Source of the DNA: an uncultured candidate division WWE3 bacterium
GTDB lineage: Bacteria > Patescibacteriota > WWE3 > UBA101185 > UBA10185
Direction: 5' to 3'
DNA length: 64,000 nt
NCBI GenBank assembly: GCA_903879985.1
Contig: CAIRNR010000007.1
Span: forward strand, 465,519 to 529,518
Part shown: one piece after another, positions 1-64,000 of the stretch
Position numbering within the stretch: the first letter of the stretch is position 1
How the letters are laid out: each line of letters starts with the position of its first letter
Made by a program: the position numbers and the translations under genes
The notes under the pieces: generated by a model
What the model saw: the letters and a program-made list of their open reading frames with translations, nothing else
Database searches by the model: none
What the model was told of the DNA's origin: nothing

Positions 1-1422
1 TCAATATCAAATGCAACTTCTACTTGAGGTAATCCACGTGGTGCTGGGGCAATCCCGTCTAAAATAAATCGACCCAATGATTTGTTGTCTCCGGCCATTT
101 CACGTTCACCCTGCAAAACATTAATTTCAACACTGGTTTGGTTGTCGGCAGCTGTTGAAAATACTTGTGATGCGTTTGTTGGAATTGTTGTGTTTCGTTT
201 TATCAATGGTGTTGAAACGCCGCCTAAGGTTTCGATACCTAAGGTTAGTGGTGTTACATCAAGTAACAAAACGTCTTTAACTTCTCCGCCTAAAACTCCA
301 CCTTGAATTGAAGCACCTACTGCAACAACTTCGTCAGGATTAATTCCTTTGTGTGGTTCTTTACCAAAGAATTCTTTAACCAATGTGTTTACTTTTGGAG
401 TTCGTGTCATTCCGCCTACCATAACAACTTCATCAATTTGTTCTTTTGTTAAACCTGCATCTTTTAAGGCGTTTATCATTGGTGTGAGCGTTCTTTGTAA
501 CAAGTCATCAACCAACTGTTCGTATTGCGCACGAGTTAACTTAACGTTCATGTGCTTTGGTCCGGTTTGGTCAGCTGTTATAAATGGAATGTTTATTTCA
601 GTTTCCATTACTGAAGAGAGCTCAATTTTCGCTTTTTCAGCAGCATCTTTTAATCTTTGCAACGCTTGGCGATCATTTAATAAATCAATTCCTGTTTCTT
701 TTTTGAAAGTATCTAAAAGCCAGTTAATGATTTTTCTATCAAAATCGTCTCCACCTAAGTGTGTATCACCGTTTGTAGCCTTAACTTCAAAGACACCGTC
801 GCCGATTTCGAGAACAGAAACGTCAAAAGTTCCGCCGCCTAAATCGTAGACTAATATTTTTTCGTTAGCTTTTTTGTCTAAGCCGTAAGCCAAAGCAGAA
901 GCTGTTGGTTCGTTAATGATTCTTAATACTTTTAAGCCTGCAATTTGACCGGCTTCTTTTGTTGCGGTTCTTTGTGAATCGTTAAAATACGCTGGAACGG
1001 TAATAACGGCTTCAGTTATTGTTTGACCTAAAAACTTTTCAGCGTCAGCTTTAAGTTTAGATAATATTTTGGCTGAAACTTCTTGAGGTGTGTAGATTTT
1101 CCCTTCTACTTCAATAGCTGCAAGTCCGTTTGGGCCTTCCACAATTGCGTAAGGATAGTCTTTTCTAAGTTCTTGTACTTCTGGATCGGTAAACTTTCGC
1201 CCCATTAATCTTTTTACTGAGAATATTGTGTTTTTTGGGTTAACAATTTGTTGTCTTTTTGCAGCAACTCCTACAATATCCTGATTTGGTACAACTATAG
1301 ATGGTGTTGTGTTAGCACCTTCTGCGTTTGGGATAACTTTTGGTTGTCCGCCTTCCATAACAGCCATTGCACTGTTAGTAGTTCCTAAATCTATACCAAT
1401 AATTTTTGACATATGTTTCTTT
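1..1422 (-). CDS. dnaK: Molecular chaperone DnaK (Hsp70), C-terminal part cut by window edge
   Basis: Reverse-strand translation starts [22 protein letters not shown]... and carries Hsp70 signatures ([16 protein letters not shown]). The ATG is at 1420-1422 and the reading frame continues past position 1. Confidence 0.9.
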
Positions 1423-1482
1423 CTTTATGGCGAAAATTACATGCGACCTTGCATATAATTTTTGACATACTTTTGAAGCCTC

Positions 1483-1962
1483 CTACGCTTCCTTTGCGGT
1501 TTCATCAGCTGGCTGATTTGTACCGCCGCCGACTTTAACTCTAGCCGGTCTTAATAATTTATTTTGTAACAAATACCCGGTTAATACCGTTTCTATTACC
1601 TTATTCTTTTCACCTTCAACAACATCGACGGCCTCCATAACCACAGGATCAAACTCTTCACCGTCGCTTAAAATCTCTTCAATACCTTCGTTTTTTAAAA
1701 CCTGCTTAAAATCTTTAATTGTTAAATCCATGCCTGGATCCTTAATATGTGTACTGGCTTTTTGTAAATTATCCAGCACAGGTAGCAAGCTTCTAAGCAA
1801 AGACTCGTTGGCAAAAGTTCGCCAACCTAATTTTTCTTCTTCTACACGTTTTTGTAGATTTCTATAATCGGCGACTGCGTGCTTCCAAAAGTTTTCGAGT
1901 TCAACAATGCGCGTTTCTAATTCTTCAGTTTTTGAATCTGTTTTGTTATCGTTATTGTCCAT
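1483..1962 (-). CDS. grpE: Nucleotide exchange factor GrpE
   Basis: 159 aa with a coiled-coil N-terminus and a GrpE-like C-terminus, sitting between hrcA and dnaK in the classic hrcA-grpE-dnaK order. Confidence 0.8.
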   Translation of the reverse strand: MDNNDNKTDSKTEELETRIVELENFWKHAVADYRNLQKRVEEEKLGWRTFANESLLRSLLPVLDNLQKASTHIKDPGMDLTIKDFKQVLKNEGIEEILSDGEEFDPVVMEAVDVVEGEKNKVIETVLTGYLLQNKLLRPARVKVGGGTNQPADETAKEA

Positions 1963-1999
1963 TTTTAATTTATGTTTGGCTTGAAATTTTTACTAAGAT

Positions 2000-2722
2000 T
2001 TACCAAGAACCGCCAAGCTCTTCCACTAAGTTCTTTGTGTATCTTAAGACAGGTATTGTGGTGGAGTAGTCTAAGCGAGATGGGCCTAGGACTGCAATAT
2101 TTCCACTTCTTTTGCCTGTATTGTAAGGTGCGAAAATAACGGTGCATTGCTTTAGTTTATCCACACCTATTTCTTCTTCTATTAAGCAGCGAATATCTCC
2201 ACCCATTGGTGCATTTTGAAATACTTTGTCTAACAGTTCGTAGTTGTCTAGTAAAATCAATGCGGCTTTTGCAACGTCAATATCCCAGAACTCTTTATGA
2301 TCTAAAACATTTACGGCTCCTGCATAAGTTATATGACCTTCGTTTGTTGTGATTATGGCCAATAACTTTGTTTGTTCAGCTAAGGCAAGTGCGGCTTCGT
2401 GTAAAAGCTTTTCAAACTGAAATCTGTTTGTCCAAAGACGTTGTTTTAAAGCGACTTCCTGCAAAACAGGAACCTCTGCTTCATGCATGATTTCTTCTAG
2501 GTAAAGTCTATATGCTTGGCGGGTAGGTACGCGGCCTGATGATGTATGGAGCATTTCCAAAAAGCCAAGATCAATAAGTTTAGCCATTTCATTTCTAACA
2601 GTTGCAGCTGAGCATCTTAAATTGTATTTGGTGACTATTTCTATCGAACCAACCGGCTCGGCGCTTTGAATATATTCATTAATAATTGCCTGTAGCAACT
2701 GTGTTTGTCTGTCGCTTAGCAT
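2000..2722 (-). CDS. hrcA: Heat-inducible transcription repressor HrcA (short form, 240 aa)
   Basis: An N-terminal wHTH (LSDRQTQLLQAIINEYIQSAEPVGS) and its position upstream of grpE-dnaK support the call. Confidence 0.8.
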   Translation of the reverse strand: MLSDRQTQLLQAIINEYIQSAEPVGSIEIVTKYNLRCSAATVRNEMAKLIDLGFLEMLHTSSGRVPTRQAYRLYLEEIMHEAEVPVLQEVALKQRLWTNRFQFEKLLHEAALALAEQTKLLAIITTNEGHITYAGAVNVLDHKEFWDIDVAKAALILLDNYELLDKVFQNAPMGGDIRCLIEEEIGVDKLKQCTVIFAPYNTGKRSGNIAVLGPSRLDYSTTIPVLRYTKNLVEELGGSW

Positions 2723-2775
2723 ACTTGTCAGAATGATACCACGAGTGCTAAGTGTGTCAAGATATTTTTTTTAGA
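2723..2775 (-). promoter_or_regulatory. hrcA promoter with a CIRCE half-site (TTAGCACTC) between -35 and -10
   Basis: The minus strand reads TTGACAcacTTAGCACTCgtggTATCATtctgacaagtATG: a -35 TTGACA, an extended -10 TGgTATCAT, and a perfect left CIRCE arm. The right arm GAGTGCTAA is not present at the N9 spacing. Confidence 0.35.
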
Positions 2776-2852
2776 TTTTTGATAATTTATTTGACCAAGG
2801 TTATATAATGATGTGAATTCTGTTAATCAAATGAGAGAGAGGAGAAAATAAA

Positions 2853-3215
2853 ATGCCTGTTAAACACGTAACTGCAATACAGTACGTTGTTCCACCCGAT
2901 GAGTGTGTGTCAGATGATGTTGGAACGATGTCGATTCTTGTGCTGGTGATGGTTATTTCCCAGGCGCTTGTTTGCTTGGCCATTGGAATTGTCTGTGCCT
3001 TGTACTTTGGTAAGCACTACTCTTCCTATATTCTTTTACCGATCGGTATTTTCGGGCTGATATTCTTTGTCTTCAACACTGTGTGTCTGATCCGCATGCC
3101 CATCAAAGGTTTTGGCAAATGGATTTTCAACAATGAGATCTGGCTAGGTCCTTCCAGCTTTTTGTTGATTGTATTCTCGTTGGCCAGCGTTATTTTCAGG
3201 CATATTGGTTGGTGA
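2853..3215 (+). CDS. Small polytopic membrane protein (hypothetical), divergent from hrcA
   Basis: 120 aa with a strong SD (gagaGGAGaaaataaaATG), three hydrophobic helices, and a terminator right downstream. Confidence 0.5.
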   Translation: MPVKHVTAIQYVVPPDECVSDDVGTMSILVLVMVISQALVCLAIGIVCALYFGKHYSSYILLPIGIFGLIFFVFNTVCLIRMPIKGFGKWIFNNEIWLGPSSFLLIVFSLASVIFRHIGW

Positions 3216-3237
3216 TTTGTGTTTGTTTTTAGGTAAT

Positions 3238-3280
3238 ACCCTTCTACGGATATAAAAATTTGTAGGAGGGTTATTTTTTT
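3238..3280 (+). terminator. Intrinsic terminator
   Basis: cccttctac-(loop)-gtaggaggg stem followed by ttattttttt. Confidence 0.4.
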
Positions 3281-3312
3281 GCGTAATGTTGCGGTGCTGT
3301 GCCGGCGTATGG

Positions 3313-5124
3313 CTAACTTCCCAAAATTTGTCTAAAAGCTTCCTGTGGAATTTCTACTTTTCCAATACGTTTCATGCGTTCTTTACCTTTTTTCTGTTCG
3401 CCTAAGAGTTTATCTTTACGTTCACGATGTCCCCCTGACATTTTAGCCAAAACATCTTTACGTAATGCCGAAATATCTTCGCGGGCAACAATCTTTCCTC
3501 CAATGGCGGCTTGTAATGAAACCTGAAACTGTTGGCGTGGAATTACATCTTTGAGTTTTTTCAACAAAGCTTTTCCGATTTCAAAAGATTTACTCTTAAT
3601 AACAATGTGTGACAAAGGATCCACGATTTCGTTGTGAACCAGAATATCTAACTTAACTGCGTCAACTTCGCGATAATCCAAAAAGTCGTAATCTAAACTG
3701 GCAAACCCCGACGAGATTCTTTTTAAATCATCAAAAAAGTTATAAACCAATTCGGCTAAAGGCATTTCGTATTCAAACGCAATCGACTTTTCATTTGGAT
3801 ATTCCATTTTTCTTTGGATTCCTCGACGTTCTTCGCAAAGGCTAATAATTTCACCAACGTATTCGGAAGGCGAAATAATGTTCATTAATATTCTTGGCTC
3901 AAGTATTTCTTCTATTCTTGAACGGTCCGGAAGATTTGATGGCGTTCGTACGTAAAGCATTTCGCCTGATGTTAATAACACGTGATATTCAACAGTTGGC
4001 GTTGTGGAAATTAATTCCAAGTTATATTCGCGCTCCAATCTTTCTTGAATGATGTCAGCGTGAAGTAGTCCTAAGAATCCGCATCTAAACCCAAATCCTA
4101 AAGCTGTGTTTGTTTCAGGTTCAAAAGATAAAGATGAATCCGAAAGTGAAAGCTTTTGCAAAGCTTCTCTTAGCTGTGGAAATTTACTGTTGTCGATTGG
4201 GTAAATAGAAACAAAAACAAAAGGTTTAACTTCTTTATATCCTGGTAATTGTTCACATACTTCGCCGTCGATACAAACTGTATCACCAACTTTTACGGCA
4301 CTTATGCTTTTTAAACCTGTGGCAATGTAACCAACTTCACCTGTTTTAAGTTCGGTAACTTTTTGTCGCTGGGGTTTTAGTACACCAATTTCTTCCGGTG
4401 ATGCTGTTTCGTGTGTGGCCATAAACAATACTTTTTTGCGTTGCATAAACGCCTTTTGGGTAAATGTTCCGTCGACTATTTTTATAACGGCTACAACGCC
4501 GAGGTATTCGTCAAAAAAGGAATCAAAAATTAAACCTCGCGTTATGGCTTGGCTGTCGCCACGTGGTGCTGGTACTTTTTTAATTATTTCTTCTAATAGT
4601 GCTTCAACGCCTTCGCCTGTTTTTGCTGATACCGAAAGAATTTCATCGGCCGAAAAACCAAAGGTTGTTATCATGTCTAGCTTTACGCGAGCAACATCGG
4701 CTGCAGGTAAATCCACTTTATTGATTACTGGAATGATTGTTAGGTTTGCGTCCAAGGCTTTGTAAACGTTTGAAACAGTTTGTGCTTGAATTCCTTGTGT
4801 CGCGTCGACAACTAGAACAGCGCCTTCGCACGCGGCCAGTGATCGTGATACTTCGTAAGAAAAATCTACATGGCCCGGTGTATCAATTAGGTTTAGTTGA
4901 TATCCTTTGTATTCCATACGCACAGCCTTTAGTTTGATTGTTATGCCTTTTTCACGTTCAAGTTCCATTGAATCCAACGTTTGTTCTTGCATGTGACGTT
5001 TGTCTATTGTGCCGGTCATTTCCAGAAAACGGTCAGCTAAAGTTGATTTACCGTGGTCGATGTGTGCGATTATGCAGAAATCGCGTATATTCTCTTGTTT
5101 AGTGTTAAACGTTTCTTGCGTCAT
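3313..5124 (-). CDS. lepA: Elongation factor 4 (LepA)
   Basis: 603 aa with G-domain motifs AHIDHGKST, DTPGH and NKVD, and a LepA-specific C-terminus. Confidence 0.95.
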   Translation of the reverse strand: MTQETFNTKQENIRDFCIIAHIDHGKSTLADRFLEMTGTIDKRHMQEQTLDSMELEREKGITIKLKAVRMEYKGYQLNLIDTPGHVDFSYEVSRSLAACEGAVLVVDATQGIQAQTVSNVYKALDANLTIIPVINKVDLPAADVARVKLDMITTFGFSADEILSVSAKTGEGVEALLEEIIKKVPAPRGDSQAITRGLIFDSFFDEYLGVVAVIKIVDGTFTQKAFMQRKKVLFMATHETASPEEIGVLKPQRQKVTELKTGEVGYIATGLKSISAVKVGDTVCIDGEVCEQLPGYKEVKPFVFVSIYPIDNSKFPQLREALQKLSLSDSSLSFEPETNTALGFGFRCGFLGLLHADIIQERLEREYNLELISTTPTVEYHVLLTSGEMLYVRTPSNLPDRSRIEEILEPRILMNIISPSEYVGEIISLCEERRGIQRKMEYPNEKSIAFEYEMPLAELVYNFFDDLKRISSGFASLDYDFLDYREVDAVKLDILVHNEIVDPLSHIVIKSKSFEIGKALLKKLKDVIPRQQFQVSLQAAIGGKIVAREDISALRKDVLAKMSGGHRERKDKLLGEQKKGKERMKRIGKVEIPQEAFRQILGS

Positions 5125-5171
5125 TTGGTGATATTACCATGATATTACACACTTTTGAAAAAAAAATAGGG

Positions 5172-5215
5172 ACCGTTAGACTTAATGTTTTGTCTAGCGA
5201 TCCCGTTGCTTTGTT
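5172..5215 (-). terminator. Intrinsic terminator after receiver-like gene
   Basis: On the minus strand a hairpin gggatcgctagac...gtctaacggtccc is followed by tattttttttt. Confidence 0.4.
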
Positions 5216-5217
5216 TG

Positions 5218-5601
5218 TTACTTTGGTTCCAATCCCAGGGAACTTAAAATGCTGCGGAGTTGCGCGCCCGTTAAGTTCTCGGTGGATTTTTTCCAGATAA
5301 AGGCAGCAGCTCCGGCTTGCAAAAATTTATTGTGTTGGGTTTCTACGGCGGAGATTCCTACAACCTTAATATCCGGCCATTCTTTTTTAATCGCCAAGGT
5401 GCAGGGAGGCCCATGCCAGGTATCTGTGTCGCAAAGAAGTGCAAGGTCCACTCGCGCTCCACATCTGAGATCTGCCAGCAGTTCTCTTTCATAGTCATAC
5501 GTAAAGAACGTAAGCGCCCCATCCGGCAAAGCTTTTTTAAGTGCGTCAATTATTTGCTCTTGTTCATTAAGAGCTTGTACAACAATTCCTATTACTATCA
5601 T
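5218..5601 (-). CDS. Stand-alone CheY-like receiver-domain protein with a degenerate acidic pocket
   Basis: 127 aa that aligns to CheY: a D57 equivalent in LLCDTD, T87 as S in VVGISA, K109 in FIWKK, and QAGAAAFIWK matching QAGASGYVVK. The N-terminal DD pair is replaced by GIVVQA. SD is AAGGAG, 7 nt upstream. Confidence 0.55.
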   Translation of the reverse strand: MIVIGIVVQALNEQEQIIDALKKALPDGALTFFTYDYERELLADLRCGARVDLALLCDTDTWHGPPCTLAIKKEWPDIKVVGISAVETQHNKFLQAGAAAFIWKKSTENLTGAQLRSILSSLGLEPK

Positions 5602-5663
5602 CTCTTGCTCCTTTTCTGTTGATATTATTGCTATTGTTTGGGATTTTACGCTATAGGACCATG

Positions 5664-7319
5664 TTATTCAACTTCTTCAACGGTAGCAACACTAACGCTC
5701 GCGATTTTCGTTTTAAATGGATTGAACTTGGTAACGAATCGATAAAACAATCTAATTTCATAAACATTTAAAAGCTTAGTAAATATAATATATGTGCTCA
5801 TACCGCAGATTCCAGCTATTCCTGTTAAAACTAACAAGTTAAGCGTTCTTGTAGTATCAAACACAATGTTATCCAAAAGTTTGATTGGGAAGTATAAGGT
5901 TACTCCCATCAATAATGTTGAATACGCAATTTTTATAAAAGGTACCAATAATTTTTTAGCATTAAATCCGCCTACTTTATTTCCTAGCAAATACATTTGA
6001 ACGACCATATCGATAATTGATGTTAATGAATAAGAAAAGGCTATAGACCAAACTTCTAGTTTGAAACCCAAAATGAAGATTAATGAAATCACCACGTTAA
6101 TGATTGCCGTAAAGATGCTGACTAAAACCGGAGTTTTGGTGTCTTTTAAAGCATAAAACGCGCGTGTAATTAAAAGGTTGGCACTTTGAGAAAATATGGA
6201 AATACTAAAAAAGGCCAATGCGTAAGATGTTTTTAAAGTAGCTTCCCAAGGAAAATTTGAAACACCGTATACAAGTCTTACCACCGGAATACGTAGAATT
6301 AACAAGATCATACCTAAAGGCATAACCAAAAACATCATTTGATGCAAGGAAGTTAAAAATGTTTCTTTAAACTTTTCGGAATTTTCCTTGTCACTTAGTG
6401 CAGCAAGTGTAGGTAAACTTGCGGAAGCAATTGAAATACCAAATAAATTAACCGGAAATGATTCAAGCTGTGTGGCGAACTTTAAAAATATTACGGAAGG
6501 AGCCGAAACTATAATAGCCAAACTGTTATTTATTGTATCTACGGTATTTGCTAAGAAAACGTTGAGTATTCTTGGAGGAATTAGTGTGGCCACATTTCGT
6601 ACGCCTTTGTCTTTTAAGTTAAGGTTTGGCCAGAACTTAAATCCTGTTTTTGGTAAGGCCGGTAACTGAATGCAAAAGTGTAATATTGCGCCAATCACCA
6701 CACCGTATGCCGGTCCGTAAATACCAAAAATTGGTGATAGCACGACAATTCCGATAATCATTCCTACGTTGTACAAAAGTGGCGCGAGCGCTGGAAGCAA
6801 GAATATTTTAAAACTTTGCAAAATACTGGTAACTAAACTACCTGCTACCAATATTAATTGAGCTGCTAACATTATTCGCATCAAGTTTGATCCTAAGTTT
6901 ATTTCAGCCTCGGTAAACTTTCCAACAGACAACATACGGATAATCCAGGGTGAAATGGCAAATACCACACTGCCTAAGATCAAAAAGAACGTAAGTGTTG
7001 CTGTCATAATAGAGGATGCCGTTTTAAAAGCCTCATCTTTGTTGTGTTTTAAAATACTGGCAAATACAGGTATAAATACTGTGGAAATAGCGCCAACTAC
7101 GAGTACTGAGTAGATTAAGTAAGGAATTCGATCGGCTGTGTAGAATATTGCTAGATCGTTAGATACGCCAAAATACTGGGCCAAAAAACGGCCTTTTAAA
7201 AAGCCTAAACCGGCATTTAATCCCGCCGTTACAGCAAGAATAAAAGCAGCAGATAGTATAGTATTTTGAGTATTAAGTAAGAAGCTTCCGATTTTTAGAT
7301 TTTTGATATCAAACTTCAT
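5664..7319 (-). CDS. murJ: Lipid II flippase MurJ/MviN
   Basis: 551 aa with about 14 TM helices and a MurJ-type N-terminus. Confidence 0.85.
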   Translation of the reverse strand: MKFDIKNLKIGSFLLNTQNTILSAAFILAVTAGLNAGLGFLKGRFLAQYFGVSNDLAIFYTADRIPYLIYSVLVVGAISTVFIPVFASILKHNKDEAFKTASSIMTATLTFFLILGSVVFAISPWIIRMLSVGKFTEAEINLGSNLMRIMLAAQLILVAGSLVTSILQSFKIFLLPALAPLLYNVGMIIGIVVLSPIFGIYGPAYGVVIGAILHFCIQLPALPKTGFKFWPNLNLKDKGVRNVATLIPPRILNVFLANTVDTINNSLAIIVSAPSVIFLKFATQLESFPVNLFGISIASASLPTLAALSDKENSEKFKETFLTSLHQMMFLVMPLGMILLILRIPVVRLVYGVSNFPWEATLKTSYALAFFSISIFSQSANLLITRAFYALKDTKTPVLVSIFTAIINVVISLIFILGFKLEVWSIAFSYSLTSIIDMVVQMYLLGNKVGGFNAKKLLVPFIKIAYSTLLMGVTLYFPIKLLDNIVFDTTRTLNLLVLTGIAGICGMSTYIIFTKLLNVYEIRLFYRFVTKFNPFKTKIASVSVATVEEVE

Positions 7320-7382
7320 GTATATCTTTTATGACAGAATTAGTTGAATTTGTCTGTAAGTATGTTATCATACAAAGCGCTT

Positions 7383-7682
7383 ATGCCAAACAGAAGATCT
7401 ACAAAAAAATCATTAAGAAGTGCCGCACGAAAGCAATTGCACAATTTGTCTTGGAAACGTCGCTACAAGAGTGCCGTAAAAGACTTAAAAGAAACACTTG
7501 CTCTTAAAGATGCCACTCCAGTTGTATTAAACGAAAAGCTTACTTTAGTTCAAAAATTAGTGGATAAAGCAGTTAAAGAAAAAGTCATTCATAAAAACAA
7601 AGCAAATAGAGTAAAATCTACATATGCTAAAAAGATTACTGCTCAATCTAAGAAGCCTACTAAAGCTAAAGCTACCGCTTAA
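7383..7682 (+). CDS. rpsT: 30S ribosomal protein bS20
   Basis: MPNRRSTKKSLRSAARKQ... with VIHKNKANRVKSTYAKKI matching the S20 LVHKNAASRYKS motif. Start is at the internal Met, preceded by a TGtTATCAT -10 (leaderless-type). Confidence 0.85.
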   Translation: MPNRRSTKKSLRSAARKQLHNLSWKRRYKSAVKDLKETLALKDATPVVLNEKLTLVQKLVDKAVKEKVIHKNKANRVKSTYAKKITAQSKKPTKAKATA

Positions 7683-8250
7683 CACTGAACCCACCGCGGA
7701 CTCCGTACCCTTTGGCGTTAGTTCCGATATTTCATCCAACCTTTTACCTGATGCTGCAAATGTCTCTTTATCAGAGCAAGGTCGAACTAAAAACGTTAAA
7801 ATCTTCCAAACTGTTGTTATAGTTTTGTGCAGTATTTTCACTTTTTTACTTGCAATTAACTTTGGGCTTGATTTGGCGCTATCTTCTTTACAGGGCAGAC
7901 AAAATTACCTGGTAGCCACTTATGAACCTCTTATTCCTACAAAGCAAAATCTCCTAGATATACAAAACCGCACATCTTTTTATAAAGGCATTATTTTAAA
8001 ACGAAGTGCTTTGGCCGATAAAGTTACATGTGTAACCTCGGTAATTCCCCAAGAGCTAACGGTAAAATCTTACGACGTAAAAACTGCAGGATTTTCTATT
8101 GTCCTTGATGGAGAAAAAACTATTTATTTCACTAAATTATTGCTGGGATATTTAAATAATACACAGATTAGTGCTGTTACTTTGCAAAGTGCCGTTTACG
8201 ATACCTCTACAAGTACATTTAGAGTTACTGTTGGAGGGACTTTTAAATGA
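7624..8250 (+). CDS. Bitopic membrane protein, PilN-like (pilus alignment-subcomplex-like), hypothetical
   Basis: 208 aa: a short N-terminus, one TM (VVIVLCSIFTFLLAINFGL), then an extracytoplasmic domain. The stop overlaps the next start (ATGA). The 5' end overlaps the rpsT 3' end by 59 nt; there is no in-frame ATG/GTG/TTG between the rpsT stop and the TM segment, so either ATG 7624 is used (overlapping rpsT) or a rare initiation codon is. Confidence 0.4.
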   Translation: MLKRLLLNLRSLLKLKLPLNTEPTADSVPFGVSSDISSNLLPDAANVSLSEQGRTKNVKIFQTVVIVLCSIFTFLLAINFGLDLALSSLQGRQNYLVATYEPLIPTKQNLLDIQNRTSFYKGIILKRSALADKVTCVTSVIPQELTVKSYDVKTAGFSIVLDGEKTIYFTKLLLGYLNNTQISAVTLQSAVYDTSTSTFRVTVGGTFK

Positions 8251-8804
8251 TGACTCAGCTAAATAAGATTTTTAATAATAGCGTCCTTGTAGAACAAATT
8301 AATTTAGTTTTTATGCTTTGTACTTTTGTACTCCTTGGCGTATTTGGAATATGGGGAATATTTCCTATCTTGATAAATAAGGTAGTGCTTATTAGAGATA
8401 TGACGCAAAACAATAATTTGGTTGAAGCTAATGTGGCTACATTAACAGCTGCAAAAACCACGATAGATGCAAATACTGATCTAATAAACAATTTGTATCA
8501 ATCAGCGTCAAATGATTTAAATACACAGAATTATTTGGTGGATTTTTTTGACGTTGCTTCTAAATCCGGTTTTAAAGTAACTAAATTTGTTACCGTGCCT
8601 GTTGAAAACTCCGGCAGTGTTGAAATAAATGCGGAAACCGTTGGAGATGGTGATATTGGCGGATTTATACAACGCTTGGAAAAGTTAACTAGAATTACTT
8701 ATGTAGAGGCTGTTACTTTTTCAAACGATATAAACAATAAACACATAACAACTAAAGTTCGTATATTTAATTATTCAGAAACTCCTGGAGTGGTAACACA
8801 ATGA
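8247..8804 (+). CDS. Bitopic membrane protein, PilO-like, hypothetical
   Basis: 185 aa with an N-terminal TM, a coiled-coil segment and a C-terminal globular domain. It is translationally coupled on both sides. Confidence 0.4.
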   Translation: MMTQLNKIFNNSVLVEQINLVFMLCTFVLLGVFGIWGIFPILINKVVLIRDMTQNNNLVEANVATLTAAKTTIDANTDLINNLYQSASNDLNTQNYLVDFFDVASKSGFKVTKFVTVPVENSGSVEINAETVGDGDIGGFIQRLEKLTRITYVEAVTFSNDINNKHITTKVRIFNYSETPGVVTQ

Positions 8805-8989
8805 AACGATTATTTGTATTAATTGGCGTAGTTGCTTTTGTTTGCTTGCTTTGGGTAATGTCTGGTTTTTGGCGTTTTGACAAGAAAAATTATTTAAATA
8901 ATAAAGTACTTGACATGGCTAGTCCTATAAATGGTAGTATTGACACAGAGTTATTTAAAAGTTTAGTTCCTGCCTATGAACAACAGTAA
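8801..8989 (+). CDS. Small membrane protein (62 aa)
   Basis: N-terminal TM helix; ATGA overlap with the upstream gene and a 14-nt overlap with the downstream gene. Confidence 0.35.
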   Translation: MKRLFVLIGVVAFVCLLWVMSGFWRFDKKNYLNNKVLDMASPINGSIDTELFKSLVPAYEQQ

Positions 8990-9506
8990 TGTAGCAAAAA
9001 ATGGTTTTAAAACCTTCATACTCACTCTCTCGGTATCGTTAATCGTGTTTAGTACGATATATTACATCGTTACTTCCCGCGGAGGATCCGATAAGTTTGA
9101 GGCTTCCACTTCTCAAGTTTCATATGCCGCTCCAGAAGTAACACCAAGTATTGCTCCAACAACCGAACCAGTAGCCGATGCAACCAAAGCAGCCGTTAAA
9201 GGTGCTTCAACAGTTGCCGCAGCTGTTACGCCAACACCAGCTCCAACTGCTTCTACATTTGGTCAATTAGCAGATGCAAAAGTTGTAGCCAAACCTCAAA
9301 TCGCTAAAGGTACTGTTTTAGCCGGTGCCACAGTAAATACCAAACAGACAACTCAAAGTACCAGTCCAAATACTGGTGTTGTTGAAATTACAGCAGGATT
9401 ATTTATATCTCTTGCCTTGTTCTTAGTTGGATTCTACGTAGTATTCTTGAATCCACGAAAAATGGCTTTGATGGATTTCGAAAAATCCGTTATCAAGAAG
9501 CTTTAA
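8976..9506 (+). CDS. A/T/P-rich surface protein with pilin-like N-terminal helix and C-terminal sorting-signal-like tail
   Basis: 176 aa. N-terminus reads KNGFKTFILTLSVSLIVFSTIYY, followed by a low-complexity Ala/Thr/Pro/Val region. The C-terminus reads SPNTG-VVEITAGLFISLALFLVGFYVVFL-NPRK (motif, hydrophobic stretch, basic tail). Confidence 0.5.
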   Translation: MNNSNVAKNGFKTFILTLSVSLIVFSTIYYIVTSRGGSDKFEASTSQVSYAAPEVTPSIAPTTEPVADATKAAVKGASTVAAAVTPTPAPTASTFGQLADAKVVAKPQIAKGTVLAGATVNTKQTTQSTSPNTGVVEITAGLFISLALFLVGFYVVFLNPRKMALMDFEKSVIKKL

Positions 9507-9562
9507 GATTCTAATCTCCACCAATATCTCAGCGTCGTCTCTATTTAGTTTATTCCGTTGTA

Positions 9563-10285
9563 TTACTTCTCGAGCGTTGCTCTTACCAATAACCTTTTTT
9601 GTCTTGTACCAGCTGGCCAGCATGTCATGAGTGTAACAGTGGATTCATTTAGATAATCAGGTTTAAACTCTGCCAAAGGATCTACTGTCACAGGATCTAC
9701 AACTTCTTTAAACTCCACTTTGTAAGTTAACTTATTGTTATTGTAATAAATATAAAATTCATCCCCAGTATCTAAATCTCCAAGCGTGGAAAAAATTGTC
9801 TTATAATTTTTAGGATTAAAAAAGAATGGTAAAACAGAATGGCCGTATATAAAGGTGTTACCTTTTTCTCCTGGAAGAGCCGACCCTATGTAGTGGCCAA
9901 TAGCTGTATCAGGATCTAAATTCGCTGGATTAGTTTCTACAATTCCCTTATCTATTTTTAATTTTGGAATCTGAATGTAAAAGTATTTTGGTACGTTAAC
10001 CTGGGTGTCTTGAGTCTTTTTCTCCCCACTAAGTTCTTTATATTCAAAGTCTGAATATCCTGTGGCAACTCCAAGAACACTCCCGCGCATTGGTTCAGCT
10101 ACATCATCTTGTGTTTTGAAAAATACTAGCGGCATTACAACTTGTGTGCCCAAAACCAAAAAGCCTAAAGCCATTAAGCCTCCGGATAATATTCTAGATT
10201 TAAAGAAGAACCCGTAATTTACGGAATGATAGATAGGATCAAAAGATTCATTTTTTAAGTAAACTTTTTTTCCAGCGTAAGGCAT
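9563..10285 (-). CDS. Sortase family transpeptidase
   Basis: 240 aa with an N-terminal TM anchor, the catalytic triad context FIYGHS (His), TLMTCWP (TLXTC Cys) and RLLVRA (Arg), and an IPKLKID beta-strand. Confidence 0.8.
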   Translation of the reverse strand: MPYAGKKVYLKNESFDPIYHSVNYGFFFKSRILSGGLMALGFLVLGTQVVMPLVFFKTQDDVAEPMRGSVLGVATGYSDFEYKELSGEKKTQDTQVNVPKYFYIQIPKLKIDKGIVETNPANLDPDTAIGHYIGSALPGEKGNTFIYGHSVLPFFFNPKNYKTIFSTLGDLDTGDEFYIYYNNNKLTYKVEFKEVVDPVTVDPLAEFKPDYLNESTVTLMTCWPAGTRQKRLLVRATLEK

Positions 10286-10287
10286 TG

Positions 10288-10986
10288 TTAAGAGTTTAGC
10301 ATTTTTTCTACGGCAAGGGTAAGCATTGTATCGTCAGTAATTTCTCCGGTTTTTACGGCTTTATCTATTTTTTGCATTTCCACAAACATGCTTTTTACTT
10401 GCTCCTCCGTGTATAGCTTCGCAATTTTTTCAGTTTTCATTTTTGCAAAAGGATTCATTTTCGCGCTTGAGGGTGATTGAAATTTAATTGCTGCTAAATT
10501 GCGTAAGCCATAAAGTATGCGATTAAAGATTTCAAACGGGTCTGTGGAGTTCAAAACCTTATCTAATTCTATGTATGCTTTGGTGCGTTGCTTACTAAAT
10601 AAAGCATCCACAAAGTCAAAAACTTTCCCCTCAATTACTTTTTCGTTTACAACTTCCTTAGCCTTAAGTTCTTTAGCGTTTTTAATGAAAATATTGGCCC
10701 TGGAGAGACTTTTATTAGATAGGATGACTATGTTTGCCTCCGCCGGTGCATTTAGTAATTTTTCAAGATGTTTATCCAAATTACTGCGTGCTGCATTTGA
10801 GACATCTATGACCACGTATGGAAAGTTTCCAAAGATATCGGTTGTATTAAGAATATGTACAAGGTGTTCTGGAGTTGTATCTGTTATATCAAGTTCTATT
10901 CGTGAATCCGCGCCAAGCTTTTTTTGTTGGTGCAATATAAGTGTTCGAGATTTTGCGATATCTTCACCATGGACTATGTAAATCAT
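10288..10986 (-). CDS. holA: DNA polymerase III delta subunit (HolA)-like, short form
   Basis: 232 aa. An N-terminal IYIVHGEDIA..FGNFPYVVI (clamp-loader AAA-like) and a C-terminal helical domain fit the HolA pattern. Confidence 0.5.
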   Translation of the reverse strand: MIYIVHGEDIAKSRTLILHQQKKLGADSRIELDITDTTPEHLVHILNTTDIFGNFPYVVIDVSNAARSNLDKHLEKLLNAPAEANIVILSNKSLSRANIFIKNAKELKAKEVVNEKVIEGKVFDFVDALFSKQRTKAYIELDKVLNSTDPFEIFNRILYGLRNLAAIKFQSPSSAKMNPFAKMKTEKIAKLYTEEQVKSMFVEMQKIDKAVKTGEITDDTMLTLAVEKMLNS

Positions 10987-11008
10987 ATTTGTATTCTACC
11001 AGAGGGAG

Positions 11009-12163
11009 TTACTTACTTTTTACGCCAAAGAGATATTTTTGGACGTATGCATGTATTTGGGAGTAGTCGCCTGCTTTTGGTAGTAATACCCAAGCGTTGT
11101 TGTACAAAGTTGAGTCTTGTGGACTATATAATAGTCCGCCTGTTTCAGCGTCGCCACGGTCGTCCAGTACAACTGAAACCATGTTGTGTAAGTCTACTTG
11201 CTGGGAAAGTGTGTAAAATGCTTGAACTGTGGATAAATCGATATTAGTTGCAACGTTATTTGCATATGCGTCGTACAAATCTTTTAGTTTTGATACATTA
11301 AGCAATGTATTTGTGGATAACGCGGCATCTTTAACGGCCATTATTATCTTTTGTTGTCTTTTAGCACGTGCAAAATCGGTTCCTTCGTTATTGTCGCCAT
11401 GTCTGGATCGTGCAAATTCCAGTGCTGTTTTTGCATCCATTTTCTGAGGTCCTGTATCAAAATGAATAGTAATGAATCGGCAAGGAAATACTTCAAGATC
11501 TGACTTTGTTTCTAATTCCTTATTTGCTTGTTCTGCAGATTTGCCGCAAGTGGCAGCTTCATTACCTTCAATAGGATAAGTGTAATCTGTAAAAGCGGTG
11601 TCTACATTTACTGTGATACCTCCCAAAGTGTTTATTATTTGGTCGAATATATCAAAGTTAACTAAAACGTAATAATGAAGTGGAATTCCTAAAACATTTT
11701 CTACACTTTTTGATATAGCAGGTCCACCGCCACCCTTTTGAGCAGCCTCACCCGCTTGGTATACCGCATTTATTTTTGATTGATAGTCTTTAACCCACAA
11801 GTCTCTTGGTAAGGAGATCATGACCACGTCGTTATCAACTTTACTTATTGATGCTATTAAAATAGTGTCAGTCAAAATATGTCCTGATTCGGCGCCATTA
11901 TCTCTCTGATCCGATCCTAGAATTAAAATATTTGTTCTTCCGTCAGTTTCTTTTAAGCTTGCTGTTGAAACGTTTGCTATGACCTCTATAGGATTAAACG
12001 AAGCCTTTATTTTATCTCTAAACAAAAAGAAAGCTCCTCCAAGTACGCCAAGAATAATCAGTACAACAACAATCGCAAACATTCCTGGTGATTTTGCTTC
12101 TGGTTCTCTAATGCTTGATATAGTGCTGGGTATTTTATTTTTACAGAGGTTAACGTATTTCAT
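11009..12163 (-). CDS. LytR-CpsA-Psr (LCP) family cell-wall polymer phosphotransferase
   Basis: 384 aa with an N-terminal TM and the LCP core motifs NILILGSDQRD, TDTILIA and LPRDLWV. Confidence 0.8.
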   Translation of the reverse strand: MKYVNLCKNKIPSTISSIREPEAKSPGMFAIVVVLIILGVLGGAFFLFRDKIKASFNPIEVIANVSTASLKETDGRTNILILGSDQRDNGAESGHILTDTILIASISKVDNDVVMISLPRDLWVKDYQSKINAVYQAGEAAQKGGGGPAISKSVENVLGIPLHYYVLVNFDIFDQIINTLGGITVNVDTAFTDYTYPIEGNEAATCGKSAEQANKELETKSDLEVFPCRFITIHFDTGPQKMDAKTALEFARSRHGDNNEGTDFARAKRQQKIIMAVKDAALSTNTLLNVSKLKDLYDAYANNVATNIDLSTVQAFYTLSQQVDLHNMVSVVLDDRGDAETGGLLYSPQDSTLYNNAWVLLPKAGDYSQIHAYVQKYLFGVKSK

Positions 12164-12174
12164 AGTTTATGGGT

Positions 12175-12831
12175 TTACTCAGCTTTGGCGTAAGCGTCAA
12201 TTATATCAATAAAGTGCTGAGGATCTAAGCTGGCGTTTCCGGGTAATGCCCCGCCAATTTGCGCAATCTTTGTAAGGTTTTCTACGTTGTTTCTGTTAAC
12301 GGATCCTCCGTAAATCAATGCTATATCTTTTGGTAAAGTGTCGCTTATATTTTTTATCCCAGTTTCTATCTCAGCTGGATCTTTTTCACGATACTGCCCG
12401 TTTACTGAAATATTGTTTGGATCTTCCCAAGCTAATAAAACACCCGGCGTATAAAGTTTTACGGCATCTTCAGGTGAAACAAAGCAAATGATTGGTGTAA
12501 TTTTATTGGCTAAACACATATCTCGTTTTTTAAGCACAACATCAATAGGTTCGTGGCGTTCACTATGTCCGACAATGGAATAATTGCAGAACTGTTTTAT
12601 CTGAAATGCGCCAACTTCGCCAGTATGTGCGCCCTTATCCAAAGTTGAAACATCCTGAGAGGCTAATTCGATTCCTGCACTTTTAGCAAATTCGGAAAGT
12701 AAAGGTAAATGTAAAAAAGATGCGGCGATAATAACTTTGTTTTGAGTATCTACTTTTTTGTAACCAGCAATCCACGAAGTGATGCTTGCCAAGTCCATAT
12801 TCATTTTCCAGTTGGCTATTATATATTTCAT
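12175..12831 (-). CDS. tpiA: Triosephosphate isomerase
   Basis: IIANWKMN, GHSERH, and YGGSV near the C-terminus. Confidence 0.9.
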   Translation of the reverse strand: MKYIIANWKMNMDLASITSWIAGYKKVDTQNKVIIAASFLHLPLLSEFAKSAGIELASQDVSTLDKGAHTGEVGAFQIKQFCNYSIVGHSERHEPIDVVLKKRDMCLANKITPIICFVSPEDAVKLYTPGVLLAWEDPNNISVNGQYREKDPAEIETGIKNISDTLPKDIALIYGGSVNRNNVENLTKIAQIGGALPGNASLDPQHFIDIIDAYAKAE

Positions 12832-12855
12832 AGTAATGTTGCCTTTGTTGCTCTG

Positions 12856-13737
12856 TTAGGCGAGCCTCTTTAGCGATTCTTCAATCAAACTTGGTAAGAG
12901 TTCGATATCTTCGTGAGTATAATCATAACCCAAAACGTTGAGACACGAAAAGACAATTCCTAAATCAGAATAGATTTTGTCGGCATATTGGCATGCGACC
13001 AAACTGTGAAGTAAAACATTTCCGCCAATTTCTCCAACTTTAGATTTTCCACAACCCATTGGACAGTTTGCGCACGATGGATAGGATGCTTCAAGCACAC
13101 TGACATCTTCCTTTCGTATCAAAATACTTTTGTATAACTGTTGGTATTTATCGAAATTTACGGGTTTAGCAATTTCTGTTCCCGTTATAACAATGCCTTT
13201 TAGTTTTTTTGCGCGTAATTCGTGTTCAAAATAATCTTCAGGTGTTGTGAAGTAACCATTTAAGCTGACTTTTGTTCTTATGCCGTCTTCAAGAAAGATA
13301 TCGCCCCGTTTTCCCGGCAGACCCAAAGATAAAATATCTGTAATGCCGTCTTTAAATACCACATTTGTATTTTGAATATCCAGTATAACTTCCTGTTCTG
13401 ATTTTCCGTAAATAACAATGGCATCAAGTCCTGCGTATTTTATGCGTAAAGACAGATTACCGCCGATATAAATATCTTCTATTACGCCATCGTTGTTTAA
13501 GACAATTGAAGTTTTTGAAGCGTAAGGAAAAAATCCGTTGAATGGTCCTACCGATAAAACAATTGGTTCTTTATCAAAATGTGATTCCATTAACTTTAGT
13601 CCCAGTCCTACGCCGCCGATGTATTTGTTAAATTCCTTATACGTTTTGGCAACCGCGGTTTGGTCAGTTAAGTTTATTTCTAAAACTTTTTTAGCTGTTA
13701 AATCCACTTGTTTCTCCGTTATCCTCAACCAACTCAA
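12856..13737 (-). CDS. Truncated aldehyde:ferredoxin oxidoreductase (AOR)-family protein: AOR N-domain plus start of domain 2 with a CxxCxxxC motif
   Basis: 293 aa. MSWLRI..VDLT / IGGVGLGLKLM / PIVLSVGPFNG / LRIKYAGLDAIVIYGKSEQEVILDI aligns to the AOR N-terminal domain ([23 protein letters not shown]). CANCPMGCGKS matches the AOR [4Fe-4S] ligand motif CYACPIGCGR. The protein ends about 300 aa before a full AOR would. Confidence 0.6.
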   Translation of the reverse strand: MSWLRITEKQVDLTAKKVLEINLTDQTAVAKTYKEFNKYIGGVGLGLKLMESHFDKEPIVLSVGPFNGFFPYASKTSIVLNNDGVIEDIYIGGNLSLRIKYAGLDAIVIYGKSEQEVILDIQNTNVVFKDGITDILSLGLPGKRGDIFLEDGIRTKVSLNGYFTTPEDYFEHELRAKKLKGIVITGTEIAKPVNFDKYQQLYKSILIRKEDVSVLEASYPSCANCPMGCGKSKVGEIGGNVLLHSLVACQYADKIYSDLGIVFSCLNVLGYDYTHEDIELLPSLIEESLKRLA

Positions 13738-13984
13738 ATACTGCTCTTGGACAAATATTTTTTACTTTTTCTATATCCAGGGAACTTATACGTGGGTCTA
13801 TTTCTATTCCAAATTCTAAGTATTCTGATTTTTCTTTTCGTTTTCTAAAAATTCTGATTGGTGCGCCTTCAAGACCTACTTTTTTAAGTTGACGTTGTGT
13901 TTCAAGAACACAAAGCTCACAACCTATGCAGTTTTCCATGTAAGTAGCTTTTAGGATCTTAGTCATTTTTTGATAAAGCCTCAA
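13691..13984 (-). CDS. Small ferredoxin-like protein (single 4Fe-4S motif)
   Basis: CIGCELC ... CP arrangement. It overlaps pgk at the 5' end and the AOR-like gene at the 3' end; a start at the internal Met (about 13939) would remove the pgk overlap. Confidence 0.4.
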   Translation of the reverse strand: MRLYQKMTKILKATYMENCIGCELCVLETQRQLKKVGLEGAPIRIFRKRKEKSEYLEFGIEIDPRISSLDIEKVKNICPRAVFELVEDNGETSGFNS

Positions 13985-14960
13985 TTCCCGGCAGTGTTCC
14001 GTCAGCTAAAAATTGCAGCATTGCGCCACCACCTGTAGATACGAATGAAAATTTTTGTAATAAACCAAGTTGGTTGCAGGCTGTTATGGTATCGCCGCCG
14101 CCAATCACAGATAACGCTTCGTTGTGTGTTGTTGCCAAAGTAATGGCTTGAGCAATTCCTTGTGTGCCTTCCATGAACTGTGCTGTTTCGTAAGCGCCCA
14201 CGGGTCCGGCCCACAATATTGTTTTTGCTCTGCTAATTACATCGTTAAAACGCAAAACTGTGTTTGGTCCAATATCTTTTTGGTCGTCTGCGTAATCGGT
14301 GGGTAACATTAAATTCTCTGGAATTTCTGAAGTCCAATCAAGTCCAAGCTTTCCCCCAAGTAATACAAAGTCAGCAACTTCTAAAAACTTTGAAACAACG
14401 GGCATTTTACTTTCGAGTTTGGCACCCCCGATTATTACGGTTAATGGTCGTGCTGGTGTGTCTAAAATTTTAGAAAGTGTATCTATTTCTTTTTTAAGTC
14501 TGAACCCTGCGTATGAGGGTAAGTATTTTGTTATTCCTACAATTGATGCGTGCTTTCGGTGAGAAGTCGCAAAACTTTCATTAACATATATGTCGGCTTT
14601 TATAGATAGTTCTTTTGCATAGTTATCGTCATTTGTCTCTTCTCGAGGATCAAAGCGCAGATTTTCAAGAAGTTCAAATTTTTCTTCGCCTAAATGTTGA
14701 TTGAAATAAGGCATTAATTGTTGTGTGCTTAAACGTGGGTTTGGTTGACCGTCAGGTTTGCCCATATGTCCTGCAATTACAGGAATTCCCCCATGTTCAA
14801 TTATGTAGTTGAGTGTTTCCAGTGCTGATTCAATTCTGTATGTTTCACCAAGTGTTCCGTCAGAGTTTACTGGAACGTCGAGGTCGCATCTTACAAATAC
14901 TCGGGTGCCGTTTTTTATGTCGGCCTGTTCGATTGTTTTTATGTTTATCATTGTGTCCAT
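13959..14960 (-). CDS. pgk: Phosphoglycerate kinase (compact, 333 aa)
   Basis: RCDLDVP, LENLRF, YVNESFATSHRKHAS, IGGAKLESK, GGGDT. Confidence 0.9.
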   Translation of the reverse strand: MDTMINIKTIEQADIKNGTRVFVRCDLDVPVNSDGTLGETYRIESALETLNYIIEHGGIPVIAGHMGKPDGQPNPRLSTQQLMPYFNQHLGEEKFELLENLRFDPREETNDDNYAKELSIKADIYVNESFATSHRKHASIVGITKYLPSYAGFRLKKEIDTLSKILDTPARPLTVIIGGAKLESKMPVVSKFLEVADFVLLGGKLGLDWTSEIPENLMLPTDYADDQKDIGPNTVLRFNDVISRAKTILWAGPVGAYETAQFMEGTQGIAQAITLATTHNEALSVIGGGDTITACNQLGLLQKFSFVSTGGGAMLQFLADGTLPGIEALSKND

Positions 14961-15049
14961 TTTATCATTATATTGGGTCTTATTGCTTTGACCCAGCTAG
15001 TGTGGTTAAATCGACTAGATTTTCAAATACACGAAAAGAGGAGGAAAAA

Positions 15050-15223
15050 ATGAGTTCGCAAAGTCGTAGATTTCCACGCATGGATGGCGGCACCAAACAT
15101 GCTTATGGGAAAATGTCTAAACGGTCCAAACCGCGCAAAGGTCTCATAATTGTCGGCGCTACTTTGCTTGTGATCCTGCTGGCGTTTATGATCTTCGTCG
15201 CGTTTGTGCCAATGCCTCACTAA
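15050..15223 (+). CDS. Putative small membrane protein (57 aa) antisense within gap-pgk intergenic region
   Basis: Near-ideal SD (aaAGAGGAGGaaaaaATG), a basic N-terminus, then one TM (IIVGATLLVILLAFMIFVAFV). I consider the longer ORF-track version starting at 14813 spurious. Confidence 0.3.
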   Translation: MSSQSRRFPRMDGGTKHAYGKMSKRSKPRKGLIIVGATLLVILLAFMIFVAFVPMPH

Positions 15224-15345
15224 CCAATTCCTTTGTGCATTTTGCCGAATTTGCACAAAACCCGGATTTCTTTTACAAAAAAGGAGTCCGGTTATTTTTT
15301 TATGCCGCGTTATTTATTTTTTAGTTGGAAATTACGGATATTACT

Positions 15346-16425
15346 TTAGCCTTGCATCAACAAACCCATCTCGACCAATCTATTGCTGTAACCCCATTCA
15401 TTATCGTACCAGGCCAAAACTTTAACTAAATCCCCGTCGACAACTTTAGTCATGCTTAAATCGACGATTGCTGAATAAGATGTGCCTATAATATCGGAAG
15501 ATGTTATTGGTTCAAACGTTGCATCTAAAACACCTTTATATTTTGGAAGTTTCATAGCTTCCATAAATGCATTGTTAACTTCGTCGACTGTAACTTTCTT
15601 ACTCAGTACCATTGTTATGTCCGACAGAGATCCGGTAATGATAGGAACGCGCACCGAAATTCCGTCAAATAATCCTGCGAGTTCAGGAATAACTTGCGTA
15701 GTTGCTTTTGCCGCTCCTGTTGTTGTTGGCGACATGTTGTACCCCGCAGCACGGCATCTTCGCATATCAATGTCATCTCCAAATGGGGCACTATCAACAA
15801 CACTTTGGTTGTTCGTTAACGCATGGATTGTAGTCATTACTGATTTCACAACTTTAAATTTGTTATTCATTACAGCTATAACAGGACTTATACAGTTTGT
15901 TGTGCATGATGCGTTTGAAATAATATTTTGTCCCAAATAGGAATCATCGTTTACGCCGCGTAAAAATGTTTGAACTGTGCCGCCTTTTGTTGGTGCGGAA
16001 ACCACAACTTTTTTAGCTCCGGCTTTAATGTGCACTTCTGCTGTGTTTTCTTTAACAAATCTTCCCGTGCATTCCAAAACCACATCAACATTTAAATCTT
16101 TCCATGGTAATTTTTCAGCATCTTTTTGTGCGATTACTTTTACTCTGTGCCCGTCGACAATGAGGTAATTTTCAGTTCCACTTTTTGAAAAGAATTCTTT
16201 ATCCCCAAGATTTTCTTCAAGTCCAAATGTTTTGCCGTCTTCTTCAATGAGAATTTCTTTATCGTAACCTCGGTAGGCTGTGTCGTATTTTAATAAGTGT
16301 GCCAAAATTCTGGGATTAGTAAGGTCGTTTATTGCAACAACTTCAGCTTCGGGCTTCGTAAGTGCAATCTTAAAAGATGCACGGCCAATTCTTCCAAAAC
16401 CATTAATTGCAATTCTTGTGGGCAT
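15346..16425 (-). CDS. gap: Glyceraldehyde-3-phosphate dehydrogenase (type I)
   Basis: NGFGRIGR, SNASCTTNC, WYDNEWGYS. Confidence 0.9.
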   Translation of the reverse strand: MPTRIAINGFGRIGRASFKIALTKPEAEVVAINDLTNPRILAHLLKYDTAYRGYDKEILIEEDGKTFGLEENLGDKEFFSKSGTENYLIVDGHRVKVIAQKDAEKLPWKDLNVDVVLECTGRFVKENTAEVHIKAGAKKVVVSAPTKGGTVQTFLRGVNDDSYLGQNIISNASCTTNCISPVIAVMNNKFKVVKSVMTTIHALTNNQSVVDSAPFGDDIDMRRCRAAGYNMSPTTTGAAKATTQVIPELAGLFDGISVRVPIITGSLSDITMVLSKKVTVDEVNNAFMEAMKLPKYKGVLDATFEPITSSDIIGTSYSAIVDLSMTKVVDGDLVKVLAWYDNEWGYSNRLVEMGLLMQG

Positions 16426-16462
16426 TTATGTAATTATGCTTATTTATTACTCTGCGGTCAAG

Positions 16463-16726
16463 TTAAATACTTTTATCTAACCAGCTTTTTAAAACTTCTT
16501 TTGGCATTGCGCCGGTTTTTCTGTCTATTTCTTTTCCGTCTTTAACCAAGACAAAAGTTGGTATACTCATAATCCCGTATTTTGATGCTGTTTCTCCCTC
16601 TGCTTCAACATCTATGCTTTTGAATTCAATTTTTCCAGCATAATCTTTTTCTATCTCTTTAAATATTGGAGCCATTATTTTACAAGGCCCGCACCAGTCC
16701 GCAAAAAAATCTAATAGTTGTACCAT
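16463..16726 (-). CDS. trxA: Thioredoxin (short, 87 aa)
   Basis: WCGPC active site. I set the start at the internal Met, preceded by a GGAGG SD; the longer ORF-track N-terminus is not Trx-like. Confidence 0.8.
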   Translation of the reverse strand: MVQLLDFFADWCGPCKIMAPIFKEIEKDYAGKIEFKSIDVEAEGETASKYGIMSIPTFVLVKDGKEIDRKTGAMPKEVLKSWLDKSI

Positions 16727-16799
16727 TTTTATTCCTCCAAATTTAATTAGACTAGGAAAGACAGACAATATGATAACATAATTCCACATTTCAAAAGTT

Positions 16800-17837
16800 A
16801 TGTATCATCATCACATCACTTTAGAAAATAATACCATTTTCAGACGACGTCAAACCTCAAAATTTAACGCCGGTAAATTCTTGCTTATTTTTATTCCGGT
16901 TATTTTATTTGCAGGTTTTTTATTACTTCACCGCGGTAAGTCCCAAAAAAATAATGTTTTACCCGAAGCACCACCTTCGGCTGAAGAATTAATCTCGCAA
17001 CATTACTACAACACTTTAACTCACAAACCCTCTGACGAAACTCCATTTGTTTTAACAACCGAAGAAAGCACTGCAGACGAACCAATAATTTCTGGTAAGT
17101 CCGCAATAGTTGTTGAAAAGGATAATGGCAAGATTTTATTCGATAAAAATTCCAATGAAAAACTAAAACTTGCAAGTTTGGCTAAGATTATGACGGCAGT
17201 CGTGGTGTTAGAACATAAAGATTTAAATGAAAAAACTACTGTGTCGGAAAAAGCTTCAAGCATCGGAGAAAATATTATGGGAATAAGTGCAGGAGAAACT
17301 TATACGTTAAATGAATTAATGTATGGTCTATTACTTAACTCAGGTAATGATGCCGCGTACGCTCTTGCCGAAGATGTTTCTGGGGATTCAGACACTTTTG
17401 TTTCGTGGATGAATTTAAAAGCTGTGGACTTAGGTTTAAATGACACACACTTTTCTGATCCCAGTGGCTTGGACGATGCCTCTTACACTACTACGCGTGA
17501 TTTAGTTGTATTAACTGAATATGCTATGCGTTTCCCTGAGTTTAGAGAAATTGTCGGTACATTTTCAAAGGAGCTTCCTTACAGCGACGAGCACAAGTAT
17601 TTATATTTGGAAAATCAAACAAACTTGTTAACAACCTATCCTGGCGATATTGGTGTTAAAACAGGTTATACCGAGGAAGCAGGTTTGTGTTTGGTAAGTT
17701 ACGCTGTTAATGGCGGAAAAGAAATGATTGGCGTTGTGCTGGATAGTCAAAATCGCAAGGGGGATATGGTTCTACTTTTGGATCATGGTTTTGCTGCAGC
17801 GGGCGTTAAAATTGCGCATCCACGTTTAACTTTTTAG
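16800..17837 (+). CDS. D-alanyl-D-alanine carboxypeptidase (PBP5/DacA family), membrane-anchored
   Basis: SLAK (SxxK), LNSGND (SxN) and VKTGYT (KTG) motifs, plus an N-terminal TM. Confidence 0.8.
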   Translation: MYHHHITLENNTIFRRRQTSKFNAGKFLLIFIPVILFAGFLLLHRGKSQKNNVLPEAPPSAEELISQHYYNTLTHKPSDETPFVLTTEESTADEPIISGKSAIVVEKDNGKILFDKNSNEKLKLASLAKIMTAVVVLEHKDLNEKTTVSEKASSIGENIMGISAGETYTLNELMYGLLLNSGNDAAYALAEDVSGDSDTFVSWMNLKAVDLGLNDTHFSDPSGLDDASYTTTRDLVVLTEYAMRFPEFREIVGTFSKELPYSDEHKYLYLENQTNLLTTYPGDIGVKTGYTEEAGLCLVSYAVNGGKEMIGVVLDSQNRKGDMVLLLDHGFAAAGVKIAHPRLTF

Positions 17838-18289
17838 TTTACCTTTATTTCCATTGTGTCGCCGATGTTCACATTATTTTTTTGAGCCCACCCGGCATTT
17901 ACTTCTAATACATATTTTGCGAGGCCTCGAGGGATATAAGTTTTACAAGTTGTTGTTACACATGGTTGTGCAGTTTGAATATCTACAATCTTCTTATTTT
18001 CATCGACCCAAAGCATATCCAGTGGAATAAGTGTGTTCTTCATCCAAAATGCGTACGCGTTAACTTGGTCAAAAACAAAGAGCATGCCTGAATATTCTGG
18101 CAAACTTTTACGGTTCATTAATCCTAGTTCTTGTAGCGCGGGTGTGTTTGCTACTTCTACTTTTATCATTTTGTTATTTATGATTACGTAGGTGTCGCGG
18201 GCAGGTCGATTTACTAAATAAAAAATCCCAATTATAAGTAACATTGTTGTGGCGATTATTAAGCCTAGGATAGTTAGTTTTTTATTCAT
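17834..18289 (-). CDS. DUF192 (COG1430) family protein
   Basis: An N-terminal TM, then ANTPALQELGLMNRKSLPEYSGMLFVFD...LIPLDMLWVD, typical of DUF192. I chose the start at the internal Met after the TM. Confidence 0.6.
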   Translation of the reverse strand: MNKKLTILGLIIATTMLLIIGIFYLVNRPARDTYVIINNKMIKVEVANTPALQELGLMNRKSLPEYSGMLFVFDQVNAYAFWMKNTLIPLDMLWVDENKKIVDIQTAQPCVTTTCKTYIPRGLAKYVLEVNAGWAQKNNVNIGDTMEIKVN

Positions 18290-18344
18290 TGATAGATTAT
18301 ACAAGTTAGTTTTGGGTAATGTGCGCGTGTGATAGAATTCCACC

Positions 18345-20354
18345 ATGCCAGACGAAACAAAAGTTGCCAAAGAAGACTCAGAATTTTTTAAAAATCTTAA
18401 TCCACAACAAATAGAAGCAGTAAAACACTTTGAAGGACCTGCACTTGTTGTTGCCGGTCCGGGTAGTGGAAAAACACGAGTACTTACAAATCGTGTGGCT
18501 TATTTAATTCAACAAAAACAAGTTCCCGAGTTAAATATTTTGTGCGTAACTTTCACAAACAAAGCTGCCGAAGAAATAAAAAATCGTGTAAAAGCCTTAT
18601 TAGGAACAAAAGTTTCTATTCCTTGGAGTGGAACTTTTCATTCTATTTGCGCACGAATTTTACGAAAAGATGGTTACCTAATTGGTATCCCAAAATCGTA
18701 TGTTATTTACGATGGTGACGACCAAGAAAAATTAATAAAAGGAATCGTTAAAGACTTTGGTATGGATCCTAAAAAGTTTAGTGCTCGCACAGTTTTGGGA
18801 ACAATCTCAAGTGCCAAATCCGAGCTTATTGATCACGAAAGTTACTTTGGTTTCGCACAAGGTTATTATCAAAGATCTATCGCAAAGATTTATCCTGAAT
18901 ATCAAAAGAGATTACGTGCAAACGACGCTTTAGATTTTGACGATCTTTTGGTTGAAACAGTAAATTTGTTTTTAAAAGTTCCTGAAATGTTAATTAAATA
19001 TCAAGATTTATTCCGTTACATTTTGGTTGATGAATATCAAGATACAAATAAAGTGCAATACGTTTTAACAAAAACTTTGGCCAGCGCTTACAAAAATTTA
19101 TTTGTAGTTGGTGATATGTCTCAAGCAATTTATTCTTTTCGAGGTGCAGACTTTAGAAACATTTTAAATTTTCAAAATGATTATCCGGATGCAAAGATTT
19201 ATAACCTCGAACAAAACTATCGTTCAACACAAGTAATCTTGGACGCTGCGAAAAACGTAATCAAAAATAACACAACACACATTCCTTTAGATTTATGGAC
19301 TGAAAACGGAACCGGAGAAAAAATCATTTCGTATACCGGAACATCCGAAACAGATGAAGCTCGTTTTGTTGTAGACGAAATTGTGGCCGCGCTTGATGCC
19401 GGAAAAACACACAAAGAAATCGCAGTTTTATATAGAACAAATGCTCAGTCAAGAACAATCGAAGAAGCTTTAATTCGAAATAATATTCCATATAGAATTA
19501 TCGGCGGTCAGCGATTTTATTCACGAAAAGAAGTTAAAGATGTTGTGGCATTTTTAAGAGTTATTCATAATCCAAAAGACACGGTGAGTTGGGAGAGAAT
19601 TATTAACGTACCACCTCGCGGAATCGGCCAAAAAACTGTTGAACGTTTAGCAGAAAATAAATGGGATTTAACGGAGGTTGAGTCGCGATCGAGTTTGCCA
19701 ATAAAAGCGTGGATTGCCTCAAAGGAAACTTTGTCCACATTGGAGTTAATGGAAAAAATTATTGAGGACTCCAAATATTTATCTTGGTTAAACGATGGAT
19801 CTGAAGAAAACATTCAACGAATTGAAAACATAAAAGAGTTACGTTCGGTGGCAGCACAGTTTGTAAGTCTCGAAGAATTTTTGGAAAACGTCTCATTAAT
19901 TGAAAGCAGCGATAAACCTCGTGCCGACTCCTTTAACGCTGTTACTTTAATGACTGTTCACGCGTCAAAAGGTTTGGAATTTCCACTAGTTTTTATTATC
20001 GGCATGGAAGAAGGTTTATTCCCACACAACCAATCTATGATGGACCTAACCGAACTCGAAGAAGAGCGCCGATTATGTTACGTGGCAATCACGCGTGCGA
20101 TGTCTAAATTATTTTTAACAAATGCTAGATCGAGATTATATTTTGGAACTGTTCAATCCAATTTACCCAGCAGGTTTTTAAGTGAAATACCTGAAGAATT
20201 CTTGGAGCTTCGTGAAAATGAAGCAGCAAAAAATGTTGGGGGCAGTAATGGCTTTGGAGGACATTCTCGTTTGAGATCCCCACTTAGCACTCGCGCCACA
20301 ACAGACTTTTTAGACGAACTTGACTACGACCGCGGCAATTTTAGCTGGGATTAA
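18345..20354 (+). CDS. uvrD: UvrD/PcrA-type SF1 DNA helicase
   Basis: 669 aa with Walker A AGPGSGKT, DEYQDTN, and VTLMTVHASKGLEFP. A TGaTAGAAT -10 sits 6 nt before the ATG. Confidence 0.9.
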   Translation: MPDETKVAKEDSEFFKNLNPQQIEAVKHFEGPALVVAGPGSGKTRVLTNRVAYLIQQKQVPELNILCVTFTNKAAEEIKNRVKALLGTKVSIPWSGTFHSICARILRKDGYLIGIPKSYVIYDGDDQEKLIKGIVKDFGMDPKKFSARTVLGTISSAKSELIDHESYFGFAQGYYQRSIAKIYPEYQKRLRANDALDFDDLLVETVNLFLKVPEMLIKYQDLFRYILVDEYQDTNKVQYVLTKTLASAYKNLFVVGDMSQAIYSFRGADFRNILNFQNDYPDAKIYNLEQNYRSTQVILDAAKNVIKNNTTHIPLDLWTENGTGEKIISYTGTSETDEARFVVDEIVAALDAGKTHKEIAVLYRTNAQSRTIEEALIRNNIPYRIIGGQRFYSRKEVKDVVAFLRVIHNPKDTVSWERIINVPPRGIGQKTVERLAENKWDLTEVESRSSLPIKAWIASKETLSTLELMEKIIEDSKYLSWLNDGSEENIQRIENIKELRSVAAQFVSLEEFLENVSLIESSDKPRADSFNAVTLMTVHASKGLEFPLVFIIGMEEGLFPHNQSMMDLTELEEERRLCYVAITRAMSKLFLTNARSRLYFGTVQSNLPSRFLSEIPEEFLELRENEAAKNVGGSNGFGGHSRLRSPLSTRATTDFLDELDYDRGNFSWD

Positions 20355-20396
20355 TTTTCTCAGTTCCAAAATAATTGAACTTTGGTATAGTTAAGT

Positions 20397-22067
20397 ATGC
20401 TCAATCAAAATTCCAATAAACCAACTAAATATATCTTTGTATCTGGCGGTGTTATTTCTGGCCTTGGAAAAGGAATAATAATGTCGTCGTTATCTTTACT
20501 TTTAAAACAAGCGGGTTATACCGTTTCGCCAATGAAGGCTGACATGTATTTAAACATTGATGCCGGCACAATGAACCCTTTGGAACATGGCGAATCTTTT
20601 GTTACTGAAGACGGAAAAGAAACTGATTTAGATTTAGGTCACTACGAGCGTTATTTAAATATCGATTTACATGCAAATAATTACATGACGATGGGTCAAA
20701 TATATTCTGAAGTTTTAGCAAAGGAGCGCGCTTTGGAATATCACGGTAAATGTGTAGAAGGTCATATTCATATTCCAGAAGCAATTATTGAACATATTGA
20801 AAGAAATAATAAAGACGCTGAAGTTGTCTTAATAGAAATTGGTGGCACTGTTGGGGAATATCAAAACATTTTATTTTACGAAGCCGTTCGTCGTTTTAAA
20901 CAGAAGCATAAGAACGATACTATTTTGGTTCACGTAGTTTACTTGCCGGTTCCAAAGTTTTTAGGTGAAATGAAAAGTAAACCTGCTCAAGCTTCTATTT
21001 ACGAATTATATAAGCTTGGTGTTTCTCCTGACTTTGTTATTTGCCGAAGTGAAGACGCTGTTGATGAAAAACGTCGTGGTTCTATTTCGTTTAACACGGG
21101 TGTTCCTGCAGATCACATTATTTCCAGTCCTGATGTCGATACTGTTTACAAAGTTCCGCTTGTTTTACAGGCGCAAAATTTTGAAATGTTAGTTCAGCAA
21201 GATTTAGGGTTATCGGAACCAAAAAAATCTGATCTAAGTTCTTGGCAAGCAAAGATAGATAAGATTAATGCTTTAACTGATTCTGTAACTATTGGTATTG
21301 CAGGAAAATATTTTGTTTCAGGAAATTTCAGTTTAGAAGATTCATACGTATGCGTTATTGAAGCTATTAAACACGCTTGTTGGTCCCTCAATTTAAAACC
21401 AAACATTAAATGGTTCGATGTTGAAAATTTGGATAAAGAAGAAGTAGCAAAATGTGACGGCATTATAGTTCCACAAGGTTGGGGTTCACGTGGCGTTGAA
21501 GGAAAAATCGAAACAGTTAAGTTGGCTCGCGAAAAACAGATTCCATATTTGGGACTTTGTTTCGGTATGCAAATGGCTGCCATAGAATTTGGTCGCGATG
21601 TTTTAGGTTTTGAAAAAGCAAATTCGGCCGAGGTAGACGAAAAAACAAAATATCCAGTTATTCACGTTATGCCAAACCAAGAAGAATTGTTAAAGAAACA
21701 TCAATATGGTGGAACTATTCGACTTGGTGCATGGCCTTGCTTAGTTCAAAAAGGTTCGTTGCTTGAGGAATGTTATAAAAAATGGGGAGGTAGCCGACTT
21801 GATGAAAATAATATCGCTATGGAACGTCATAGACATAGATATGAGTTTAATAACGAATATAAGGTTCAATACGAAAAAGCAGGTATGGTATTTAGTGGCA
21901 CATCTCCCGATGGAGAAATAGTTGAAACAATGGAGTTGCCAAAAGATAAACATCCATTCTTTTTAGGCACGCAGTATCATCCTGAATTTAAGTCTAGGTT
22001 TGAGTCGCCACATCCAATTTTTGTTGGTTTTATTGAGGCGAGCCGAAAAAACCAGAAGCGCGCCTAA
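20397..22067 (+). CDS. pyrG: CTP synthase
   Basis: KYIFVSGGVISGLGKG N-terminus and a glutamine amidotransferase C-domain (GLCFGMQ). Confidence 0.95.
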   Translation: MLNQNSNKPTKYIFVSGGVISGLGKGIIMSSLSLLLKQAGYTVSPMKADMYLNIDAGTMNPLEHGESFVTEDGKETDLDLGHYERYLNIDLHANNYMTMGQIYSEVLAKERALEYHGKCVEGHIHIPEAIIEHIERNNKDAEVVLIEIGGTVGEYQNILFYEAVRRFKQKHKNDTILVHVVYLPVPKFLGEMKSKPAQASIYELYKLGVSPDFVICRSEDAVDEKRRGSISFNTGVPADHIISSPDVDTVYKVPLVLQAQNFEMLVQQDLGLSEPKKSDLSSWQAKIDKINALTDSVTIGIAGKYFVSGNFSLEDSYVCVIEAIKHACWSLNLKPNIKWFDVENLDKEEVAKCDGIIVPQGWGSRGVEGKIETVKLAREKQIPYLGLCFGMQMAAIEFGRDVLGFEKANSAEVDEKTKYPVIHVMPNQEELLKKHQYGGTIRLGAWPCLVQKGSLLEECYKKWGGSRLDENNIAMERHRHRYEFNNEYKVQYEKAGMVFSGTSPDGEIVETMELPKDKHPFFLGTQYHPEFKSRFESPHPIFVGFIEASRKNQKRA

Positions 22068-22076
22068 CGCTTGGAC

Positions 22077-22170
22077 GCGATACATCAGCGCAGCTGTTCT
22101 GGCGTAATCGCCCGATCAGCGCAGCTGATATAACACCAACGTGATACATCAGCGCAGCTGATATAATGTA
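22077..22170 (+). promoter_or_regulatory. Three tandem copies of a promoter/operator module (gatacATCAGCgcaGCTGAT-ataat) ending in the rsmA extended -10
   Basis: Repeat units start at 22081, about 22112 and 22143. The last one ends TGaTATAAT, 6 nt before the rsmA ATG. The core is the palindrome ATCAGC-N3-GCTGAT. Confidence 0.5.
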
Positions 22171-22173
22171 CCC

Positions 22174-22959
22174 ATGTTTGCGCCTAAAAAAGAACTAGGT
22201 CAAAACTTCTTAAGTGATCCTGAAATTGCCACAAGCATGATCTCAGGCCTTGATATTACCGCCGGAAACGACGTTATTGAGATTGGTCCGGGCCGTGGGT
22301 TTTTAACCGAGCAACTTGCCAAAAAGGCTGTAGCCGAAGAATTTGATTTTTACGCTGTCGAACTGGATAAACGCTTTTACGAGCACCTCCAACGAACCTT
22401 TGTCGACAATCCAAATGTGCATATCGTAAACGCAAACATCTTAGATTTCCTTCCAAAGTACACAAAACCTGAAAACAAAAGTGTGAAAATACTTGGTTCT
22501 TTGCCTTATTACATAACTTCGCCAATCGTTCACCAAATTATACGTATGGCGGTCAGTCAACCAGATGAATGCGTGTTGTTGATACAAAAGGAAGTAGCCG
22601 AAAAAATTGTAGCACCCGCGCCAGATTCTTCTTATATGTCTGTTTTTGTACAAACTTTTTTTGAGGTTACATATCTTTTTACCATTCCACGCGAAAAGTT
22701 TAGTCCTGTGCCACAAGTTGATGGAGGAGTAATTAAGCTGGTTAAACGCAGTGAACTTGGTAAAGAATTTGGTGTTGATTTAACCCGAGAATTTGTCACT
22801 AAATATGAAGGTTTTTTGCATAAAGCCTTTAAGAATCCTCGCAAAATGATGAACAAACCTTTTAGCCAGGAAGAATTAGATCGCGCAGGAATATCTGCAA
22901 GTTTGCGCCCTCAAAATTTAAATTGGAAAGAATGGTTGAATTTCTATTTAAAGTTTTAA
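22174..22959 (+). CDS. rsmA: 16S rRNA (adenine1518/1519-N6)-dimethyltransferase RsmA/KsgA
   Basis: KKELGQNFL N-terminus, an EIGPGRG SAM motif, and a NLPY-type region. Confidence 0.9.
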   Translation: MFAPKKELGQNFLSDPEIATSMISGLDITAGNDVIEIGPGRGFLTEQLAKKAVAEEFDFYAVELDKRFYEHLQRTFVDNPNVHIVNANILDFLPKYTKPENKSVKILGSLPYYITSPIVHQIIRMAVSQPDECVLLIQKEVAEKIVAPAPDSSYMSVFVQTFFEVTYLFTIPREKFSPVPQVDGGVIKLVKRSELGKEFGVDLTREFVTKYEGFLHKAFKNPRKMMNKPFSQEELDRAGISASLRPQNLNWKEWLNFYLKF

Positions 22960-23681
22960 ACTTTTACCTTTGCTGATTTTCTCTTAAATCTTGGTAGTGA
23001 GTCTGAAATTACTCTGTTAGTATATTTAACGCTTGCGAAATTAATAATATTTCTAAAGATGTTTAAGGCTTTAATACCTTTGTATCTTCGGCAAGAAATC
23101 AGATTTTTAAACTCCCAATCGACTTTTATTTTTCCATATTTACTTATTCGTGTAGTGATGATGGAATCTTCGTAGAATTTATAGTTTTTAAGTAAAAATC
23201 CGCCACAGGCAAGTGTTTCCTTTGTTTTCATAGCCATGTTGCAGCCCATTAAGGAATTTTCTCTTGGTATACGTGCTAAATAATAGCCTGCATAACCAAT
23301 AACATCGTTAACAAAAACATTAGAGTCGTAAGCAAAAGATGGTCCGGTTACGCCAACTACTTCGGGATCGGCATCAAAGTCAGCTTTTGCAACCTTAAGC
23401 CAATTTTCAGGAACACGCGCATCGGCATCTGTTGTTATATAGTAGGTGCCTTTGGATTCTTCTAAACCACGTTGGCGGGCGAATGTTATTCCTTTTTTTG
23501 GTTCGTGAATGACTTTGAATCCGTATTTTTCAACGATTTCTACGCTTTTATCAGTGCTTCCATTATCAACAATCAACACCTCATACTTATCTTTTGGGTA
23601 ATCCAGCTTTTTTATGCTTTCCAAAAAAGGTGGTAAATTTTCTTCTTCATTTAGGACCGGTATAACTACGCTAAAATCCAT
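22956..23681 (-). CDS. Family 2 glycosyltransferase
   Basis: FSVVIPVLNEEENL, LIVDNGSTD, and a TTDADARV (DxD) motif. Confidence 0.8.
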   Translation of the reverse strand: MDFSVVIPVLNEEENLPPFLESIKKLDYPKDKYEVLIVDNGSTDKSVEIVEKYGFKVIHEPKKGITFARQRGLEESKGTYYITTDADARVPENWLKVAKADFDADPEVVGVTGPSFAYDSNVFVNDVIGYAGYYLARIPRENSLMGCNMAMKTKETLACGGFLLKNYKFYEDSIITTRISKYGKIKVDWEFKNLISCRRYKGIKALNIFRNIINFASVKYTNRVISDSLPRFKRKSAKVKV

Positions 23682-23999
23682 ATGTCTGTCTATTTTATCA
23701 TGTTTAGAAAATGCTTGTTTTTGTTGGGAGAAATGGCGTTTAAGGTGTCGTATAAATTAGTAATCCGGACAAATATCCCGTTGTGGTTATACTTGTCCGG
23801 ACGTATCCGAAGCAAGTTTCTACTCCTGCTTCGCAGTACCTCTTATTTTTACCCCGTCCCTTACGGAACGAAATACAAGATGTACTTGAACGTTATCGTA
23901 TTGTTACGGTTTAGTCAAATTTAGTCCGCGGAGGCGTCATTTATGTGTTATATTGTCGGCAATTAGTTTTAATCAAACAATAAAAAAGGAGTTGAGTTT

Positions 24000-24629
24000 A
24001 TGCCTGATAATACTGTAGCTCACAGCTTACGTAGACTGGTGGCGGATATTGCTTTTCATGAGTTGCCCACGCGGGATATTGTTCCTAAACAAGCCAAGCT
24101 ACTCTTATATTATATCGATGCGTATTTGGGACTTAACACTGTCTTGCAAAATGCAATTGCAAATCCCAACTGTGCTAAATTTGGCAATTGGCTTTGCACC
24201 ATGAGCGCCGCCTGGGCTTTTCTATTGGCCGGACGTCCTTACGGAACAAAGTATGCTGTCGAGGATCCTGAAATCGCGTTAGAAGAAGAGCTGGTTTGTA
24301 TGCATGCGTTTTTCCTCACGCTTGTTCCCCATAAAACGGCGGACTGGTGTTTGGCCAACTACGGTGAGGCAATCAAGGATCGTACTCAACAAATGGGATT
24401 GGCTACACGTCGTTCAGATCTTTTGAGCTTGCGTAAATCGTTCAATGCTATTTGTCGGGAACATGATTTTAAATTGACTTCAGGGGAAATGGCCACGCTA
24501 AAATTGCATGCCCAGCTGGTTGTTTCTGCAAAAGACAAAACACTTATGGAACCGGCTATTATGCTTTTCGCCGCATACTTTCTTGAAATACGCGAAAAGT
24601 ATCGTCGCATGCCCGCAAAAGCAACATAG
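24000..24629 (+). CDS. Hypothetical protein (Cys/Trp-rich, GC-elevated)
   Basis: 209 aa with a strong SD (aaAGGAGttgagtttATG). I recognise no family. Confidence 0.5.
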   Translation: MPDNTVAHSLRRLVADIAFHELPTRDIVPKQAKLLLYYIDAYLGLNTVLQNAIANPNCAKFGNWLCTMSAAWAFLLAGRPYGTKYAVEDPEIALEEELVCMHAFFLTLVPHKTADWCLANYGEAIKDRTQQMGLATRRSDLLSLRKSFNAICREHDFKLTSGEMATLKLHAQLVVSAKDKTLMEPAIMLFAAYFLEIREKYRRMPAKAT

Positions 24630-24703
24630 CTCTTGTTGTACATGCTAAAAGGTCAGATAAATAAAATTGTCTGGCCTTTATTTTTTGGTGATATACTAGC
24701 CCT

Positions 24704-25639
24704 ATGTCAACACATTTGGCTCAGTCACACTTGTGGGGAAAATTCAAAGAGGAATATGGAACTCCTGTAGTGTATGCAGGAAACGTTATGTATACAAAGC
24801 ATAAAATCCCTTTTACAGGTTCTTTTTATGCATATTGCCCGCGTGTTAATCCTTCCGATGTTAACTTTGAAGAATTAAAAAAATCCATGGAAGAAAACAA
24901 TTGTATTGCACTTCACTTTGACGTTCCTAATGTAGCCAAAGATTCTCCCGAGGCAGAAACCGCATTGGCTATTTTAGAAAAGTATTGTGAGAAATCCCCA
25001 CGCGCTGAGTTTGCAAAAGGAAACTTTATTATTGACCTAACTAAATCGGAAGAAGAATTACTCGCTGGAATGCACAACAAGCAACGTTACAACATGGGAT
25101 TGGCACAGCGCAAAGGTGTAACAGTTAAGGAAGGTTCCGCTGACGAAGATTTTGATGTCTTTTTTGAGATTTATAAACAAACGGGCATGCGTCAAAAGTT
25201 TTATTACCGTCCAAAAGCTTATTTGCACGAGGTTTTTAAATCATTTCGTTCCGACGGTTTAGCTTATATTTTAACAGCGTATTACGAGGGAAAACCTTTA
25301 GCATCTTGGATGTTATTAAAATACGAAGATGTTTTATATTATCCCTACGGTGGTTCCACAGAAGAATTTAAAAATGTGTTTGCCAGCACGCTTGTTGGTT
25401 GGGAAGCTATTAAACTTGGTAAGCGCTTAAACTGCACTTTGTTTGATATGTGGGGAGCGACAGAAGATATGAGCGATACTACGGATACATACTACGGCTT
25501 TTCCTTATTTAAACAAAAGTTTGGGGCTAAACATATTCAATATATTGATTCTTACGATTTTATAATTAACCCATCACTCTACAAAATGTTTAATATGGCC
25601 AACGGTGTTCGTTGGAAGATTTTGAATGTTTTACGATGA
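24704..25639 (+). CDS. FemAB-family aminoacyl-tRNA-dependent peptidyltransferase (paralog 1)
   Basis: 311 aa with a FemX-like pattern (HNKQRYN, LYYPYGGS). TGaTATACT sits 6 nt before the ATG (leaderless type). Confidence 0.7.
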   Translation: MSTHLAQSHLWGKFKEEYGTPVVYAGNVMYTKHKIPFTGSFYAYCPRVNPSDVNFEELKKSMEENNCIALHFDVPNVAKDSPEAETALAILEKYCEKSPRAEFAKGNFIIDLTKSEEELLAGMHNKQRYNMGLAQRKGVTVKEGSADEDFDVFFEIYKQTGMRQKFYYRPKAYLHEVFKSFRSDGLAYILTAYYEGKPLASWMLLKYEDVLYYPYGGSTEEFKNVFASTLVGWEAIKLGKRLNCTLFDMWGATEDMSDTTDTYYGFSLFKQKFGAKHIQYIDSYDFIINPSLYKMFNMANGVRWKILNVLR

Positions 25640-26538
25640 AGCACGCGCTTGATATTAGACAAACGGACGAATGGGGAAAATATTTAGCATCAATGGGTTG
25701 GAAGCAGTTTAGAACTGCGCGAGGCATTGGTGTTGTTGTTAAGAAAATGTTTTTTGGTAGTGTTATAAAAGTGCAACGTCCCCAAGATGTAGTTCTCCAA
25801 GATTTACGCGATATAGATGAAATTTGTGTAAAGAATAAAGGTTTGTTTATTAAGTTTGAACCCGATTTTAAACAAGATTTAAGTATTTTTAAAACCGCCG
25901 GCTACGAATTCAGTTATAGTCCATTGTGTCCTCCAACAACTATTTATATTGATCTCACAAAAAGCGAGGAAGAGTTATGGGCCGCAGTTTCTCATAGTGG
26001 AAAATATTCTATTAATCGTGCTCGTCGTGAAGGTGCGCACGTTAAATTTTTTCCACGCCCCGACACCGAAATTTTAAAAAAATACCATGCAGTGAATGTT
26101 GAGACCGGAAAGCTAAAAAAGTTTTATGTACAGCCTTTTAAAGAGCAATTAGCTAAGGTTGCGGCGTTTGGTGACAACTGCGTGCTAGCCGCTGTTTACG
26201 ATGCGGATGAAAACATGGTTGGCGGAAAAATATTTTTAGGCGGTGGTGATATGGTTTTATACAACACAGGTGGCACGACAGCTAAGGGGCGTCACCAGAA
26301 GTCTGGATATTTGTTAGTTTGGGAAACATTTTTATATTTTAAAAAGCTTGGTTATTCAGTTATGGATCTCGAAGGTAAAGACGACAAACGCTTTCCTTTA
26401 TTTACAGGAAATTGGGGGGGTTTTAGTCACTTTAAGGAAAAGTTTAACGGTGAAACTGTAGAATTTCCTATTCCTTACATTAAGTTTTTGAGTCCTGTTA
26501 TGGAAATTATGGCGAAGGCTACGCCGATGGGGCTTTAG
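25636..26538 (+). CDS. FemAB-family peptidyltransferase (paralog 2)
   Basis: 300 aa from the internal Met, which forms an ATGA overlap with paralog 1. The domain pattern is the same (SGKYSINRARREG, VLYNTGG). Confidence 0.7.
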   Translation: MKHALDIRQTDEWGKYLASMGWKQFRTARGIGVVVKKMFFGSVIKVQRPQDVVLQDLRDIDEICVKNKGLFIKFEPDFKQDLSIFKTAGYEFSYSPLCPPTTIYIDLTKSEEELWAAVSHSGKYSINRARREGAHVKFFPRPDTEILKKYHAVNVETGKLKKFYVQPFKEQLAKVAAFGDNCVLAAVYDADENMVGGKIFLGGGDMVLYNTGGTTAKGRHQKSGYLLVWETFLYFKKLGYSVMDLEGKDDKRFPLFTGNWGGFSHFKEKFNGETVEFPIPYIKFLSPVMEIMAKATPMGL

Positions 26539-26569
26539 TTTTTACCTATTACCCTATACCCTATAGCAT

Positions 26570-26598
26570 TTGACCAATTAGGTTTTGGCCTGTATAAT
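26570..26598 (+). promoter_or_regulatory. Canonical sigma-70-type promoter TTGACC-N17-TATAAT
   Basis: TTGACC at 26570-75 and TATAAT at 26593-98, with a TG immediately upstream of the -10. Confidence 0.5.
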
Positions 26599-26644
26599 CA
26601 ACCTATTCAAGATTAAGACTACGATATATTAGGGAAAAGGGTGA

Positions 26645-26866
26645 TTGATCATGTGGAATAAACTCGCAAGTGGATGGAAGGCTCTGTGGATATATGTGCA
26701 CATCATTCTGGAAACCGATGTTCGCGCGTATGATGATCCGTTTTGGCTCCTTGGTTGCTCTCCTGCACCTGAGACTCGCAAGATGTTAAAGGCAGGACGA
26801 ACTCGTGCGCTGGGTAAAAGTAAAACCCGGAAGATTAAACCTATGCGGCATGGTCTTGGAATTTAA
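26645..26866 (+). other. Orphan transcription unit: 73-aa basic ORF or structured small RNA (about 310 nt from promoter to terminator)
   Basis: GC is clearly above the local background. It is bracketed by the promoter above and the terminator below. The ORF has a weak SD (AAGGGTGA). I detect no RNase P, tmRNA or SRP signature motifs. Confidence 0.3.
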
Positions 26867-26885
26867 TCAGCTTTAGCCGCAGTAA

Positions 26886-26928
26886 TCGCCATGTGAATTT
26901 CAAATTCCCGTGGCGATTTTTTTACCCC
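26886..26928 (+). terminator. Intrinsic terminator (plus strand)
   Basis: atcgccatg...cgtggcgat stem followed by ttttttt. Confidence 0.6.
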
Positions 26929-29798
26929 TTATACGCAAAAGGACACAAATCTCTATAATCACACCAACTACAATGCATCCCGGGAGTAGCTGTAAAGTTG
27001 GCCTTTTTCAATTCTTCCATAACATTAAATATTTGATCGCGTTGTTCCTCTAGTTGCAAAGGTGTACGGGTGGTGGATAACTTTTCGCCGCTTTCTACAA
27101 AATAATAACTTAGCAAAGTTGGGTTAAGTCCAAATGCTTCTTTTGCGGCTATAGCGTAAATGGAAACCTGTGCGTCCTTATCAACATCTTTTTGAGTTTT
27201 GGTTTGGCCTGTTTTGTAATCTATAATTTCCACGCCACCGTCAGGTGCTGCGTCGATACGGTCAATTTTTCCATAAAACTTAATTCCGTTTAGACGTAAC
27301 GTAAAAGGTTTTTCCAAACCAATGTGTTTAACGTGAAGTGGATTATTTTTTTCATAATATGCGGTAAGCAGTTTTTTTCCGTTCTCAAAATATAAGTTGC
27401 GGTGATTTTCATCCATGTAGCCCAGCGGTTGCCATTTTTCTTCATACACCTGCATAAGTTGTTCTAAAGATAAGTCTTCGTCAAACATTTTTTTCAAATG
27501 GAATTCACGCAAACTTTCGTGAATTGTTATACCAAAACTTAACGCGTGGTTTGGTGCTGTTGGAATTCGGAGAACATATGAAAATTTATATTTTAATGGA
27601 CAAGTTAAAAACGTATCCATTTGTGTAAAACTCAATGAGTCAGGTTTAAAAGATTTTATTATTGGTGTGGTGTCAGGATTTCTAAAACCGGAATCTACGC
27701 CAAATAATCCAGTTTGTGTTTGTCGATTTTTAATATCTTCGGCCGAAATTTCTTCAGGTTTAATTCCTGTTTCCTGAAGGTAACCACTTGGAGTTTTGTC
27801 ACGTTTACCGCCGTAATTTTTACCGTGAGTTAAATACAAATATTTGCATGCGCGGGTCATACCAACGTAAAAAAGTCTGCGCTCTTCTTGGATGTGCTCG
27901 TCACCTGTAGGAAGTGTTTCTTTGATTAACTCGTTTGGTATTTCAATAACGTCAGATTTATTTCTTGTTGGGAATCTGTCGGCAACAAGGTTAACTAAAA
28001 ATACAACTGGAAACTCTAAACCCTTTGATGCATGAACAGTCATTAAGTTTACCGTGTCTATATCTTCTATTTCGGCTTGAGCTGGGTTATCTCCGGCATC
28101 TATTATCAAATCTAAATAGTCCACAAAGTCTATTAATGTAGGTAAGTTTTTGTTTTCCTCGTGGTAATCAACTTCGAATCTTTTTATGATCCCCAAAAAT
28201 ATGTCCAAGTTTTTTATGGCCATTGAATTCTCAATTGATTCTTCTTGAGTGAACTGGCTCACATATTCAATTGATGTAACTAAATTAAAGACTAATTGTG
28301 TGGGCGATGTTTTTGTTATCTCCGCTTGATATTTTCTTATTTTCTCTTTAAGGGAAATGACTTCTGCATTTTGAGATTCGTTAATTGTTTCCCAAAGATC
28401 TTGTTTTTTGTAACGGGAACTCGTGAGAAGATTTGAGATTTCTTCAAAAGGAATGTTTAAAGTACTTATGTTTAGTGTGCGATATAAACTTATATTGTCT
28501 TTTGGATTTAAAACAACTTTTAGAAGTGCAATAATATCTCGAATTTCGTCCTGATCGTATAAACCTCGGTTTCCAACTAATTGATAAGGAAGCCCATATT
28601 TTCTAAGCGCCAACATAAATGGATCTAAATGGCTGTTTGCTCTTGCCAAAATTGCGATGTCTTTGTAAGTATACTGAGGTTCTTTTGCCAAAATATCCTG
28701 AATCTCTTTTACAACAAACTCAACTTCATCTTCCAAAGTTTCGGTATGAATAATGTGTGGTGCGTCTCCTGTTTGATCGGCTTTACTTATTAACTTTTTT
28801 GAGATTCCCAAGCGCGATTCTAAAGTATCCGGGTTATTGTTTTGAATTAGCTTGTACGATGGATCCAATATTTTTTGAGTAGAACGATAGTTTTCCAATA
28901 GTGTAATCATCTCGGCTTTTGGATAATCTTCCATGAATTGTAAAATATTTGAAACGGCAGCTCCACGAAATTTGTAAATTGATTGTGAGTCATCTCCGAC
29001 GGCAATTAAACTTCTTTCGCCCATTTCTTGCGGACACATCATTTTTATTAATTCGTATTGGGCATAGTTGGTATCTTGAAACTCGTCGAGCAGTACGTGT
29101 TTAAATTGATCCTGATATTTCTTTAGTATGTTTGGCCTTTGTTTAAAAAGTTCTATTGTCCAAGTTATTAAGTCGCCAAAGTCCATGCGCGAGTTTGCCA
29201 TTTTAAGCTCAGAATATCTTTCGTAAATGTAGGCAAGTTCTTTAAATCTTTTGGTTTCTTCTTCGGATTCAAAGGTTGATGTTTCCACAAACTTTGTAAA
29301 GTCTGTTGGCATAATATTTTCATCTTGAAGTCGTGACATGAACTTTAAAAAGGCGCCGATAAATTTTGTTGGGTTACCCAGCGGCCTAAAATATTGAAGA
29401 TTTAATTTAAAGATATTTCTTCTTAGCAAGATCCATTGATCAGGTCCGGAAAGTATTTTGTATCCTGGGTCTAATCCAATTTCGATTCCTTCAGATCGTA
29501 GCAATCGGTCGGCAAAAGAGTGGAATGTGCACACCCAAGGTTCTTCGTAACCTAAAGGCATAACATCGCTTAATCTATTTAGCATTTCGGCCGCAGCTTT
29601 TTCGGTAAATGTTAAAGCTAAGATTTCTTTTGAGTTTACGTTTTCATTTGTAACAAGATTTTTTATACGTTCCGTAATAACGCGTGTTTTTCCTGTGCCT
29701 GCTCCCGCCACAACTAATAAGGGACCTGTTTTATGTAATACTGTTTTTGATTGATTTTCGTTTAGTTCAAATGTTGTCTTGGTTTTTTTAGCAGTCAT
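26922..29798 (-). CDS. Single-polypeptide helicase-nuclease: UvrD-like SF1 helicase fused to a C-terminal PD-(D/E)XK (RecB/Cas4-type) nuclease with a Cys cluster
   Basis: 958 aa. Helicase motifs: Walker A AGAGTGKT, DEFQDTN, LMTVHASKGLEFP. Nuclease motifs: GKIDRID...EIIDYKTG. Cys residues in CPLKYK and CSWCDYRDLC give a C...CxxCx5C pattern. Confidence 0.75.
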   Translation of the reverse strand: MTAKKTKTTFELNENQSKTVLHKTGPLLVVAGAGTGKTRVITERIKNLVTNENVNSKEILALTFTEKAAAEMLNRLSDVMPLGYEEPWVCTFHSFADRLLRSEGIEIGLDPGYKILSGPDQWILLRRNIFKLNLQYFRPLGNPTKFIGAFLKFMSRLQDENIMPTDFTKFVETSTFESEEETKRFKELAYIYERYSELKMANSRMDFGDLITWTIELFKQRPNILKKYQDQFKHVLLDEFQDTNYAQYELIKMMCPQEMGERSLIAVGDDSQSIYKFRGAAVSNILQFMEDYPKAEMITLLENYRSTQKILDPSYKLIQNNNPDTLESRLGISKKLISKADQTGDAPHIIHTETLEDEVEFVVKEIQDILAKEPQYTYKDIAILARANSHLDPFMLALRKYGLPYQLVGNRGLYDQDEIRDIIALLKVVLNPKDNISLYRTLNISTLNIPFEEISNLLTSSRYKKQDLWETINESQNAEVISLKEKIRKYQAEITKTSPTQLVFNLVTSIEYVSQFTQEESIENSMAIKNLDIFLGIIKRFEVDYHEENKNLPTLIDFVDYLDLIIDAGDNPAQAEIEDIDTVNLMTVHASKGLEFPVVFLVNLVADRFPTRNKSDVIEIPNELIKETLPTGDEHIQEERRLFYVGMTRACKYLYLTHGKNYGGKRDKTPSGYLQETGIKPEEISAEDIKNRQTQTGLFGVDSGFRNPDTTPIIKSFKPDSLSFTQMDTFLTCPLKYKFSYVLRIPTAPNHALSFGITIHESLREFHLKKMFDEDLSLEQLMQVYEEKWQPLGYMDENHRNLYFENGKKLLTAYYEKNNPLHVKHIGLEKPFTLRLNGIKFYGKIDRIDAAPDGGVEIIDYKTGQTKTQKDVDKDAQVSIYAIAAKEAFGLNPTLLSYYFVESGEKLSTTRTPLQLEEQRDQIFNVMEELKKANFTATPGMHCSWCDYRDLCPFAYKG

Positions 29799-29860
29799 CG
29801 TTTTTGTATTATATCGCAGGAAGCGTTAAAATAGGCGTACAAATTCAGTAGGAGGTACTA

Positions 29861-29989
29861 ATGGACGTAGTTGGCTTAGTGATTAGTGGCGTGCTGCTTA
29901 TTGCAGGTTTACTCACTCTGGGGCATTACTTTGTCGCGAATTCAAGTCCGGAGGAACTTCAACAAATGGGCATCTCTCTGAAACAATAA
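29861..29989 (+). CDS. Putative 42-aa membrane peptide
   Basis: Perfect SD taGGAGGTactaATG and a single TM (VVGLVISGVLLIAGLLTLG). It falls below the ORF-track length cutoff. Confidence 0.35.
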   Translation: MDVVGLVISGVLLIAGLLTLGHYFVANSSPEELQQMGISLKQ

Positions 29990-30056
29990 CCACCGTCGTC
30001 GTTTTTCATCGCTAAGGGTCTTCAAGTTTGCACGTTGAAACTGAGGACCCGTTTTT

Positions 30057-31148
30057 TTAGTCGATTAACTTTGTTTGGCCTGTTCCTGGTTCAAGTTCTT
30101 CCTCAATGTCTTGTTCTATTTCACTGGCGTGTTCGATTTTTCCAAACAGCTTTGTGAATTTACCTCTAACAAAATCCATTGATTTGAAACTGTTTGAAAT
30201 ATGTCGCTCAAGTACCCCGAGGTCTTCGCCAAATTTTTCGGCTTCAATTCTAATTCCCGACAAAGCTTTTAATATTTCACCAGCATGTTTTTGTAATGTT
30301 TGTTGCTGATAGGCGACAAGCAAAACCTTTAAAAAGTAAGTTAATGTATTTGGTGACGCCATAATTACATTTTTCGCTTTGCAGTAAGCTTCAAGGTCCG
30401 GTGTATTTACAATAAGTTCGTAGTAAACATTTTCCGATGGAATGTACATGATTGCTTGTTCTGTTGTATGTTCGGCAGGCAAAATATATTTTGACGAAAT
30501 TTCATCAACTCTTTTTTTAACGTCAGACAAAAATGTTTTTTTGTATTTGTCGCGTAATTCTTGCGTTTCAGCGTTTAACATTGCAGCAAAGTTTTCCATT
30601 GGAAATTTAGAATCAATTGGAATTAAACCTCGGTCGGTAATAACAACAGCGTCGCAAATGTTTCCATCTTTAAATTTATATTGAGTCTTAAATAAATCTT
30701 TGGGTAAAAAGTTTTCCAAGATTTCGTACAACAATTGCTCACCAAGTCCTCCACGTAATTTTGGAGAACGTAAGATATTTGCTAAATCTTTCATGTCAGT
30801 TCCAAACTCCTGTAAACCTCCCAATTGTTTTTGTACGGCTCTGACAATTTCTTGTGAAGCATCTAAGCGTTCCCAAATTAATTTTGTTTGTGCATTCATT
30901 GCCTCGCGTTGTGTTTTCATTTGAACTTCCAATGTTGTACGCTGATCTTTCAGTTGTCGTTCAATAACGTCAGAATTTTTATCAACAGAACCTTTCATGT
31001 CTTTCAACCATTCCATTAAAACTCCTGAGTCATCTTTTTTTAATTCGGTTTTTAGATTTTTTATTTGTGAAAGTAATATGTACGCAATTAATCCAAAGAA
31101 AGCTATTATTCCTACAAAGGCTATGATTATTATTTGTGTTTCAGGCAT
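30057..31148 (-). CDS. rmuC: DNA recombination protein RmuC
   Basis: An N-terminal TM, a long coiled coil, then the RmuC C-terminal nuclease-like domain. The start is placed at the Met before the TM. Confidence 0.75.
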   Translation of the reverse strand: MPETQIIIIAFVGIIAFFGLIAYILLSQIKNLKTELKKDDSGVLMEWLKDMKGSVDKNSDVIERQLKDQRTTLEVQMKTQREAMNAQTKLIWERLDASQEIVRAVQKQLGGLQEFGTDMKDLANILRSPKLRGGLGEQLLYEILENFLPKDLFKTQYKFKDGNICDAVVITDRGLIPIDSKFPMENFAAMLNAETQELRDKYKKTFLSDVKKRVDEISSKYILPAEHTTEQAIMYIPSENVYYELIVNTPDLEAYCKAKNVIMASPNTLTYFLKVLLVAYQQQTLQKHAGEILKALSGIRIEAEKFGEDLGVLERHISNSFKSMDFVRGKFTKLFGKIEHASEIEQDIEEELEPGTGQTKLID

Positions 31149-31198
31149 GAGAGTAGGATAGCACGGCAGGTGTTTATACGCCATGATACAATCAAAGC

Positions 31199-31558
31199 AT
31201 GCCAAAGTTCATCTACTCGGTTTACTTATTTATGGCACTTAGCTGGGCCGCTGTTATCTTTGTAATTTTCAATACCAAACCTACTTCAACTCCCGCTATT
31301 ATGCTTTTTCTCTTTTTTCTTTTCTTTGCACTTGGGTTTACTCTTTCCGTACCAACCTTTATCGGCTATCAAAAGCTACATCCAACATTCACCGCCCAAC
31401 GTGGTTTATATCGTAAAGGTTTAAAGTGGGGATTTTACTTATCCTTTGGAATTACAGGTTTGTCGTTACTAAAAGCTTTTGACCTTTTGCAGGTTATAAA
31501 CATCGTACTGTTTGTGCTTTTTTACATATTACTTTCCACGCAGTTACGGGGAAGATAG
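31199..31558 (+). CDS. Membrane protein, hypothetical
   Basis: 119 aa with 3-4 TM helices. Confidence 0.45.
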   Translation: MPKFIYSVYLFMALSWAAVIFVIFNTKPTSTPAIMLFLFFLFFALGFTLSVPTFIGYQKLHPTFTAQRGLYRKGLKWGFYLSFGITGLSLLKAFDLLQVINIVLFVLFYILLSTQLRGR

Positions 31559-31598
31559 CTAAAAAGTGGCACGCAGGTGATAAAATATCCCTAGCCGT

Positions 31599-33026
31599 AT
31601 GAAAAAGACCAAATTACTTATTACAACTGCAATAGACTACACAAACGATGTTATTCACATTGGGCATGCCTACCAAAAGGTTTTGTCTGATTGCTTAGCG
31701 CGTTATTATCGCCATACGTTTGGTCCTGAAAAAGTATATTTCTTAACCGGTACAGATGAGCATGGTTCTACCAACGAAAAAGCCGCCAAAGCGCGCAATA
31801 TTTTACCCCTTGACCATGTAACCGAAATATCAGCCAAAGATAAAGAACAACTCGACGCCCTAAATCTCTCTTATAATCGTTTTATTCGTACAACTAATGA
31901 GGATCACAAAAAAATTGCTCAAGATTTCATGCAGAAGTCCTTTGATAATGGAGATATATATTTAGGTAAGTACGAAGGTTTGTATTGTGAAGGCTGTGAG
32001 TCGTATAAAACCCTTTCTGAGTTAAACGATGACGGGCAATGCTTGTTACATCCAACACGCCAGATCCAAAAAATTGAAGAAGAAAATTACTTTTTTAGAT
32101 GGAGTAAATACGTTGATTTCCTAAAGGATTTATTATCCGAGCACGGTTTTGTTTATCCCGAAGGTAAGCGAAAAGAAATGTTAGCCCTTGTTACACAAGG
32201 TTTAGAAGATTTGCCTGTAAGTCGCCCAAAATACAAAGTTTCTTGGGGAATTGATGTCCCATTTGATCACGAACACGTTATTTATGTTTGGTTTGATGCT
32301 TTGATTAACTATTACACCGCGGGTGTTCAAAACGGATTTTGGGATGACGAAACAGAAATTATTCATGTTTTAGGTAAAGATAATGCTAAGTGGCATGCGG
32401 TTTTATGGCCTGCAATGTTAAAGAGTGCCGGATATCGTTTGCCAGACACAGTTTATGTTCATGGATTTATAAACCTGGATGGAGAAAAGATCAGTAAATC
32501 TCGTGGAAATGTTATAAGACCAACTGAATTGACTGAAAAGTTTGGTGTTGATCCCGTAAGATATTACTTTTTAAAGCAAGGTCCCATTGTTGAAGATGTA
32601 AACATAAGTTTAGATCAGTTTAGAGAAGTTTATAATGCGGATTTAGCGAATGGTTTAGGTAATACGGTGGCACGTTTAGCCAAGTTGGCTGAAAAATCCG
32701 GAGAGACACTAAACATTTGTATGCCGGCACAAGAAGTTTGGACTGAAACTTGGTCAGACTCGTTTAAAGAATTTCGTGTTGATTTAGTTTTACAAGGTGT
32801 GTGGGCAAAACTTTCGGAAATTGATAAACATATCAACGATAACGAACCATGGAGTATTAAGGACAAAGCAAAGTTAAAAGAAGTTTTAGAATTTGAAATC
32901 ACTAAACTAATGGAAGTGGCCGTTATACTAGAGCCATTTATGCCTGCGACTTCTGAAAAAATAGTAAGTCAGTTTGAGACGGGAAAAGTGATTGCCGAGA
33001 CGCCGCTGTTTCCTCGAATATCTTAA
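31599..33026 (+). CDS. metG: Methionyl-tRNA synthetase (core, 475 aa)
   Basis: HIGHAY (HIGH) and KISKSRG (KMSKS) motifs. Confidence 0.9.
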   Translation: MKKTKLLITTAIDYTNDVIHIGHAYQKVLSDCLARYYRHTFGPEKVYFLTGTDEHGSTNEKAAKARNILPLDHVTEISAKDKEQLDALNLSYNRFIRTTNEDHKKIAQDFMQKSFDNGDIYLGKYEGLYCEGCESYKTLSELNDDGQCLLHPTRQIQKIEEENYFFRWSKYVDFLKDLLSEHGFVYPEGKRKEMLALVTQGLEDLPVSRPKYKVSWGIDVPFDHEHVIYVWFDALINYYTAGVQNGFWDDETEIIHVLGKDNAKWHAVLWPAMLKSAGYRLPDTVYVHGFINLDGEKISKSRGNVIRPTELTEKFGVDPVRYYFLKQGPIVEDVNISLDQFREVYNADLANGLGNTVARLAKLAEKSGETLNICMPAQEVWTETWSDSFKEFRVDLVLQGVWAKLSEIDKHINDNEPWSIKDKAKLKEVLEFEITKLMEVAVILEPFMPATSEKIVSQFETGKVIAETPLFPRIS

Positions 33027-34411
33027 TGACTAATTTACCCGAGAATTTTAAAAAAGCACTGATAATTATTTCCACCAAATTAAAAGATTATCCTTATGCA
33101 ATACGTGGTACGTCTAGCTTGGTTTTGCAAGGATTTGAAATGAACGCTGATGATATTGATATATTAGGGGACGAAAAAGTTGCTGGTGTTGCCAACGAAC
33201 TTTTTAAAGAATATTTAGTTGAACCTGTTGAATATAAAGAATCTGATAAATTCATTTCTCATTACGGGAAATTCGATATTGAAGGCGTGCAAGTCGAGTT
33301 TATGTGTGATTGGAAGATCAAAGATACTAAGGGAAATTGGACAGAAGCCTATACCGCAGTTGAAAGAAAACCTATTGATTTGGAAGGCCATGAAATTTAT
33401 GTAACCACACCCCAGCTTGAGTTAGAATTTTTCACAAAAATGGGCCGTTGGAATGCCTTTCACAAATTAAGAAAGCAACTTCCTACTCACGAGAAAATGT
33501 TGGTCATAGACACCTTTAATATTATGCATCGTGCTTACCACGCGATTCCCGCGACTTTTAAAGACCTTGAAGGAAATCCCACCAACGCAATTTACGGTGT
33601 CACTTCAATGATTATAAATTTACTCGATCAAGTTAAACCTCAATATTTTGTAGCAGCCATCGATGGAGAAAAACCCGTATTTAGACACGAAGATTTTACT
33701 GGTTACAAAGCACACCGTCGTCCTGTCGAAGATGATTTGTCCGTACAAATTAAAAAGGTTTTCGAAATACTTGAGGCTTTTGGTATCAAACAAATTCAAG
33801 TTGATGGTTACGAGGCAGACGATATTATTGGCACGTTATCTACAAAGTTTGTCGGAGAAGTTGACGTTATTATTAATTCTAACGATCGTGACTTGTGGCA
33901 GTTAACTGGGGAAAATGTTTTTTTACTTGTACCCAGCAAAGGTGGAGATTTAGAATGGCTTGGTCGCAAAGAAGTTACAGCCCGCCTAGGTTTTAGTCCC
34001 GAGCAAGTTCCCGACTATAAAGGTTTGCGAGGTGATCCTTCTGATAATATTCCCGGAGTTTTTGGTATTGGCGAGGTTACAGCTACTAAATTAATAAAAG
34101 AATTCGGCTCTGTTGAAGAGATTTATAAAAATATTGAAAAGGTGCAGCCCGAAGCATTACGAGAAAAACTACTTAATTGCTACGAACAGGCAGTTATGAG
34201 CAAAAAGCTGGCACAGATTATTTGTGATGTTCCTATGCACGTAGAGCTGGCCGAATGTAAGTATAGTGATTACAATCGCACTAAAATTCGAGATGTTTTG
34301 CAAAAGTATGGTTTTAAATCTTTGATTAAGCGTTTAGGTTTTGATACCGAGGGGAAGCCCAGTAAAGCTAGTAAGACCGTTGTAGCGGAAGATCAGTTGG
34401 CCCTGTTCTAA
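33026..34411 (+). CDS. Fusion: N-terminal Pol-beta-superfamily nucleotidyltransferase-like domain plus 5'-3' exonuclease/FEN (Pol I N-terminal type)
   Basis: Residues 1-155 carry RGTSSLVLQGFEMNADDIDILGD (the G[ST]...D.D NTase signature, Lnu-like). Residues 158-461 carry the FEN acidic clusters (IDT, AAIDGE, DGYEADDIIGT, SNDRDLWQL) and an H3TH. There is no stop between the domains, and the start overlaps the metG stop (TAATG). Confidence 0.7.
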   Translation: MTNLPENFKKALIIISTKLKDYPYAIRGTSSLVLQGFEMNADDIDILGDEKVAGVANELFKEYLVEPVEYKESDKFISHYGKFDIEGVQVEFMCDWKIKDTKGNWTEAYTAVERKPIDLEGHEIYVTTPQLELEFFTKMGRWNAFHKLRKQLPTHEKMLVIDTFNIMHRAYHAIPATFKDLEGNPTNAIYGVTSMIINLLDQVKPQYFVAAIDGEKPVFRHEDFTGYKAHRRPVEDDLSVQIKKVFEILEAFGIKQIQVDGYEADDIIGTLSTKFVGEVDVIINSNDRDLWQLTGENVFLLVPSKGGDLEWLGRKEVTARLGFSPEQVPDYKGLRGDPSDNIPGVFGIGEVTATKLIKEFGSVEEIYKNIEKVQPEALREKLLNCYEQAVMSKKLAQIICDVPMHVELAECKYSDYNRTKIRDVLQKYGFKSLIKRLGFDTEGKPSKASKTVVAEDQLALF

Positions 34412-34429
34412 TTAGCGTAAACTATACAC

Positions 34430-35089
34430 ATGACCATTAGCAAAACTCAACAAAATAAATTACAAAAGCATGCTGAGCAGATTGCCCAAATTCTGCAAAA
34501 AAACTATCCTTCTCCAAAAACCGAACTTAATTTTAAAGACGAATACCAACTTGCAGTCGCGGTTATGTTATCCGCACAAACTACCGATAAAAAAGTAAAT
34601 CAGGTTACTCCCGCACTTTTTGAAAAATATGCTAAATGGTCCGATCTTGCCTTAGCAACCCCTGCCGATATTGTGCCCATTATTCGCGCAGTAAACTTTC
34701 ATATCGGAAAAGCTGAACGCTTAGTTAAGGCTGGTAAAGTTGTTACCTCTCTTTTTGGCGGACAATTACCTCATGAACTAACAGAGCTAATTAAGATTCC
34801 TGGGGTAGCACGTAAAACAGCCAATGTTATTTTGCAGGAACTTTGGGACATAACTGAAGGGATTGTAGTGGACACTCACATCACCCGCGTATCGCAGCGT
34901 TTAGGTTTGACTACAAATGATGATCCAAAAAAGATTGAAAAAGATTTAATGTTATTGTTACAGCAAAAATATTGGAGAAATTATTCTGGCGCGGTTGTAT
35001 TGCATGGACGTTATATTTGCACAGCAAGAAATCCGAAATGTGAAGAATGTGTGTTGCATACTGTTTGTCCGAGTGCTTTTAAAATCTAA
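34430..35089 (+). CDS. nth: Endonuclease III (Nth)
   Basis: HhH-GPD fold (LPGVARKTANVIL) and a C-terminal CX6CX2CX5C 4Fe-4S loop. Confidence 0.9.
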   Translation: MTISKTQQNKLQKHAEQIAQILQKNYPSPKTELNFKDEYQLAVAVMLSAQTTDKKVNQVTPALFEKYAKWSDLALATPADIVPIIRAVNFHIGKAERLVKAGKVVTSLFGGQLPHELTELIKIPGVARKTANVILQELWDITEGIVVDTHITRVSQRLGLTTNDDPKKIEKDLMLLLQQKYWRNYSGAVVLHGRYICTARNPKCEECVLHTVCPSAFKI

Positions 35090-35098
35090 ATCTATTAT

Positions 35099-35683
35099 TT
35101 ATCGTGCTTGATTGTACGTAAAAATATTTCCAAAATCCGTAGAGCTGCCTGCTTGATAAGAGAATAGTCCTATTTTATACATTTGCATTGTATAAGACTG
35201 TCCTGGGGCTATTGCGATTGGCGATTCAAATTCTGAATATATATAGTTCACTTGGCGAAGAACCAACGGATTACTCGTTTGGTTTGTCCATCTAACTGTT
35301 TGTGAAAGTTTTGTAGTAACTGTTTGTGGCACGAATCCGTTAGCGGTGTAATTTATTTGCACTTCATTTTTAAGTGCATCGTTTGGACTTTGTGCTATTT
35401 GTTGAAAAGGAGTAGCTGGGGGTGCCGTAGAGCCTGCTGTTGTATTGGTAGTCGTACTAGTGGATTCTTCTGTTTGGGCTACCTTATAAGGCGCACTACC
35501 GTCTGTACCTGTATCGCTTGTTGCCATATCATTAGCTGTTACCTTAACTAAATTAGCTGTTTGTGTTGGTTTTCGTGTTTGAGCTACAACTATTATTGCT
35601 AAAAATACTAGCAGTGTAACTACACCAACAAGAATTACAGGTTTATTTTTTGATGCAAAGTTTTTAATCGTATTTATATTCAT
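35099..35683 (-). CDS. Secreted/membrane-anchored hypothetical protein with Thr/Ser-rich linker
   Basis: 194 aa with an N-terminal TM, a low-complexity STT linker, and a C-terminal beta-rich domain. Confidence 0.5.
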   Translation of the reverse strand: MNINTIKNFASKNKPVILVGVVTLLVFLAIIVVAQTRKPTQTANLVKVTANDMATSDTGTDGSAPYKVAQTEESTSTTTNTTAGSTAPPATPFQQIAQSPNDALKNEVQINYTANGFVPQTVTTKLSQTVRWTNQTSNPLVLRQVNYIYSEFESPIAIAPGQSYTMQMYKIGLFSYQAGSSTDFGNIFTYNQAR

Positions 35684-35694
35684 TTAAGAACATT

Positions 35695-36693
35695 CTAAAC
35701 CAAAGAGGTTATTTTTGTATCTGTTAATTCTTTGTTAACCAAATATCTCGGTGGTTTTTTATTTATTAATACGTCCACAACGTTTTCAGCCGACATTCTT
35801 GCCATTTGAATTCTTGCTTCCCAAGTTGCGCTACCTATATGCGGCGTTAAGACGACATTTTCCAGCTTTAATAATGCGGGATGGATTTTAGGTTCTTCCT
35901 CAAACACGTCAATTCCTGCACCTGCAATATATCCTTCGGTTAATGCCGCTACAAGTGCGTCTTCGTCAACAATCGGGCCGCGTGCAGTATTTATTAAGTA
36001 AGCCAAAGGCTTCATTTTGTGAAATTCCTTTGCGCTTATCAAATGTCTTGTTGCTTCACATAAATTGCAATGAATTGAAACAATATCGCTGTTTTCTAAT
36101 AAATAATCTAATTCAACTTTTTCTGCGTCCAATAAACTTTCACCTTCTGGATGAGGCATTACATCGTTGTAAAGTATCCGCATATTCAAGCCATACTTAG
36201 CCATGCGCGCAAAATGTTGGCCTATGCGTCCAAAACCTACAATGCCTAAAGTTTTACCCATTAATTTTGGGCCAATCATAGACAGTGGATCCCAATATTT
36301 ATATTCCTTAGCTCTACAGAATCTATCAGCTTCGGCTGTGCGCCTCGTGACACTCATCATTAAGGCAAAAGCATGTTCCCCAACGGCTTCTGTTAAGTCG
36401 CCCGGAGTATTTGCAACGAATATACCTTTTTTGGTTGCTGTCGCTATATCAATGTTGTCATAACCAACAGAATATGTTGCTATTACTTTTAAATTCTTTC
36501 CAGCAGCCGTAATTATTTCTTTTGAAATGTCATCAGGTATTACCGGAATAATTGCGTCTACACCTTTAACAGCTTCCATAAGTTTTTCTTCTGTTAATGG
36601 TTTCCCTTGACGGTAATCTATTTCTATTTCACGGTATTGTTGCAAAATATTAATGCCTGCTTGTGGAATTTCTCTCGTGATTAAAACTTTCAT
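35695..36693 (-). CDS. D-isomer-specific 2-hydroxyacid dehydrogenase (glycerate/hydroxypyruvate reductase-like)
   Basis: NAD-binding GIVGFGRIGQ, a catalytic R/E/H pattern, and a 332-aa length. Confidence 0.85.
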   Translation of the reverse strand: MKVLITREIPQAGINILQQYREIEIDYRQGKPLTEEKLMEAVKGVDAIIPVIPDDISKEIITAAGKNLKVIATYSVGYDNIDIATATKKGIFVANTPGDLTEAVGEHAFALMMSVTRRTAEADRFCRAKEYKYWDPLSMIGPKLMGKTLGIVGFGRIGQHFARMAKYGLNMRILYNDVMPHPEGESLLDAEKVELDYLLENSDIVSIHCNLCEATRHLISAKEFHKMKPLAYLINTARGPIVDEDALVAALTEGYIAGAGIDVFEEEPKIHPALLKLENVVLTPHIGSATWEARIQMARMSAENVVDVLINKKPPRYLVNKELTDTKITSLV

Positions 36694-36695
36694 AT

Positions 36696-37562
36696 TTAAA
36701 TTCTACCAGAACTTCCAAAAAGTTTTATTTTGTATTCAACAACTTTTTGAACAGCCGCGATAGGTTTTTCCATAAATTTGTAAACGGCAATTTCGTTAGA
36801 AGAATTAATAACTTCTTGTAACGTCATTTTAAAAGCTATTCTCATTTCTGAGTTTACGTTTACCTTAATAATGCCCAGTTTTATAGCTTCCGTAACATCT
36901 TCATCAAAAATTCCCGAACCCCCGTGCAATGATAGGTATGTGTGTGGCAGTAATGATTTAATTTCGTGTAATCTTTCAAGATCTAAATGTTTTTGGTTAG
37001 CGTAAATGCCGTGAAGGTTTCCAATAAAGCTGGCGAATACATCAACGCCTGTAGCTTCAGCAAATTCTTTTGCTTTTTCAGGTTTAGTAAATAATTCGCT
37101 CTTTGCGTATTGAGAAGTATTTTCTGCAGTATGATCGGCTGAGCTTCCTTCGATATGATCCATTTCACCTTCGACCATTACGCCACGTTTGTGCGCGTAT
37201 TCAACAACTTCCCGTGCCAGCTTTACATTTTCATCAAATCCAAGTTTTCCGCCGTCAAAGTGAACATAGTCAAAGCCTTCGTCGATGCCTTTTTTTAACA
37301 CATCTACATCTGTGCCGTGATCTAAGTTTAATATTATAGGAATTTGAAGTTCTTCCTCGTAGGTTCTTACCAGTCGCACAAGTTGTTTTATACCAACGTA
37401 CTGTACTTCACCCGGGGAAGCTTCTATTAGTACTGGTGATGAAAGTTTTTTAGCCGCGTTTGTAATAGCTTTAATTGTTTCTAAAGACGCTGAGTTAAAT
37501 GCACCGATAGCGTATTTGCCCGCATTGGCTTTATCAAATAATAGTTGTGCTTTGTTGGTCAT
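36696..37562 (-). CDS. fba: Class II fructose-bisphosphate aldolase
   Basis: PVLIEASPGE, LNLDHGTD, LHGGSGI. Confidence 0.9.
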   Translation of the reverse strand: MTNKAQLLFDKANAGKYAIGAFNSASLETIKAITNAAKKLSSPVLIEASPGEVQYVGIKQLVRLVRTYEEELQIPIILNLDHGTDVDVLKKGIDEGFDYVHFDGGKLGFDENVKLAREVVEYAHKRGVMVEGEMDHIEGSSADHTAENTSQYAKSELFTKPEKAKEFAEATGVDVFASFIGNLHGIYANQKHLDLERLHEIKSLLPHTYLSLHGGSGIFDEDVTEAIKLGIIKVNVNSEMRIAFKMTLQEVINSSNEIAVYKFMEKPIAAVQKVVEYKIKLFGSSGRI

Positions 37563-37566
37563 ATAT

Positions 37567-38526
37567 TTATTTAAGAGTTTTCACAACTTCTTCTATTTGA
37601 GCTTTTGTGAGAACGCCTTTAGTTGCTCCTATAACTTTAACATTTGCTCCGGAATTTACAGTGCCCCAAAGTAGGGCTTCATGCATGTCTTTTCCGTATG
37701 TTATTGCTGCTAAAAATCCTGCAGCAAAGGAATCGCCAGCTCCTGTTTTATCCAGCACAGGTCGGGAGTCAGAATAAATTGGTACATTTAGGGTTTCGTT
37801 TCCGTCACTGGCGCTTGCTCCGTTAGCTGCTTCGGTAATTACGCTCATTTTTACGCCTAACTTGTGAAGGCCTTCATGTAATTTTGGTATTTCGTAGTCT
37901 CCAACTATCTGTTTTGCTTCTTCAACGTTTAAAAATAGAATATCTGTGTATTTTAGAAACTCTTTAAAAGACTCTAGGCCAGTCTTAAGTTGATATGTTC
38001 CTGGATTGAACGCCACGCCTATGTTTTTCCCGGCGGGAGACGCGAGATATTGTATAAATTGTTTTTGAAATTCCTCGAACCCATAGCCCATGGATGAGTA
38101 ATAAATCCATTTTGGCTTTTCCCAATCTAAAACTCGGTAGTTTCTCTTTTCATGGTAGGAAAAAATCGTTCTTTCGCCGCCGTATACGATTACGGTGTGC
38201 ACATTGGTAGGAGATCCGGGATTTTTAAGGCAGTACTTAGTGTCCACGCCTAAGGTTTTGAGTTCGGACACTATTCTTTCCCCGTTGCTATCATCTCCAA
38301 GCTCGGTGTATATGGAAGTTTGCAAACCTAAAAGCTGACAGGAGACCCCAACATTTAGCGAATTTCCAGCAATCGACGTCTCAAAGTGCTCGACGGGTAT
38401 TTTAGACCCGTGGTAAAAGCATATTCGTGGGTTTCCTGCTTTATCGGAGGCCGCAAGTTCATTGTTGTCAGCGATTTTCATATATAAGTCGATGTCAACA
38501 TCGCCTATAGTTAATAGGTCTATCAT
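37567..38526 (-). CDS. PfkB-family sugar/sugar-phosphate kinase
   Basis: A GG N-terminal motif and DKTGAGDSFAAGFL (the PfkB signature 2). Confidence 0.8.
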   Translation of the reverse strand: MIDLLTIGDVDIDLYMKIADNNELAASDKAGNPRICFYHGSKIPVEHFETSIAGNSLNVGVSCQLLGLQTSIYTELGDDSNGERIVSELKTLGVDTKYCLKNPGSPTNVHTVIVYGGERTIFSYHEKRNYRVLDWEKPKWIYYSSMGYGFEEFQKQFIQYLASPAGKNIGVAFNPGTYQLKTGLESFKEFLKYTDILFLNVEEAKQIVGDYEIPKLHEGLHKLGVKMSVITEAANGASASDGNETLNVPIYSDSRPVLDKTGAGDSFAAGFLAAITYGKDMHEALLWGTVNSGANVKVIGATKGVLTKAQIEEVVKTLK

Positions 38527-39515
38527 TTACTATTTACCTTTTCTAAAAATTTTAACGTTTCTATCACAATATGCTGCGAACTCAGCCCATATTTATCTTT
38601 TAATTCCTGATAACTACCGGATTCCCCAAAAGTGTCTTGAACGGCCATGATTTTTTGAGGAGTAGGAAGATTTTCGGCTAATATTTCGGCCACAGCGCTT
38701 CCAAAACCTCCATATTTCTGATGTTCCTCGATGGTTATTATTTTTCCGGTCTTTTTTACAGAGTTTATTAAAGTTTCTTCGTCCATAGGTTTTATTGTTG
38801 GAAATGCCAGAACTTCAACTTCAATATGGTGCTTAGCTTTCAGCTCTTTTGCCGCCTGTAAGGCTTCATAAACGATTGGTCCTGTCGCGGCTAGTGTTAG
38901 AGCCTCGCCTTCAACTAACACTTGAGCTTTTCCTATTTCAAAAGGCGTATCTGCTGACGTAATTATTGGCGTTTCTTCTTTGGATACACGGATATACACA
39001 GGTCCTACGTGTTTTATTGCCATTTCCACGGCCTTTTGTGTTTGCCAATAATCAATAGGGTTAAGCACAGTCATATTTGGAAGCACACGTACAAGGGCAA
39101 TGTCCTCAAGAGATAACGCAGCGCCTCCGTCTGGCCCGTTAGATAAACCTGAATGTGATCCGATAAGTTTTACGTTAGCGTTTGAAAAGCATACTGAAAG
39201 CCTTAGTTGTGCCCAATTTTGTGAAGGTTGGAAGTTAGCATGTGTACAGCTAAATGGGATTTTTCCGGACAAGGCTAGTCCTGTGGCAATACCTGCCATG
39301 TTTTGTTCTGCAATTCCAACTTCAATAAAACGCTCGGGATAGGCTTTTGCAAATTTGTCTAATTTAAGTGACTCTGTTAAATCGCAGGTTAATGCAATAA
39401 TGCGTGGGTCTTTACCAAATTCCACCAAAGCATCCCCAAAGCCTTGTCTTGTGGATTTTAACTCCACATCCTTTAAAAATATCTCTTCGTTTAAATGCAG
39501 CTTCGGGTTTAACAT
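38523..39515 (-). CDS. Transketolase, C-terminal (pyrimidine-binding + C-domain) subunit
   Basis: FIEVGIAEQNMAGIATGLA, plus transketolase Pyr and C domains. Confidence 0.85.
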   Translation of the reverse strand: MLNPKLHLNEEIFLKDVELKSTRQGFGDALVEFGKDPRIIALTCDLTESLKLDKFAKAYPERFIEVGIAEQNMAGIATGLALSGKIPFSCTHANFQPSQNWAQLRLSVCFSNANVKLIGSHSGLSNGPDGGAALSLEDIALVRVLPNMTVLNPIDYWQTQKAVEMAIKHVGPVYIRVSKEETPIITSADTPFEIGKAQVLVEGEALTLAATGPIVYEALQAAKELKAKHHIEVEVLAFPTIKPMDEETLINSVKKTGKIITIEEHQKYGGFGSAVAEILAENLPTPQKIMAVQDTFGESGSYQELKDKYGLSSQHIVIETLKFLEKVNSK

Positions 39516-39543
39516 TGGGCAGTTAGTTTTTAATCCTTACAAT

Positions 39544-40128
39544 TTACTTAGTAGGTTGTGGTTGCGTGCTATCTGATGATTGATTACTGTTATCACTGCT
39601 ACAGTCCGCAACTTTCTTTACACGATCAAAGTTAATCTCGTAGTCTGTTTTGGATATTGCAACTGCGTCGGCTGTAATATTTGATTCTTTATCAACTTTA
39701 CAGTTAGCCCCTGCTTCTGTTTCTTCAATTGAGATAGACAGTGTTTTGTTTGCCTTGTCTTCGTATATTTTTTTGATCTGGATTTTGTGTCCACTTTCGG
39801 TTTGTGTGTCGCTTGATACAGCTAGAATGTATTCTTTATTAAAATCTACAGGACTTCTTACTGTGGTCATGCCTGTTGGGTCAATAGAGTTCAAAAACGT
39901 TGCAAGTTCTGCCTGGCTTTTTACAACCAGTCTTTGTTTTTGCATAACTTTATCCGTAACAATAGCTGTTGGAAAACCATCTAATCTTCTAATTTGTGGT
40001 CCTTTGTTAAATTGAGGAAGTTTAATTTCGCCTTGTAATAAAAAGTAACCGGCCCCAAGTATTAGACCAATAATTATTACTAATGGTATCAAACTCATTC
40101 TTAAAGTTGCTCTTTGATTATTAGTCAT
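39544..40128 (-). CDS. Membrane-anchored hypothetical protein inserted between the two transketolase halves
   Basis: 194 aa with an N-terminal TM and an extracytoplasmic domain carrying two Cys. Confidence 0.5.
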   Translation of the reverse strand: MTNNQRATLRMSLIPLVIIIGLILGAGYFLLQGEIKLPQFNKGPQIRRLDGFPTAIVTDKVMQKQRLVVKSQAELATFLNSIDPTGMTTVRSPVDFNKEYILAVSSDTQTESGHKIQIKKIYEDKANKTLSISIEETEAGANCKVDKESNITADAVAISKTDYEINFDRVKKVADCSSDNSNQSSDSTQPQPTK

Positions 40129-41011
40129 ATTCTGATTTTATTTTACCTTGTAAAGATCTAAGGCTTTTAATTGCCTTAAGGGCTTGATCTTTATTTGGAG
40201 GCTTACCATGCCATTCAAATTTATACTCCATAAAGTCTACACCCTTACCTGGTATAGTATGTGCGATTATTGCGGTAGGACGTTGCGCCACCGATTTAGC
40301 CATTCTACATGAATTTATAATTTCTTCAAAGTTATGGCCATCTATCTCTACAACGAACCAATTGAAACTTTCAAGTTTATTTCTAAGATTTTCTAGGGGC
40401 ATTACATCTTCGGTTTGGCCATCAATCTGAATATTGTTTCGATCGATTATCCACGTTAGGTTATCCAGCTTTTTATTTGGAGCAAACATAGCGCCTTCCC
40501 ATATTTGACCTTCTTCAAGTTCGCCGTCACCGGTCATGACATAAACTCTGTTGCTTTGTTTATTTATTTTTGCTGCTAACGCCATACCTAACGCTTGTGA
40601 AAATCCTTGACCTAAAGAACCGCTTGAATTTTCTATTCCAGGCAGCTCGTTATATTTTGGATGTCCTTGTAACGGGGAGTTAATTTTTCGTAGTTTCCAC
40701 AAAAGAGATTTATCAAAATAACCTCGTTCCGCTAATGTTGCGTAAAGTATCGGACAAATGTGTCCGTTTGATAAAACAAAAATGTCGCGGGTTGGGTCTG
40801 TTGGGTTTTTTGGATCGATATTTAAAATATGAAAGTATAGTGCTGTGAATATATCAGCTGTTCCAAGTGAACCGGCTGTATGCCCTGATTTAGCCTCAAG
40901 TAACATCTTTATTACAGTTTCTCGTAAAGTTTCAGCTGTCTTTTCAAGCGCTTCTAGATTTATATTGTTGGGCATTACACAAAGTATATTTTTTTTAGAC
41001 AAAATTTTCAA
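40121..41011 (-). CDS. Transketolase, N-terminal (TPP-binding) subunit
   Basis: GHTAGSLGTADI, SNGHICPILY, GDGELEEG. Confidence 0.85.
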   Translation of the reverse strand: MKILSKKNILCVMPNNINLEALEKTAETLRETVIKMLLEAKSGHTAGSLGTADIFTALYFHILNIDPKNPTDPTRDIFVLSNGHICPILYATLAERGYFDKSLLWKLRKINSPLQGHPKYNELPGIENSSGSLGQGFSQALGMALAAKINKQSNRVYVMTGDGELEEGQIWEGAMFAPNKKLDNLTWIIDRNNIQIDGQTEDVMPLENLRNKLESFNWFVVEIDGHNFEEIINSCRMAKSVAQRPTAIIAHTIPGKGVDFMEYKFEWHGKPPNKDQALKAIKSLRSLQGKIKSEYD

Positions 41012-41341
41012 GGCGGTTGACAGTAAATGCGAATTAAGATATAAGTTAAAGGCTTCTGAATTGGGTTGGTCGTTTTGTGTTTCGCACTAGGTTGAGTAAA
41101 TTTCCTCTAACCTGAAATACATACTACCTTCTCAGCGTCTCGGCATCCGGCTCTAGCCTCTTTCGTTTGGTTGAAGCCACCTCCCTCCTTTCACGGCGGG
41201 CAAGTTGTTCAAGATTTTTTTGACGGCTTGCTCGCTACTTTTTTGCACTTTTCCTGGGTTTGACATAACCTATAATAATGTGTTATAAAAGTGGGCATAA
41301 GTCAACGATATCAACAGTGCGCTTGAGGAAGGAGGAAAATA

Positions 41342-41515
41342 ATGCACATCGAATTCTGCTTTTTTGTTGAACGGCCGAGCTTTTGGGATGATATTTGCAA
41401 CATAATTGCACTCCCACATCGCTTTTCAAAAGGAGCAGTTTGCGGAGTTACAATGGGAAAAAAGCTTGTCACAAACAATGTCCCAAAGTTTCGTCCGCGT
41501 TTGAATATTAAGTAG
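41342..41515 (+). CDS. Putative 57-aa ORF with strong SD in a 600-bp intergenic region
   Basis: gaAGGAGGaaaataATG, a possible upstream TTGACA-N18-TATAAA promoter, and the terminator downstream. Confidence 0.25.
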   Translation: MHIEFCFFVERPSFWDDICNIIALPHRFSKGAVCGVTMGKKLVTNNVPKFRPRLNIK

Positions 41516-41559
41516 TTCCTTATTGATTTCGCTAAGCATAAGGCACTGGAACTGGTAAC

Positions 41560-41601
41560 GGTCGCAACTGAATAAACTTCTTTTGCGACCGTATTTTTTT
41601 T
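41560..41601 (+). terminator. Intrinsic terminator (plus strand)
   Basis: ggtcgcaa...ttgcgacc stem followed by gtattttttttg. Confidence 0.55.
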
Positions 41602-41614
41602 GCTTGGAAAATAT

Positions 41615-42856
41615 TTAACTCAGACTTTTTATAATATCTAAAACTTCTTGTGGTGTAGTACAGACTTTTAAAATATCGCGTTCGCCGGCTGGAATTAACA
41701 TCGTTTCTTCAATAGTATCCAACAGTTTATTCCAAAAGGCACCGTACAATACTATTGTTTTACTGTTAGGCTCATGAATCCATGATGACACCCATGTCAT
41801 ACCAAATTCACTTAACGTACCAATGCTTCCCTTAAAAACAATATGAACGTCTGCATTTTGTAGCATAACTTTTGTTCTGTCAAAATAATCGAGTGTAAGT
41901 ATTTCCTCATCAAAATCATTTCCTTTACCAACACCCTCGTAATGTCTTTTTGGTTTGTTTGGATGATAGGTTATTGCTAATGCTCTTTTACCGGCAGCAT
42001 GTGCACCTTTTGTAGCTGCTTCCATAACGCCTGGGCCGCCTCCATTAACTACTTCGTAATTGTTTGCGGCTAAGACTTTTGCAACTTCAAAAGCATCTTT
42101 ATATGGTTGATCAGTACTTTGCCATGAAGCTCCTCCCAAAAAAGCAATTTTCTTAGCAAGTATTGGTTTAACATCGTATAAAGAACTTATTTGGTTTGCG
42201 TCAGTTGTTTTAGTCATATTTGTAAATTCCAAATACTTTTGTCTTGGGTTTGTATCTCTAACTATAGCAGAACCAATTACGGCACTGTCAATTCCTGTTT
42301 GCAACAATTGTTTAATATTTTGTTCCTTAATTCCGCCATCAACCTGTACCGGCATTTCGGGATACTTTTTTTTAAACTGTGTGATTTTTGTTAATACTTC
42401 AGGCAAAAATGGATGACCTTGTCCGCCCGGCTTCACACTTAAAAACTGAACGTAATCGGCCGCATCCATAACTTTATCCAGTGCTTCCAAAGGTGTTTCA
42501 GGATTTATAGCTACACCTGCAACATATTTAAGTTCGTGTGCGCGTGATAAAAATTCTTTAATATCATTATTTTCAATATGTGCGCAAATTTTAATAACAT
42601 TTGGTATTGCTTGTTTCAGGTAATCCATTGGATTTTCAACCATCAAATCGACTTCAAAAAATTGCTCAGAAAACATGGAAATCTTTTCTATTTCTAAAAA
42701 GGTTTTACCCTCAACAAACTGTCCATCAACAATATCAATTTGAACGAGTGGCGCGTCTCCGGCAAGTAGACTTAGTTTTCTTTCCACTTCGGCAATATCG
42801 GGCTCAAGTATGGTTGGGATTATTTTAGGAAAGAAGTTTTGGGCAGTTTTATTCAT
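41615..42856 (-). CDS. Fusion: ribulose-phosphate 3-epimerase (N) plus LOG/TIGR00730-family Rossmann domain (C)
   Basis: N-terminal half: IDIVDGQFVEG, VDLMVENP, LSVKPGGQGHPF, VQVDGGI (Rpe). C-terminal half: NGGGPGVMEAATKGA and FKGSIGTLSEF (LOG family). Confidence 0.75.
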   Translation of the reverse strand: MNKTAQNFFPKIIPTILEPDIAEVERKLSLLAGDAPLVQIDIVDGQFVEGKTFLEIEKISMFSEQFFEVDLMVENPMDYLKQAIPNVIKICAHIENNDIKEFLSRAHELKYVAGVAINPETPLEALDKVMDAADYVQFLSVKPGGQGHPFLPEVLTKITQFKKKYPEMPVQVDGGIKEQNIKQLLQTGIDSAVIGSAIVRDTNPRQKYLEFTNMTKTTDANQISSLYDVKPILAKKIAFLGGASWQSTDQPYKDAFEVAKVLAANNYEVVNGGGPGVMEAATKGAHAAGKRALAITYHPNKPKRHYEGVGKGNDFDEEILTLDYFDRTKVMLQNADVHIVFKGSIGTLSEFGMTWVSSWIHEPNSKTIVLYGAFWNKLLDTIEETMLIPAGERDILKVCTTPQEVLDIIKSLS

Positions 42857-42864
42857 TTTTGTTT

Positions 42865-43305
42865 TTATTCCAAATAGCTGGAAATTTCGGCTAGCCTTCT
42901 TAGATGGCGTTCACTACAACTGAATGGCGTTTGCAACCAAGCTTCAACAGTTTCACAGGCGTTTTGATCAGAAATATAATCGGATGGAAGTGCCAATACA
43001 TTCGCGTCGTCGTCGGCTCTTGAAGATATAGCGTGTTGTGGGTTCCAAGAAAGGGCCGCGCGTATGTTTTTATATTTATTAGCAAACATACTTACGCCCA
43101 CACCATTTCGGCAAATTAAAATACCTTTTGATTCAGGATCGTCTTTCATTTTTTCGGCAAGATTTGCAACATACTCCGGGTAATCGTCACCTTTTTCAAG
43201 ATCGAAAGGTCCTAAGTCTTCTACGTCGTACCCTTTATTTGTTACAAATTGGATAATTTTATTTTTTAGTTCGAAACCACCATGATCCGATGAAATATAT
43301 AGCAT
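42865..43305 (-). CDS. rpiB: Ribose-5-phosphate isomerase B
   Basis: ISSDHGGFELK and CRNGVGVSMFANK (RpiB/LacAB fold). Confidence 0.85.
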   Translation of the reverse strand: MLYISSDHGGFELKNKIIQFVTNKGYDVEDLGPFDLEKGDDYPEYVANLAEKMKDDPESKGILICRNGVGVSMFANKYKNIRAALSWNPQHAISSRADDDANVLALPSDYISDQNACETVEAWLQTPFSCSERHLRRLAEISSYLE

Positions 43306-43966
43306 ATATAAAAACCAGTATAGAGATTGTTTGTGCGATGTTCAAGCCAAAAACTGTCCACGGGTTTATGCGCAAGAATTCCAGAGAAAACCTTATTAAT
43401 GAATATCCTGCTAAGTATGCAGCAAAAAAGATTCCGGGTTTAACTTTGCCTGAGTATTTTTTATAACAACAATATAGCGTTGTGAATAAACAAAGGTTAA
43501 GGATAGCTTCGTAAGCAAATAATGGGTGGTGATATTGTGCGGTTTTGTTTATGTAAATTCCCCAAGGTAATGTGGTGGCCTTGCCGTAAAGTTCTTGATT
43601 GAAAAAGTTTCCAAAACGACCGACTGATTGTGCTAGTGGAAAAACTACGGCTGCCACGTCAAACCATTTTAGGACTGATTTTTTATGAAGCTTTAAGTAA
43701 ATAATGGCAGTTATAAATCCTCCGGCAATTGCTCCCCAAATACCAAGTCCGCCGTTTCTTAAGTCTAAAATTAAGATTGGATTTTTAGAATATAACCAAA
43801 AGTAATCTATAACGTGATATAACCTTGCACCTACAAGTCCGCCAATAATTCCCCAAAATGAGAGTTCCCATAATGTATCTTTTTCTTGCTTTTCCACCAA
43901 TGACTCAGCAATTAAGAGAGCACAAAAAATTCCTAATGATATTAGAATTCCGTAAATTGAAAACAC
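43259..43966 (-). CDS. lgt: Prolipoprotein diacylglyceryl transferase
   Basis: GRFGNFFNQELYG and LPWG motifs, with multiple TM helices. Confidence 0.85.
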   Translation of the reverse strand: MFSIYGILISLGIFCALLIAESLVEKQEKDTLWELSFWGIIGGLVGARLYHVIDYFWLYSKNPILILDLRNGGLGIWGAIAGGFITAIIYLKLHKKSVLKWFDVAAVVFPLAQSVGRFGNFFNQELYGKATTLPWGIYINKTAQYHHPLFAYEAILNLCLFTTLYCCYKKYSGKVKPGIFFAAYLAGYSLIRFSLEFLRINPWTVFGLNIAQTISILVFIYAIYFIGSWWFRTKK

Positions 43967-44515
43967 TTAAAAAATAGTTAGGCAAAATATTAGAACTGCA
44001 ATTAAAACAAAAGTATAGGCAATAACACCGTTTTTGTCCGGTTTAGATTTGAGTGCCCAAAACCATTCGTTACCCGAACCACTTTGAAAATACGTTTCTA
44101 ACATTAAATAAATAGAGCTTGCATATACCGAAAATGCCATTGCTTTAATAAAATAGGCTGTAGTAGCGTATGAAATATAAATGACTATGCCAACAAGAAT
44201 TAACTGAAAGAGTGCGCTATTTAAAGCTTTGTCTTTTAATTCGTTTTTGTGATATTGGATAAATTTAAAAGTTCCAAAAATGTCTTTGTGTTTGATATAA
44301 GCTTTCAGGTTTACTGAAAATTCAGCTTCAGGTTCAAAAAAATATGCATGGATAAAATATTCTAAATCTAATAGGAAAGTTCCAAGCAATGCCCCAAGTG
44401 CCATAGTTGCCATTTCAACGGGACCGCGCGCAACTTTTAAGGCTATTACTATAATGGCTACGACGATTGAAATGAGAATTTGTGTTTTATACGATGAGGC
44501 AACTTTGTTATCCAT
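43967..44515 (-). CDS. Polytopic membrane protein, hypothetical
   Basis: 182 aa with 4-5 TM helices. Confidence 0.45.
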   Translation of the reverse strand: MDNKVASSYKTQILISIVVAIIVIALKVARGPVEMATMALGALLGTFLLDLEYFIHAYFFEPEAEFSVNLKAYIKHKDIFGTFKFIQYHKNELKDKALNSALFQLILVGIVIYISYATTAYFIKAMAFSVYASSIYLMLETYFQSGSGNEWFWALKSKPDKNGVIAYTFVLIAVLIFCLTIF

Positions 44516-44529
44516 TGGTTATATGATAT

Positions 44530-44853
44530 TTACTTTTGAGGTAAATGTAAATCAGGGGTTTCAACTTTCTCCTTTGCTTCCTTTTCTTTTTGTTTTGCTT
44601 CTTTTTTTAATTCGCCCAACTTCCACATAAATAGTCGGCCACGCGTCACGGCATGTTCAGATGCTTTTATATAATCACGTGCGCGTTCCAATAAAACTCG
44701 GTCAGTTGATTTTGCTAGTTTTATATATAAAGAACGATGTGGCACGTCTCCGAGTTCATCGGCTAACAAATTGCCGTATGCTTGAAATTCGTAACTGTTA
44801 CGGCGATCACCTTTAAGACTTTTCTTTTTAATAATATCTTTTATATCTTGCAC
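44530..44853 (-). CDS. Hypothetical protein with a Lys/Glu-rich C-terminal tail
   Basis: 107 aa; I recognise no family. Confidence 0.4.
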   Translation of the reverse strand: MQDIKDIIKKKSLKGDRRNSYEFQAYGNLLADELGDVPHRSLYIKLAKSTDRVLLERARDYIKASEHAVTRGRLFMWKLGELKKEAKQKEKEAKEKVETPDLHLPQK

Positions 44854-44904
44854 TGTTTGGATTCTATCAGCTTTGTATTTGGGTAGCTATGGGTGAGCAA
44901 CTAT

Positions 44905-44950
44905 TTGTAATGGAAAAAAAGAAGCGCCTGTTAGTTTTTTTAACAGACGC
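44905..44950 (-). terminator. Intrinsic terminator for the upstream minus-strand membrane-protein genes
   Basis: gcgtctgtta...taacaggcgc stem followed by ttcttttttt on the minus strand. Confidence 0.5.
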
Positions 44951-44973
44951 TTTGGTGTTTGCTTTTTTTGCGA

Positions 44974-45333
44974 TTAATTTAAAGTAAACAATTTCACCAG
45001 GAAAATGGTGCAGGTAAAAAATTCTACGACTATTACGGCGCTAAGGGCTTTTCTATTAATTTTATTAGCCATCAGCATATTTATTGCAATGCGGTCGCCT
45101 ACAAATATTCCACCAACTATTACCCAGGTGAGTATTTCATTCATGTGAAGTAAGCTTCCCGTGTATAGAATAAGTACCATGTGAATTACGCATAAAATCG
45201 CTCCCAACACCTCACGTACTATTTTCAAGGTTACGCTTGGTTTAAAGGTATATGCGTAAGTGAAGCCTAATATGCTAAGGAAAATCCCTAGTAACCACAT
45301 GCCTCCTACTACATTAAACGTCTGAACGCTCAT
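44974..45333 (-). CDS. Small membrane protein
   Basis: 119 aa with 3 TM helices. Confidence 0.4.
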   Translation of the reverse strand: MSVQTFNVVGGMWLLGIFLSILGFTYAYTFKPSVTLKIVREVLGAILCVIHMVLILYTGSLLHMNEILTWVIVGGIFVGDRIAINMLMANKINRKALSAVIVVEFFTCTIFLVKLFTLN

Positions 45334-45346
45334 TTTTTTGCTCCTT

Positions 45347-45700
45347 TTATAAGCTTAAGATTATGCCGTAAGCACCAAATATAGCTGCTAGGGCAGTTAG
45401 CAGGATTATGCCGATGTAAGCAAATATTTTTCTCTTACTGTAAACGTAGGCAAATTTGCTGGCGCCAATGATTAAAGTAGTCAGCATAAGGATATCTTTT
45501 GTGATTCCGTCGATTAAAAAAGCTGTGCATGTAGTATTGACTATCGCCAACGTGCACAGTAGCACCAAACCAGCGGAACACATTTTTAGTAATTTCGCCA
45601 AAAACGTTTTATTATCCAATAAATAGGCCATGCCCCACATTCCCAGAGAGAATACCAACGTCCAGAACATACATATTGTAATTATCAATAACTTATCCAT
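45347..45700 (-). CDS. Small membrane protein
   Basis: 117 aa with 3-4 TM helices. Confidence 0.4.
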   Translation of the reverse strand: MDKLLIITICMFWTLVFSLGMWGMAYLLDNKTFLAKLLKMCSAGLVLLCTLAIVNTTCTAFLIDGITKDILMLTTLIIGASKFAYVYSKRKIFAYIGIILLTALAAIFGAYGIILSL

Positions 45701-45788
45701 CTCCGCTCCTTTTTCTGTAATTGCCGAGATTATACCCCATAGCAGTATAAAGGGTCAAATAACGCTGTAACTGTGCTTTTTATTGGAT

Positions 45789-47576
45789 TTAATGTCTTTG
45801 AGTATTAAATAAAGTAATAACTTCGCTCACGGTTGTTGCTTCCGTTGCTTTTTTATCGTCTCTAAACTTTAATAAACGAGGAAATCTTAAGGCGTAACCG
45901 GCCGTATGGTTTTGGGAAATACTTATTTCGTCGGCGCCAATTTCCACAACAATTTTTGGCTTAACAAGTACGTCGGGGAGAAGTGGTTTACTAATGTCTA
46001 CGTTTGCTGGAAGTTTTTCTATTTTAAGTTTGTCGGCCATCTTTTTAAGCTTAATCCAATCATCTTCTTTTAGTCCTGTGCCTATTTTTGATACTGTTTT
46101 AAAGGAATCACTTTTTTCGTCATACACGCCAACCATAAATCCTCCGATACCAAACTTTGATCTAACACCTTTGCCGTTGTAATAACCTAACACCACGCAA
46201 TCAATAGAATCTCTCAATAACTTTTCGTCAGCTTTTTTAAGCTTTATCCATGAGTATGACCTTGCTCCGGCTTGATAAGGATCTTCAGGACTTTTAACGA
46301 GCAAACCTTCCAATCCTTTTTCCTTGGCAATTTCAAAGTATTCAAGTAAATCTTCAAACAAACTTGTTTCCATATGTTCATCAACAACAATTGTGTCCCC
46401 AGGTTTTATTACTTTACTTAGAATTTCACGCCTTTCCCGTAACGGTAAATGGATCAGAGATTTACCGTTTAAGTACAAAATATCAAAAACAAAATATTTT
46501 AAAGGAATGTTTTTGGCTGTCTCCGCAACATCATGCTTTCGTTTACGCGTAATAGTTTCTTGAAATGGTAAAAAAGCCCCGGTTTCTCGGTTGTATCCAA
46601 TTGCTTCGCCATCCAAGATAATTGAGTCGGCATCAATTTGTTTCATTGCCGCGTCAGTTAAGTCTGGGTATTGGTGAGTAGACTCTTCGAGATTCCTGGT
46701 AAATGTTTTAATCAGGTATTTGTTCGAATCTTTTTTCTCGGCTTCAAATAAACCTACAGCTTCCTCTTCTTTTGTAGTGTGTTTTTTGTTTTTATCAAAA
46801 TGAAGTTGTACGCGGGTGCCGTCAAATTTGAATTCGGCCCAAACGTTTTTAATTCTTTCCATGGCTTCTTCCATTCCGCTTACTCGTTGTGCTTTTTGAG
46901 AGAGCACTGGAACTCCTGTTTCGATTCTTATTTTAGCCAGACCTTCGATTCCGTTTTCCTTTATACTTTTGGCTACTAAACCAATGTCGGGATGAATGTT
47001 GTAAACAGCTTCAATATCTTCTGCGATAGTTTTGTTTTCCAAAAACTGTGCAAGCGCGGCTATAATAGTAAGCTCGGTAAATCCTAATCTGATAGTGCCT
47101 AACATTATTCTTACAGCGTATTTGGTGGATATTTTGTCGAGTAACTTAAGTAGATCTGCAGCTTTTCGCACTTTACTGTCAGTAGATCCCGTTCCGCTGG
47201 TTTGTGCCAGTACCATTAATTTTTCGTATACATCGCTAATACTTAGATTCTTTCCACGTTGGTCTGATTGTAACTGTTCGGCCACATTTCCTAGATCGCC
47301 TTCTTGAGCATAAAGTTTTGAAATTCTGTCGGCAATATTAGTTTCTTGGGCACTGGCAAAAGTGTATTCCAAAACCTTGGCTACCATTTTGTCCGCGATG
47401 TTAAAGTTTTCAGATTCAAAAGGTGCTTTTAAATATCCAGAAGCCAAATAAATAGCTTTGTCAGTTTCTTCTGGTTCAAGTTCTTGGATTAATTCGGTAA
47501 GAATACTGGTTATCTCTAGTCGTTTGGAAGTTTCTTCTAGGCGTTGTAAGTATTTAGCGAATTTGGAGAAATGCAT
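45789..47576 (-). CDS. ATP-dependent DNA ligase (archaeal/eukaryotic type)
   Basis: 595 aa with the KxDG adenylation motif AEFKFDGTRVQL, a DNA-binding N-domain and an OB domain. Confidence 0.9.
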   Translation of the reverse strand: MHFSKFAKYLQRLEETSKRLEITSILTELIQELEPEETDKAIYLASGYLKAPFESENFNIADKMVAKVLEYTFASAQETNIADRISKLYAQEGDLGNVAEQLQSDQRGKNLSISDVYEKLMVLAQTSGTGSTDSKVRKAADLLKLLDKISTKYAVRIMLGTIRLGFTELTIIAALAQFLENKTIAEDIEAVYNIHPDIGLVAKSIKENGIEGLAKIRIETGVPVLSQKAQRVSGMEEAMERIKNVWAEFKFDGTRVQLHFDKNKKHTTKEEEAVGLFEAEKKDSNKYLIKTFTRNLEESTHQYPDLTDAAMKQIDADSIILDGEAIGYNRETGAFLPFQETITRKRKHDVAETAKNIPLKYFVFDILYLNGKSLIHLPLRERREILSKVIKPGDTIVVDEHMETSLFEDLLEYFEIAKEKGLEGLLVKSPEDPYQAGARSYSWIKLKKADEKLLRDSIDCVVLGYYNGKGVRSKFGIGGFMVGVYDEKSDSFKTVSKIGTGLKEDDWIKLKKMADKLKIEKLPANVDISKPLLPDVLVKPKIVVEIGADEISISQNHTAGYALRFPRLLKFRDDKKATEATTVSEVITLFNTQRH

Positions 47577-47592
47577 GAGCCTATTTTAGCAC

Positions 47593-48585
47593 TTAGCTTA
47601 ATTCATACCTCGATGATTTTGTGCTTCCGGACTTTTGAACAATACCCTTATCAAGCAATACTTTTAAATCTCTCAATACTGAGTCTTCGGAAACGTTGGG
47701 GAACACAGTTGTAAAATCTTTATTTTGTAATATTCCATAATCCTGCAAGTATTCCACGATTCTTTCTTGTCTTTGAGATAAACGCACGCGACCTGTGGCT
47801 TTAGCAATTTTAGTATCACGAACAAGCAACTTAACTTTTTCAGATACATTTGAAACTTCGTAGCTTAATCCTTCGCAAAAATATCCGGTCCATGCAGAAA
47901 AGTCTGTGTCTATTTCGGTTGATTCGTTTAGGTTCTTTTCATAGTCACGTTTGGTTTTATAATAGTAATCTTCTAAAGATATATAACTTTTGAATCCATA
48001 ACCTTTTGATTTTAAAGTTGTATATACAATTAAATTTGCCACGGTTTCGTTGTAATTTTCAAATGGTTTAATTGTTTCCAATCTAGCTTTAAGTATTGAA
48101 GCCGTAATTATTGGGTGAGTTTCGCGAGCATCCATCGAGTTGTACCAGTCAAAGAGTTGAACAATTTCGGCCAAAATTTCCACAGGATCTGTTTTGTTTG
48201 TTTGACGTGTAGTTCTGTAGGAACCTTGCTTTGTCTCCGACAACATTTTTTGTGTAAGTATTCTATGGAACTTTTTTAGTTCCTCTTCGTGAAGCTCGTT
48301 GCTTGTAGAAATAATATTGGTTTCGTTAAGTGCTGTTTGTAGATTAGATATAAAAGGTGATTCTGCCTTTGCCATTCCATCAACAATTGATTTAACTGTT
48401 TGTGTGTCTAGGTTTGTTCCAAGTGAGGCAAGCGTATTTTGCAAGGTTTTGATTATTGCGTCTTTTTGAAGTTGTTTTTCCCAAACTGGCAGAATTGTAG
48501 TGTTATCAATTACGGCTTTTCCGTATTCAACGCTGCTGATGCTGGAAAGGATGCTTGCAGTAATTGTGTATTCGGGGACGAACAT
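47593..48585 (-). CDS. Fic/DOC-fold protein with degenerate active-site motif and C-terminal wHTH
   Basis: KPFENYNETVANL aligns where the canonical HPFxDGNGRxxR lies: His is Lys and GNGR is YNET. The C-terminus carries a winged helix (RIVEYLQDYGILQNKDF...). Confidence 0.65.
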   Translation of the reverse strand: MFVPEYTITASILSSISSVEYGKAVIDNTTILPVWEKQLQKDAIIKTLQNTLASLGTNLDTQTVKSIVDGMAKAESPFISNLQTALNETNIISTSNELHEEELKKFHRILTQKMLSETKQGSYRTTRQTNKTDPVEILAEIVQLFDWYNSMDARETHPIITASILKARLETIKPFENYNETVANLIVYTTLKSKGYGFKSYISLEDYYYKTKRDYEKNLNESTEIDTDFSAWTGYFCEGLSYEVSNVSEKVKLLVRDTKIAKATGRVRLSQRQERIVEYLQDYGILQNKDFTTVFPNVSEDSVLRDLKVLLDKGIVQKSGSTKSSRYELS

Positions 48586-48619
48586 ATATAGATAATTCTC
48601 GCATATTTACCGCAGAAGT

Positions 48620-48695
48620 GAAGCTTTAAAAAAGCAAAAAAAGAAGGTAACAAACGTTGACGTGGTGTGCCTTTTTCGTTTGTTACCCGATTTTA
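48620..48695 (-). terminator. Intrinsic terminator after the recF-downstream gene
   Basis: Perfect 11-bp stem ggtaacaaacg/cgtttgttacc followed by a T-run on the minus strand. Confidence 0.4.
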
Positions 48696-48697
48696 AC

Positions 48698-49051
48698 TTA
48701 CTTGCGTTTCTGAGGTAGCGTTAATAGAACCATATTGGTTGGATAGCCACTTATTGTAAAAATCTTAACCTTTGCTGTGGGTACGCGCAGCATAGAGTAT
48801 GTCCATTTAACATCTCTCCATGGTTTTCCCTCCCCAATTTCGATGATGTTTGGGTAATCGATTTTTCCTAAACGTGCCGCCTGCTGTTGTGCCTGCATAT
48901 TAAAGTAAGCGTCCAGCGTTTCCAACGTGGCTCTAATAAAAGGGCCTGCTATTTCACGTTCCCGCATGCATCTTACAACATCACCGTATCTTTCGGTTAA
49001 GGGTAATAGCATTTCTGTTTCATATAGAAACAACGATATGAGTATTCCCAT
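48698..49051 (-). CDS. Hypothetical protein downstream of recF (in the position DciA/DUF721 usually holds)
   Basis: 117 aa from the Met preceded by a GGAGGAG SD. I recognise no family. Confidence 0.45.
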   Translation of the reverse strand: MGILISLFLYETEMLLPLTERYGDVVRCMREREIAGPFIRATLETLDAYFNMQAQQQAARLGKIDYPNIIEIGEGKPWRDVKWTYSMLRVPTAKVKIFTISGYPTNMVLLTLPQKRK

Positions 49052-49124
49052 TTTCTCCTCCAATCTATCTATTTGTTTATCTGCGGATTGTATTTACTTT
49101 ACTATATACTGTCAAACTTTTGGT

Positions 49125-50192
49125 CTATTTTTTTGCCAACGAAATTCTTTCAAAATGCTTTCCGTCCAAAAAATCCAACTTTTCGGCACTGGTAATAATT
49201 GTTTGTTGGTTTTCAATAACATCCATAACGGCACGTCTGTGGTTGTCGTCAAGTTCCGAAAAAACATCGTCTAAAAGTAAAACAGGGCGTTCGCCTTTTT
49301 CGTGTTCAATAAAGTTAATCTCAGCAAGTTTAAGAGCTAAAATAATACTTCTTTGCTCCCCGCGAGAACCAAACTCACCTATGTTTTTGCCGCCAAATAA
49401 AATCTCAAAGTCATCTCGATGTGGCCCGATTAAGGTAGTTTTTGCGGCAATTTCTCGTTGGATAGTGTCATCAAGCTTTGCCTTTGTTAGCAAACTTTTT
49501 TTATAGTTAAGGTTCGCGTAAGGCTTTTCGGGATTTAGTTCGGCAGCAATTCTTATTAATTCAACTTCCAGTTTTTCTATGGCGTCTTTACGTTTTTCTT
49601 GAATGTACAGACCTTGCTCTAAAAGTTGGTGTGTCCAAAATTCTATTTCGTCCCAACCCCTGTTTTCGTTATGTAACTTTTCTAATATTTTATTTCGTTG
49701 TCGGAGAGATTTTGTGTAAGCCGAGTGTGCCTTTTTGTATTTAGGATCAGTCTGAACTAAAACTGAATCTAAGTAGCGTCGTCGCTCTGATGGAGAACCT
49801 GTTATTAGTTGAATATCTTCTGGTGTAAATAAAACAGAGTTAAAGACTCCGCAAAAGTATGCAATTGTTTTTGGAACTTTGTTAACTTTAACTTTTTTTG
49901 TTGATGCGTTCTCAAAGGCTTCACTTTTTATTATTTGCATGTCCAACATTAAGCTATCGTCTTTGGTTTCTGCATGTGCGGCTAGTGTCGCAAAACCAGA
50001 ATTGTATTCAATTAAATCCTTGTCGTATTTTGCTCTTGGAGACTTTCCTGTAGATAAAACATAAATGGCTTCCAAAATGTTAGTTTTGCCAATACCGTTT
50101 GGACCTTCAATCAAAGTTATGTTGCTATCAAAAGTGAAGCTCGCTTTTTTATGGCTTCTGAAGTTTGTAAGTTTTATATCTGTGATTTTCAT
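49125..50192 (-). CDS. recF: DNA replication and repair protein RecF
   Basis: Walker A GPNGIGKTNILEA and an SMC-like signature/Walker B (LLLDDVFSELD). The ATG overlaps the mutM stop (ATGA). Confidence 0.9.
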   Translation of the reverse strand: MKITDIKLTNFRSHKKASFTFDSNITLIEGPNGIGKTNILEAIYVLSTGKSPRAKYDKDLIEYNSGFATLAAHAETKDDSLMLDMQIIKSEAFENASTKKVKVNKVPKTIAYFCGVFNSVLFTPEDIQLITGSPSERRRYLDSVLVQTDPKYKKAHSAYTKSLRQRNKILEKLHNENRGWDEIEFWTHQLLEQGLYIQEKRKDAIEKLEVELIRIAAELNPEKPYANLNYKKSLLTKAKLDDTIQREIAAKTTLIGPHRDDFEILFGGKNIGEFGSRGEQRSIILALKLAEINFIEHEKGERPVLLLDDVFSELDDNHRRAVMDVIENQQTIITSAEKLDFLDGKHFERISLAKK

Positions 50193-51010
50193 TTTAACGG
50201 TTGGCAGTTGGGGCAAATATAAGAACCACGCCCGCCAATGCTTTTTACTTCAACCTTTGTACCACATGTGGGGCATGCCTTCTTCATGAAAATTCTGAAA
50301 AAGTTTTGTTGTGTTCCGGCGTTTCCAAATATATCCACATACATTCTATCCGAAAGTGTGGAACCGCGATGTGCAATTCCTTCTTTTAAAACAGTGCGTA
50401 GTGACTCTAATAGATTTTCAGCATCCTGTTGGGTTAACTGTTGTGTGGTTGTTTCAGGATGAATCTTTGATAAAAATAAGGCGTCGTTGGCATAAATATT
50501 TCCAATTCCCGCTACGAGAGATTGTTCTAAAAGTGCTTTTTTAATATTTGTTTTTTTCTTTTGAAGAATATTTAAAAATTCTCGCGCGGTAAGTCCTTCG
50601 TCTAAGGGCTCTGGACCGTACTTTTTATATAAGTCTTCTATATCGTGGTCTTGGGCGTACGCAAGTTTTCCAAAAGCGCGCATGTCGGTGAAGATTAAAT
50701 TTTTTCCATTATCTAAAACAAACACAGCTTTAACCCATTTATCCGTTTTAACATCGGGATCGCGCAACAAAACTTGTCCGGTCATAGCCAAATGAATAAT
50801 CATAGAGTCGCCGGTTTCAAAATCGATCACAATGTTTTTGGCAATACGTCTGGCACCTTTAACTTTTTTACCTTTAACATTTGCTACAAACTCATCGGCG
50901 GTAGGTTTAATATTGTAAGTCTTTGCGACTACAACCTTTTTAATAGTGCAACCGGAAATATGTTTATTTAAATCTGATGCTATTGTGTGTACTTCAGGAA
51001 GTTCTGGCAT
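50189..51010 (-). CDS. mutM: Formamidopyrimidine-DNA glycosylase (Fpg/MutM)
   Basis: MPELPEV N-terminus with the catalytic Pro2, and a C-terminal zinc finger CPTCG...CPNC. Confidence 0.85.
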   Translation of the reverse strand: MPELPEVHTIASDLNKHISGCTIKKVVVAKTYNIKPTADEFVANVKGKKVKGARRIAKNIVIDFETGDSMIIHLAMTGQVLLRDPDVKTDKWVKAVFVLDNGKNLIFTDMRAFGKLAYAQDHDIEDLYKKYGPEPLDEGLTAREFLNILQKKKTNIKKALLEQSLVAGIGNIYANDALFLSKIHPETTTQQLTQQDAENLLESLRTVLKEGIAHRGSTLSDRMYVDIFGNAGTQQNFFRIFMKKACPTCGTKVEVKSIGGRGSYICPNCQPLK

Positions 51011-52127
51011 GATCTTTTTGGTGCTGTTCCCATTTTTCCATGACAAAATCGTAATATTCTTTTTGGAATCTTTGCTTTGAGAACTTTTGCACGCTTTCTA
51101 TAATCTTTTCTGAATTATATACACCTTTTTTAATGGCTTCTTCAAACTCTAGTACTTTTCCTTTTAAACATTCCACGGTGACTTCGTCAAATAACATTCC
51201 GTTTTGACTTTCGAACACGGTTTCTAAATGGCCACCTGACTTATGTACTAATACAGGTTTTCCCTGAGACATTGCTTCTATTGGAACAATTCCAAAGTCT
51301 TCATCATCAACGGCGTTTATAAGTCCTACTGAGTTTTGGATTAAGGCTTTCTTTTCTTGGTCGCTGGCGTTTGATACAAAAATAATATTTTCTTTGGCAA
51401 GGCTTCGTAGCTTTTCTTCTTCAATACCTCTTCCTACTACAACTAGAGTTTTGCCTAATTCATTAAAAGCTTTAATTACCACGTCAAAATGTTTGTAAGC
51501 AGACATGCGACCGACAACAATAAAATATGGTGTGTCTATTTTTAATGCGGGTTCTTGTTTTTTGTATTCAATTTCTACTGGGGGGTATATTACAACCGAG
51601 TCTCGTTTATAAAACTTCTTAATTCTTTTTTGAATTTCAAAACTATTTGCGACTAAAAAGTTTGGTCTTTGCGCCGCGGCAAAATCCCATACACGTAATA
51701 GTGCATCGAGCACAGGAATAACTGGTTTAAAATACCATTTGTCTCTTTTTGCACTTTCCACACTGTATTTATATAAAAACCTTGGTGGTGTATGTATAAA
51801 ACTTATATGCAGTTGTGAAGGTTTTGTTAATACACCTTTTGCCCAACAGGCGCTGTCCGAAAGTATTAAGTCGTATTCGCGTAGGTCAAAGTTTTCAAAA
51901 ACAAATGGCATTAAAAAAGTAAGATACTTTGGAAATGTTCGAATCAATGCATTTTTAAGGTAGTGAATTTTACGATTATTTATTTGTGCCGATAGTCTTG
52001 TTGGTTCGTATAGGCTTGTATACACTTCGGCGTCGGGGAATAGTTCTGAAATAGCCTCGAATGTTTTCTCAGCTCCGCCATATTGATTTAGGTAGTCATG
52101 TATAAGTGCAACGCGTGGTTGTGCCAT
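50994..52127 (-). CDS. Family 4 (GT-B) glycosyltransferase
   Basis: EDFGIVPIEAMSQGKPV (the E-x7-E GT4 motif). Confidence 0.8.
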   Translation of the reverse strand: MAQPRVALIHDYLNQYGGAEKTFEAISELFPDAEVYTSLYEPTRLSAQINNRKIHYLKNALIRTFPKYLTFLMPFVFENFDLREYDLILSDSACWAKGVLTKPSQLHISFIHTPPRFLYKYSVESAKRDKWYFKPVIPVLDALLRVWDFAAAQRPNFLVANSFEIQKRIKKFYKRDSVVIYPPVEIEYKKQEPALKIDTPYFIVVGRMSAYKHFDVVIKAFNELGKTLVVVGRGIEEEKLRSLAKENIIFVSNASDQEKKALIQNSVGLINAVDDEDFGIVPIEAMSQGKPVLVHKSGGHLETVFESQNGMLFDEVTVECLKGKVLEFEEAIKKGVYNSEKIIESVQKFSKQRFQKEYYDFVMEKWEQHQKDHARTS

Positions 52128-52249
52128 ATACCCATTCTATCAGCTTCGTCTCGCGTTCGCTATGTGGCAGAGGATGTTTTCTATTTCTAATAGAGAAGTT
52201 ACGCCTTTTATTCTTGACATACCATGAAAGATATGAGTTCATAAATATC

Positions 52250-52753
52250 ATGAACAAAGGCTTTAGTTTGCCCATAGTTTTAATAGTTGCTTTGTTTATA
52301 TCACTGCCCGTGATGTTCTTCTTCTTTTCCACACGTGCTACAGCGCCAAACGTAAAAGGTGCATTTACAACTGCAAATGTTGGTTTTGATGTTCAGATAA
52401 GTTCAAATAAAGGTACATGGGATTTGTTTGAATTTTTATGTACAACAAAAGAAGAATGTACCACTTCATTAACAGGTGGAAAAAGGCTTGAAACAATTGG
52501 TGGTGGTCAAGTTAAAACATACGATGTAGTCGTTGAGCCCGATCAAGCGTGGAATGACTACAAATTTATTAAACTTTTTGTTAAATCAGGTTGGGGATCT
52601 CCATTTAGAACATTTTCTGTTTCAGATCCAGCACAAATTCCAGGGGCCGAAGTTACAAAAATAACTGAGGGCTTAAGTGATTACAATATAATTTTGCTGC
52701 CTATTACTTCTGTCCAAAATAGTTTTTACACCTCCATCAACTTCACAGACTAA
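52250..52753 (+). CDS. Secreted/anchored hypothetical protein
   Basis: 167 aa from the internal Met, with a signal/anchor segment (FSLPIVLIVALFISLPVMFFFF). Confidence 0.45.
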   Translation: MNKGFSLPIVLIVALFISLPVMFFFFSTRATAPNVKGAFTTANVGFDVQISSNKGTWDLFEFLCTTKEECTTSLTGGKRLETIGGGQVKTYDVVVEPDQAWNDYKFIKLFVKSGWGSPFRTFSVSDPAQIPGAEVTKITEGLSDYNIILLPITSVQNSFYTSINFTD

Positions 52754-52770
52754 TCTGCTATCATTAATCA

Positions 52771-53271
52771 ATGCAAGTTATAGATAGGACTTCCACGCTT
52801 TGGCAATATATCAAACCTGAGATTCGTGAGCTTATTGAAGATGGTGAAATTATTTTAAATTTTGTTTACAAATATCACGAAAAAGAAGAAATATCGGACT
52901 ATTCATTTTTAGTTTTTCCATTTTCAAAAGCTTATGAAGGTTTTTTAAAAGGATTTTTTTTGGATTTAGGTTTGATAAGGGAAGAAGAGTATTTCAGTGA
53001 TGATATAAGAATTGGTCGTATATTAAACCCGTATTTTACTCACGAAAAGGCAAATGTTTTTAACAAAGTTTGTGGTGGAGGAAAAGCCGGTACTGAAGTA
53101 GCTCACAGACTTTGGAATATTTGGAAACGCGGACGAAACTTAGTTTTTCATTATTTTCCGCACAACTATCGACGGTTAGGCTACGATGAAGCTTTGGATA
53201 TTATTAACGAAGTTATTGGCGCAATGAATACGGCGGTTATGCACTGCAATGTTGACGGCAAGAAGCATTGA
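52771..53271 (+). CDS. Hypothetical protein with HEPN-like Rx4H motif
   Basis: 166 aa, predicted helical, with RGRNLVFHYF (R-x4-H) near the C-terminus. Confidence 0.4.
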   Translation: MQVIDRTSTLWQYIKPEIRELIEDGEIILNFVYKYHEKEEISDYSFLVFPFSKAYEGFLKGFFLDLGLIREEEYFSDDIRIGRILNPYFTHEKANVFNKVCGGGKAGTEVAHRLWNIWKRGRNLVFHYFPHNYRRLGYDEALDIINEVIGAMNTAVMHCNVDGKKH

Positions 53272-53345
53272 TTTCTATCGCACCGCGATACATCATCAAA
53301 GCTGTTCTATCGCACCGCGATACATCAGCGAAGCTGATATAATAG
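53271..53345 (+). promoter_or_regulatory. Two tandem copies of the same promoter/operator module seen at 22077-22170, ending in the mnmA extended -10
   Basis: ctatcgcaccgcgatacatcatcaaagctgtt / ctatcgcaccgcgatacATCAGCgaaGCTGATataat; TGaTATAAT sits 8 nt before the mnmA ATG. Confidence 0.5.
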
Positions 53346-53351
53346 GCCAAT

Positions 53352-54431
53352 ATGGTGGAAGTATCTTCAGAAAATACAATTAAACAACGCGTAGCAGTTG
53401 GCTTAAGTGGCGGAGTTGATTCTTCGGTTGCTGCACTATTGCTCAAAAACGAAGGTTACGAAGTTGTTGGCGTATATATGCAATGCTGGGATATAAAGGA
53501 AGAAGGTTGTGCTGCCGATGAGGACAAAGCCTATGCCGTTCAAACTGCGGCTAAGCTTGGAATAAAGTTTGAAGCTTTGGATTTTAGAGAAGCTTACAAA
53601 CAGAGAGTTATTCAATATTTTTTCGACGAATATTCTAAAGGACGTACTCCAAATCCCGACGTTATGTGTAACAAAGAAATTAAGTTTGGAATATTTTTTG
53701 ATTGGGCAATGGAACATGGTTTTGATTTTATTTCCACTGGACATTATGCTCGGGTTAATAAAACTGGCGCCGGTTACGAATTATTAAAAGGAATAGATAC
53801 CGGCAAAGACCAATCCTACTTTTTGTATCGATTAGGTCAGGAACAATTGAGCAAAACTTTGTTTCCGGTCGGCGGTTTCAAAAAACCACAAATCAGGGAA
53901 TTGGCCAAAGAGAATATGTTACCTGCATATAAACGACCCGAGAGTATGGGCATATGTTTTATTGGTGAAGTTGATATTAAGAATTTTTTAGAGCAACGTA
54001 TTGAACATAAAAATGGAAATGTTTTAAATACTCAGGGCGAAATTATTGGTGAGCACGATGGCGTTTGGTTTTTAACAATTGGTCAGCGCCACGGATTTAA
54101 AGTTAATAAGTACACAGGAGTTCCTTTGTATGTTGTTAATAAAGACGCTGAAAAAAATGAAGTAGTTGTTGGTGTGTATGAGGAAGCTTTGCGAAATCAG
54201 TTTGTTGTTACGGATTATAGTTGGATTTTGAATGATCCCTTTGGAGACAATAATGAACTTGCATGTGATGTAAGAATTCGCCATTTGGGAAAAATGAACA
54301 ACGTCACGTTAACTAAAGTTGGAGATACTATAAATGTAAAACTTGAAAATTCTATTTTTGGTGTAGCGTCCGGACAAAGCGCTGTGTTTTATATTGACGA
54401 TTTAACTTTGGGTGGCGGTATTATTTTGTGA
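53352..54431 (+). CDS. mnmA: tRNA-specific 2-thiouridylase MnmA
   Basis: PP-loop VAVGLSGGVDSS and catalytic Cys contexts (YMQCWD, MGICF). Confidence 0.9.
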   Translation: MVEVSSENTIKQRVAVGLSGGVDSSVAALLLKNEGYEVVGVYMQCWDIKEEGCAADEDKAYAVQTAAKLGIKFEALDFREAYKQRVIQYFFDEYSKGRTPNPDVMCNKEIKFGIFFDWAMEHGFDFISTGHYARVNKTGAGYELLKGIDTGKDQSYFLYRLGQEQLSKTLFPVGGFKKPQIRELAKENMLPAYKRPESMGICFIGEVDIKNFLEQRIEHKNGNVLNTQGEIIGEHDGVWFLTIGQRHGFKVNKYTGVPLYVVNKDAEKNEVVVGVYEEALRNQFVVTDYSWILNDPFGDNNELACDVRIRHLGKMNNVTLTKVGDTINVKLENSIFGVASGQSAVFYIDDLTLGGGIIL

Positions 54432-54460
54432 GTATTCGCGAACAAAACATCGCATTAGCG

Positions 54461-56764
54461 TTATTCAGTAAGAAATTCGGCATTAATGATTTTAAGCTTT
54501 TTTGTCCAATGATTTTGTGCGTTTATACAAATAACCTCTGTTTTGGTATCTTCTAAATTTTCATAAATATCTTCCGATTTATATGAAATTCGAAAAATCC
54601 CGTCACGGGAAATTGTAAATGGTTCTGAGTATTGTTGCCAATCTTCATTATTAATTTTATAAAATATATTCTTTATTTCGGTGTTTTCAGGATCGATAAC
54701 TGTAAGTGTGATTGTTGGCCAATTCGTGTACCAAACATCGTTTTTAGTTCCTAGCACTTCAATAGAAGTTTCCGGAGGATTTGAATCTATTCTATTTCCC
54801 GTTACGGCAAAATGTGAAAAATGATTTGTAAATGCAGTTATCGTGAGGCTAGTTGTATCAAAAATCGAATCCAACGAAATCCACTTTTGTTGTGCCTCGT
54901 CGAAGTAAATAATTTTCAAGCTCGCGCGTAGAATATTTTTTAGATCTTCTTCCGAAAGATTTATTGTAATTTTCACTTGATCCGTAAAAGTTCCGACTTT
55001 ATTTTTTAGATAATCAAAAGCTTGAATTACAAATGCTGTGTTAGAAATATATTTTAGTGTTGGTTCTATGGGAGGTATATCGTTTTTTAAAATTATCGTT
55101 AATGGGTTATCCACTTGATTCAACGTTACCTCTTTATTTTCCAATTTTACCTTTGTGTTTGGTTCAATCGTTTGTGTAATTCCCGTCATGGGAAATTTCC
55201 ATAAATATTGGCTATACGCCCCGTGATGAATTCCTGAGGTATCTGTCCAAATAAAGTTAGCCCAGGGATCTACATATTCTGTGCTTTGCCAACCATACGG
55301 ATCTATGCGTCCGTCAGGAAAGACTCCTTTCGAAACTTCAAAATGCAAATGTGGCCCCGACGTGTTACCGGTCATTCCAACTTTACCTATTGTATCGCCT
55401 TCTTCTACAATAACTGGTCCTGTTGAATTTGTGGCAATTAAACTGTTACCTTGCAAATGTTCATAAATTGTCTGTAGGCCGTTAAGATGTTGTATCTTTA
55501 TCGTGTTTCCACAGGCGTCACAATAATAGTATGATGCAGTTCCGGCTGCTGCCGCCTTTACTGGCGTTCCGTAGTCGAGATCATAATCGTATCCGCTGTG
55601 AGAACTGTAATAAATGTTTGGCGGCTTATCTTTTTCGCCTAAATAATTCACAACGCTTTGATTTTCGTTGGAAGGTTCAGCAAATAATGTGTACCCAAGT
55701 AGCGGGTATTTATGGTCGAATACAGAAGTTATTCTATCTAAAACCTCACTTTCATTGGTGTAACCCCAAGGAATGTTCAAAAATTGATTTGTATTTACCT
55801 GTTTTGGAATTTCTCGCCGATAAAGTCCTCCAGATCTTGTAGCTGCAAAAATATACGGTTTGCTTGAATAAACCCAGGCACTATCTACTACTGACGCAAA
55901 TGATGGAGCTTCTAGTCCTGTATCTGTCCATGTTTCTCCCAAGTCGTCACTTTCATAAACTGTGTTATATAAGTTGTCGGTATTTATTTTTGACGCAAAA
56001 ATTCTATTATCGAAAATAGTAATAGCCCCTGCAGTCGCTAGTCCAAAAGTTGATATCCAATTCCATGTAGCACCACTATCGTAGGAAATGTACATTTCGC
56101 TTGTATTGTTTGGCTCTGCAATGGCGTATTTATCATCAATATAGTAGAAATTAAAAAAACTTTCTGTTAATTCCTTAACCGGTGTCCATGTTGTACCGTG
56201 ATCAATGCTTTTATATGTTTGATTGTTTATGTCTGCCAGTGCCAAATTGTTTGAACTTACTATATTCTTTACGCTCCAGCATTCGGTTGTTTTTTGAGTC
56301 CAGTTTTGACCATTATCTTGGCTTATCCACAAACCTTGTAAATATGATCCCAGATAAATATTGTTCCCATCGCATGCCACTGTTAAAGCAGGTAGGTTTG
56401 GTCCTAGATGCTCCCAGGTGAGTCCTTTGTCACTAGAGCTAAACAAACCTGCTCCCTCACCCAAATCAAGAAAACTTGTTGCATATAGTTTCAGGTTACA
56501 TGATTTGATATCCGTGATTAGTCCGCCTTCAAGTCCGCTTTTTTGCCAAGTTACGCCAAAGTCTTTTGAAACAAAAATTCCGTTATAGGGTTGTTGCCAA
56601 AACATATAATTATTTTCTCCGGCATAAAGCCCAAAAATCGTGCTTTCGATTGTAGATATTTCCGTAGATGGGAAGTTTAACTTTTCCCACGCTTGTGCAT
56701 GGGCATATTTTGTAGCCATTACGATTAAGACTAAATATACAATCACTTTTTTAACCCCCGGCAT
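54461..56764 (-). CDS. Secreted BNR/Asp-box beta-propeller protein fused to an M23 (LytM-type) peptidase
   Basis: Signal peptide, then six S-x-D-x-G-x-T-W repeats (SKDFGVTW, SSDKGLTW, SQDNGQNW, SIDHGTTW, SYDSGATW, SDDLGETW). M23 motifs HSGYDYD and GPHLHFEV follow, then a C-terminal beta-rich region of about 250 aa. Confidence 0.8.
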   Translation of the reverse strand: MPGVKKVIVYLVLIVMATKYAHAQAWEKLNFPSTEISTIESTIFGLYAGENNYMFWQQPYNGIFVSKDFGVTWQKSGLEGGLITDIKSCNLKLYATSFLDLGEGAGLFSSSDKGLTWEHLGPNLPALTVACDGNNIYLGSYLQGLWISQDNGQNWTQKTTECWSVKNIVSSNNLALADINNQTYKSIDHGTTWTPVKELTESFFNFYYIDDKYAIAEPNNTSEMYISYDSGATWNWISTFGLATAGAITIFDNRIFASKINTDNLYNTVYESDDLGETWTDTGLEAPSFASVVDSAWVYSSKPYIFAATRSGGLYRREIPKQVNTNQFLNIPWGYTNESEVLDRITSVFDHKYPLLGYTLFAEPSNENQSVVNYLGEKDKPPNIYYSSHSGYDYDLDYGTPVKAAAAGTASYYYCDACGNTIKIQHLNGLQTIYEHLQGNSLIATNSTGPVIVEEGDTIGKVGMTGNTSGPHLHFEVSKGVFPDGRIDPYGWQSTEYVDPWANFIWTDTSGIHHGAYSQYLWKFPMTGITQTIEPNTKVKLENKEVTLNQVDNPLTIILKNDIPPIEPTLKYISNTAFVIQAFDYLKNKVGTFTDQVKITINLSEEDLKNILRASLKIIYFDEAQQKWISLDSIFDTTSLTITAFTNHFSHFAVTGNRIDSNPPETSIEVLGTKNDVWYTNWPTITLTVIDPENTEIKNIFYKINNEDWQQYSEPFTISRDGIFRISYKSEDIYENLEDTKTEVICINAQNHWTKKLKIINAEFLTE

Positions 56765-56802
56765 ATTTTTAAAATATACCGATTTGTGTTTGTTTAAAGA
56801 TA

Positions 56803-58176
56803 GTGACGTCTATTAATCATGGAGAAACGGCCATATGCTTACGGACGTTGTATAATGACCTCGTGTCTACTCTAATAGAACAACTACAACTCAGAAACCA
56901 AGACCTTTCAATTGCCGAGGTGTCCGGAATTCTATTTATATTAGTAAACCAAGCTACTACAACAAATAATGAACTAGTTCGCTTTACAGGGTTACCAAAA
57001 GAAACATTAAAGAAGTTTAAAAACACGTTAACTACCTTTTTAGATGATTCAAATGAAGATTTAGTGACATTTACTCAAGAAGGTCGCACGCAAATTGCTG
57101 CTGCTAAACCACAACCATATGCTTGGTCTCTTAAGGAATACTCAAATCCTGCACTAGAAGAAAAAATTGAGGCAATCCGTAAAGAGATGAACGCAACGGC
57201 CGAAAGAAGCTTTGACCAATTTTATGCAACTTCAAAGACTACGGTTTCCAAAGTCATGTTATTAAATGATAAAGGTCAAATTACAAACAAACGTATCGCT
57301 GTTTTAGGCGATGATGACCTAGTAAGTATTTGTCTGGGTCTTGCCGATGATACATATAACAGTATTACTGTGTTTGAAATTGACGTTAACTTAATCGAAA
57401 AACTTAAGCATATTGTTGAAAAGTATGATCTAAAGAACATTAAGTTTGAACAATATGATGTTAGAAAAGAATTAAAGAGCACTTTTGTGGGGACTTTTGA
57501 TGTGGTTATAACAGACCCTCCTTATACAAAGTCGGGAATAAAGCTGTTTTTAAATCGCGCTGTTGAATTGATTGATAAGAAAAGTACTGAGGGTGCAATA
57601 TTTTTATATTACGGAAATAGTTTTAAATCGCCTGAAAAGTGGATAAAAATTCAGGAAATAATAACTTCGTTTGGATTAGTCATCGAGGACAAGATTAACA
57701 AGTTTTCCAAATATTTTGGGGCGGAGTCAATTGGAAGTACCAGTTCTGTTTATGTTTTAAGACCTACAAAAGCAACAGCTTCTAAACCTGAAATTGCCTT
57801 ATCTACTCAAATTTATACTTTTGAAGATACAAAAGAAGAAAAGTTTCCATTCGTGGATCATGTTGTTGTTAAGGTTTTTAAGGTGTCTACCACAATATTA
57901 AATTCTAAGCGTGTATTGCTCTCAAAGCTCCAAGATCTTTGTACTAGCCACAAATTAAAGGTAGTTGATACCAAGATTACTTCGTTTAGCCCAAAGGGAT
58001 TGTCTATTACATATATTCTTTCAAATTCTAACCTTGTGATTCATACTTGGCCGGAGTTTAATGCTCTTCATATAGATTTAGTGACTTGTGCGCCTATTTA
58101 TAACAAGGAAGCTTTATCTAAAACCATTTCTGATTTATTCGGCACGAAATACATTGAAATCAGCTTCGTAGAATGA
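56803..58176 (+). CDS. Fusion: BpsA/DUF43-like aminopropyltransferase-like domain plus class-1b S-adenosylmethionine decarboxylase (SpeH) domain
   Basis: Middle region carries GDDDLVS and DPPYT motifs. The C-terminal 110 aa align to SpeH (ILSNSNLVIHTWPEFNALHIDLVTC versus [25 protein letters not shown]). Confidence 0.6.
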   Translation: MTSINHGETAICLRTLYNDLVSTLIEQLQLRNQDLSIAEVSGILFILVNQATTTNNELVRFTGLPKETLKKFKNTLTTFLDDSNEDLVTFTQEGRTQIAAAKPQPYAWSLKEYSNPALEEKIEAIRKEMNATAERSFDQFYATSKTTVSKVMLLNDKGQITNKRIAVLGDDDLVSICLGLADDTYNSITVFEIDVNLIEKLKHIVEKYDLKNIKFEQYDVRKELKSTFVGTFDVVITDPPYTKSGIKLFLNRAVELIDKKSTEGAIFLYYGNSFKSPEKWIKIQEIITSFGLVIEDKINKFSKYFGAESIGSTSSVYVLRPTKATASKPEIALSTQIYTFEDTKEEKFPFVDHVVVKVFKVSTTILNSKRVLLSKLQDLCTSHKLKVVDTKITSFSPKGLSITYILSNSNLVIHTWPEFNALHIDLVTCAPIYNKEALSKTISDLFGTKYIEISFVE

Positions 58177-58469
58177 TCCGGAAGTCTTGACTTTACCCAT
58201 TTATATTGATATTAATACAACACTAGTGTAATATCACTTGTCGTACGTTGATAACTAAATAGTTAAGAGCAAAAAAGCACAAATCTTTTTAAATCGCTTT
58301 AGCCGGCGATGTACAAAAGATACAATTTATTGCCACGTCCCAAGTGGTAGTAAATAAAATTGCCATAGCCAATATGGCGACTTTCAATTCGCAAGAATCG
58401 AAAGGCAAGAAGAATCGACCAAACCAAAACGTTTATACGCTATTGACGCATTAATAAACGTTTTTTTCT

Positions 58470-59906
<1,437 letters not shown>

Positions 59907-60310
59907 CTAAGGGAGAAAATCCGTATTTTTGATTGAAGGACCATTGATCTAGTACTTGCTATTAGGAAATGCCTTTGAAATATAAAGTACACTCAACATT
60001 GGATTAGCTCTAAAATGTTGTTTTAATTAGCTGTCGTCAAAACGCCTTTAGACAGCAGAGTAGGTTTTAAAGCGAGCCTAAACTTTTACAACCGGAAGAT
60101 CCTTCTTGCCTTTTGGCACTTGAAATTGAAATTTGTGTAATTAACTCTTAACTTGAATTTAGAAAAAAGCATCCTTAATTGGATGCTTTTTTTTTGAGCT
60201 TTAGCGAGAAAAACGTCAGCAGACATTTTGTGGCTATTATTGAAAACCAGCTGTTCTGGTGGTATAAACTTATTCTTGATACAAAAATCTATGTGAGGAG
60301 GAGAGCGATA

Positions 60311-60943
60311 ATGGAAAAAAACAATTTGCCTGTAGACGAAGCAGCTGGTTTGGTAACGAGAATAATAGAGCAGATAAAAGGAGCAAAGGGCGCGGCTTTC
60401 ACGTATGGAAATATCCGGAAATACCAGGCGCAAGCGGGTATTGGCCACACCGGCGCAAAATTCAATCGAACCGAATGGGAATGTGCGTGGCGGACAGTGT
60501 TGGATATGCCTGATATTAAAATCCTGTGCGGTAGCGGTCTTCACGCCAGTGTTTATTACTTACCTGGGGCTAAGGATGCTACCAAAAATGGTAAAAATGG
60601 CAAAATTATCCAACCGGCTGTTGATATGACTCCGGTTATCGAGGCTCAACCCCCAGCCGCTAAGCAAGAATCAGCGCCTACGGTTGCAGTTCCTGCACGT
60701 CGCCCATTGGTTGAAAAAAGGCAGCCCACGGTTAAAACCAAACGTGCGGTGGTAACAAAGAAAGATCATGTAATCCTGTCCGGCGTGCAAGTAACGTGGG
60801 AAGGCACCATTCCTCTGACGCTGTCGCTGGAAAAAGGACAAACAATCCAGGTGGAGCAGCACAATAGAGATGGGGAAAGTCTTGGCATGTTTACACTAAA
60901 TGGTCCATGCACGATTACTCTGAAAAAAGTTATCCGGGAATAA
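60311..60943 (+). CDS. Hypothetical protein, GC-rich (about 50%) gene lying between 16S and 23S
   Basis: 210 aa from the Met preceded by a GAGGAGG SD, with a terminator downstream. I recognise no family. Confidence 0.5.
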   Translation: MEKNNLPVDEAAGLVTRIIEQIKGAKGAAFTYGNIRKYQAQAGIGHTGAKFNRTEWECAWRTVLDMPDIKILCGSGLHASVYYLPGAKDATKNGKNGKIIQPAVDMTPVIEAQPPAAKQESAPTVAVPARRPLVEKRQPTVKTKRAVVTKKDHVILSGVQVTWEGTIPLTLSLEKGQTIQVEQHNRDGESLGMFTLNGPCTITLKKVIRE

Positions 60944-60969
60944 TTTAAAATCTGGTTAACAATCAATAG

Positions 60970-61008
60970 GCGGTCGCTTGTTTTAATAACATCCGGCCGC
61001 TTTTTTTT
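60970..61008 (+). terminator. Intrinsic terminator
   Basis: gcggtcg...cggccgc stem followed by tttttttt. Confidence 0.5.
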
Positions 61009-61021
61009 GTGTTTGGGTAAA

Positions 61022-61098
<77 letters not shown>

Positions 61099-61158
61099 TC
61101 ACCCGTGAATAGTACGTGCATGATAACATAAAACTAGGGTCGATGGTATACTGGTGGC

Positions 61159-61800
61159 ATGAAATCAGGCAAGCACTATGCTCTAAATTTCTTAATTGTT
61201 GCGTTATTATTAGTGGCTTTTTACTTGTGGTTTAACCAATCGTTAAAACAACAAACCCTAAAGAATTATTCCAAATACAAAATACAGGAAGCGTTGTTTA
61301 CCGCAGATTGCACGATTGCCGTAAAAATAAAGGATGAAACTTTGTCCCTAAAAACAGGTTATCAAGATCTTGGAATTTCATGTTTAGATCCAAAATTTAT
61401 CGTTAAAATTTCTCCTTCCGGGAAATATTTGGCTCATGTTGATATAGCAGGTAGTGCACCACAATTGCGTACATTTTTTACAGAGAAAACTAAATATCCT
61501 ACTTCCGATGTTTTCCTAACCTTTCCACCAGATACCGATTACGACTTTTCCTTACTGCCGGGCGATAAATTGGCTGTTTTGACTAGAGCTACAGCAACTA
61601 TTCCCGCTAAACTTACGGTTTACGATTTACCCTTAAGTTATAAAAATTATCCCAATGTGTTTAATACTCAAACAATTGTTCAAGAGCAGAATTTTCCTAA
61701 ATCAGCTAGCACCTACTGGTATGTTGAAACTGTCGACAAAACGAGTATAAGAATATTAGATAAAAACAAAGTCCCACTTGCCCAAATAAAACTAAACTAA
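61159..61800 (+). CDS. Signal-anchored hypothetical protein
   Basis: 213 aa with an N-terminal TM (ALNFLIVALLLVAFYLWF). Confidence 0.45.
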   Translation: MKSGKHYALNFLIVALLLVAFYLWFNQSLKQQTLKNYSKYKIQEALFTADCTIAVKIKDETLSLKTGYQDLGISCLDPKFIVKISPSGKYLAHVDIAGSAPQLRTFFTEKTKYPTSDVFLTFPPDTDYDFSLLPGDKLAVLTRATATIPAKLTVYDLPLSYKNYPNVFNTQTIVQEQNFPKSASTYWYVETVDKTSIRILDKNKVPLAQIKLN

Positions 61801-61801
61801 T

Positions 61802-62806
61802 ATGAATAAAAAAGTAAATCCTAGAATAGTTACTGTCGGTGGAGGTACCGGTACTTTTGTTGTTTTATCCGGACTCAAAGATTATCCCCTAAATTTGTCA
61901 TCTATTGTTACTATGATGGACTCTGGTGGGTCTACGGGTAGATTACGTGATCAGTTGGGTGTTTTACCGCCTGGTGACTTGCGACAAGCCTTGGTAGCGC
62001 TGTCAGATTCAAAAGAGATATGGCGCAAGCTTTTTACTTATCGTTTTGAGAGTGGTGACTTAAAAGGTCACAACTTTGGAAACATTTTTATTTCAGCTTT
62101 AGAAAAAATAACTGGTTCAACTGCAGAGGCTATTAATTTGGCAACCGAAATTCTGCAAACAAAAGGAAATGTTTATCCTGTGACACTTTCAAATTGCACA
62201 TTGTGTGCCGGCTATGCAGATGGTTCCGTGGTTGAAGGTGAATCTAACATTGAAGAAATAGTTAAAGAGGGAAATAAGATTACACGCATGTACTTAACTC
62301 CCTCCGCTGTAATGAATTTGGAGGCTAAAAAAGAGCTGGAAAACGCCGATTTCATCATATTTGGCCCTGGTGACCTGTACACAAGTATTATTCCAAATCT
62401 ACTGGTCGAAGGCATGCCAGAAGTTTTGGCTTATTCCAGGGCAAAAAAGATTTTTATATTAAATGTTATGACTCGGTATGGACAGACCGATGGTTTTAAA
62501 TCTACAGATTTTATTTTCGAACTGGAAAGATATTTAGGAGGTATTTCATTAGATTATATTTTCATTAACGAAACTCGCCCAAGTCAGGAGGTTTTAGACT
62601 GGTATAGAGAGGTAGATAAGGCTCATTTTGTAGAAGATACAACTTTTGGAGGCTATTTTGACAATAGAAAGATACTAAGAGGTGATTTTTTGTCCAAAAA
62701 TAGGGTCGTTCAAGCGGCAAACGATCATGTAAAAAGGAGCCTAATTCGGCATGATCCAGACAAGATAGCAGAGGCTATTTATAAGCTTGTTGACAGAGAA
62801 TTTTAA
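61802..62806 (+). CDS. YvcK/CofD-family (UPF0052, gluconeogenesis-factor-like) protein
   Basis: IVTVGGGTGTFVVLSGLK, MMDSGGSTGRLRD, LPPGDLRQALVAL. Confidence 0.8.
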   Translation: MNKKVNPRIVTVGGGTGTFVVLSGLKDYPLNLSSIVTMMDSGGSTGRLRDQLGVLPPGDLRQALVALSDSKEIWRKLFTYRFESGDLKGHNFGNIFISALEKITGSTAEAINLATEILQTKGNVYPVTLSNCTLCAGYADGSVVEGESNIEEIVKEGNKITRMYLTPSAVMNLEAKKELENADFIIFGPGDLYTSIIPNLLVEGMPEVLAYSRAKKIFILNVMTRYGQTDGFKSTDFIFELERYLGGISLDYIFINETRPSQEVLDWYREVDKAHFVEDTTFGGYFDNRKILRGDFLSKNRVVQAANDHVKRSLIRHDPDKIAEAIYKLVDREF

Positions 62807-62991
62807 TAATGGTACATATGTATTTACCTTTTAGGAATTCAACTTCCTCAGGACTTAGGTCCATTTCTTGGAGTCACAAAACTTCAAGGAAGCTCTGAAT
62901 ATCCAAGTCAAACGTGAAATATAAATAAGTTAGTAAATGCGCCTTGATGTATAAGCTTAGTGCTGATAGACTGTGTAAGCTTTATGCGTCG

Positions 62992-63068
62992 GGGCCGTTA
63001 GCTCAGTTGGCTAGAGCGCTACATTTGCAATGTAGAGGTCAGGAGTTCGATTCTCCTACGGTCCACCA
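62992..63068 (+). tRNA. tRNA-Ala (anticodon UGC), CCA encoded
   Basis: GGGCCGT-TA-GCTC-AGTTGGCTA-GAGC-G-CTACA-TTTGCAA-TGTAG-AGGTC-AGGAG-TTCGATT-CTCCT-ACGGTCC-A-CCA, including the G3:U70 Ala identity pair. Confidence 0.85.
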
Positions 63069-63404
63069 AAAAGGTTTCGATTTTTTGTTTTGAAAACGCA
63101 CTCGCAAAGCTCGCGAAGTTTTCTTCAACAAAAAATCTACGCCACTGTGTTAATGCAGGTTAGTGAAAAATGCTTTGTTTAAGATTCCGTACGGTGAGGT
63201 TTAAATACTTTGCCATACGAAACTTTAAACAAAGTTGCGATACATCGCAGCTCAAAGTTTCGACTACGTCGAAGCTTTGCCGCTCGCTATGCTCGCAGCA
63301 AAGTGGATCTTTGAAAACTGAACAGAAAGTATCCAACAATTGAAAAACTCACAAACTTGAGGATCATCTCCCAGCCTTGGCGAGATGGTCTGTAGGTTTT
63401 TTAG

Positions 63405-64000
<596 letters not shown>

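Follow-up and report, generated by a model that had tools for sequence, protein, structure and literature searches.

A conserved fusion of a BpsA-like aminopropyltransferase domain to a class 1b S-adenosylmethionine decarboxylase domain in WWE3 and other Patescibacteria

Can a single polypeptide in a bacterium of the candidate division WWE3 both make decarboxylated S-adenosylmethionine (dcSAM) and transfer its aminopropyl group? The question is raised by one open reading frame (56803..58176, + strand; 457 aa as called, GTG start) in a 64,000-nucleotide stretch of contig CAIRNR010000007.1, hereafter the window. A preliminary description, made from the DNA letters, had read this gene as a BpsA/DUF43-like aminopropyltransferase joined to a SpeH-type S-adenosylmethionine decarboxylase (AdoMetDC), and had asked whether the pyruvoyl cofactor could still form at an altered processing site. 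The peptide quoted there, LSNSNLVIHTWPEFNALHIDLVTCA, is present at positions 58018–58092. WWE3 and other Patescibacteria have genomes smaller than 1 Mb with very sparse biosynthesis, and the paper reporting the closed WWE3 genome says nothing about WWE3 making polyamines. A literature search covering BpsA–AdoMetDC fusions, WWE3 spermidine and Patescibacteria aminopropyl chemistry found no paper describing the fusion.

Both domains were recovered when the product was compared with Pfam, a check that the preliminary description had proposed. BpsA_C (PF01861) matched aa 120–324 with 144.5 bits (cut-off 27; E = 4.4e-42), and AdoMet_dc (PF02675) matched aa 353–454 with 66.9 bits (cut-off 25; E = 2.3e-18). 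The predicted structure of the whole protein is confident (pLDDT 89) and matches the branched-chain polyamine synthase of Thermococcus (Tk-BpsA) and the AdoMetDC of T. maritima (Tm). The same architecture was found in more than 120 homologues, with both domains present in all 120 among the matches listed, and these fall into about 30 clusters at 50% identity. It was also found at 62 genome loci, labelled mostly WWE3, Saccharibacteria or Patescibacteria and including the closed genome CP006914. Overall identity among the fusion sequences compared is only 41–56%.

The called start deserves comment. Homologues, typically 430–445 aa long, align only from about residue 16–21 onward, and residues 1–21 are disordered in the structure model (pLDDT < 50). 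The annotated GTG is probably too far upstream, and residues 1–21 are probably not translated; the in-frame TTG at 56848 or GTG at 56863 are better candidates and possibly the true start. Residue numbers below follow the ORF as called.

The assignment of the upstream region to the BpsA family was borne out over its entire length. A search of PDB sequences with phmmer returned Tk-BpsA (5xnc, E = 2.4e-27), and Foldseek matched entire BpsA chains (5xnc, 2qm3 and 6j27) over some 350 columns, the match to 5xnc having E = 7.6e-23 over 359 columns with about 22% identity in the structural alignment. The similarity thus includes, by fold, the N-terminal helical domain (aa 1–119; 56803..57159, +), which is the counterpart of the BpsA N-terminal domain and carries conserved residues at G42 and T62-G63-x-P65-K66-E67. 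It is followed by the Rossmann catalytic domain (aa 120–324; 57160..57774, +).

The two motifs on which the preliminary description had relied, GDDD (aa 169–172; 57307..57318, +) and DPPYT (aa 238–242; 57514..57528, +), are both invariant in 120/120 fusion sequences. GDDD corresponds to Gly157–Asp160 of Tk-BpsA, where Asp159 and Asp160 position the aminopropyl group of dcSAM, including its amine (PMC12979288). Within DPPYT, Asp238 corresponds to Tk-BpsA Asp225, while Tyr241 replaces Glu228, so that the fusion has DPPY where BpsA proteins have DPPE or DPVE. Of the four acceptor-activating residues of Tk-BpsA, Asp225 and Tyr290 align to Asp238 and Tyr304, each invariant in the fusion family, as is the Asp of the FDQ motif (Tk Asp126). 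In contrast, Tk-BpsA Glu259 aligns to Phe274 or falls into an insertion and is not conserved in the fusion; Tk-BpsA Tyr316 lies beyond the alignable region, with Tyr338 as a candidate counterpart. The fusion family also differs from BpsA in a conserved block of its own, Y-x-G-A-E-S-I-G-S-x-S-S-L-Y (aa 304–317). Because the acceptor-activating Glu259 has no counterpart, the acceptor site appears remodelled, and the name BpsA does not license the inference of a branched product. Membership of the BpsA family is not proof that a branched polyamine is made; the domain assignment of the preliminary description stands, and a reading of the protein as a branched-polyamine maker is not warranted.

Between the two catalytic domains lies a linker (aa 325–352; 57775..57858, +) with the conserved segment IYTFE..KEEKFPFVD. 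It is acidic, with conserved Glu341, Glu345 and Glu346 in addition to Asp342, and is modelled at low confidence as a flexible segment. Tk-BpsA has a flexible acidic segment after its catalytic domain, a C-terminal cluster (Glu339–Glu345) that serves as an aminopropyl carrier. The spacing of the acidic residues differs between the two, and the linker may be an analogue of that carrier tail.

The C-terminal region (aa 353–457; 57859..58173, +) is a class 1b pyruvoyl AdoMetDC domain, as had been proposed. Searching PDB sequences with phmmer retrieved T. maritima AdoMetDC (1tlu) at E = 3.6e-7 (3.9e-8 when only the domain was the query), and Foldseek superposed the domain on 1vr7/1tlu over 109 columns (rmsd 2.1 Å; TM score 0.81, relative to the target). 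The alignment with Tm residues 7–85 is gapless and preserves the counterparts of Ser63, His68, Cys83, Ser55, Phe49, Gly53, Pro71 and Glu72, of which Ser63, His68 and Cys83 are listed as self-processing and catalytic residues (PMC10407285). In the fusion, the contexts of the catalytic His and Cys are intact. The HTWPE motif (aa 414–418; 58042..58056, +) contains His414 (Tm His68; 119/120 sequences), Pro417 (115/120) and Glu418 (120/120). All bona fide AdoMetDCs retain the Pro of this motif, whereas SpeD-derived arginine decarboxylases have lost it (PMC10407285), and the Glu four residues past the His binds ribose hydroxyls (PMC1282579). Cys429 (58087..58089, +), within a TC dipeptide, matches the catalytic proton donor Tm Cys83 and is invariant in 120/120. 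Ser55 of Tm, a further residue required for processing and catalysis, is represented by Ser/Thr401, and Gly399 and Phe395 show little or no variation.

At the predicted self-cleavage site, Asn408-Ser409 (58024..58029, +) falls exactly on Tm Glu62-Ser63. Ser409 is invariant (120/120). Cleavage would convert it to the pyruvoyl group and would yield chains of 408 aa (as called) and 49 aa, the latter bearing the cofactor. The preliminary description was correct that Glu-Ser is replaced by Asn-Ser; the replacement itself is no anomaly. Across the fusion family the −1 residue is N, S, T, Q or A and never E, and it is not Glu in 48 of 106 (45%) standalone relatives either. The protein P0147, with Ser-Ser-His at its processing site, passes the NCBIfam SpeH equivalog model TIGR03330 at 82.8 bits. 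In E. coli SpeD the bond cleaved is Lys111-Ser112, and other pyruvoyl enzymes use Gly-Ser or Ser-Ser. Finally, the SpeD-derived ornithine decarboxylase SpeDC, for which self-processing was established by experiment, cleaves at Thr-Ser (PMC10407285). Asn-Ser was on these grounds rejected as a sign of a dead or unusual processing site, and it is ordinary variation.

What does set the domain apart from other class 1b enzymes (SpeH/SpeD; TM0655, PDB 1tlu/1vr7; B. subtilis SpeD), with which it shares the fold and the key residues, is a coupled, clade-specific switch at three otherwise conserved positions. In Tm numbering, Glu11 becomes Lys/Arg, His47 becomes mostly Thr and His64 becomes Asn/Ser, the present protein having Lys357, Thr393 and Asn410, respectively. 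A fourth candidate, His423 (Tm Ala77), was rejected as a fusion-specific change, His being the majority residue in standalone relatives (80/106). The domain also scores 57.7 bits against TIGR03330, under the cut-off of 75.65, and all five BpsA-fused domains tested fall at 48–61 bits, compared with 88–101 bits for SpeE-fused domains and 78–83 bits for three of four standalone relatives.

Taken together, both domains, their folds, their conserved catalytic and cofactor-forming residues and the persistence of the fusion throughout a deep lineage are established here, and the protein is likely a bifunctional enzyme that converts SAM to dcSAM and transfers the aminopropyl group onto an amine acceptor. 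According to this model, the C-terminal domain would first cleave itself between Asn408 and Ser409 to generate the pyruvoyl cofactor, and would then decarboxylate SAM. The BpsA-family domain would bind the resulting dcSAM through the GDDD motif and pass the aminopropyl group to the acceptor with release of methylthioadenosine, possibly by way of the conserved acidic linker in a manner comparable to the ping-pong scheme followed by Tk-BpsA. A di- or polyamine, scavenged or endogenous, is the probable acceptor, and the product need not be branched. The 'compact polyamine synthase' of the preliminary description is thus the best-supported mechanism, within which we infer that the domain cleaves itself, that SAM is the decarboxylase substrate, that the two steps are coupled and what the acceptor is. 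Specificity for SAM is supported by retention of the HTWPE Pro and of the ribose-binding Glu. Coupling is supported by the fusion of the two activities (Rosetta-stone logic) and by the precedent of SpeE-type fusions. Counting against the explanation are the sub-threshold SpeH score, the three-residue switch, the missing Glu259 and the failure to find genes for making or importing an acceptor among the window ORFs and related loci searched.

Bacterial fusions of AdoMetDC with a SpeE-type aminopropyltransferase were reportedly described by Green et al. (2011, Mol Microbiol 81:1109). In fusions of this kind dcSAM synthesis and aminopropyl transfer are likewise combined in one polypeptide from one ORF, and such proteins have been shown to perform both reactions (Li et al, 2025, JBC; PMC12803844). 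However, their transferase is Spermine_synth (PF01564), whereas the protein studied here has BpsA_C and no PF01564 match. Moreover, AdoMetDC is N-terminal in the published order and C-terminal here. SpeE–AdoMet_dc proteins with the domain order seen here do exist in databases (P0246 and P0258); a published description of these proteins was not found. The present protein is a variant of known AdoMetDC–aminopropyltransferase fusions, itself uncharacterised. It differs from Tk-BpsA (EC 2.5.1.128) in carrying an AdoMetDC at all, and from class 1b AdoMetDCs in that its non-pyruvoyl beta chain is predicted to remain attached to the transferase. The pyruvoyl group would then reside on a free chain of 49 residues, an unusual topology.

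A 16S rRNA gene lies 290 nt downstream of the fusion (58466..59906, +), with a match to a sigma-70-like promoter, possibly an rRNA promoter, in between (58206..58234, +). MnmA, an M23 peptidase and the 16S gene make up the conserved neighbourhood at the 62 loci, with the 16S gene directly downstream in 49/62. Polyamine genes flanking the fusion were found neither in the window, nor in three relatives, nor at the 62 loci. Pfam analysis of 22 window ORFs, taking in the fusion, its two upstream neighbours and 20 others, pointed to glycolysis, the pentose-phosphate pathway, cell-wall synthesis and DNA repair, with nothing linked to polyamines besides the fusion itself. Genes making or importing an amine acceptor were seen neither among these ORFs nor among the conserved neighbours in related loci. 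The preliminary description had also suggested looking for speE; tblastn found neither SpeE-like nor second AdoMetDC-like genes in the window and 663 kb of related loci, a scope at which the result describes these sequences and not whole genomes.

One rival reading, which we consider unlikely, is that dcSAM is made in cis but that its aminopropyl group goes to something other than a free polyamine: another metabolite or a macromolecule, for instance rRNA, tRNA, an amine on a protein or a cell-envelope component. Besides the rRNA adjacency, the lack of polyamine genes nearby and the loss of BpsA Glu259, the transferase domain itself offers some encouragement. The invariant DPPY is a motif IV of the type tied to N-methyltransferases in Pfam and NCBIfam; the domain is weakly matched by N6-adenineMlase (27.3 bits; cut-off 23.2), Cons_hypoth95/RsmD and MTS; and, BpsA aside, the structures nearest to it are METTL5, an rRNA m6A methyltransferase, and PH1948, a putative RNA methyltransferase. 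However, BpsA shares this fold and the N-terminal domain and carries a DPPE motif; the DPP motif and the fold are therefore family traits and do not constitute evidence for nucleic acid as substrate. Similarly, because the whole block from MnmA through the M23 peptidase and the fusion to the rrn genes is syntenic, adjacency to rRNA may be inherited gene order, and a deep-branching fusion (P0208) is located away from rRNA, beside an ABC exporter and a GNAT acetyltransferase. We know of no aminopropylated nucleic acid made by a dcSAM-dependent route. The most provocative version, a self-sufficient aminopropylation module acting on a macromolecule and in particular on rRNA or another RNA, draws on DPPY, the METTL5/RsmD-like fold neighbours and the position upstream of 16S; we hold it to be improbable, and if true it would be a previously unrecorded kind of dcSAM-dependent modification.

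Less radically, mesophilic Patescibacteria might produce polyamines that are branched or contain a tertiary amine, which is possible, if doubtful. BpsA converts spermidine to N4-aminopropylspermidine and N4-bis(aminopropyl)spermidine, and bpsA has been regarded as restricted to thermophiles and BpsA as a heat adaptation (2026 review). The hosts of the fusion, in contrast, are mostly mesophilic: the WWE3 and other Patescibacteria metagenome-assembled genomes come from the Rifle aquifer, digesters and a marine biofilm, and CP006914 comes from aquifer sediment. Were such polyamines made there, BpsA chemistry would not be a thermophile adaptation.

Alternatively, the decarboxylase could have been neofunctionalised in the manner of the SpeDA and SpeDC enzymes, producing an amine acceptor from arginine, ornithine or another amino acid while dcSAM came from elsewhere. 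SpeD homologues of this kind belong to the same superfamily, lack Glu before the processing Ser and occur widely, the candidate phyla radiation included (Li et al, 2023, JBC; PMC10407285), and the sub-threshold equivalog score, the clade-specific substitutions and the Thr found at −1 in 12/120 fusions, as in SpeDC, would fit. Yet the fusion keeps HTWPE, with the marker Pro and the ribose-binding Glu, where SpeDC has GHFAN (PMC10407285). Four residues (Gln/Thr/Phe/Tyr) are diagnostic of SpeDC, and of the two covered by the comparison (Fig. S5), the Gln at −5 and the Phe after the catalytic His, neither is present, the corresponding residues being Tyr404 and Thr415. In addition, the window and the 663 kb of related loci contained no second AdoMetDC homologue, and an aminopropyltransferase lacking a source of dcSAM would be useless in genomes smaller than 1 Mb. 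We judge this explanation to have little chance of being correct.

Still less probable is that the decarboxylase domain has lost all catalysis and is kept only for structure or dimerisation, as in animal spermine synthase. Precedents exist in the AdoMetDC-derived N-terminal domain of human spermine synthase (PMC12803844) and in a Victivallis SpeD–SpeDC fusion with a degraded domain (PMC10407285), and a score under the equivalog cut-off is compatible with it. Against this, Ser409, His414, Glu418, Cys429, Gly399 and Phe395 hardly vary, if at all, even among sequences as divergent as those compared here, and it is precisely such residues that are lost in degraded domains (PMC10407285). That the fusion is an artefact of a frameshift, misassembly or two adjacent genes read together is scarcely credible, as nothing was found in its favour and it is refuted by the single uninterrupted ORF, by an identical protein on about 15 independent contigs, and by the homologues and 62 loci sharing the architecture, with the linker conserved. 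The BpsA–AdoMetDC fusion is thus confirmed as real and conserved across the lineage.

The fusion represents a third, independent way of joining AdoMetDC to an aminopropyltransferase, and it shows that the BpsA family reaches outside the thermophiles. If one conserved gene leads from SAM to an aminopropylated product, that route would be among the few biosynthetic capacities that these bacteria have retained. Since WWE3 cells keep so few, the presence of aminopropylation among them would imply that its product matters to the cells.

The gene at 56803..58176 (+) is a single, uninterrupted open reading frame with a GTG start that encodes 457 aa. The preliminary description had assigned its N-terminal part to the BpsA/DUF43-like aminopropyltransferases and its C-terminal part to the S-adenosylmethionine decarboxylases (AdoMetDC), and both assignments held. 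All three quoted peptides were located in the window (GDDD at 57307-57318, DPPYT at 57514-57528 and, in the decarboxylase domain, LSNSNLVIHTWPEFNALHIDLVTCA at 58018-58092; + strand), and both Pfam domains lay far above their curated cut-offs: BpsA_C (PF01861) at aa 120-324 (E=4.4e-42, 144.5 bits against 27) and AdoMet_dc (PF02675) at aa 353-454 (E=2.3e-18, 66.9 bits against 25). Among PDB sequences the best matches were the branched-chain polyamine synthase of Thermococcus kodakarensis (Tk-BpsA; 5xnc, E=2.4e-27), homologues of it from Pyrococcus and Thermus, and Thermotoga maritima AdoMetDC (1tlu/1vr7), the last at E ~4e-8 when the decarboxylase domain alone was the query. An AlphaFold2 model built from an alignment of 120 homologues had a mean pLDDT of 89.3 and a pTM of 0.76, and was weak only at residues 1-21 and in the linker at ~341-350. 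Foldseek matched residues ~1-340 of the model to entire BpsA chains, with E-values between 1e-22 and 1e-17; because the alignment spans ~350 columns, the fold match includes the N-terminal domain of BpsA. The C-terminal domain superposed on T. maritima AdoMetDC with a TM-score of 0.81 relative to the target (rmsd 2.1 Å, 109 columns).

The best-supported reading, which we consider likely, is a two-step enzyme that decarboxylates SAM to dcSAM and then transfers the aminopropyl group. According to this model, an autocatalytic cut at Asn408|Ser409 would release a 49-residue chain bearing the pyruvoyl group, leaving the rest of the decarboxylase, N-terminal to the cut, joined to the transferase. 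The pyruvoyl decarboxylase domain would convert SAM to dcSAM, followed by movement of the aminopropyl group to an amine by the BpsA-type domain and release of MTA. A direct precedent for such a fusion logic is given by fusions of AdoMetDC with a SpeE-type aminopropyltransferase, for which both activities have been demonstrated experimentally (PMC12803844, citing Green et al. 2011). Two database relatives (locus L070), P0246 (407 aa) and P0258 (472 aa), are Spermine_synth (SpeE)-AdoMet_dc fusions with the transferase N-terminal, the same domain order as in the query and the reverse of the published one; both decarboxylase domains exceed the cut-off of TIGR03330, the NCBIfam SpeH equivalog, and P0258 has a Thr-Ser-His processing site.

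The transferase part was compared with Tk-BpsA using the functional residues given in a 2026 review (PMC12979288). Asp159 and Asp160 of the Tk-BpsA GDDD motif hold the aminopropyl amine of dcSAM (PMC12979288); this motif is invariant in the fusion family, as are Asp126 (FDQ motif) and the equivalents of Asp225 (the Asp of DPPE; Asp238 in the fusion) and Tyr290 (Tyr304). In contrast, Glu259, one of the residues activating the spermidine nitrogen (PMC12979288), is without a counterpart, being aligned to Phe274 or placed inside an insertion, and the Glu that closes DPPE is replaced by an invariant Tyr (DPPY). Residues 304-317 form a conserved block specific to the fusion family. The aminopropyl carrier of Tk-BpsA is a flexible C-terminal acidic cluster, Glu339-Glu345 (PMC12979288). 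Directly past its catalytic domain the fusion has a flexible stretch in which Glu341, Glu345 and Glu346 are conserved and which also contains Asp342, within the conserved motif IYTFE..KEEKFPFVDH leading into the decarboxylase; this stretch may be an analogue of the carrier cluster, which it resembles in position and character. Judged by these residues, the donor side is BpsA-like and conserved and the acceptor side appears remodelled, so that a branched product is not to be assumed.

Transfer to an acceptor other than a free polyamine is unlikely in our estimate, and the main reason to retain an RNA-directed reading is the adjacency of the fusion gene to rRNA genes. None of the flanking genes inspected is a polyamine gene: upstream lie MnmA and a divergent 767-aa M23 peptidase, and downstream 290 nt with one promoter-like site precede the 16S rRNA gene (58466-59906). 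A 16S gene is next on the same strand in 49 of the 62 related loci (L006-L067; gap 122-1752 nt), and ten of the other 13 are contigs ending no more than ~550 nt from the fusion gene; 51 of the 62 also have the M23 peptidase, and 44 have MnmA. The adjacency is probably inherited gene order, because the whole block (MnmA, divergent M23 peptidase, fusion gene, 16S) is kept across WWE3-type genomes and the deep-branching BpsA fusion P0208 (locus L068) sits beside other genes. In that region (9300-11616), the genes after the fusion on its strand encode a transporter of the ABC exporter type (586 aa) and a GNAT acetyltransferase (182 aa), a hint, from this single locus, that the product may be acetylated or exported. 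The window's ~3.5-kb spacer (59907-63408) between the 16S gene and the 23S gene (from 63409) holds two hypothetical ORFs (60179-60943 and 61159-61800), a CofD/YvcK-family gene (61802-62806) that also follows in relatives, and tRNA genes at 61031-61104 (-) and 62992-63065 (+); the rRNA operon is thus broken up by protein-coding genes.

Returning to the two-step enzyme, the query aligns with T. maritima AdoMetDC without gaps over residues 7-85, so that residues can be mapped directly. Ser63, His68 and Cys83 (T. maritima numbering) are needed for self-processing and catalysis (PMC10407285); together with Ser55, which we add to the required set, they correspond to Ser409, His414, Cys429 and Ser401. 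The first three show no or almost no variation across 120 sequences, the same holds for Phe395, Gly399, Trp416, Pro417 and Glu418, and position 401 is Ser or Thr without exception. All bona fide AdoMetDCs have the Pro of HTWPE, which the SpeD-derived arginine decarboxylases, SpeDA, have lost (PMC10407285), and the two ribose hydroxyls of SAM are held by the Glu four residues past the catalytic His (PMC1282579). At the corresponding position the experimentally validated SpeD-derived ornithine decarboxylase (SpeDC) domain of Desulfotignum has TQLIETSLISGHFAN, with W-P-E lost (Fig. S5, PMC10407285), whereas the query retains W-P-E. Since it keeps this Pro and Glu, the domain looks like a SAM decarboxylase rather than SpeDA or SpeDC; we judge it unlikely that it has been neofunctionalised and supplies the acceptor.

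The preliminary description had stressed the Asn-Ser processing site. Asn does stand in for Glu there, but this is not remarkable, because the -1 residue varies in the fusions, in unfused relatives and in SpeDC. It is N in 77 fusions, S in 18, T in 12, Q in 5 and A in 1, and never E; among 106 unfused relatives, 58 have E and 48 have Q, S, T, A, N or another residue. One relative with a Ser-Ser-His site scores above the NCBI SpeH equivalog cut-off. Serinolysis in pyruvoyl enzymes draws on the carbonyl of the -1 residue rather than on the side chain. The validated SpeDC cleaves itself at Thr-Ser (PMC10407285). The Asn-Ser site is therefore ordinary variation. The processing Ser itself is invariant across the fusion family, and a decarboxylase reduced to a dead structural domain is very improbable.

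The true peculiarity of the decarboxylase domain (window 57859-58173), missed by the preliminary description, is a coupled switch, seen in a comparison across proteins P0121-P0268. The WWE3-type fusions differ jointly at three positions that are otherwise conserved (T. maritima numbering): Glu11 to Lys/Arg, His47 mostly to Thr, and His64, right after the processing Ser, to Asn/Ser. The SpeE fusions and P0208, like most unfused relatives, have the ancestral Glu/Asp at 11 and His at 64, and usually keep His at 47; the fusion is therefore older than the switch. Consistent with the switch, BpsA-fused domains score 48-61 bits against TIGR03330, under the cut-off of 75.65 in all five tested, whereas SpeE-fused domains score 88-101 bits and three of four unfused relatives tested 78-83 bits.

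The fusion is not an artefact, a reading to which we give practically no weight: an identical protein occurs on ~15 contigs, both Pfam domains are present in 120/120 homologues listed (at least 120 in all; 44-96% identical, 409-497 aa), and 62 loci turned up when one genome per species was scanned. The genomes concerned go under the labels candidate division WWE3, 'Saccharibacteria' or Patescibacteria; among them are the closed WWE3 genome CP006914 and MEWB01000001, which is curated and complete. When the decarboxylase domain alone was used in an exhaustive HMMER search, ~30 fusion clusters at 50% identity were recovered, with unfused relatives (110-140 aa) only at E ~1e-17 and weaker. Over the best aligned segment, the 16S gene of the window shares up to ~95% identity with those adjoining the fusion loci. 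The source of the window is therefore a WWE3-type Patescibacterium, in keeping with its 36-40% G+C and its gene content: glycolysis and pentose-phosphate genes, MurJ, FemAB (tandem genes of 311 and 308 aa, 24704-26538 (+)) and an ATP-dependent DNA ligase with three domains (595 aa, 45789-47576 (-)), here in a bacterial genome. A 293-aa protein (12856-13737 (-)), whose sole match is AFOR_N, the N-terminal domain of aldehyde:ferredoxin oxidoreductase (aa 17-130), adjoins triose-phosphate isomerase-like and glycolytic genes. An unusual fusion at 41615-42856 (-) (413 aa) joins ribulose-phosphate 3-epimerase (aa 11-198) to a LOG/SLOG 'lysine decarboxylase-like' domain (aa 236-407). Elsewhere, P0171 (400 aa, Candidatus Thorarchaeota, RLI52977.1) combines a PP-loop ATPase (QueC/ThiI/ATP_bind_3-like) with a C-terminal AdoMet_dc domain bearing an Asn-Ser-His site.

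Translation probably begins downstream of the annotated GTG. Homologues, mostly 430-445 aa long, begin to align at about residue 16-21, residues 1-21 are disordered in the model, and the in-frame starts TTG 56848 and GTG 56863 suit homologue lengths better. An extended -10-like sequence, TGTATAAT (56849-56856), ends 7 nt ahead of GTG 56863, so the mRNA may be leaderless. All other conclusions on the fusion are unaffected.

The architecture is already visible in databases, where members go under 'bis-aminopropyl spermidine synthase family protein' at NCBI and each half has a name at JGI. Our literature search found no paper describing a BpsA-AdoMetDC fusion; the paper on the closed WWE3 genome is silent on polyamine synthesis by WWE3, and the 2026 review mentions no fusion and restricts bpsA orthologues to thermophiles (PMC12979288). 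What is worth an experiment is the fusion and its lineage-wide conservation, rather than the Asn-Ser site.
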